Assembly (NCBI GenBank): GCA_964426185.1
Contig: CAYRPF010000024.1
Coordinates: 5,301-37,300, forward strand
DNA from: an uncultured archaeon
GTDB lineage: Archaea > Asgardarchaeota > Lokiarchaeia > Sigyniarchaeales > Promethearchaeaceae
DNA length: 32,000 bases
Direction of reading: 5' to 3'
The notes beneath the pieces were generated by a model. It was not told the origin of the DNA and did no database searches. It saw nothing but the letters and a program-made list of their open reading frames with translations. Each line of letters starts with the position of its first letter. The stretch's first letter is position 1. Made by a program: the position numbers and the translations under genes. Shown piece by piece: positions 1 to 32,000 of this stretch.

Positions 1-78
1 GGTTTGGATGAATGGGTTCCTGTTACGTATGGAGGAGTATACATTCGAGCGCAACATGGATTTGTCAGCCCTGGATAA
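1..78 (+). CDS. tldD: 3' end of a TldD-family metalloprotease (partial, runs off the window start)
   Basis: Frame 1 reads GLDEWVPVTYGGVYIRAQHGFVSPG*, resembling the TldD C-terminal VPV-x-x-GG-P-x-I-R motif. It lies 25 bp upstream of a TldE/PmbA gene, the usual pairing. Confidence 0.7.
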   Translation, partial: GLDEWVPVTYGGVYIRAQHGFVSPG

Positions 79-103
79 AGGAAAATAATGAGGGAAAAGT
101 ATA

Positions 104-1507
104 ATGAATTATGATACTGCCAACCATCCGCTGTATTTCATTGAAAATCTCGCCGATATTGTTGAGCGCGAAATAAAAAAAGCTAAAATCGAGAAATGGG
201 ATATATATTTGTACCACGAACGGGTGAATGGGATCCATTTTCGAAAAACAGAAATTGAAGAACAAACAAATTATTGTAATCTATCTTATTTTATCCGAGT
301 TTTTCAAGATAGTGATGCTCATTCCATGGGTGTAGGGATAATAAACCTAAATTCTACCAATCCTTTCCACATTCAAAAAGCAATCCAGCAAGCTAAAGCA
401 TTATCAAAATTTAATCAAGAACCCAAATATGATTTAGTTTTTCCGGGAAAAACATATGCTAATCCAATTACTTATGATAAAGATATATGGGAAGATCCTG
501 TCTTCTTTTTAGAAACCAAGGGGAAAGAAATTCAACAGAATTTGCGCGAAATAATCCCTGCTAAAACCACTTCTGGACATTTTCGTTATTTTCGTAAGCA
601 AAAAATGCTGATTAATAGCAATGGATTTAAAAAGTTGAAGAAATCCAGTAATTTTTCATATGAATTTTCCTTTAAAGCAGAGAGAGGGGATAAAATTGCA
701 GAATATTGGCCACAAGGCTATGTAAAACTAGCCCGCGACTTAAAATTTGACCAATTTGTCCCAGAATGGGCATCCCGTGCTAGAGATGCTTTAAATTCGC
801 AACCACCTCAAAAAAATGAAATGATAGATGTCATATTTGCTCCAGAATTGGTTCGAAAAGGATTGTTGATGACTGTAGGTTTTTCTGCCACTGCACGCGC
901 CTTTTATGAAAAATCCACCCCATTTCATATTGGAGATCAAGTTGCAGTGGATTCCTTTACTTTGGTGGATGACGGTTTAATTGAAGCTGGGCTTAATACA
1001 TCTGCATGGGATTCAGAGGGAAATCCAAAACAACGTACTGAAATCATCCATAAAGGAGTTATGAAGCATTATTTATATGATCAAAAATACGCCACACTTC
1101 TGAATAGTGAGTCGACTGGAAATGCTCAATTGAAACACAAACGAGGTGGAAATATAAGTATTGAGATGAATAACTTGGTGGTTGCCCCGGGTAATCATCC
1201 TTTACGTGAGATCGTTTCGGATTGTCGGAGAGCAATTTTAGTTATTAATTTTCCATGGTTACATCCCAATCCCATCAGCGGAGATTTTGGAGCCCCTATC
1301 GATAATGCTTATATGATTGAAAATGGGCAATTAACTACACCAATTCGAGGAGGCACTGTTTCCGGAAATATTTATGATATGCTTATGAATATTGATGAAA
1401 TTTCCAAAGAAACGCGATTGGTCATGAATGCTCAAGTTCCCTATATTAAATTTAAAGGAATCCGGTTATCTTCGGAATATAATGGCAGTAGAAGCAAATT
1501 AATTTAA
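104..1507 (+). CDS. pmbA: TldE/PmbA family protein
   Basis: 467 aa with TldD/PmbA C-terminal motifs: TLVDDG, WDSEGNP, IIHKGVMKHYLYD, STGNA, NLVVAPG, NPISGDF, AYMIENGQL. No HExxxH zinc motif, consistent with the non-catalytic partner. GAGGG lies upstream. Confidence 0.9.
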   Translation: MNYDTANHPLYFIENLADIVEREIKKAKIEKWDIYLYHERVNGIHFRKTEIEEQTNYCNLSYFIRVFQDSDAHSMGVGIINLNSTNPFHIQKAIQQAKALSKFNQEPKYDLVFPGKTYANPITYDKDIWEDPVFFLETKGKEIQQNLREIIPAKTTSGHFRYFRKQKMLINSNGFKKLKKSSNFSYEFSFKAERGDKIAEYWPQGYVKLARDLKFDQFVPEWASRARDALNSQPPQKNEMIDVIFAPELVRKGLLMTVGFSATARAFYEKSTPFHIGDQVAVDSFTLVDDGLIEAGLNTSAWDSEGNPKQRTEIIHKGVMKHYLYDQKYATLLNSESTGNAQLKHKRGGNISIEMNNLVVAPGNHPLREIVSDCRRAILVINFPWLHPNPISGDFGAPIDNAYMIENGQLTTPIRGGTVSGNIYDMLMNIDEISKETRLVMNAQVPYIKFKGIRLSSEYNGSRSKLI

Positions 1508-1554
1508 TACCAACATTCCTTTACTAATTCGATAATCGATGGAGGAAATATTAT

Positions 1555-3516
1555 ATGCGTAGTAACCGAAAATTACTCTTATTTACATTGATTTTTGTAA
1601 ATATCATTATGATGCTTGGTAGGGTCATACCTCAATCTGTAAGAGCGGTTTCGCTTTCCAAAGAGCCTTTACTCCTTGTTAATCCTGTTATCGATACTAC
1701 TTCTTCAATTATAACTCATGGAGATGAATTTGATACAAAATTTCTTCCAAACGGGACCATCTATCTACTCACGACGACTTCTGATTACTTTGGCTCATAC
1801 CTCACATTATTTAGATATTCTCCCGAATGGGTTCTACAAACTTCTATATCTGTGTTAAATCGCTCGGAATCTCTACATAATCCGCAAATTTGTATTGGAC
1901 AAGATGGAAGTTTTCATGTGGTCATTGGAATAGAAAATATGGGTCATTTATATTTATTTTCTAATAATTCAGGTAGTTCTTGGTTTCAAACTTTAATTTG
2001 TGCGGATTCATCGATCCAGACCAAAATTCAAGTTCAGCTGGATGAATTAAACCAACCTCATTTTGCTTGGCTTAATAACTCAAATTCTCTTGTTTCGACA
2101 TTAGAATATCTGTATCCTACTTACAATTTTATCCTTACAACTCAAACAAATACAACTTTTTATAATTCTACGGTAAACTCTACCACGATTTCTGAATCTT
2201 CTGAAATTGAGCATTCTTTCCGCCAAAAACAGATGGTATTTGAGCAAGATGTATTTCCCAAAGATTTCACGTTTGTAGTGGAAAATTTAACCCACACTCA
2301 ATTCATGGTGCTTTCTTCCAACTTTTTATCGGGATCATATTCTCACAATTCATCAATCCAGAATGGCACGCATTTCTCTCAAATTGATCAGTTGAATTTT
2401 CAAATTCCTTATTCTTATTCAAATATAACCCAATCTAGCTTGGAAACTTATAATTTTACAGTTGACGAAAATTCTACCATTTTTGTTGAAGAATGGAGCA
2501 ATACAACTACATTTTATTCCAATCTCACTGAAGGTAATTTCAATCCCAAGCATACCATCGGGTTTTCTTCATATAATGAAACTTTTGCTTATCCTCGAAT
2601 GAAAATCGATTCAGCTGACCAAATGCATCTATTTTGGTTGGAACATCGGAATGAAACCAGTTGGATACATTATGTAAAATTCGATGCCAAACAGAATCTT
2701 ATTCTAAATAACTCTTTTACAGCATTTACAGGAAGTTCTTTACAGCTGTTGAACAATACCTTCCAAATTTTTTCTGCTTCTAACTTCCTTCCCTACTCCA
2801 TGGAAATATTTGAAGGAATTATATTTGGAAAAACAACGACTAATTCAATCTGCTTAAATGTATTCCATCTTACTTCATCTGGCTTGGATATTGAACCCGT
2901 AATGGTTTTTTCTCCATCTACAATCTTTTCTAACCCTTCACAGTTTTTTTTCCACCCTTTGTATCGGACTTTAGTCGCTTCTATTTGGAACCCGCTGCAA
3001 TTGAACTTCGATCTTATCCGATTTATCGGCCAAAATCCACATTTCGCTCCCGCTTATACGCTTTCGGCCAGCCTCCAATATACTTCTAAAACTATTCCTT
3101 CCAACTTAAATTCTACCGTTGATGAGAACTATTCCACCATAGTAGTTTCTGATCAACGCGATTTAGATTTACGAGTTGGTATCTCAAATTTCTATGATGA
3201 AAATTGCAGCTGCAACTTAACCCTTCATTTCAACTCCCCTACTGCATTCCTCAAACAGAATTCAGCCGAAAGCCACCAAATCCTCTTCCTTCAAAATGGA
3301 ACTGTACAGTATTATGAATGGGCTTTCTCTTTTCTGGAAGATAATTCATATCACCGTCTGGTGGCCGTGGATCTATATTCTGGAGAAAAATTTGTAGATC
3401 GCTTTGGATTTTATGTTATAGTTATTCCGGGAATCAACGCTCTTGAACTAGGTTTCTTCATCGTAGGGTTAATGGCTTTCAGCTCGGTGTTTTTTTGGTA
3501 TAAACGTGTTCGTTAG
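1555..3516 (+). CDS. Secreted, C-terminally anchored surface glycoprotein with a possible beta-propeller and a Loki-CTERM/PGF-CTERM-like tail
   Basis: Basic and hydrophobic N-terminal signal (MRSNRKLLLFTLIFVNIIMML), about 24 N-x-S/T sequons by manual count, and a C-terminal IPG + hydrophobic helix + KRVR. GGAGG at 1541-1545. Confidence 0.75.
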   Translation: MRSNRKLLLFTLIFVNIIMMLGRVIPQSVRAVSLSKEPLLLVNPVIDTTSSIITHGDEFDTKFLPNGTIYLLTTTSDYFGSYLTLFRYSPEWVLQTSISVLNRSESLHNPQICIGQDGSFHVVIGIENMGHLYLFSNNSGSSWFQTLICADSSIQTKIQVQLDELNQPHFAWLNNSNSLVSTLEYLYPTYNFILTTQTNTTFYNSTVNSTTISESSEIEHSFRQKQMVFEQDVFPKDFTFVVENLTHTQFMVLSSNFLSGSYSHNSSIQNGTHFSQIDQLNFQIPYSYSNITQSSLETYNFTVDENSTIFVEEWSNTTTFYSNLTEGNFNPKHTIGFSSYNETFAYPRMKIDSADQMHLFWLEHRNETSWIHYVKFDAKQNLILNNSFTAFTGSSLQLLNNTFQIFSASNFLPYSMEIFEGIIFGKTTTNSICLNVFHLTSSGLDIEPVMVFSPSTIFSNPSQFFFHPLYRTLVASIWNPLQLNFDLIRFIGQNPHFAPAYTLSASLQYTSKTIPSNLNSTVDENYSTIVVSDQRDLDLRVGISNFYDENCSCNLTLHFNSPTAFLKQNSAESHQILFLQNGTVQYYEWAFSFLEDNSYHRLVAVDLYSGEKFVDRFGFYVIVIPGINALELGFFIVGLMAFSSVFFWYKRVR

Positions 3517-3572
3517 AAATACCACACTTTTTTAAGATCCAGCAGATAAGTTACCTATATATAAAGTTAAAA

Positions 3573-4502
3573 ATGATTGTTATGACTATTTCTAATGTTC
3601 CAATATTAGGTATCGCTAACTCCGGAAAAACAAGTCTAATTCGCACCTTCCAGCGTGAATTTAAGGCACTCGCAAAAATCAAACCCACAAAAGGTATCGA
3701 AAGAAGTAAAATTTCGCTCTTTGGGCGAGAATTGATAGTATGGGACTTTGGAGGTCAGCAGAAGTATCTGTCGAAATATTTTAATCGAGCCGAATTATAT
3801 TTCAGCGATTTAGAGCAAGCATATTTTGTAGTTGATATTCAAGACCAGAAAACCATTACAAGTGCAATTAATTATTTTCAAACCCTTCAGAAATCTCTTG
3901 CAGAATATTCTCCAAGCGTGCAGTTATATGTACTACTTCACAAGTTCGACCCTGGATTTGAAAAAGATCCAGCTACAGTGGAGTATGTCAAAACCATAGG
4001 GCAAAAATTTTCTGAAATGGCCCAGCCTCTTCGCACAAAAGTGATTGAAACATCGATATTTAATCCAATTTCAGTGATTCATGCAATGTCAAATGCGGTT
4101 TTGGGGAACAATATCTTAGCCTCCAATGCTGGAGTGATTTTAAGCGAATTTGTTGAAAATAACAACCTGCAAGACCAAATTGAGTTTATTTTACTTTATT
4201 CTGAGGATTTAGTGGAAATCGGCAGTTATTTTCCCGAAAATGTAGATCACGAGACTTTGAAAGCAGCCGCTAAGGAGATATTTGCGGCTTTTCAACCAAA
4301 GAAACTAAAGCTTTATGCTGGTGAATTTACCATTGAATCTGAAGGTATTGAATTATTGGCTCATCGAATTGTAGGAGACAATGACCAAAACTTCTATTTA
4401 TTGGTGGGATACAAGCCTGAAAAGGTATATAATGTGCTAACATTGAAAGATCAAGTCAAGTTGCTTCTGGATCATGTAGAAAAATTGTTAATGTTCCTCT
4501 AA
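3573..4502 (+). CDS. Rag/Gtr-like (Arf superfamily) small GTPase with C-terminal roadblock-like domain
   Basis: G1 GIANSGKT, G2 KPTKG, G3 WDFGGQ, G4 HKFD, G5 TSIF. HKxD and TSI are Rag/Gtr hallmarks. About 125 C-terminal residues show an alpha-beta-beta-alpha-beta-beta-beta-alpha pattern. The start could be ATG 3582. Confidence 0.85.
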   Translation: MIVMTISNVPILGIANSGKTSLIRTFQREFKALAKIKPTKGIERSKISLFGRELIVWDFGGQQKYLSKYFNRAELYFSDLEQAYFVVDIQDQKTITSAINYFQTLQKSLAEYSPSVQLYVLLHKFDPGFEKDPATVEYVKTIGQKFSEMAQPLRTKVIETSIFNPISVIHAMSNAVLGNNILASNAGVILSEFVENNNLQDQIEFILLYSEDLVEIGSYFPENVDHETLKAAAKEIFAAFQPKKLKLYAGEFTIESEGIELLAHRIVGDNDQNFYLLVGYKPEKVYNVLTLKDQVKLLLDHVEKLLMFL

Positions 4503-4673
4503 AACTCGTTGAAAAGTTAAAATACTGATTGAAAACTGATCAAGCGCATGGTCTTTATTTGCTAAAGAACGGGTTAAACGATATATGTGGTATTTCCCAA
4601 TAATTACTGATTGTAAATCATCTTTGAATATTTGTTTGGCCAGATCTGCTATTGAAGAGAGCATTAAGTCACT

Positions 4674-4702
4674 TTTGATAACTTTGGTAACTTTGATAAC
4701 TT
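4674..4702. repeat. 3 x 9-bp tandem repeat TTTG(A/G)TAAC
   Basis: TTTGATAAC (4674-4682), TTTGGTAAC (4683-4691), TTTGATAAC (4692-4700), then TT. About 75 bp upstream of the Fe-S gene. Confidence 0.8.
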
Positions 4703-4777
4703 AGCTTTTTTGATTATTTTTGAAAACGGAAAAAATATTCTTATTAGCAAATTAAACCAAATTATTGTGATATACTT

Positions 4778-5938
4778 ATGGCCATCGCAAGTTACCCTAC
4801 AATATCAGATCAAATATATTTCAAACTACAAAAAAGATTGGATAAACTTCCAATTGGTTATCCCAAAACAGAATCCGGTGTGGAAATTCGAATCTTAAAG
4901 TACCTTTTTACACCTCAAGAGGCAGCCATTGCAATTGATTTGTCTTATCTCCCCGAAACCATTTCTGTAATCTTTAAGCGAATTAAACGTAAAAAAATGG
5001 TAGACTCGGAAGAACAATTAGAAGAAATATTGGATAGAATGGCAGAAAAAGGGGCTATTGTTCGACATATCACTCGTAAAGGATTAAAAATATATTCTGT
5101 GGTCATGTTAGCAATCGGCATGTTTGAATTTCAAGTAGATAAATTGAGTGAAGCCTTTATTCGCGATTTTCAGCAGTATTTGGAAGAAGCTTTTCGGGAT
5201 GAAGTGCTTAAAAGTAATCCTCAGCAGCTAAGACCCATTCCAACTGAAAACAGCATGTTAAGAGAGCTTCCTATTCTTCCTTATGATGATATTCGGAAAA
5301 TTGTGAAGAACTTGAAGGGTCCGATTTTGGTAGCAAATTGCGTTTGCAAACAAGGACATGATATCATTGGGGATCATTGTAAAGTAACCGATCAGCGGGA
5401 GTGGTGCATTATCATTGGCGGTGCGGCTAAAAATTATCATGATCTCGGGTGGGGGCGGTATATTGATAAAGAGGAACTAATGGATATTCTGACGTTGGCC
5501 GAAAAGGAGGGTTTGGTGGTTCAGCCGTCCAATTCCCAACAACCATTTTGTATCTGTCTGTGTTGTGGCTGCTGTTGTGAAGTGTTAACTTCTGCAAAGG
5601 TATTGGACAATCCTGTGCAATATTTCAGTTCCAATTACATAGCCGTAGTGGATGAAGAGGCATGCATAGGTTGTGGAATTTGTAAAAATCGATGTCAAAT
5701 GGATGCTATCACTATTGAAAATAAGAAATCGCACGTAGATCTAACCAGATGCATTGGTTGTGGGTTATGCACTACAACATGTACACCTCAAGCGATAAAA
5801 TTACAAAAAAAAGAGTATGTAGTTGAGCCTCCTGTAAATGCTACCGAATTATATATGAATATGCTTCGAAGTAGAGTGGGAAATGCTAAGATGATGTTGA
5901 TGCTTATCAGACGATTGCTGGGAAAGAAAGTTCTATGA
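4778..5938 (+). CDS. Fe-S protein: N-terminal HTH-like region, Cys-rich core and C-terminal 2x[4Fe-4S] ferredoxin domain
   Basis: Two ferredoxin motifs (CIGCGICKNRCQ, CIGCGLCTTTCT), plus NCVCK and CICLCCGCCC. The N-terminal LFTPQEAAIA...LEEILDRMAEKG segment is typical of this family. Confidence 0.9.
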   Translation: MAIASYPTISDQIYFKLQKRLDKLPIGYPKTESGVEIRILKYLFTPQEAAIAIDLSYLPETISVIFKRIKRKKMVDSEEQLEEILDRMAEKGAIVRHITRKGLKIYSVVMLAIGMFEFQVDKLSEAFIRDFQQYLEEAFRDEVLKSNPQQLRPIPTENSMLRELPILPYDDIRKIVKNLKGPILVANCVCKQGHDIIGDHCKVTDQREWCIIIGGAAKNYHDLGWGRYIDKEELMDILTLAEKEGLVVQPSNSQQPFCICLCCGCCCEVLTSAKVLDNPVQYFSSNYIAVVDEEACIGCGICKNRCQMDAITIENKKSHVDLTRCIGCGLCTTTCTPQAIKLQKKEYVVEPPVNATELYMNMLRSRVGNAKMMLMLIRRLLGKKVL

Positions 5939-6777
5939 AAGAAACGCTTCTAAATTATCGGATTCATGGGAAATCGCCGTTTAAAGTGGTGTTCCTGCAT
6001 GGAGGACCCGGAGCTTGGGGTGAAATGGCCCCCGTAGCGGATTTTATTTCCCGAAATTATGAGATTGGCTGTGTAGAAGCATTTCAAACCAAATCTACGT
6101 TACTTGAGCAACTGAAGGAAATCGGAGAGATAATCTCACACATTGCTGAACCTCCTGTTTTACTTATTGGTTTTTCTTGGGGTGCTTGGTTGGCATATCT
6201 GGCAGCTGCTAATTCCAATTACAAAAACCTCATTAAAGCCATCGTTATGATTGGGTGCGGACCTTTTAGTCAATCATATTTCCTGGAATTGCAACAGATT
6301 CGAAAATCACGCATGACTCAGGAGGAATTCTCCTTTTATCAAGAATTTGAGTCCAATCTTCAGTCTGTTGGTAGTGTTCAAGAGCGAGAGCATATAATTT
6401 CTGAGTTGGGTAAAATTTGCGAAAAAACTGATCATTGTGATTTATTACCTCCATCTGAAAGGATAATTTTTCCCAAGGTCAATTTTCCCATTGATCGGGC
6501 TACATTTTTTGAGAAAGCGTTATCTGAGCTGCAAGCTGAACGAAAGTCGGGAAAATTATTAGAATATGCTCTCAGTATTACTTGTCCCGTATTTATTTTA
6601 CATGGAGATTATGATCCTCATCCCGTGATGGGTGTAATCAATCCTTTAAAACCATTTTTAGATCAAATTTCAGTGAAGATATTTACCCACTGTGGACATA
6701 AACCATGGATGGAAAAACAAGCATACAGCGCATTTTTTGAGGAATTGCAATACATTGTGGAGAGCATATTCCAGTAA
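5935..6777 (+). CDS. Alpha/beta fold hydrolase (proline iminopeptidase-like)
   Basis: HGGPG oxyanion motif, nucleophile elbow GFSWG, acid in HGDYD and His in CGHKPW. ATGA overlap with the upstream stop suggests translational coupling. Confidence 0.9.
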   Translation: MKETLLNYRIHGKSPFKVVFLHGGPGAWGEMAPVADFISRNYEIGCVEAFQTKSTLLEQLKEIGEIISHIAEPPVLLIGFSWGAWLAYLAAANSNYKNLIKAIVMIGCGPFSQSYFLELQQIRKSRMTQEEFSFYQEFESNLQSVGSVQEREHIISELGKICEKTDHCDLLPPSERIIFPKVNFPIDRATFFEKALSELQAERKSGKLLEYALSITCPVFILHGDYDPHPVMGVINPLKPFLDQISVKIFTHCGHKPWMEKQAYSAFFEELQYIVESIFQ

Positions 6778-6856
6778 AAGAATAATCCGAACAATTCATC
6801 TATACAAAGCAAATAATTTAAAACAATGTGGGAATAATGGTTAATGGAGATTAGTT

Positions 6857-7783
6857 ATGCACCGAATTTTAATTCTGAAAGGTGGCGGATTACGTGGATT
6901 ACTGCAATTGCCAGCGTTGGAATCGATTGAGTCTTACTTTGATAAAAAAATTGCAGAAATTTACGATCTGATTGTTGGTTCTTCAGTAGGAAGTATCACT
7001 GGCGGCATTCTTGCAACAGGTAAATTCCCGGTTTCAAAATATTATGATTACTTTATGCGCTATATTCCGAAAATTTTCAAACGACGCAAGGGTTTGGGGC
7101 TTTTCCGACCGATTTATGAACAGAAAAATTTCTCCCGCATGTGGCAAAAGCTTTTTCCCGATTCTAATATCTTGATGAAAGATTGTCAAACCCGCTTTTT
7201 AAGCACTTCTATCAATTTATGCGATTTTCGCACTCACTTTTTCAAATCATGGGAAGAAAATGACGGGCAATTATCCTTGGAAGAATGTATTCTACGCTCT
7301 TTTGCCGCGCCCTATTATTTTGGACCGGTAATTGACCATGATCGAAAAGCAGTCTGGGTAGACGGCGGATTGGGAACCACAAACACACCGTTGATGATTG
7401 CTTACGCCGAAAGTATCAATTTAGGATGGCTTCGTGAAAAAGTGGAATTTACCGTAATTGGGACCGGTAATGTCAATTATTCCATGGATTTTGAAAAAGC
7501 TAAGCATTTGAATTTGCTCGAACAAATCAAGATGTTTCTGTATCCGAGAGAAGGTGGTTTAGCTCGGGTGCAATCTACTATGAATCAAGTTGATTTAATG
7601 CACATTATTGCCAAATCCAATCCATTAGTCGATTTTCACTATTACGATGTCGAGATTGGTTCGGAGTATTCAGGTTTAGACAAAAGAAAACATATTCATG
7701 CATATCAAGGCTTTGGAAGGATTATTGCGGATCAAGTGGATAAAGATCTTCAAGCGGTAGATAATTTAAGTATGCCGCTTTGA
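6857..7783 (+). CDS. Patatin-like phospholipase
   Basis: GGGLRG glycine-rich motif, GSSVG catalytic Ser, AAPYYF, and DGG catalytic Asp. Confidence 0.92.
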   Translation: MHRILILKGGGLRGLLQLPALESIESYFDKKIAEIYDLIVGSSVGSITGGILATGKFPVSKYYDYFMRYIPKIFKRRKGLGLFRPIYEQKNFSRMWQKLFPDSNILMKDCQTRFLSTSINLCDFRTHFFKSWEENDGQLSLEECILRSFAAPYYFGPVIDHDRKAVWVDGGLGTTNTPLMIAYAESINLGWLREKVEFTVIGTGNVNYSMDFEKAKHLNLLEQIKMFLYPREGGLARVQSTMNQVDLMHIIAKSNPLVDFHYYDVEIGSEYSGLDKRKHIHAYQGFGRIIADQVDKDLQAVDNLSMPL

Positions 7784-7800
7784 ATTATGCGATATACATG

Positions 7801-7863
7801 CACTTAAACTCACTTAAACTCTCCTAAACTCACCCAAATTCACTTAGAATCGCTTTAAACCAC
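7801..7863. repeat. Degenerate 10-bp tandem repeat, about 6 units, consensus CACTTAAACT
   Basis: CACTTAAACT CACTTAAACT CTCCTAAACT CACCCAAATT CACTTAGAAT CGCTTTAAAC CAC. Confidence 0.85.
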
Positions 7864-7925
7864 ATATATTTGATTTTTATATTAAAATGCATACATTTTT
7901 ATCATTTAACTCGACAAATTTGTTA

Positions 7926-8021
7926 ACAACTTTGGATAGACAATTTGGTCCGAATTTTACTGTAAATGTCGAGGGTTTGAATTCAACGCTTTCTTTTTCA
8001 GGTATTGTCAACCAAAGTTGT
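7926..8021 (+). promoter_or_regulatory. Long-range inverted repeat ending directly at the dodecin Shine-Dalgarno sequence (candidate structured 5' leader)
   Basis: ACAACTTTGG (7926-7935) pairs with CCAAAGTTGT (8012-8021), and GACAAT (7939-7944) pairs with ATTGTC (8004-8009). GGAGG follows at 8022-8026. The repeat is observed; its function is inferred. Confidence 0.45.
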
Positions 8022-8036
8022 GGAGGGATTGAAAAA

Positions 8037-8249
8037 ATGACTGATTCTGTTTATAAGGTGGTGGAACTTGTCGGAACATCCACTACGTGTTGGGAAGATG
8101 CCGTTAAAGCCATAGTAGAAAAAGCAGCCAAATCACTACAAGATATTCGGGTTGCAGAAGTAAAAAAACTCGATGTACGCATCGATGAAAATAAAGTGGT
8201 GCTATATAGGGCTAAAGTTGAACTTTCATTCAAATACAAGGATGAGTAA
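8037..8249 (+). CDS. Dodecin (flavin-binding protein), 70 aa
   Basis: MTDSVYKVVELVGTS..WEDAV..A.KSL.DIRVAEV...YRAKVELSFK matches the dodecin signature. The start was moved from 7887 to ATG 8037, which has GGAGGG upstream and gives the typical length. Confidence 0.93.
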   Translation: MTDSVYKVVELVGTSTTCWEDAVKAIVEKAAKSLQDIRVAEVKKLDVRIDENKVVLYRAKVELSFKYKDE

Positions 8250-8275
8250 GTGCATCACGGAAATATGATTGTGGT

Positions 8276-8292
8276 TTTTTTTTTGTTTTTTA
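8276..8292 (+). terminator. Oligo-T tract, probable archaeal intrinsic terminator for dodecin
   Basis: T9-G-T6 run about 27 nt after the stop codon. Confidence 0.5.
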
Positions 8293-8447
8293 CACCTTCA
8301 GTTTTGTTTTTTCGGTAATTTCCTTTTTTCCAATTGGTTTTCTAATTATTTTCATGCTCGAAGTCAGTCTTATCTACATATTCATAATTGAATCGTAAAA
8401 AGAAATAAAAATTTAAAAGAAAGAAAGAATTCTCTTAAGCTAATATT

Positions 8448-8771
8448 ATGAATGAAAAAGCTGCTAAAATTCAGAAAGAAAAGAAAACCCTGGAAATTAT
8501 GATACAAATATATTGTAGGGCTAAGCATGAAACACGTTCTCAATTATGTGATTCATGCCAGGATATTTTTGATTACGCAGTTAAAAGATTAAACTCTTGC
8601 CCGTTGTTGGAAAACAAACCAACTTGCGCGAAATGTCCAATTCATTGTTATGCACCCGAATATCGAGAAAAAATTCGTGAAATAATGCGATTTTCGGGTC
8701 CAAGGATGCTATATAGTCATCCTTTTCTCGCCATAAACCATTTATCAGATCTTCTTAAAAAGAGAAAGTAA
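8448..8771 (+). CDS. YgbA / nitrous oxide-stimulated promoter family Cys-rich protein
   Basis: EKKTLEIMIQIYC...H...LCDSC...RL..CP...KPTCAKCPIHCY...IREIMRFSGPRML..HP matches the YgbA family pattern. Confidence 0.9.
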   Translation: MNEKAAKIQKEKKTLEIMIQIYCRAKHETRSQLCDSCQDIFDYAVKRLNSCPLLENKPTCAKCPIHCYAPEYREKIREIMRFSGPRMLYSHPFLAINHLSDLLKKRK

Positions 8772-8789
8772 TAAGCTATTGAAAATAGC

Positions 8790-9353
8790 TTACCCCTTAT
8801 CCAAAGCTTGTTCAACCAATATATCTATTATTGCATTAAATGCATCATGAACATGCTTGCCCGTCTTCGCAGATGTCATATACATACCCAAAAATTTCCG
8901 CTTCTTCACGATTTCCTTTATTGCTGAGTCATCATATTTCTCCTCATCTATCAAATCCGACTTGTTCGCAAAAACAACCATCGGCAACTCCCCGCAGTAA
9001 TTTTGAAAATCATCCACCCAATCATTTATGGCATGCATTGTCTCTTCCCGAGTTAAATCATATACAACGATACAAGCCTTAGCGCCATTGTAAAAGGTAG
9101 GACGCATGAATTTGAATTGATCTTGACCAGCAATGTCCCATAAGAAGAGTCTTGCTCTTACTTTTTCACCATTTGGTCGATTTACAATAGTTTCATATCG
9201 GCTGAACTGAGCGCCGAGAGTCTTAATGTAGTCTTTATTAAACGAGCCTTGAGTAAACCGCTTGATAAGTGATGTTTTTCCTGCGGCCCCTGAGCCGATT
9301 ACACACAATTTAAAAATGAAATCGTTACTGAATTCTTCTTCGGAATTGCTCAT
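8790..9353 (-). CDS. Rab-like small GTPase, 187 aa
   Basis: FIFKLCVIGSGAAGKTS, effector loop YIKTLGAQF, LWDIAGQDQF, TFYNGA, NKSD, TSAKTG. The start was moved to ATG 9353 (MSNSEEEF) because the upstream 46 codons of the ORF track look non-coding. Confidence 0.92.
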   Translation of the reverse strand: MSNSEEEFSNDFIFKLCVIGSGAAGKTSLIKRFTQGSFNKDYIKTLGAQFSRYETIVNRPNGEKVRARLFLWDIAGQDQFKFMRPTFYNGAKACIVVYDLTREETMHAINDWVDDFQNYCGELPMVVFANKSDLIDEEKYDDSAIKEIVKKRKFLGMYMTSAKTGKHVHDAFNAIIDILVEQALDKG

Positions 9354-9684
9354 AATAGTCACAAAATCTGTTCTAAAATAAGGTTGGTTGCGCACCCTTA
9401 AAAAAGATTCGGAAATGGAATTCGGTGCAGAATTGATTTTTATTAGGCGAAAAGGAAGGTATTTGCAATGCAAAAGAGAGTGCATTTCCAAATATTAAAA
9501 AAGTGGGAAAAGTTCTGAAATAGTTGAAAATATTCGAAATATCGCCTTCCTTAGGATAAAAAAAGCATTTAAAAATTACTACTGTAATATAATTAATAAC
9601 AGCTTCCGTTGTATAATGTTCCTTATTTCGAACTCAGCTTGAACCAATAAAAAATACTCTATTAAAATAAAAGAGGCATTCCGT

Positions 9685-10158
9685 ATGGCATATCCGTTGA
9701 TTCTATATTTTTCTTCACCATTTTGCGCCCCTTGTAAAAATGTCGAGCGGATGCTAAATGAGATAAACGTTAGTCTGTTCGGTAACAAATTGCGCATTAA
9801 GAAGATTAATATTGCTTCAGATATATCATTGGCTCAAAAATTCAATGTAATATCAGTTCCAACAATAATCATCGGTAACATTCGGATGTCGGTGATTATA
9901 GATAAAAACGAGCTTACTGATGCAATATTACAAGGTTTTATCTCATCCGTTTCATTTGAGGAAGAAGAAATGGGATTCGATCGTGATGAAAAATTAAAAA
10001 CCAAAAATATTGAACACGTAAAAACCGAAAATTGTGGAAATGTAAAAACCGAAAGTATGGAAGAAATTGGGGTTAAAAGTGAGGAAAATAAATTAAAAAC
10101 CGAAGATAATGCTATTAATTCTTTAAACTTGCAAGCTAAAGAGGAGCCTAATTATTGA
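9685..10158 (+). CDS. Thioredoxin-fold protein (CxxC) with a repetitive charged tail
   Basis: YFSSPFCAPC, KINI, LAQKFNVISVPTIIIG cis-Pro motif. The last ~65 aa are low complexity. Confidence 0.88.
   Translation: MAYPLILYFSSPFCAPCKNVERMLNEINVSLFGNKLRIKKINIASDISLAQKFNVISVPTIIIGNIRMSVIIDKNELTDAILQGFISSVSFEEEEMGFDRDEKLKTKNIEHVKTENCGNVKTESMEEIGVKSEENKLKTEDNAINSLNLQAKEEPNY
9995..10107 (+). repeat. In-frame 24-bp (8-aa) degenerate repeat, xKTE(N/S), in the thioredoxin tail
   Basis: TAAAAACCAAAAAT at 9995, TAAAAACCGAAAAT at 10019, TAAAAACCGAAAGT at 10043, and a further copy TAAAAACCGAAGAT at 10094. Confidence 0.8.
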
Positions 10159-10243
10159 TACTCAAAATTAATCATAAAATTAATCAAAAAAATAATCGAA
10201 AAAAATCACAAAAAAAATAATGTGAAATAATTGAGGGAAAAAA

Positions 10244-10720
10244 ATGAATCGAATATTATTGGAAGAAATGTTGCAGAAAATGAAAAAAGATTTAATTCAA
10301 GGCAAAGAGATAGGAAATTTAAAAATCGGGGCTTTATACGCTTTGGGTAATCAGCTTGATGCAATTTACTATTTCATGGGGCATGAATTAAGCGGAGTAT
10401 TAGAAGTGGAAGAAACCATTAGCAGCCCTATCGTGCCTGCATTAGAACAAATTTCTAATCAGTATAATTTAGGCAAATTCATCTTGGTGGAAGAAGATAG
10501 AGAGCACATTACTTTTGATTTGGATCGATGTAATTCGTGTAAAGATCTTACTATTTCTAAGGTGAAAATGCCACAAGGTTTTTGTTCTTTTGAAGCGGGG
10601 TTGTATGCAGGTCTGGTAGAAAAAATGACAGGAAAACATTGTTTCGCACAAGAATTGGAATGCCGGTTGCAAGGAACGGTGGATTACTGTAGATTTATGA
10701 TAGTCATTCCACAAGAATAA
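10244..10720 (+). CDS. Stand-alone V4R (4-vinyl reductase) domain protein
   Basis: CNSC...FCSFEAGLYAGLVEKMTG...QELECRLQGTVDYCRFMI is the V4R C...E..C...G...C.F pattern. GAGGG lies upstream. Confidence 0.88.
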   Translation: MNRILLEEMLQKMKKDLIQGKEIGNLKIGALYALGNQLDAIYYFMGHELSGVLEVEETISSPIVPALEQISNQYNLGKFILVEEDREHITFDLDRCNSCKDLTISKVKMPQGFCSFEAGLYAGLVEKMTGKHCFAQELECRLQGTVDYCRFMIVIPQE

Positions 10721-10813
10721 TCATTAGTAAAAAGTGTATCAACCGAAATCTTTTTTTATTCAAATTACCTTAAGGTAGAACATGAACATATTCAACTAAT
10801 CACTAATACGTTC

Positions 10814-11086
10814 ATGGAGAAAATTAAAATGAGCACTCAAGATAAAGTTGTAGCTTTTATATTGTTGGTGACGGATTCAGTTGCCACGCAGCAAATATTT
10901 CATGATGTTAAGAAGATGGATAAAGTTAAAGAAGCCCATATGATATATGGAGATTATGATTTGATAATTAAAGTGGAATTGAACAATTTGCAAGAGATGA
11001 CTGCATTTATGATGCAATTACGTAAAGATTTTGCCGTTAAAAAGTCATCTACTCTGATTACCCTATCTGAAGGAAATAGTTCATAA
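10814..11086 (+). CDS. Stand-alone Lrp/AsnC ligand-binding (RAM) domain protein
   Basis: VAFILL...VKEAHMIYGDYDLIIKVE...SSTLI, with no HTH. The start may be ATG 10829. Confidence 0.88.
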   Translation: MEKIKMSTQDKVVAFILLVTDSVATQQIFHDVKKMDKVKEAHMIYGDYDLIIKVELNNLQEMTAFMMQLRKDFAVKKSSTLITLSEGNSS

Positions 11087-11160
11087 AAAATTAATTAATT
11101 TTAAAATTAATTTTCATTTTTTAACTCATAATTTATTAAGGATGCAGAAAAAATTCAACT

Positions 11161-11820
11161 ATGATTCCATCTATATTAATCATTAACGGCTCTCCCCGCA
11201 AAAAAGGTCTCACCATGTCTCTTGTTTCAGTTTTTCAAAAGAAAATTGAAGCGTTAAACTCAGACCCAGAGAAAAATCTAAGGTCAAAAATTTCAACCGA
11301 AGTTTTACATTTAGTAGATTATAATGTAGTTCATTGCTCGGCTTGCGATAAATGCTTACGAAAACCTTATGAGTGCCCTCTTGATAAAAATGATGATTTT
11401 AGATTGATTGCTGCGAAAATGAAGCAAGCAACTGCCATTATCATAGCCACTCCGACCTATTTTTCAAATGTTTCTGGATTTGTTAAGGATTTGATTGATA
11501 GATCCCGACCCCTTAAAATGGCTAAATATAAATTAAAAAATAAGTTATTTTCAGCAATCGTTACCTCGGGTTTAGTGGCAGGGGGTTTGAATGTCGTTCA
11601 AAATTCCTTGATACAATATGCTCTAATTCAAGGTATGGTTGTAGTCGGTGCATTGGGACATCCTGTATTGATGAGTAATTTTCCTACAGAAACCAGCCAA
11701 AAACTCGAATTAACCGAATTTCGGAAACCTAATGAATTATCAGGAGTAGCAACAGCGAATTGTGAAGCATTAGCCGAGAGAATGTGGGATTTACTTCAGC
11801 ATGGATTAAAATTTCAATAA
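11161..11820 (+). CDS. Flavodoxin-family iron-sulfur flavoprotein / NADPH-dependent FMN reductase
   Basis: INGSPRKKG.T, CSACDKC...C...DD and ATPTYFSNVSGFVKDLIDR. Confidence 0.9.
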   Translation: MIPSILIINGSPRKKGLTMSLVSVFQKKIEALNSDPEKNLRSKISTEVLHLVDYNVVHCSACDKCLRKPYECPLDKNDDFRLIAAKMKQATAIIIATPTYFSNVSGFVKDLIDRSRPLKMAKYKLKNKLFSAIVTSGLVAGGLNVVQNSLIQYALIQGMVVVGALGHPVLMSNFPTETSQKLELTEFRKPNELSGVATANCEALAERMWDLLQHGLKFQ

Positions 11821-11867
11821 TAGAAGTTCTTCAAAAATGAAATGCTTCATAAAACGAAGTTAAAAAA

Positions 11868-11885
11868 ATGAAGTTATAACTTCAT
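11868..11885. repeat. Perfect 18-bp palindrome ATGAAGTTATAACTTCAT overlapping the stop codon of the minus-strand gene
   Basis: The sequence equals its own reverse complement and lies at the junction of convergent genes. Confidence 0.85.
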
Positions 11886-12962
11886 AATATAACCTTTCAT
11901 TACAAATTCATCCAAAATATCTGGAACCCTGCTATAGTCAAACTTTAAAAGCTGTTCAGCTGCAATTTTACGTAATTCATCAATTAAGTGCTTTAGAGTA
12001 ATGGTTTTTTCTTTTCTTAAGGTTCTTAAAGTGTGTTTCTCTAAGATATCTGGAAGCATTTCCGCTTGTCGGATATGAGTGTCATCATTATACATAAAGA
12101 GCGTTTTATCATCCAATTTCAAAACGATTTCCGCTTCACCCTCTGGTTTTTCCAGCTTTTCAACACTTTCATTCCGATCTCTCATTAATTGAATCAATTC
12201 AGGCGTGAAATATTCAGCTTGTCGAGGATATTTTTTTCGGAGCACTTTTTGAATTTTCTCTGTTTTTTGGAGATTCTCTACCTTAATTTCCTCAGCAAAC
12301 TTGGAAAGATAATCAAAGAAATTCTTTGCATATACAATCTGCAATTTTGGTGGTGTTTTTTTAATCATATCGAAGAGAAATTCTAGAGGTTCTGTGGTTA
12401 TTGAACTAAATGGCTTCTGAACAACCAACTTATAGGCTACATTATAAATTGTATATTTCTTCAATTTTTCTTTGTGTTCGTCATTATATTCAAGAAATTT
12501 ATCTGCATGAAATATTTTTGCATTCCGTGCCACATCAGGAAATATTTTGGCTAAATAAGTGAAAAGAACGCAAAAACGTTCGGAATCAGTCTCATTTTCA
12601 ATTAGGAGAAAGGGACTTCGGATAAAACCACCAAATAATAATACCCGTAAATCATCTTCACTGATAAATTTCATGATATTAGAATAGGTGATATTAAATT
12701 CGTCTGCACGGCGGAGAATATCGTTTTTTAGATTTTCAACTTTCTTTTCTTCATCCATTAATGAAAATTCTAATACTAAATAATCACGTACATCAAAATT
12801 CTTATCCACATATGCGTAGAAAGCATCCTCACAAATCATTCCAGCAGGTATGAATACGCTTGTGGCACCAGTTTCTTTTTTCTGAATAACATCAACTGGA
12901 ACAGGAATTCTTCCTGATCTTCCACACACAGGACAAATTACGGTAATTTTTCGTTCGCTCAT
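11874..12962 (-). CDS. Hypothetical protein: N-terminal zinc-finger-like domain, possible DENN-core-like middle, winged-helix-like C-terminus
   Basis: CPVC...ICED.F...VDKNFDVRDY N-terminus, a pattern I associate with an expanded Lokiarchaeia family. C-terminal ITLKHLIDEL...ILDEFVMKGYI resembles a winged helix. The ATG start is at 12962; the ORF track starts at GTG 12974. Confidence 0.6.
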   Translation of the reverse strand: MSERKITVICPVCGRSGRIPVPVDVIQKKETGATSVFIPAGMICEDAFYAYVDKNFDVRDYLVLEFSLMDEEKKVENLKNDILRRADEFNITYSNIMKFISEDDLRVLLFGGFIRSPFLLIENETDSERFCVLFTYLAKIFPDVARNAKIFHADKFLEYNDEHKEKLKKYTIYNVAYKLVVQKPFSSITTEPLEFLFDMIKKTPPKLQIVYAKNFFDYLSKFAEEIKVENLQKTEKIQKVLRKKYPRQAEYFTPELIQLMRDRNESVEKLEKPEGEAEIVLKLDDKTLFMYNDDTHIRQAEMLPDILEKHTLRTLRKEKTITLKHLIDELRKIAAEQLLKFDYSRVPDILDEFVMKGYIMKL

Positions 12963-13051
12963 AGGCACCCACACTTTTTCAATTGGCGTTTAGATCGTTC
13001 TTACTATACTATTATACGCTTAGCGGTTATAAAATTTCGTTTTAGGAACTC

Positions 13052-14452
13052 TCATAAATTAGAAAAACGTGAATTATAATTATTGAGAGAACGACTGATT
13101 TTGGGAATTGCTTCTGTATATGAAGTTAAAACACCAATAAAAGGTTGTTCGGTAATAGACTTCAACAATGGTTGCAAAATTGAAAATATTTCATGACGAC
13201 ACTCCAAATTCCCTTCAGCCAAAAGTGAAATATAATAATCATTAATACGGGAAAAAATAATAAAACGATATTGTTGAAATCCTAAACGAACAGAAATCCA
13301 ATCCGGCATCATCAGTGTGTTTGCAAGAGTATTAGCTGCAATAGCTTCTACTTTGGCAGTAATAATTGCTTCTTGTAGTTCCATACGATCTTCAAAATCT
13401 TTTGAATCTTCTTCTGATCTTGGGGGAAGATCTTCAAATTCCAGAGTGGTGGTAATTAATTTTGATATAATGCCAATCGATTGATAACTCAAACCAAAAT
13501 AATCGACCCGCATTTCTTGTGAAAGCATTTTCAAAGGTTTAGGAGTGAAGACATCATTTAATTCTATCATAGTTTCTAATAAATACTTAATTTTTTTCTG
13601 GAATTTTTGAGAAATTTCGTATTTTGCGATTTTATTAAATTCATCCAGTGGCTTATTTCTAAAATAATCTTTCACTGAAATATTGATTTGTTGAAGCAGC
13701 CATTGAGCCTTTTTTTCGGGGATTTTCCCATAAATGATCAAAATTAATTCGTTTTCTTCTGCAAAATAACAGATTTCTTGTTCATCGCTTGTAGGAGATT
13801 TGAGAAGCATTCTATCCAAATTTCCACTTAAAATTGAAGTGGCTATGTATTCCAAATTAATAGCTAAATCTAAAAGATAGGTAAATGTATCATTCAAACT
13901 GAAAATTTCTTCTCTATTTTTTGAAATAATTCCGATATATTTAATATATTCATCTGCATTGCCAAGCTGAATTTTTTCTTGTTCAACTTGCAATCGGGTT
14001 ACTTTTGTTGAAATTTTTACTCTCGCAATAGAAGAATCGATTTGTGAGGTTTTAACTTGAAAATTTTTCACTATAGCAGGAGTGAGCTTTTTTACAGAAG
14101 TAGAAGCAATCGAACTTGCAACAATATCCGGATTTTTTTGAATTCTGAGAGATTTTAAGAACGATATTCGAGCGGATGAAACCTCCGAAGAAGATTTCTT
14201 TTTAGATGAAGTTAATTTTATAGGAGGAGCAAAGTTTTTAGAAGGAGTAAAATTTCCAGAAGGAATTTTAGATTTTTGATTGGATGATTTATTTTCTTTG
14301 ATGGTTGAATTATGGAGAAAAAGAGATGGAGGAGCAGGTTTTTGTGATAAACTTAGTTTTTTATTGCAAAATGGGCAAATTCTAACATTTTTATTGGGGA
14401 GAGTTTTTCCACAATAGGGGCAATCTTTTTTGGAATCTGGTAAATGAAACAC
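13052..14452 (-). CDS. Zinc-ribbon + low-complexity linker + two tandem longin-like domains
   Basis: CPYCG...CPFC, then an S/K/P-rich linker (aa ~30-160), then two units (aa ~168-295 and ~314-458) with a beta-beta-alpha-beta-beta-beta-alpha-alpha hydrophobic pattern. GAAGGAG lies upstream of the GTG start. Confidence 0.6.
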   Translation of the reverse strand: MFHLPDSKKDCPYCGKTLPNKNVRICPFCNKKLSLSQKPAPPSLFLHNSTIKENKSSNQKSKIPSGNFTPSKNFAPPIKLTSSKKKSSSEVSSARISFLKSLRIQKNPDIVASSIASTSVKKLTPAIVKNFQVKTSQIDSSIARVKISTKVTRLQVEQEKIQLGNADEYIKYIGIISKNREEIFSLNDTFTYLLDLAINLEYIATSILSGNLDRMLLKSPTSDEQEICYFAEENELILIIYGKIPEKKAQWLLQQINISVKDYFRNKPLDEFNKIAKYEISQKFQKKIKYLLETMIELNDVFTPKPLKMLSQEMRVDYFGLSYQSIGIISKLITTTLEFEDLPPRSEEDSKDFEDRMELQEAIITAKVEAIAANTLANTLMMPDWISVRLGFQQYRFIIFSRINDYYISLLAEGNLECRHEIFSILQPLLKSITEQPFIGVLTSYTEAIPKISRSLNNYNSRFSNL

Positions 14453-14532
14453 GACGTTTACTCCTTCTTCGCTATGATTAATAATTTCGTTGGAGATATA
14501 AAAATGTTAACCTTATGCTCTCTTCATTATGA

Positions 14533-15519
14533 TTAATAATTTCGTTGGAGAGAAATTTGGGTTAGTAATTGCAAACGCTTTTTCCCATCGTGAGATGGAA
14601 GATGTTCAAGATTATTTAAGGCATTTTGGATGAAAATATTCGCCATGTCTCGAGCTTTTTCAATTGCCCCACTGGACTGGATTAATGAAATACCTCTCTC
14701 TATTTGTTTTTCTGTCAAGTTATTATTGACTAAAAGTCCTTCTAATTCATTTTTTTCAGACGAATTTAGTAAGGAAAGAGCCGCCAGTATGACATAACTT
14801 TTTTTACCCTGACGCAAATCGCTCCCAATCGGTTTCCCAAATTTTTCATCTCCAATAATACCCAAAATATCATCAACAATTTGAAAACCGATCCCAAAAT
14901 TCATACCAAATTGACTCAAAGCATTACAGATGTCCGGGTTGGCACCTGCCACAATCGCCCCTGTCCGAGCACTTAAAGCAAGCAAATCACCTGTTTTTCG
15001 GGAAACCATATCTAAATATTCATCCACGCTGACATCATTCCGTTTTTCAAATTGAAGATCCATTGCTTGTCCTTCACATATTCGGATCAAGGTTGCAGAA
15101 AAATCTGAAATAATTTTAATTTTTAGGGATGAATTTAAGGATGATCGCGTGATAATCAAAAACACTAATGATTGCAGGGAATCTCCTGCCAAAATGGCAA
15201 TATTTTCTCCCCATTTTGTATGAACAGTAGGAAATCCTCGACGGAATTCATCTTTATCCATAATATCATCATGAATTAATGTAAAAGTATGCAAAATCTC
15301 AACAGCTGAAGCAATTGGAATGATTAAAGAATTCTCATCATTAAATATTGAAAAAACAGTGGTCATAATATATGGTCTAATTCTTTTACCACCAGCATTA
15401 AAAAGATGCCGACTTGCCTCAGAAAGTTTAGTATTGCTAAATTTTACATGGATTTGGATGTAATTATTAACCATTTCAACAATTTTAGCAATATCATTTT
15501 GTAAATCAGTATTTGTCAT
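14533..15519 (-). CDS. idsA: Geranylgeranyl diphosphate synthase (short-chain polyprenyl synthase)
   Basis: GGKRIRP, FTLIHDDIMDKDEFRRG (first aspartate-rich motif with archaeal-type F at -5), GQAMD, KTG, FQIVDDILG and GSDLRQGKKS. Confidence 0.93.
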   Translation of the reverse strand: MTNTDLQNDIAKIVEMVNNYIQIHVKFSNTKLSEASRHLFNAGGKRIRPYIMTTVFSIFNDENSLIIPIASAVEILHTFTLIHDDIMDKDEFRRGFPTVHTKWGENIAILAGDSLQSLVFLIITRSSLNSSLKIKIISDFSATLIRICEGQAMDLQFEKRNDVSVDEYLDMVSRKTGDLLALSARTGAIVAGANPDICNALSQFGMNFGIGFQIVDDILGIIGDEKFGKPIGSDLRQGKKSYVILAALSLLNSSEKNELEGLLVNNNLTEKQIERGISLIQSSGAIEKARDMANIFIQNALNNLEHLPSHDGKKRLQLLTQISLQRNY

Positions 15520-15531
15520 TTAATTATCTCC

Positions 15532-16629
15532 TTAAATATTTTTTATTTGAATTTTACGCTGTACTATCCAATCACTTAGTGGAGGAAGATAAACTTTCGG
15601 AATACCCGCCAAATCAGAGAGTTTCTGGACACCAGTAAGCATCATGAAAATTTTCAATTCGGAATTCAGCTGTTCACCTAACTCTTCAAGAGCTGATGAA
15701 CCCTTATTAGCCGCTTTTAGAAATGGTAAAGCCAAACCGCAGAGATCTGCACCTAAGCTTATTGATATCCCTATATCTCTACCAGAACGAATACCGCCAC
15801 TCGCAATTAATAATCCGGTCTTCGGTAAAACAGATCTAACTTCTAAAATACTTGCTGCAGTCGGAATTCCCCATGAACTGAAAGTATTGCCTATTTTTGT
15901 AGCCATTTTAGAATCACGATCTTGATTGCGCCTAGCTTCAATACGAGTAAAATTCGTACCTCCAAACCCTGCAATGTTAAAACAATCAAATCCTTGTTTT
16001 ATCAGCCTTTCCGCAAATTCTCGGGACATTCCCACTCCCACTTCCTTAAAAATTATGGGAATTTGTAAATAATCACTTAATTGTGAAATTTTAGCAAGTC
16101 CATCTTTGAAATTTAATGGTTCTTGTTGTTGAATTAATTCTTGTAAAACATTTAAATGAACACATAATCCATCGGCTTCTATTACATCCAGAATTTCAGA
16201 AATTGGAGTAAATGATTCCATTTGTAAGATCTGAGAAATCCCTATATTTCCTAAAACTATTCCGTCAGGATTTGATTTTCGAACGATGCGAAAACTTTCA
16301 AGGTGGCTATCCGGTTTTAACATGATTCTTTGGCTACCTACACAAATAGGTAACGATTTTTGAGCTGCAAATTCCGCTAAATTTTTATTTATTGTATAGG
16401 AAGTTGAAGTACCGCCTGTGAGTGCATCAATTAAAATTGGCGCAGATATAGTTTTCCCTAAAAATGATGTTTGTAGATCGATATCGGAAAAATTTAACTG
16501 TGGAAAAGGTTCATGCACTACATTAACTCGATCCAACCAAATATCGCCAGAGGAATAACCGTCATTTTCAATTGCAAGTCTAATGTGTTCTTCTTTTCTT
16601 TGATATATCGTTGGATCTTCGTTAACCAT
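15532..16629 (-). CDS. fni: Type 2 isopentenyl-diphosphate delta-isomerase
   Basis: RKEEHI, ALTGG, VGSQR, HLNVLQE, KEVG.G, GGTNF, WGIPT, SGGIRSG. It lies 12 bp from idsA, the standard archaeal pair. Confidence 0.95.
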   Translation of the reverse strand: MVNEDPTIYQRKEEHIRLAIENDGYSSGDIWLDRVNVVHEPFPQLNFSDIDLQTSFLGKTISAPILIDALTGGTSTSYTINKNLAEFAAQKSLPICVGSQRIMLKPDSHLESFRIVRKSNPDGIVLGNIGISQILQMESFTPISEILDVIEADGLCVHLNVLQELIQQQEPLNFKDGLAKISQLSDYLQIPIIFKEVGVGMSREFAERLIKQGFDCFNIAGFGGTNFTRIEARRNQDRDSKMATKIGNTFSSWGIPTAASILEVRSVLPKTGLLIASGGIRSGRDIGISISLGADLCGLALPFLKAANKGSSALEELGEQLNSELKIFMMLTGVQKLSDLAGIPKVYLPPLSDWIVQRKIQIKNI

Positions 16630-16723
16630 ATTCTAAAATGAGATTGCTTCTAATTATAATCTTTTGGTTGCTAAATTATTGAAAAAAAGGGAGAAATATT
16701 CATGAAAATAGATAAAAATTAAT

Positions 16724-18046
16724 CTAATTCCTTAAAATTTCCCACATATGTTGAACCCGTTGATTAATTAAGGCTTGGGTTCCAATGTCCGTGCGATGAA
16801 AGAGTTCTCCATGAATATATTGGGTTGCATTTTCAGCGATTTCCTCTGCTTCTTCAATGGAATCAGCGATACCTAACACTGCAATAGCTCGAGAAGTAGA
16901 TGTAAAGATTTTCCCATCTTCTTCACTGACTGAAGCATAGTAGATTTTTGCTCCGATTTTATTTAATCCTTCTTTATCAATTTGTATTTCACTATTTGCT
17001 TTCGGATTTGTGGGATAACCTTCAGGAACTAAATACTTGCATACAGTAGCCTTATTTTCAAATTCAATATTTGACTGTAAGGTTCCATTTAGTATTCTTT
17101 GACAGATCTCTACAAAATTCGATTTAATTATAGGAAGAATGTTCATTGCTTCAGGATCTCCAAAGCGGATGTTAAATTCTACTACTTTTGTTCCTTTCTT
17201 AGTTTTCATGAACTGTCCGTATAAAAATCCCTTATATTTCACACCAGTTTCTAAATGAACCGATTTTACTACTTTTTCCAGCTGTAATCGAGCATATTCT
17301 ACATCATTGGCATTCACAAACGGTAGAAGATGATTTTCATAAGAAATTGAACCCATTCCGCCGGTATTTGGTCCTTTATCGCCGTTATAAGCTCTTTTAT
17401 TATCTTGAACTAATGGAGTACCCACCACATGATCTCCGTCAACAAAACATATATAAGTAAATTCTTCTCCTTCTAATTTCTCTTCGATTACCACGCGCCC
17501 ATTATGATTAAAAATTTCTTGACAGTAATCGTATATTTCTTCTTCTGAATGAAGATGGTCTCCCCAAACTTTTACACCTTTTCCACCAGTTAATCCATCG
17601 GGTTTCACCACTACATTCTCTTTTCCAATTTTTGCTACAAATTCTGGAATTCCATCCATTTTTATGAATGTTTCAAAGTTAATATTTGATTCAATGTTGT
17701 GTTTTTTTAATAATTCCCGGGCAAAAATCTTAGAACTTTCCAATTGTGCGCATTCAATGGTAGGTCCAACAGTAGGAATCCCTTGTATCTTTAATCCATC
17801 AACAATTCCTACGGCTAAAGGTGCTTCCGGACCTACTACAGCAAACTCTACCTTATTCTTTTTTCCAAAGGTGGAAATTTCAGAAAAATTGGTTAAATCT
17901 CCCAGTTTTACGTTGTCATTACAGAGCTTAGCAATACCGGGATTACGTTTCGACATAAATGCACATAGTTCTGCACCCCCTTTTACCAAAGCTTCTGCTA
18001 AAGCATGTTCCCGGGCACCATTTCCAATTAGAAGTACACGTGTCAT
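16724..18046 (-). CDS. purD: Phosphoribosylamine--glycine ligase
   Basis: GNGAREHALA, VGPEAPL, LESSK, VVKPDGLTGGKGV, GPNTGGMG, EFNIRFGDPE. ATG at 18046. Confidence 0.97.
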   Translation of the reverse strand: MTRVLLIGNGAREHALAEALVKGGAELCAFMSKRNPGIAKLCNDNVKLGDLTNFSEISTFGKKNKVEFAVVGPEAPLAVGIVDGLKIQGIPTVGPTIECAQLESSKIFARELLKKHNIESNINFETFIKMDGIPEFVAKIGKENVVVKPDGLTGGKGVKVWGDHLHSEEEIYDYCQEIFNHNGRVVIEEKLEGEEFTYICFVDGDHVVGTPLVQDNKRAYNGDKGPNTGGMGSISYENHLLPFVNANDVEYARLQLEKVVKSVHLETGVKYKGFLYGQFMKTKKGTKVVEFNIRFGDPEAMNILPIIKSNFVEICQRILNGTLQSNIEFENKATVCKYLVPEGYPTNPKANSEIQIDKEGLNKIGAKIYYASVSEEDGKIFTSTSRAIAVLGIADSIEEAEEIAENATQYIHGELFHRTDIGTQALINQRVQHMWEILRN

Positions 18047-18092
18047 AATTATCAAAGCACGGGAGATCTCAAAAATTCTTCTCTCCTCTAGT

Positions 18093-18108
18093 TATTAATC
18101 GATTAATA
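18093..18108. promoter_or_regulatory. Perfect 16-bp palindrome TATTAATCGATTAATA in the purD/xth divergent intergenic region (candidate operator)
   Basis: Self-complementary and roughly centred between the two start codons. Confidence 0.5.
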
Positions 18109-18167
18109 TCACTATCCACAATTGATCTATAATTTTATGAATGCAAAGCATTGAATAGCTATTGATA

Positions 18168-18941
18168 ATGAAAATAATATCCTGGAATGTTAACGGTTTA
18201 AATGCGGCTTTAAAGAAAGGATTGATGGAATTTATCGAAGAAGAAAAAGCGGATGTTTATTGTTTTCAAGAAGTGAAAGTTACTGAAAAGACCTTAGATT
18301 CTACCTTTCTTTCTAACCCATTAATAAAAGATTATAAAATGTATTGGAATCCCGCCCAAAAAAATGGATATTCAGGTACTATGGTGTTATCGAAAATTTC
18401 CCCAAAAGCGGTAATGTACGGATTAAATGATGAAGATCTAGATTCTGAAGGAAGAATGATTACAGTTGAATTCGATAAATTTTTTCTCTTGAATGGCTAT
18501 CTTCCAAATGCAGGATATGGATTGAAACGTTTGGATTTTAAATTACGCTATAATAAAGCATTATGGAACTTTCTAGATGAACTGAAGAAGGAAAAGGGAG
18601 TAATTTTATGCGGAGATCTCAATGTCGCCCATGATGAGATTGATTTAGCTAATCCAGCATCGAATAAGAAACATGCAGGTTTCACCCAAGAAGAACGTGA
18701 TGCATTTAGTGAACTTCTAAATCGTGGATATAAAGATACTTTTCGTCATTTTACAAAAGAAGGAGGGCATTATACTTACTGGTCTTATCGTACAAAAGCC
18801 AGAGAACGCAATGTAGGATGGCGTCTAGATTATTTTGTTGTGAATAAGGAATTTTTCCCTTATGTTAAAAAAAGTGAGAATTTAGAATCAATTTATGGAT
18901 CTGACCACTGTCCTATTCGTCTCACCTTGGATCTCAAATAG
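18168..18941 (+). CDS. xth: Exodeoxyribonuclease III / AP endonuclease
   Basis: SWNVNG, QEVK, GYSG, EGR, YLPN, GDLNVAH, YTYWSYR, GWRLDY, GSDHCP. Confidence 0.97.
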   Translation: MKIISWNVNGLNAALKKGLMEFIEEEKADVYCFQEVKVTEKTLDSTFLSNPLIKDYKMYWNPAQKNGYSGTMVLSKISPKAVMYGLNDEDLDSEGRMITVEFDKFFLLNGYLPNAGYGLKRLDFKLRYNKALWNFLDELKKEKGVILCGDLNVAHDEIDLANPASNKKHAGFTQEERDAFSELLNRGYKDTFRHFTKEGGHYTYWSYRTKARERNVGWRLDYFVVNKEFFPYVKKSENLESIYGSDHCPIRLTLDLK

Positions 18942-18979
18942 TCATTCAGATTTTTCTGAGAAAGAAAGTGTGATAGTGT

Positions 18980-19966
18980 TTGGAGTTGAGAAATATTCGG
19001 ATATTTTGTATTGGTTCGGTAAATTGGGATGGAATAATTTCTTTCTCCGGAGTAAAACAAGAATTTTTGGGAGGTAGCGCCGCGAATACTTGCATTTATC
19101 TGAAAAAATTGTTCAAAAGATATCCTTTAAATGAGAAGATAAAAATTAATTTAATTGCTGCTATTGGAAATGATAAAAACGCTGAAAAAATACGAGAATC
19201 TCTCGAACAGATAGGAATTTCTCAAAATTATCTAATATCATGTGATGGTGCATCAGGTAAAACCAAAATTACTTTAGATTCAGCTGGTGAACGCCGGATT
19301 GAACGATATCCTTCAGTTTCGTCGCAGCTCGCTGAAAAATTAAAAATTTCACCATTTTCATCCCAGTTGAAGAATTCGATAATTCACTGCAATCATTCAT
19401 TTCAAACACTGGCTACAATTGCCCAGTTTAATTCGAACCTCTTTTCGGTAGATATTAGCGGATTTTTACCTAAAGATAATATAAAAACTGAAACCATTAA
19501 GAATCGATTTTCGGCTGAATTTGACCAGATATTTCCAACAATTACTTTAAAAGCAGTTTTTGGGAATCTTAACGAATATTCTAACTTGCTTTTTCTGTTA
19601 AGATACATTACTGAACCTGCTACATTTATAAAAGCCAGTATTCCTCAAAGGGTAAGTATATTGCGAAAATTAAAGAAAAAGCTAAATACACAAATACTTT
19701 TTGTTAAAATGGGAAAAGATGGCGCTATTATCCTTAATGATGATGATTTTTTTGTGGCAAAACCACCCCATGGACAAAAAATACTAGATACTACCGGTGC
19801 AGGGGATATTTTCAACGCAGGAGCCATATTTGGATTGTTATTTTCTTTTTCTCTTGTAAAAATTCTGAAGATTTCCGTTCATTTAGGTACATGGAAATGT
19901 GCTTTTCTGGGTGCACAAAATTTTCCTATCGAAACTTCTAATTTATTATCCAGAATTTTACATTAA
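18980..19966 (+). CDS. PfkB/ribokinase-family carbohydrate or nucleoside kinase
   Basis: IGSVNWD, GGSAAN, IGND, VKMGKDGA, DTTGAGDIFNAG. Confidence 0.9.
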   Translation: MELRNIRIFCIGSVNWDGIISFSGVKQEFLGGSAANTCIYLKKLFKRYPLNEKIKINLIAAIGNDKNAEKIRESLEQIGISQNYLISCDGASGKTKITLDSAGERRIERYPSVSSQLAEKLKISPFSSQLKNSIIHCNHSFQTLATIAQFNSNLFSVDISGFLPKDNIKTETIKNRFSAEFDQIFPTITLKAVFGNLNEYSNLLFLLRYITEPATFIKASIPQRVSILRKLKKKLNTQILFVKMGKDGAIILNDDDFFVAKPPHGQKILDTTGAGDIFNAGAIFGLLFSFSLVKILKISVHLGTWKCAFLGAQNFPIETSNLLSRILH

Positions 19967-20151
19967 ATCGAGATAATATTCAGATGAGATCCTGATTATA
20001 GATCTTATTATATTTTCGTGTTCAATCAAGAATTTAGCATAAATATTTCCCTCTTTTTTCTTTAATTATGAAATTCAATCTAATTTTTCAACTTTAATTT
20101 TTCAAAGAACACAAAATTTTAAGAAATTTAATTGCAAAATAACATATAATT

Positions 20152-20502
20152 ATGGAATCAATTCAAGAATTTGTTTTAGCTAATCTAAATTACATCTATC
20201 TAGGAATTTCCTTGGGTATTATCTTCTTGCTGTTCAATTCATTGACTAGACGCAAATATCGACCACTTTTTCATTCATTATTCTTTCTCTGCACCGCATT
20301 TATAGTTACCTTTCTAATCAACGATATTTTCATCATTATTTTACTTCCATTTTTCATCCTATTTATTTTGAATATCTTCAATGATAGAATTTTTCAAGAT
20401 TTAGTTACTATAGAAGAAAACCAAATTTTTGAATCCAGAAATCCCCTCGTTTGGGAACAATTTGACACTCCGCCTGAGTTAAAACAAGGAGGAAAATCAT
20501 AA
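20152..20502 (+). CDS. Small membrane protein (2-3 TM helices)
   Basis: Hydrophobic stretches. Its stop overlaps the next start (TAATG) and GGAGG lies within its 3' end, suggesting coupling. Confidence 0.7.
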   Translation: MESIQEFVLANLNYIYLGISLGIIFLLFNSLTRRKYRPLFHSLFFLCTAFIVTFLINDIFIIILLPFFILFILNIFNDRIFQDLVTIEENQIFESRNPLVWEQFDTPPELKQGGKS

Positions 20503-22010
20503 TGCTTGAAATACTCTTAGAAAATTTACCGATTATAATATTAATGCTTGTATTAATTATCATTGTCCCAATTATGGAACATCCTAAAATATCCTTCCAT
20601 CTTGTAAATATAGGCATAATTTTAACCATATTTCTTCAAACTCTCATGATATTATCCATCACCATCCCTCAATTGAGTTTCTTTGCACAATACAGTCCAT
20701 CTCAATCAGCTTCATGGATCATCGCTGATTTTTTACTTTGCCTATTCCTTGCGTTACATGTTTTGAATAAAAAATCAATACTGAATTCAAATTCGGGTGA
20801 ATTGATTGGCCCAATATTTCTTTTAATGGTTATTTCTACCATAATCTTGCTTGAATCAGAAAATATCTTCATAATCTCTATGGCATTTCTGGTTTTACTA
20901 AATGTTGTCTATTACATGTCATTTACAGGTGATTATAAGAAAGATCCAAAGTATTTCAAAGAATTCAAAGAAATGGTTGGCTTTACCACATTTTTATTGA
21001 TTATTTTAATCGCAGTTCTAGGATTGTTATTGTTTTCCTATAATTTAATTAATTTAAAGATAACTTTCACTTCAATGCAGTTAATTCAAGAATATTTGAC
21101 CTATTTTGCATACTTTTTAGCCCTTACATTATTACCGGGATTTGGAGTTTTAGTTTCTCGAAAAATACGACGCAATTTCAGTGATTTTCCGCCATTATTA
21201 ATTGGAATTGTATCAATTGTGGTTTTTCCTACAATATTTTTGGTGAATTTCCGAATATTCACCACTTTCATCAGCTTTAATCATACTTTAGGCTATGTTT
21301 TTTTTGGGATTAGTTTAATTGGAATTTTATGGACAATCAAAGAATTAATTTATGAATTTAGAAAACAGACCCCTCAAAAACGTACTAATCTAACCAGAAT
21401 ATTTTTCTTATTAACTAGTATTGATGCACAAGGATTTCTGCTGATTTTGTCTGGATATTATTTTTCAGCACAAGCAAAGACATTATTTTTTAGCACGACT
21501 ATTTGGTATTTCTTAGTCGTGATAATGTTTAAGGTTTTGATCCTCGCAGTAATGTTGCCATATTTGCGGGTTCTTGATAAGAACTATCGCTTAAACACGG
21601 TATCTTCAAAAACTTGGGGTTGGAATTTCGTATTGCTAATATTGGCACCAGGAATTTTTCTGTTTGACAATGCACCTGGTTTTCAATTTATTAGTGGTTT
21701 ATACTCTAGCCTTCTAAATACAGCAACGAATCTAATTCCACAATCGAGCGACATTATCTTTTTATGGATAATATTAATTTTGGGATTAGGAATTATCTCA
21801 TTTGAATTTTTAATTGTGGTTTGGTTCTTCAATTTTATTCGAAAGGAAATCACTTCCAAAAAAAATATCGAACCAGTTTCTCCAACATCTTCGTTAGTTT
21901 TTTCTGATGGATTTTTGGTGATTTTTCTTTATGTTCTAATGGTAATCTGGACCATTTTTGGGCCAAAACTCGATTTAATTTCTAATTTACAAACATTTTT
22001 CTTTTTTTGA
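20502..22010 (+). CDS. Multi-pass membrane protein (~14 TM), highly diverged MrpD/NuoN/MbhH-like antiporter-fold subunit
   Basis: Order and spacing of degenerate landmarks (SENIF, KYF, FPP..I, NLTRIF...S, MFKVLIL, APGF) follow the proton-conducting transporter family. Confidence 0.55.
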   Translation: MLEILLENLPIIILMLVLIIIVPIMEHPKISFHLVNIGIILTIFLQTLMILSITIPQLSFFAQYSPSQSASWIIADFLLCLFLALHVLNKKSILNSNSGELIGPIFLLMVISTIILLESENIFIISMAFLVLLNVVYYMSFTGDYKKDPKYFKEFKEMVGFTTFLLIILIAVLGLLLFSYNLINLKITFTSMQLIQEYLTYFAYFLALTLLPGFGVLVSRKIRRNFSDFPPLLIGIVSIVVFPTIFLVNFRIFTTFISFNHTLGYVFFGISLIGILWTIKELIYEFRKQTPQKRTNLTRIFFLLTSIDAQGFLLILSGYYFSAQAKTLFFSTTIWYFLVVIMFKVLILAVMLPYLRVLDKNYRLNTVSSKTWGWNFVLLILAPGIFLFDNAPGFQFISGLYSSLLNTATNLIPQSSDIIFLWIILILGLGIISFEFLIVVWFFNFIRKEITSKKNIEPVSPTSSLVFSDGFLVIFLYVLMVIWTIFGPKLDLISNLQTFFFF

Positions 22011-22089
22011 ATATTTAGTAAATAAAAGCTACCATATTACTGTTAATAAAATATTTTAAATAACTAGATTTAGGAATGGATGATTAAAT

Positions 22090-23541
22090 TTGCAAAGAAT
22101 GTTCGGTACTTGCGGAATCAGGAAAAAATTCTCAACTTATGATAAATCGGAACAAACATTTACACCAAATATGGCAATACGGTTGGGGGAAGCAATCGGT
22201 ACTGCGATAAATTCTGGAACAGTAGTTATTGGAAGAGACATCAGAACCGCGGCTGTAGCGATCGAATATGCCATCATCAGTGGACTTGTCAGCACAGGCT
22301 GTAAAGTATTCACCATTGGAATGGTAACCACTCCTACGTTAGCCATGTCGATTGACTTTCTTAATGCAGATTGTGGTGTTATGATCACGGCTTCTCACAA
22401 TCCAGCAGAATACATTGGTGTAAAGCTATGGAATAAAGGAGGGTTAGGATTCAGTCCTTCTCAAGAAGACGAAATTGAAAAAATATATCAAAATCGCAAT
22501 TTTGTTCGAAAAAGATATAATGAATTAGGTTCAGTAACTCAAATCTCTGGAATAAATGATAAACATATCGAAAACATTATGAAATTAGTTCAATATAAGT
22601 GTGAAGACCGCCAATTTCATGTGATAGTTGATCCAGGCAATGGAAGTGCCTCCGAAATCGGTCCAAAATTACTGAGCAAATTGGGTTTGGACTTTGTCAC
22701 TTTAAATTCACAGCCAGATGGAACCTTTCCAGGTCGTGATTCAGAGCCCAGTCCAAAAAACTTGGAAGATTTACGACTATTTATTAAACATTCTCCCAAA
22801 ATTCAAATGGGAATTGCATTTGATGGCGATGCAGACCGAGTAATTTTTCTGGATGAAAACGGTCAAGTTGTGGAACCAATCAGAATTTTAACATTCTTGG
22901 CAAAAGAATATATTAAAATTAACTATCCAGATCCCAAAAGGCGACCACTTTTAGCTGTTGTCACCCCAGTTAATTCTTCGGGTGTTATTGAAGCGGTATT
23001 AGAACCAATGGGTGTATCAGTATATCGCACGAAAGTAGGGGATATTAATGTATCCCAAGCAATGGTGAAATACAATGCCTTTTTAGGGGGAGAAAATTGC
23101 GGGGTATATATATGGCCAGAGTATACAAATCATAAAGCACCTGATAGTTTGGCGACTATTGCTATTCTCTTGAAATTTATTTCCAACTATAATGGTAAAT
23201 TTAGTGAATTGTTGGTTGATATTCCAGAATTTCCTTATGTAAAGAAAAACATCGAATTAGAACACGACATTCATTTTAATGAGCAAGATTATCTGAACAT
23301 AGCTGAGAAATTGGAAGAAAAGTTGCTACAAGCAAACTACACCGATTTTAAACTCACTATGGTTGATGGAATGCATTTGCGTTTTAATAATGGATGGATT
23401 TTAATTAGAAAATCTGGAACCACGCCAATTTTACGTATCACCGCAGAATCCCAAACCTCTCTGGAAGAAACGAAAAAATTGATTCAAATCGGTGTTGATA
23501 CTGTAAAATCATTGATGCCAATTGTGGATGAAAGAAGATGA
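22090..23541 (+). CDS. Alpha-D-phosphohexomutase (phosphoglucosamine mutase / PMM-PGM)
   Basis: FGTCGIR, TPT, ITASHNP phosphoserine loop, FDGDADR metal loop, GGENCG, IRKSGTTPILRI. The start is TTG 22090 or ATG 22099. Confidence 0.95.
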   Translation: MQRMFGTCGIRKKFSTYDKSEQTFTPNMAIRLGEAIGTAINSGTVVIGRDIRTAAVAIEYAIISGLVSTGCKVFTIGMVTTPTLAMSIDFLNADCGVMITASHNPAEYIGVKLWNKGGLGFSPSQEDEIEKIYQNRNFVRKRYNELGSVTQISGINDKHIENIMKLVQYKCEDRQFHVIVDPGNGSASEIGPKLLSKLGLDFVTLNSQPDGTFPGRDSEPSPKNLEDLRLFIKHSPKIQMGIAFDGDADRVIFLDENGQVVEPIRILTFLAKEYIKINYPDPKRRPLLAVVTPVNSSGVIEAVLEPMGVSVYRTKVGDINVSQAMVKYNAFLGGENCGVYIWPEYTNHKAPDSLATIAILLKFISNYNGKFSELLVDIPEFPYVKKNIELEHDIHFNEQDYLNIAEKLEEKLLQANYTDFKLTMVDGMHLRFNNGWILIRKSGTTPILRITAESQTSLEETKKLIQIGVDTVKSLMPIVDERR

Positions 23542-23555
23542 GTGATTCTTTTAAT

Positions 23556-24308
23556 TTATTTCTTTTTTTTTTGTAATTTAAGCTTTACACGTGATTGGAA
23601 GTGTTTCTTACCGCTTTTTCTGTGTTTTTCCTTATTTCTTTCATTTAGCAGATTTAAAACCACTCCAAGGTAATTCTTAGCACGAGGAACAATTTTTTTG
23701 TTGGCTACTGCTTGATTCCATTTCTTAACTAAAACCACTTCTTTGAGTAAGGCGGCAGTAGTCATTTTGCCAATTTCCATCCAATCTTCCTTAACAATTT
23801 CTTTTTCAGAATCTAAACCTGGGCAATATTCTATCGCTTTTTTGGTGAGATCCATATGAACATCTAAGCCTTTTTGTGGAAAAGAAACGGGACTTGAATG
23901 AAAGTGGAAGGGAAAGGTTCGACAAATATTTGGACGAGCATTATAGATCCGACATTTATTCTTTTTTGATAAAAAGATGCATCTACCATTTTTTTTTTTC
24001 CTTAATCCCACAAAAGCCAATCCATGCTCTGTTTCAATTGGAGGTACAACCAATTTCTCCAGTTCTTTATCTGTAGGAGTATGATCAAAATGATAAAAGC
24101 CAATTACTTTAAGAAAATCTTCCAAAGAATAATTCAATTCAGCTTCCATTCGAAGTATATCAGAGTATGTTAAGTTTACAATCGTATTGCGATCTGAACA
24201 GCATCTTCCACACTGAATGCAGTCAAAATGATAAGGAGGATGGATTTTTTTAGGTAATCTTTTTTTAGGGGGAGAAGATATTGCAGAAGGGGGATTATTC
24301 TTGTTCAT
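23556..24308 (-). CDS. YkgJ family cysteine-cluster (CxxCxxCC) protein
   Basis: FDCIQCGRCC...CIFL...CRIYNARPNICRTFPF...CPG, with a basic C-terminal tail. Confidence 0.9.
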   Translation of the reverse strand: MNKNNPPSAISSPPKKRLPKKIHPPYHFDCIQCGRCCSDRNTIVNLTYSDILRMEAELNYSLEDFLKVIGFYHFDHTPTDKELEKLVVPPIETEHGLAFVGLRKKKNGRCIFLSKKNKCRIYNARPNICRTFPFHFHSSPVSFPQKGLDVHMDLTKKAIEYCPGLDSEKEIVKEDWMEIGKMTTAALLKEVVLVKKWNQAVANKKIVPRAKNYLGVVLNLLNERNKEKHRKSGKKHFQSRVKLKLQKKKK

Positions 24309-24386
24309 TATAATTCTACTATATGAAATTAGGTAATAATAGCAAAAACGTTACTTTTTTTTTAAATCTAATGTTATAAACAAGAA

Positions 24387-25103
24387 ATGTACGACCAAAT
24401 TGCTCAAGACTGGAAAAATAAAAGGCAACACCCTTGGAAACCCCTTGTTTCTATATTGGAGCCTTATCTTAAATTACATTTTTCAAGTTCAAGAGCTGAT
24501 CAAGAACAAACGTCCATATTTTTAGATGTTGGAGCTGGATCAGGTCGTCATTCTGAATTTCTTCAGCAATATTGCACCCGTCTCATAGAAATTGATCAAT
24601 CTAGAGAAATGCTTAAGCACAATAATTCTCCAAGCCTAAAAGTTCAAGCCGATATGATTTCTCTTCCATTTCGGACGAACAGCGTAGATGGTATTTTTTC
24701 TATTGCTAGCATTCATCATATAAAGGGAAAAACACATAGAATTCGAATTATTAATGATTTTCAAAAAATTGCCCGAAAAGAAGCTCTGATTGTAATAACT
24801 GTTTGGAGATTTAAACAAAAGAAATTCTTCCATGAATATAAAAAACAAATACTAGAGAGTACCTATAGAGAATTCGGAATAAAATTATCTGCTAAAAGCA
24901 AGATTGATAAGGAAATTGGAGATGTCAACGTTCCGTGGAAGGTTTCTCAACAAAACCAAGAAATTGTAATTCAACGTTTTTATCACCTTTTTCGAGCTGT
25001 TGAATTTCGACATCTAGTAAAACCTTTTAAATCTAAATTAATAACTGCCTTTGGATCGGGACGGGAAAAGTCGAATTTTTTATTTATTGGAGTAAATGAG
25101 TAA
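24387..25103 (+). CDS. Class I SAM-dependent methyltransferase, Trm9/ALKBH8-like
   Basis: YDQIA..W...R..PW, LDVGAGSG, AD...LPFR, SIASIHH, ITVW, DVNVPW and RFYHLF match Trm9-family blocks. Confidence 0.8.
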   Translation: MYDQIAQDWKNKRQHPWKPLVSILEPYLKLHFSSSRADQEQTSIFLDVGAGSGRHSEFLQQYCTRLIEIDQSREMLKHNNSPSLKVQADMISLPFRTNSVDGIFSIASIHHIKGKTHRIRIINDFQKIARKEALIVITVWRFKQKKFFHEYKKQILESTYREFGIKLSAKSKIDKEIGDVNVPWKVSQQNQEIVIQRFYHLFRAVEFRHLVKPFKSKLITAFGSGREKSNFLFIGVNE

Positions 25104-25133
25104 AAAAATAAATTGTGATTATTTATAATCATT

Positions 25134-26459
25134 ATGGAAAACATTTTGAAACATTTCATTCATACTAAGAAATATCCAATGCTACTAATGACATTGCTAA
25201 TTCTAAGCATTTTTCTGCTTTCCTTTTCTCGAGCAACCTCGACCTTCATTTCTGTTCCTTTTCAAGCAAATCAAGAAATAAACTTAGAAATTACTTATAA
25301 CGTTAATTATCAAGCGCTTTCTCCTTATAACAGTATATTTAAAATTTGGATTCCCCGTTTGAAAACTTGGAATTCAGAAGATATAAATCAAACCGCTGCC
25401 GTTCAAACCGTGAATCAACTAGATATTATTCCTCCTGATTTTTATCAAAAATATTCGTTTGATCCCAGCGATGTTTATGGAAATTCATATGATTATTATG
25501 AACTTGAAATGAAACCTATGTATGATCAAACCACGTTTTCCTATTCTGCGATATACAATGTAGCTTTACAATCACGTAATTGGTCAATTCCAATGGATCT
25601 TTCTTTAAATGATTATAATAAATCAGATTCTATTTACGAATTTTACACTTCTCCTCAACCTTATTATGAAATTAACGATACAGAAGTGCAAACACTAGCA
25701 TCTTCCATTACTCATAATTCCACTAATATTAAAGAAATACTTGAATCTGTCTATTTATTTGTTGAAGATTCCATGAATTACACCGCTATGGATGAAGTTC
25801 TCTCTCTCAAAGAAATAATTGGAAATTATCAAGGGGATTGCTCTGAATTCTCAACTTTGATGGTAGGATTGCTAAGAACTGCCGGAATTCCTGCGCGCAA
25901 AGTATTAGGAATTTCTTTGATCGAAGGTTCTCTCTCGGAACCGATTCCAAAATATGATATGCGGCCCGGAGATCAATGGTCATATTCGTTAGAATCGGAA
26001 AATGTAATACCGGGTCATGCTTGGGTTCAGTATTATGTGCCATATCTTGGGTGGGTGAGTGCAGATCCAACTTGGGGAAAACCTTATTACGCATATGGAA
26101 ATGAATCTGCCTTGCAATATCTTTATCAAATAGATTATCTTCATTTAATTACCACAATTGGTGGTTGGTATGAGTACGATATCAATCCACCTTTGGAAAT
26201 ATTGGAAGTGAATTCAACAGGAATACCAGAATTTCCCTTTCTTTTTCCAATCGGAAACGCTCAAAACTATCAATTAGATTTTCAAATTGACTTTGAAGTA
26301 TTATCAAGTACTTATGTTTCTGGTTTGTACTTAGATCAAAATAGTTGGATTATCCTAATAATTACCTCTAGTTCATTTCTAATAATAGTTTTCTTATGTT
26401 TTGGATCGCTTTATAGTCGGAGGCATAAAAGAAGGAATACTAATTTTTTCAGAAATTGA
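25134..26459 (+). CDS. Membrane-anchored extracellular transglutaminase-like protein
   Basis: N-terminal hydrophobic signal, catalytic triad GDCSEF / GHAWV / ADPTW, LRTAGIPAR, and a C-terminal TM followed by RRHKRR. Confidence 0.9.
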   Translation: MENILKHFIHTKKYPMLLMTLLILSIFLLSFSRATSTFISVPFQANQEINLEITYNVNYQALSPYNSIFKIWIPRLKTWNSEDINQTAAVQTVNQLDIIPPDFYQKYSFDPSDVYGNSYDYYELEMKPMYDQTTFSYSAIYNVALQSRNWSIPMDLSLNDYNKSDSIYEFYTSPQPYYEINDTEVQTLASSITHNSTNIKEILESVYLFVEDSMNYTAMDEVLSLKEIIGNYQGDCSEFSTLMVGLLRTAGIPARKVLGISLIEGSLSEPIPKYDMRPGDQWSYSLESENVIPGHAWVQYYVPYLGWVSADPTWGKPYYAYGNESALQYLYQIDYLHLITTIGGWYEYDINPPLEILEVNSTGIPEFPFLFPIGNAQNYQLDFQIDFEVLSSTYVSGLYLDQNSWIILIITSSSFLIIVFLCFGSLYSRRHKRRNTNFFRN

Positions 26460-26534
26460 AACTAAAGATTTTTTAATTTTTCCACCAAACGGAATAATAT
26501 AACTTATCTAAACATATTATGGTGACAAGATATT

Positions 26535-27155
26535 GTGAGAAAAACAGAGACAGGAGATAAATACTACAAAATTGTATACTGGGGATGCTTTGCAAGCGGT
26601 AAAACAACAGCAGTCGATACTCTGTTCAAAATTTTACAAGAAAAAACAGATTCAAAGGTACTTCCAGTAGGAGAATTAACAAAAATCGCAACCCCTTCTG
26701 GTGCTACTAACTATTTTGATCGCGGAATATTAAAAAGTGTGAACCAAGAACAACAATTCTATCATCTTTATACTGTTGCAGGTCAAAAAAGGTTCCTACC
26801 ACTACGGAGCAAAGTATTTTTCGGGGCAGATGCAGTTGTTTTGGTTGTTGATGGACAGCGTGATAAATTATCTGCTAACGAAGGTTCTATGGAAGAATTA
26901 AATGATATTGCTGAATTGCCATTAGTGGAGAAAATTCCATTAATAGTAATGATCAATAAGCAAGATTTGGACGAAATTGTCAGTAAAGAAGAAATTATTG
27001 GATTATTAAAGAAATATAATCTTTACTTTCCAGATAACCACCCTAATGCAGAAAAAAACCCCGAAATATTTGAAACCATTGCTCTTTACGAAAAAAAACA
27101 GAATATATATGAGAGTTTTGTAGAAATAATCGAAAGCTTTGAAGGAATTAGATAA
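26535..27155 (+). CDS. MglA-like small GTPase
   Basis: KIVYWG..ASGKTT, T.YFD, HLYTVAGQ (MglA-type TVxGQ in place of DxxG), GADAVVLVVD, NKQDL. GGTGA at 26521-26525. Confidence 0.88.
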   Translation: MRKTETGDKYYKIVYWGCFASGKTTAVDTLFKILQEKTDSKVLPVGELTKIATPSGATNYFDRGILKSVNQEQQFYHLYTVAGQKRFLPLRSKVFFGADAVVLVVDGQRDKLSANEGSMEELNDIAELPLVEKIPLIVMINKQDLDEIVSKEEIIGLLKKYNLYFPDNHPNAEKNPEIFETIALYEKKQNIYESFVEIIESFEGIR

Positions 27156-27176
27156 TTTTTTTTTATCCTCTTCTCT

Positions 27177-28583
27177 TTAAAGAAATGATTTTACTAACGG
27201 TAAAATACGATTAACGAATTCTGAAACAAGATTATCCATTTTTTCCACAATTTTGGGATTTGATTTAATCAAAGCCATCAAATATAAGGATTCTTCTAGT
27301 AGATCTATTCTAATAAAAATGATCATTTCTTTATCCATTTGCCAAATTGCTTTTTTTTTTTTCAAAAGTTTGAAATCTGAAAAAGTCCTATATAAATTTT
27401 GAAAATGTGGTGCGGAAATTTCTGAAACGAGTTTAGTAACTTCATTGATGGAATAATCTGAAATAATAATGGAACTATTATTGAGCAACAAAATTGCTTC
27501 TGCATCCGATTGATTGGCCAGCCATTTTAACTGCCCTCTTAAAATATCCCGATTAGGGCTTATTGATCCAATTCCTGCTGAAAAAGATTTAATGAGAGAA
27601 TACGGGTTAAAAATAGAAGTTTTACAGAATTTTACCTGAAATTTATGGGCAATTTTCGCCAATTTACTTTTAATTTGATTGATATTATCTAAAATTGAGG
27701 GATCTTTTTCAATATCTGGATCAATTTTATGTAAATTTACAATAACAGGGGGATATTGATTAAATGATTCTAAAATACGTATTATTTTAGTAAAAAAATC
27801 AAACATTTCAGGAAACCGTTCCAAATCTCTCATGTCAACAAGGAAGAATAATAAATTCGTGTCATAAAGATATAAATCTGCTTGTTTTAAAAAAGCGGTT
27901 CGATATTTCATCTGTCCTCCAACATCCCATTCCATCAGATTTTGGCCTAGAATTACTTCCTCATGCCTCTCCACCCCGCGAGTTGGTTTAATTCCTGTAA
28001 GTTCGCTATACTTTTGCTTGATTGCCCTTAAGAAACTGGTTTTTCCAGAAGCATCCAATCCAGTAAAGAGAATTTTAATATTTCTTTCTTTTCTCAAAGG
28101 AATTTTAACATGATTGAGAAATCCATCTATAGTTTCATAAAGTTTAAGGATATTTTCTCTAATTTCTTCACGATTACTACGTTTGGTAATATTGTTTGCA
28201 CAATCTCCCATAAAAATCGAAAGATCTTTCATTTGTTCATATAAAACCGAAGCATTATAATTTTTAACCAACAAAGAAATTGTAGCAGCTTTTGCCTTAC
28301 CTCTTGCAGATTCATCGCTAATAAGAAAGAAATAAGTTAATCCAGTGATTTCCATATCAGGAAATGGTAGAATTCCGAAATATTTAATCGAGGAAATCTC
28401 TTGACCATCCTGATATACTTGTTCTCCCATTAGTAGGCTAATTGATTTCATAGCAATTAGCAACTGCTGTTCTTCTGGAATTTCTGCAGGTATGCAACAA
28501 ATAGGAATAGGACCTTCACGTTCAAAAACCGAGAAGATGATACTTTGAATTATGTTTTCACTCGATTTTTCCAGTCTATTCAC
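27177..28583 (-). CDS. Fusion of FLCN/SMCR8-type longin domain, Rag-like GTPase and roadblock-like domain
   Basis: aa 12-155 carry IIFSVFEREGPIP and FFLISDESARG. aa 168-335 carry GLDASGKT, KPTRG, WDVGGQ, HKID and TSIF. aa ~345-468 show a roadblock pattern (AEAILLLNNSSIIISD). Confidence 0.8.
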   Translation of the reverse strand: MNRLEKSSENIIQSIIFSVFEREGPIPICCIPAEIPEEQQLLIAMKSISLLMGEQVYQDGQEISSIKYFGILPFPDMEITGLTYFFLISDESARGKAKAATISLLVKNYNASVLYEQMKDLSIFMGDCANNITKRSNREEIRENILKLYETIDGFLNHVKIPLRKERNIKILFTGLDASGKTSFLRAIKQKYSELTGIKPTRGVERHEEVILGQNLMEWDVGGQMKYRTAFLKQADLYLYDTNLLFFLVDMRDLERFPEMFDFFTKIIRILESFNQYPPVIVNLHKIDPDIEKDPSILDNINQIKSKLAKIAHKFQVKFCKTSIFNPYSLIKSFSAGIGSISPNRDILRGQLKWLANQSDAEAILLLNNSSIIISDYSINEVTKLVSEISAPHFQNLYRTFSDFKLLKKKKAIWQMDKEMIIFIRIDLLEESLYLMALIKSNPKIVEKMDNLVSEFVNRILPLVKSFL

Positions 28584-28676
28584 CGTAAATTCGTATTTTT
28601 ACAAAAAATTTCTTGTATGTTACATTAAAAATATTGTTCTTTCTTTCTTTAATAGATTTGGAGGGGTGAAAAAATT

Positions 28677-29561
28677 ATAGAAAATCTAGCTGATTTATTA
28701 ATTGAATTACAAAAAATTTTAGTTATCGTTGAGAAATATGAAGATCCAGAGATCTATCCTGTAAATTATATTTCTGCGGATGAATTAAGCATTCATCAAG
28801 AAGAAAATTCAAATACTCAAAAGAAAGAGCCGGAAATAATTCAAAACAATCAATTCAATCGAGTAAAAAGAATCAATCGAACCAATTATATTAAATCATT
28901 TTCGCGTGGTGATGTTATCAAAAAGAAAGATCGTTCTTACTTATTTTTACCTACAAATACCATTTATGATAATTTAGAGGAATTAGTGCAGAACTTGGCG
29001 CAGAATTATTCATTTATATCAATTTTTTCTGCATTAAGTTGGCAGGATTTTGAATGCTATTTGGTAGATTTATTAGAATCAGTTGATTTTGATACTTTCA
29101 GAACCTTTCGTTACTCAGTTAATGGTCGAAGATTTGAAATAGATTGCTTAGCTCGTAAGTTTAACCAAATCTTGTGCATTGATGCTAAAAGATGGAAAAG
29201 TAAAACAATATCGCTTTCTAAATTATGTAAAGCATTATTCAAACAGCATGAAAGAGCTCTTGCAATATCATCTTCTACCGAAGTTTCTGAAAAACTATTG
29301 AAAAAGCTGCATATTCAATTTAAAAAAACAAAAAATCAAGATAATATTGGGAAAAAACCCACCAACATAGCAGATTTGGACTATAAAGGGTATGAACAAT
29401 TTGATTTATATCCAATCATCTTAGTTTCTCATAAAATTTCTGAAATTGTTATTACAAATGAAGGATTTATTTTGGATTTTTCTCAATTTAATGATTTTAT
29501 TCAAAATTTTCAGCAATTCACCTCGGATGTTAATCCAATTAGGATTTCAAAGAATTTTTAG
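28677..29561 (+). CDS. PD-(D/E)xK nuclease (Mrr-like/NERD-like), probably with a ~100-aa N-terminal extension from a non-canonical start
   Basis: LSWQDFE...L...F...EIDCLA...IDAKRW nuclease core. The frame is open from 28656, with no ATG/GTG/TTG before 28986. GGAGGGGTGA at 28660-28669 precedes ATT 28674 and ATA 28677. Confidence 0.7.
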   Translation: MENLADLLIELQKILVIVEKYEDPEIYPVNYISADELSIHQEENSNTQKKEPEIIQNNQFNRVKRINRTNYIKSFSRGDVIKKKDRSYLFLPTNTIYDNLEELVQNLAQNYSFISIFSALSWQDFECYLVDLLESVDFDTFRTFRYSVNGRRFEIDCLARKFNQILCIDAKRWKSKTISLSKLCKALFKQHERALAISSSTEVSEKLLKKLHIQFKKTKNQDNIGKKPTNIADLDYKGYEQFDLYPIILVSHKISEIVITNEGFILDFSQFNDFIQNFQQFTSDVNPIRISKNF

Positions 29562-30410
29562 TATTTTTTTAGCAGTAATAGCTAAGGGTATAAACATGAC
29601 GCAAAATCGTATGATTTTATACAAATATTTAGGAAAATCAAGTAAACGATACATAAGAAAGTATGAACGAATAACATTAATGATTCCTTTTTTACCAACT
29701 GGACGGATTTCCATGTTAATTATTCCAGAATATTTCATGGATTTAAGAAAACGAACGAACTTTCTTCGCGGGAATATCCCATCTGGTGTAAAAAAAGGCC
29801 AATGGCAATCAACACTTCCATCTAGTTCAGAAATATGAATGTAATTAATTAAAGAAACAAGGGATGCGGGAATCTCGAAAGCGTTAGAAAGCCCATTGGC
29901 TATTATACTATGAGGAACATCAAAACAAATTCCAATTTTAGCTTTAACATGATTTTGGACTCCTAAAAACCAGTTTTCAAAGACTGCCCAAGGTTGATTG
30001 GGAAGATTTTCTAAATAGACAGGAAATGGAATTCGATCAATATTTTGATAATATAAGTGAAGATCTGCATTTGGATCTACAGGAGGGTGCACAACAATTG
30101 CTTTAACTCCAAATTCAAACCCAAATTGTTTTAAATTTTTCATAAATTCTTCAATTTTATCCTCTTTTGATCGGCTAGAAAGATCATACTTCCAATCGGT
30201 ATAATAGGGAGCATGTATAATGACAGATTTTCCAACAACTAATCTTTTTAATTTTTCAATATCATATATATCAAAAAAAATCGATGGATCAAATTCAAAA
30301 TGTTCGATTCCTGCCTTTCTGGCGATATCGGTATATAGAGAAGGGCTGAAGTTTTTATATTTTTGAATTGTAAGGCCGATAATCATTCTTCTATCATGAA
30401 TGGATATCAT
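29547..30410 (-). CDS. Sugar phosphate isomerase/epimerase (AP endonuclease 2) TIM-barrel protein
   Basis: Metal-ligand pattern IHAPY, VVHP, LENL, CFDVPH, IHIS, DCHWP, ME. Overlaps the convergent gene by 15 bp. Confidence 0.85.
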   Translation of the reverse strand: MISIHDRRMIIGLTIQKYKNFSPSLYTDIARKAGIEHFEFDPSIFFDIYDIEKLKRLVVGKSVIIHAPYYTDWKYDLSSRSKEDKIEEFMKNLKQFGFEFGVKAIVVHPPVDPNADLHLYYQNIDRIPFPVYLENLPNQPWAVFENWFLGVQNHVKAKIGICFDVPHSIIANGLSNAFEIPASLVSLINYIHISELDGSVDCHWPFFTPDGIFPRRKFVRFLKSMKYSGIINMEIRPVGKKGIINVIRSYFLMYRLLDFPKYLYKIIRFCVMFIPLAITAKKILKIL

Positions 30411-30462
30411 TTTGATAAATTAATTTTTTCGGTATTTAAAATTTCGTTTAGAAAAGAGTGAC

Positions 30463-31998
30463 ATGCACACAAATCAAGAAAATTTAACACAACCATTAAA
30501 TTCCCTCATTCAGATAGAAAAATTTTCGATTACAGAGTTCGATCTTACTGATCAAAATATCATTATTAAACTTGAGCAGATGATTTCTAAGAATTCGGAT
30601 TGGATAAACCACAAGAAAATCGCAAATACAATTAAAATTTGTCAGAAACTCTGTCAAAATGAAAAAAGAAATTCTAATTTTCCTTACAAAATGTTCTTAA
30701 TTTATGAACAAAATGATCATTCCAATATATTTAGCAGTTTGGCGCTATTCCAACATATAAACCGAAAATATGGTGCTTTACACACGGAATGGATTTTGGG
30801 GACATGGATGTACGAATATAAAAGATTAGATGATATTTTGGATTGGATTTACAAGGATGAATTTTTATCAATACTTAATGATGTAATAGAAGGTTTCAAA
30901 TCAAATATTTCATACATTTTTTGGGATTTTCTAGAAAACTCATCATTAATCCAATTGTATGAAGTACAACATTCAAGCAATATCAGCAATTATCCATATG
31001 CCTTATTTTATTATCCTTTTGATTTGAAAAAACAGAATCCGATAACTAAACGTAATTTTTATCTAAGTAGATATGGTTTTGTATATTATAATTCAAATTT
31101 TAACCCTGATTTAATACCTTTTGATTTACCTATTTTATGGAAAAAAGCTAATAAGATATACTTTCAGCTTAAAAATTATGAAATACCCTATCTTGGAAAA
31201 AATGAATTTCTTTGGAAAAAAATGCTACAACGAAAAACCGAAATTAAAAATTATCAAGTTGAAATCCAAAATAAGCTTTCTCGAATTAAAAAATGCTTTT
31301 CCAATAATTTAAGTTCCGCTGATTTTTTCCAAACCATAATTGAAGAGATGAAAAATATCAAATTAACTTTCCAAATTATAGAAATTCCTGTGAATAATCC
31401 CCAACATCGTCAATTATTACAGGAATTTCAAAATGATTTGTTAATATACATAATTGAATCGATTCCGACTCATGGTTCTTTATTTAATCAAGTTGCTCAT
31501 ATTTCAAATGAAATCAATCCTAATTTTTTTAAGTTCTCTTATCTGGAGCAAATTTTCGGCAACTTTGTAGTTATAATGTTTCTTCAACTAGAGAATGGAA
31601 AAAAAGTTTGCCTGGGCTATTCATGTGCCTCATATAAAAACAATTTAGAAACCCATTGTCGAATAATTCAAAATGGTATAATAATTGGAGAGAAATTTCG
31701 ACGATATTCATTAGGGAAGATCTTTGCATATGTTGGTGCTCGAGTTGGTGCAAGATACGGTGATATATTTTATGAAGATGCATTAATTTCAAATAAAGGG
31801 ACCCTTAAAATGATAGCATCTCTTGATTTTAAAGAATTTGGCACATTTAAGAATTTCAAATTTACTTACAATTTTAAAGAAAATAAATTTCTGCCTGTAG
31901 CGTTAAATCGGAAATATTGGTTTACAAATGAATTTTCTCGAAGAATTAGACGCCAGATTAAGAAGAATAATACCATCCCCATTAAAACTTTCCTATAA
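30463..31998 (+). CDS. Hypothetical protein with a C-terminal GNAT acetyltransferase-like domain
   Basis: LGYS...GIIIGEKFRRYSLGKIF (motif A) and SNKGTLKMIASLDFKEFG (motif B). Stop TAA at 31996-31998. Confidence 0.65.
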   Translation: MHTNQENLTQPLNSLIQIEKFSITEFDLTDQNIIIKLEQMISKNSDWINHKKIANTIKICQKLCQNEKRNSNFPYKMFLIYEQNDHSNIFSSLALFQHINRKYGALHTEWILGTWMYEYKRLDDILDWIYKDEFLSILNDVIEGFKSNISYIFWDFLENSSLIQLYEVQHSSNISNYPYALFYYPFDLKKQNPITKRNFYLSRYGFVYYNSNFNPDLIPFDLPILWKKANKIYFQLKNYEIPYLGKNEFLWKKMLQRKTEIKNYQVEIQNKLSRIKKCFSNNLSSADFFQTIIEEMKNIKLTFQIIEIPVNNPQHRQLLQEFQNDLLIYIIESIPTHGSLFNQVAHISNEINPNFFKFSYLEQIFGNFVVIMFLQLENGKKVCLGYSCASYKNNLETHCRIIQNGIIIGEKFRRYSLGKIFAYVGARVGARYGDIFYEDALISNKGTLKMIASLDFKEFGTFKNFKFTYNFKENKFLPVALNRKYWFTNEFSRRIRRQIKKNNTIPIKTFL

Positions 31999-32000
31999 TT

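Follow-up and report, generated by a model that had tools for sequence, protein, structure and literature searches.

An MglA-type small GTPase without the built-in catalytic arginine and the Lokiarchaeial clade to which it belongs

The locus and the family of its GTPase

The window analysed here is a stretch of 32,000 nucleotides from the genome of an uncultured Lokiarchaeial archaeon. Positions 26535-27155 (+) encode a small GTPase of 206 amino acids, as judged from Pfam and PDB matches, an AF2 model and pN/pS. The reading frame starts with GTG, has GGTGA 10 nt upstream, and begins with the residues MRKTETGD, which it shares with its orthologues. The gene is co-directional with two upstream genes: a class I methyltransferase gene (24387-25103, +; Pfam Methyltransf_11, 9.5e-14) lies 30 bp upstream of a transglutaminase-like gene (25134-26459, +; Pfam Transglut_core, 1.1e-17), which in turn lies 75 bp upstream of the GTPase gene. 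On the 3' side, direct reading of the sequence gives a spacer of 21 bp between two convergent stop codons (27156-27176), which opens with a run of nine Ts directly after the GTPase stop codon. The ORF beyond the spacer (27177-28583, −) encodes a fusion of longin, Rag and roadblock domains, and its coordinates confirm the convergent placement given in the initial annotation. A gene for an Mrr/NERD-like nuclease fold (28986-29561, +; Pfam Mrr_cat, 9.1e-5) flanks the Rag fusion on its far side. It had also been stated that no stand-alone mglB gene is adjacent, and this is correct: the neighbours are the methyltransferase, transglutaminase-like, Rag fusion and Mrr-like genes and a gene for a xylose-isomerase-like TIM barrel, and no stand-alone roadblock gene was found among the neighbours of the GTPase gene within the window. 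The window also contains a further Rag-like gene at ~3606-4100 (+) and, at 30463-31998 (+), a 511-aa ORF that matches no Pfam family and is 49% identical to its counterpart in a related genome (G054).

The arrangement of the three co-directional genes could mean that the GTPase is tied to the methyltransferase and to a transglutaminase-like membrane protein in an operon or membrane module, with the Rag gene being incidental. The genes share a strand, the gaps between them are only 30 and 75 bp, and a terminator-like T-run is found only after the last of the three, the GTPase gene. However, the AT-rich gap of 75 bp may contain a promoter of the GTPase gene's own, and the transglutaminase gene occurs without the GTPase gene in most genomes. 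We consider a module of this kind quite unlikely.

The motifs of a GTP-binding protein can be read along the protein. The P-loop (G1), GCFASGKT, occupies residues 17-24 (26583-26606, +), of which G17, G22, K23 and T24 are invariant in 175 family members. Switch I and the start of β2, residues 46-63 (26670-26723, +), read GELTKIATPSGATNYFDR and contain the G2 threonine, Thr58. G3 and the start of switch II are formed by TVAGQ, residues 80-84 (26772-26786, +), which has Thr in the usual place of Asp and retains the catalytic Gln84, as first annotated. The guanine-specificity motif G4, NKQD, occupies residues 141-144 (26955-26966, +), with N141, K142 and D144 invariant.

The best Pfam match of the protein is Arf (3.7e-11, 43 bits, above the cut-off). 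Membership of the Arf family was nonetheless rejected: the G3 motif is TVAGQ and not DxGGQ, and both sequence and fold bring the protein much nearer to MglA. The best four solved relatives in a phmmer search of the PDB are MglA proteins of Thermus and Myxococcus (E 7e-15 to 1.5e-14; including 3t12 and 6hjh), and the next match is an Arl protein with E 2e-6. The AF2 model (pLDDT 87.7, from 22 homologues) has MglA entries for all of its top Foldseek matches (TM 0.66-0.82), with Rab and Arf behind, and shows an extra strand at residues 42-50, between G1 and G2. The MglA-like identity proposed in the initial annotation is thus borne out by sequence (E ~1e-14) and by the fold matches of the AF2 model.

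HMMER alignments to Thermus MglA (E 7e-15) and Myxococcus MglA (E 1e-14) place Ala57 (codon 26703-26705, +) at Arg53, the intrinsic finger of MglA, and so bear out the earlier observation that this arginine is missing. They further pair T58 with T54, Y60 with F56, F61 with F57, D62 with D58 and Arg63 (codon 26721-26723, +) with Phe59. In Myxococcus MglA, T54 and D58 coordinate Mg, and F56, F57 and F59 form a hydrophobic surface that contacts MglB (Baranwal et al., PMC6785124). Like MglA of Group 1, the window GTPase has a Ras-like fold with an extra element between G1 and G2, the switch II Gln, the Mg-ligand Asp of β2 and aromatic residues (Y60 and F61) where MglA has F56 and F57. The signature of Group 1 in G3, TVPGQ (PMC4316618), is TVAGQ here, with T80, G83 and Q84 conserved and Pro replaced by Ala. 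Unlike Group 1 MglA, it lacks the arginine before the G2 threonine, as Ala57 precedes Thr58; the β2 docking surface reads Y60, F61 and R63 instead of F56, F57 and F59; and its gene, which is archaeal, is not in an operon with a roadblock/MglB gene. We conclude that ORF 26535-27155 encodes a genuine small GTPase of the bacterial MglA type without the built-in catalytic arginine of MglA.

An arginine-less clade and its roadblock-coupled relatives

A protein search returned 805 homologues, and all the named ones are from Lokiarchaeota/Promethearchaeota. Only six of the 805 are more than 60% identical to the window GTPase, one of them labelled Candidatus Harpocratesius. Searches of metagenome and genome contigs for related loci returned paralogues of 47-52% identity and no more close orthologues. 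The family alignment combines matches of the protein search with genes cut from related genomes, 175 sequences in all. At position 57, S occurs in 109 of them, A in 47, R in 16, T in 2 and H in 1; at position 63, 160 sequences have R and 15 have F. G56, T58, D62, G83, Q84 and R91 are invariant.

The gene tree separates three clades well, which we call types I, II and III (SH-aLRT 99, 95 and 98, respectively), and types II and III jointly form one clade (SH-aLRT 99). The type I signature is GRTLFFD[F/Y]G with [S/T]ATGQDFY (R57 and F/Y63), that of type II is GRTLFFDR with YTVAGQRRH (both R57 and R63), and that of type III is G[S/A]T.YFDRG with YT[V/T]AGQ. The window GTPase is of type III, the Lokiarchaeial clade of which 159 of 159 sampled members combine Arg63 with S, A, T or H as residue 57. 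In the host genome (3.26 Mb, 92% complete), types I and II are each represented by a single gene (on contigs C10 and C71, respectively) and type III by three (C30, C45 and the window). The best match in other orders of the class is of type II. The database label 'ADP-ribosylation factor-like' is misleading for the type III clade, which may match the group called 'ArfL' in Klinger et al. 2016 (MBE).

The initial annotation had not noticed how widely the arginine-less state is shared. The alignment at the R53 column, with A/S57 and R63 throughout the clade, shows that arginine loss characterises an entire Lokiarchaeial subfamily that spans the order and is not special to the window gene. The alignment also suggests an order of change. 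Since bacterial MglA has R53 and F59, and type II, the sister clade of type III, already has Arg63, R63 was likely gained first and R57 lost later. One divergent relative of type II (locus L077, G008:C13:41897-42355) has AGR in place of AGQ in switch II and no G2 motif, and is a candidate non-hydrolysing member.

The relatives that bear the arginine, namely types I and II and the MglA paralogues of MKD1, come from the same organisms and the same superfamily branch as type III. Four MKD1 paralogues are said to keep the switch I arginine (Tran et al. 2024, Supplementary Fig. 7), unlike type III, and the MKD1 protein of type III, WP_147663710.1, is absent from the supplement text of that study. 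Type III corrects the impression from Tran et al. 2024 that all Lokiarchaeial relatives of MglA retain the arginine. An MglA relative without it is not unprecedented: Groups 2-5 of the MglA family (Wuichet and Sogaard-Andersen 2014, PMC4316618) likewise have no intrinsic finger, with Thr-Thr in G2, GTPGQ in G3 and no known arginine finger. The window GTPase differs from them in having G-A-T in G2 and TVAGQ in G3, and the G2 motif of the clade as a whole is G-[S/A]-T. Groups 2-5 are mostly coupled to MglB, unlike type III. What sets type III apart is the combination of the Group 1 signature in G3 and the insertion between G1 and G2 with the absence of the Group 1 arginine and MglB coupling.

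Arg63, in the FDR motif, had been put forward as an alternative candidate for a finger in cis. As a relocated intrinsic finger it would make the enzyme self-sufficient, and its distribution fits: it is found in 159 of 159 sequences without Arg57, F63 is found only alongside R57 in the 175-sequence alignment, and R63 adjoins the Mg ligand Asp62. However, R63 and R57 are found together in type II, so R63 was not acquired to replace R57. Its counterpart in MglA is Phe59, a β2 residue of the surface that contacts MglB, and R63 stands five residues after the G2 threonine, where the side chain should, by the geometry expected from homology with Myxococcus MglA, point away from the equivalent of D58. 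R63 would then stand on the former MglB-docking face, next to a Mg ligand. This position and the coexistence with R57 make it an unlikely substitute finger, and we regard the proposal, which is weakened by both, as distinctly improbable.

Type I differs from type III in its genomic context as well as in its arginine. The type I gene of the host genome (C10:55029-55613) matches MglA with E 8e-28 and is the last gene of an operon of three overlapping genes (locus L066, G000:C10:55029-57525, −), in which a Robl_LC7 protein of 343 aa comes first, followed by an unknown protein of 299 aa and the MglA protein of 194 aa. The order roadblock, 299-aa protein, MglA, with the middle gene sometimes missing, is seen again at loci throughout the order and in three genomes from other orders. 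The type I operon is the genuine MglA/MglB-like module of these archaea and serves as an internal control for roadblock coupling. Type III genes are not in such an operon: in the host genome, type III paralogue A sits between the genes for seryl-tRNA synthetase and ribosomal protein L15e, paralogue B is surrounded by metabolic genes, and no Robl_LC7 gene adjoins either of them or the window GTPase gene. Type II genes adjoin NAD synthase or GNAT genes, and no roadblock neighbour was found beside the type II and type III genes examined. Thus, where the cis arginine is kept in type I, the coupling with a roadblock protein is conserved, and where the arginine is lost, the coupling is absent.

Some further observations concern these genes. 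The host genome has 11 Robl_LC7 matches. Family f2 genomes and metagenome contigs (L020-L035 and L041-L043) have the arginine-less paralogue A ~0.5-3 kb from the type I operon, tail to tail with it in the loci read (e.g. L025). Paralogue A also has a conserved C-terminal tail of ~25 aa, ending in ...LSKDVPDL (alignment A1), which is possibly a localisation or partner motif.

The convergent longin-Rag-roadblock fusion

The convergent gene (27177-28583, −) encodes a protein of 468 aa. Pfam Gtr1_RagA (PF04670) matches aa 170-383 (6.6e-23, profile positions 1-219 of 232), the Asgard PDB chain 8yl2_A matches aa 164-452 (E 2e-39) and Gtr1 chains match aa 170-407. The Rag/Gtr1-type GTPase domain (aa 164-383; 27435-28094, −) has GLDASGKT as G1, DVGGQ as G3 and HKID as G4, and is followed by a C-terminal roadblock-type domain, as in Rag/Gtr1 GTPases.

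The N-terminal domain (~aa 14-150; 28134-28544, −) resembles the longins of FLCN and SMCR8. Pfam Folliculin gives a weak match to the protein itself (aa 82-145) and is matched by the N-terminal domains of 20 of 20 orthologues (best 4.7e-6), and the AF2 model of the domain (pLDDT 85) matches the Lokiarchaeal longin 8yqg, Lst4, GATOR1, FLCN and SMCR8. Searches of PDB sequences with the longin, alone or as a 20-sequence profile, returned no FLCN, SMCR8 or NPRL2 chain. A GP motif (G24 and P25, in EGP) and Arg94 (in A-R-G; codon 28302-28304, −) are invariant in the 20 orthologues. On the basis of the Pfam Folliculin matches, the fold matches, the conservation of the motif and its likeness to that of FLCN, R94 is the putative equivalent of FLCN R164. 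With a predicted longin fold, a GP motif and a conserved arginine, the domain appears to be an FLCN/SMCR8-type longin.

Asgard longins with the GP motif and a conserved arginine have been described and proposed to be GAPs, with their client GTPases left open (Traffic 2025, PMC12290439), and a GTPase fused between longin and roadblock domains was noted by Tran et al. 2024. The roadblock domain and FLCN-type arginine ascribed to the neighbour in the initial annotation are thus both present. The protein is not a simple GAP, however, because it contains a fused Rag-family GTPase, which the initial annotation had missed.

FLCN-FNIP acts on RagC/D, GATOR1 NPRL2-NPRL3 on RagA/B and SMCR8-C9orf72 on Arf. 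These complexes share their fold, GP motif and conserved arginine with the N terminus of the neighbour (PMC12290439); unlike in any of them, the neighbour's longin sits in one chain with a Rag GTPase and a roadblock-type domain. The host genome has one other such longin, in a 511-aa paralogue on contig C19 (locus L069, G000:C19 ~12,900-14,450, −), which has the GP motif but not the arginine finger, and whose Rag domain has DIPGS and no catalytic Gln. The fused Rag domain of the neighbour retains this Gln. In family f2 genomes, both longin-Rag paralogues are found ~7-20 kb apart on one contig. The two proteins, one with Arg and Gln and one with neither, resemble FLCN-FNIP acting on the Rag heterodimer (RagA/RagC). 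With one catalytic and one non-catalytic longin, on a Gln-bearing and a Gln-less Rag, the Rag domains would be the most economical clients of Arg94. By this analogy, the neighbour's longin most plausibly serves Rag domains, and the pair of paralogues points to a self-contained FLCN/FNIP-like and RagA/C-like machine. The host genome as a whole has 15-26 Rag-type matches; 26 are of the Gtr1_RagA type, most of them in frames of 300-510 aa.

Orthologues of the neighbour are present in 58 of the 61 genomes of the order, and we read the synteny at 20 of their loci. Three genomes of genus g1 and two of g3 are the only ones among them with an MglA-like gene between the transglutaminase and Rag genes; such a gene is absent at the 15 Rag loci of genera g4 and g6 and family f2. 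The transglutaminase gene directly abuts the Rag gene at 10 of these 15 loci, and in other genera the Rag fusion has this gene as its conserved convergent partner (L050-L056 and L058-L061). The Mrr-like gene is often on the other side, and the transglutaminase-Rag-Mrr block (window 25134-29561; L050-L061) is conserved in families f1 and f2 and is the arrangement kept throughout the order. Synteny within a genus was rejected as evidence, as the whole 12-kb block is collinear there. The Rag tree unites genera g1 and g3 in a single clade (support 92), so the adjacency of GTPase and Rag fusion counts as one event. The synteny of the pair across Lokiarchaeia to which the initial annotation looked is accordingly narrow: among the 20 loci read, the adjacency is limited to the 5 of two sister genera.

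The GTPase copies of g1 and g3 group together with support of 58 in one tree and 83 in another. They are 43% identical to each other, whereas copies of paralogue A from different genera of one family share ~75%, and the window gene is a fast-evolving extra paralogue of the type III clade. In the gene tree, the Rag-adjacent copies split off first, with the remaining type III proteins together as their sister group (support 83 and 93). This basal placement may reflect an old paralogue that was lost elsewhere, as opposed to a recent insertion, or it may be an effect of long-branch attraction.

Fast evolution and long branches are also what a decaying or non-cycling duplicate would show, a pseudo-GTPase without regulated hydrolysis, and the window GTPase and its orthologues have lost the C-terminal tail of paralogue A. 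However, the motifs G1-G4 and Gln84 are all intact, and the gene is retained in 5 genomes and several metagenomic relatives. Comparison with the G054 orthologue gives a pN of 0.139, far below the pS of 0.63: the gene is under purifying selection. We consider decay very improbable.

The initial annotation had joined the two convergent genes into a specific couple of GTPase and arginine donor. The neighbour would be the cognate GAP, whose roadblock/longin platform docks the MglA-like GTPase and lets Arg94 enter its active site in trans. The trans-arginine logic of FLCN-FNIP, GATOR1 and SMCR8-C9orf72 is indeed what an arginine-less GTPase would need, and the window GTPase has no cis arginine at the MglA position, next to a longin with an invariant GP motif and arginine. 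Asgard longins of this type have been proposed as GAPs (PMC12290439), and the eukaryotic SMCR8-C9orf72 acts on stand-alone Arf GTPases. The adjacency to the Rag gene is kept in 5 of 5 genomes of g1 and g3 despite the 43% identity of the GTPases, and by chance a gene would adjoin a Rag-type gene in ~1-2% of cases (15-26 Rag-type matches against an estimated ~3000 genes). As evidence for linkage the adjacency is not negligible, but it is at most suggestive.

Several facts stand against such a couple. The link to the longin is positional, is confined to two genera and counts as one event (g1 and g3 clade support 92), and in 15 other genomes the orthologue of the neighbour has no MglA-like gene next to it, with the transglutaminase gene directly abutting in 10. 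The loss of the arginine is clade-wide, and neither the other two arginine-less paralogues of the host nor type III genes elsewhere are beside longin genes. The longin is fused to a Gln-bearing Rag of its own, and its likely partner is the paralogue without Arg and Gln. Being convergent, the two genes cannot be co-transcribed, and an insertion between two convergent 3' ends comes at little cost. The single-event adjacency is thus the sole point in favour of the specific couple, and arginine donation by the convergent neighbour is unsupported; we consider it unlikely.

Loss of the intrinsic arginine and proposed activation of type III GTPases

We hold it moderately probable that the window gene encodes a functional GTP-binding switch of the MglA family which, like the order-wide type III clade to which it belongs, is independent of MglB and reliant on an external activator. 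This reading builds on what was observed of family, fold and motifs, of the distribution across the clade, of the synteny pattern and of purifying selection. Type III has kept four features of Group 1 MglA: the G3 threonine, the catalytic Gln, the Mg-ligating Asp of β2 and the insertion that separates G1 from G2. Two others have been lost: the arginine before the G2 threonine, which is now Ser or Ala, and Phe59, the third aromatic residue of the MglB-docking face, which is now the invariant Arg63. We infer that the positioning of a cis arginine by a roadblock dimer no longer drives hydrolysis. A switch that hydrolyses GTP without such positioning would be slow and would rely on a different, external activator, which would probably supply a catalytic residue in trans. 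The FLCN-type longin of the neighbour may be one candidate for this role, with Arg94 more probably acting on Rag domains. However, a GTPase without the arginine need not use one in trans, as MglA Groups 2-5 have no known finger (PMC4316618). Both the loss of MglB dependence and the need for an activator in trans would follow from the features above.

A more specific proposal can be made for the same data: that types I, II and III in one genome are the steps of a conversion, from a roadblock-activated form with a cis arginine (type I) by way of one with both Arg57 and Arg63 (type II) to one with no finger arginine and a changed docking face (type III), at whose end type III is served by FLCN-type longin GAPs which donate an arginine in trans, with the neighbour in g1 and g3 as the cognate GAP of the paralogue beside it. 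We find this unlikely. The better-supported statement is the broader one, of a clade-wide shift of an MglA-type switch from MglB and a cis arginine toward another activator. If the stepwise series were true, it would be a prokaryotic precedent for regulation in the style of SMCR8-C9orf72/Arf and of FLCN/Rag.

The findings touch on two open questions, namely how the small GTPases of eukaryotes became reliant on separate GAPs that provide an arginine in trans, and which GTPases are the clients of Asgard FLCN-like longins. The locus answers neither the question of GAP origin nor that of the longin clients. What it offers is a tractable natural series within one genome, from an arginine-bearing MglA encoded in one operon with a roadblock protein, by way of an intermediate clade, to an uncoupled clade without the arginine. 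With this series, GTPase assays can ask whether the class of activator changed when the cis finger was lost.
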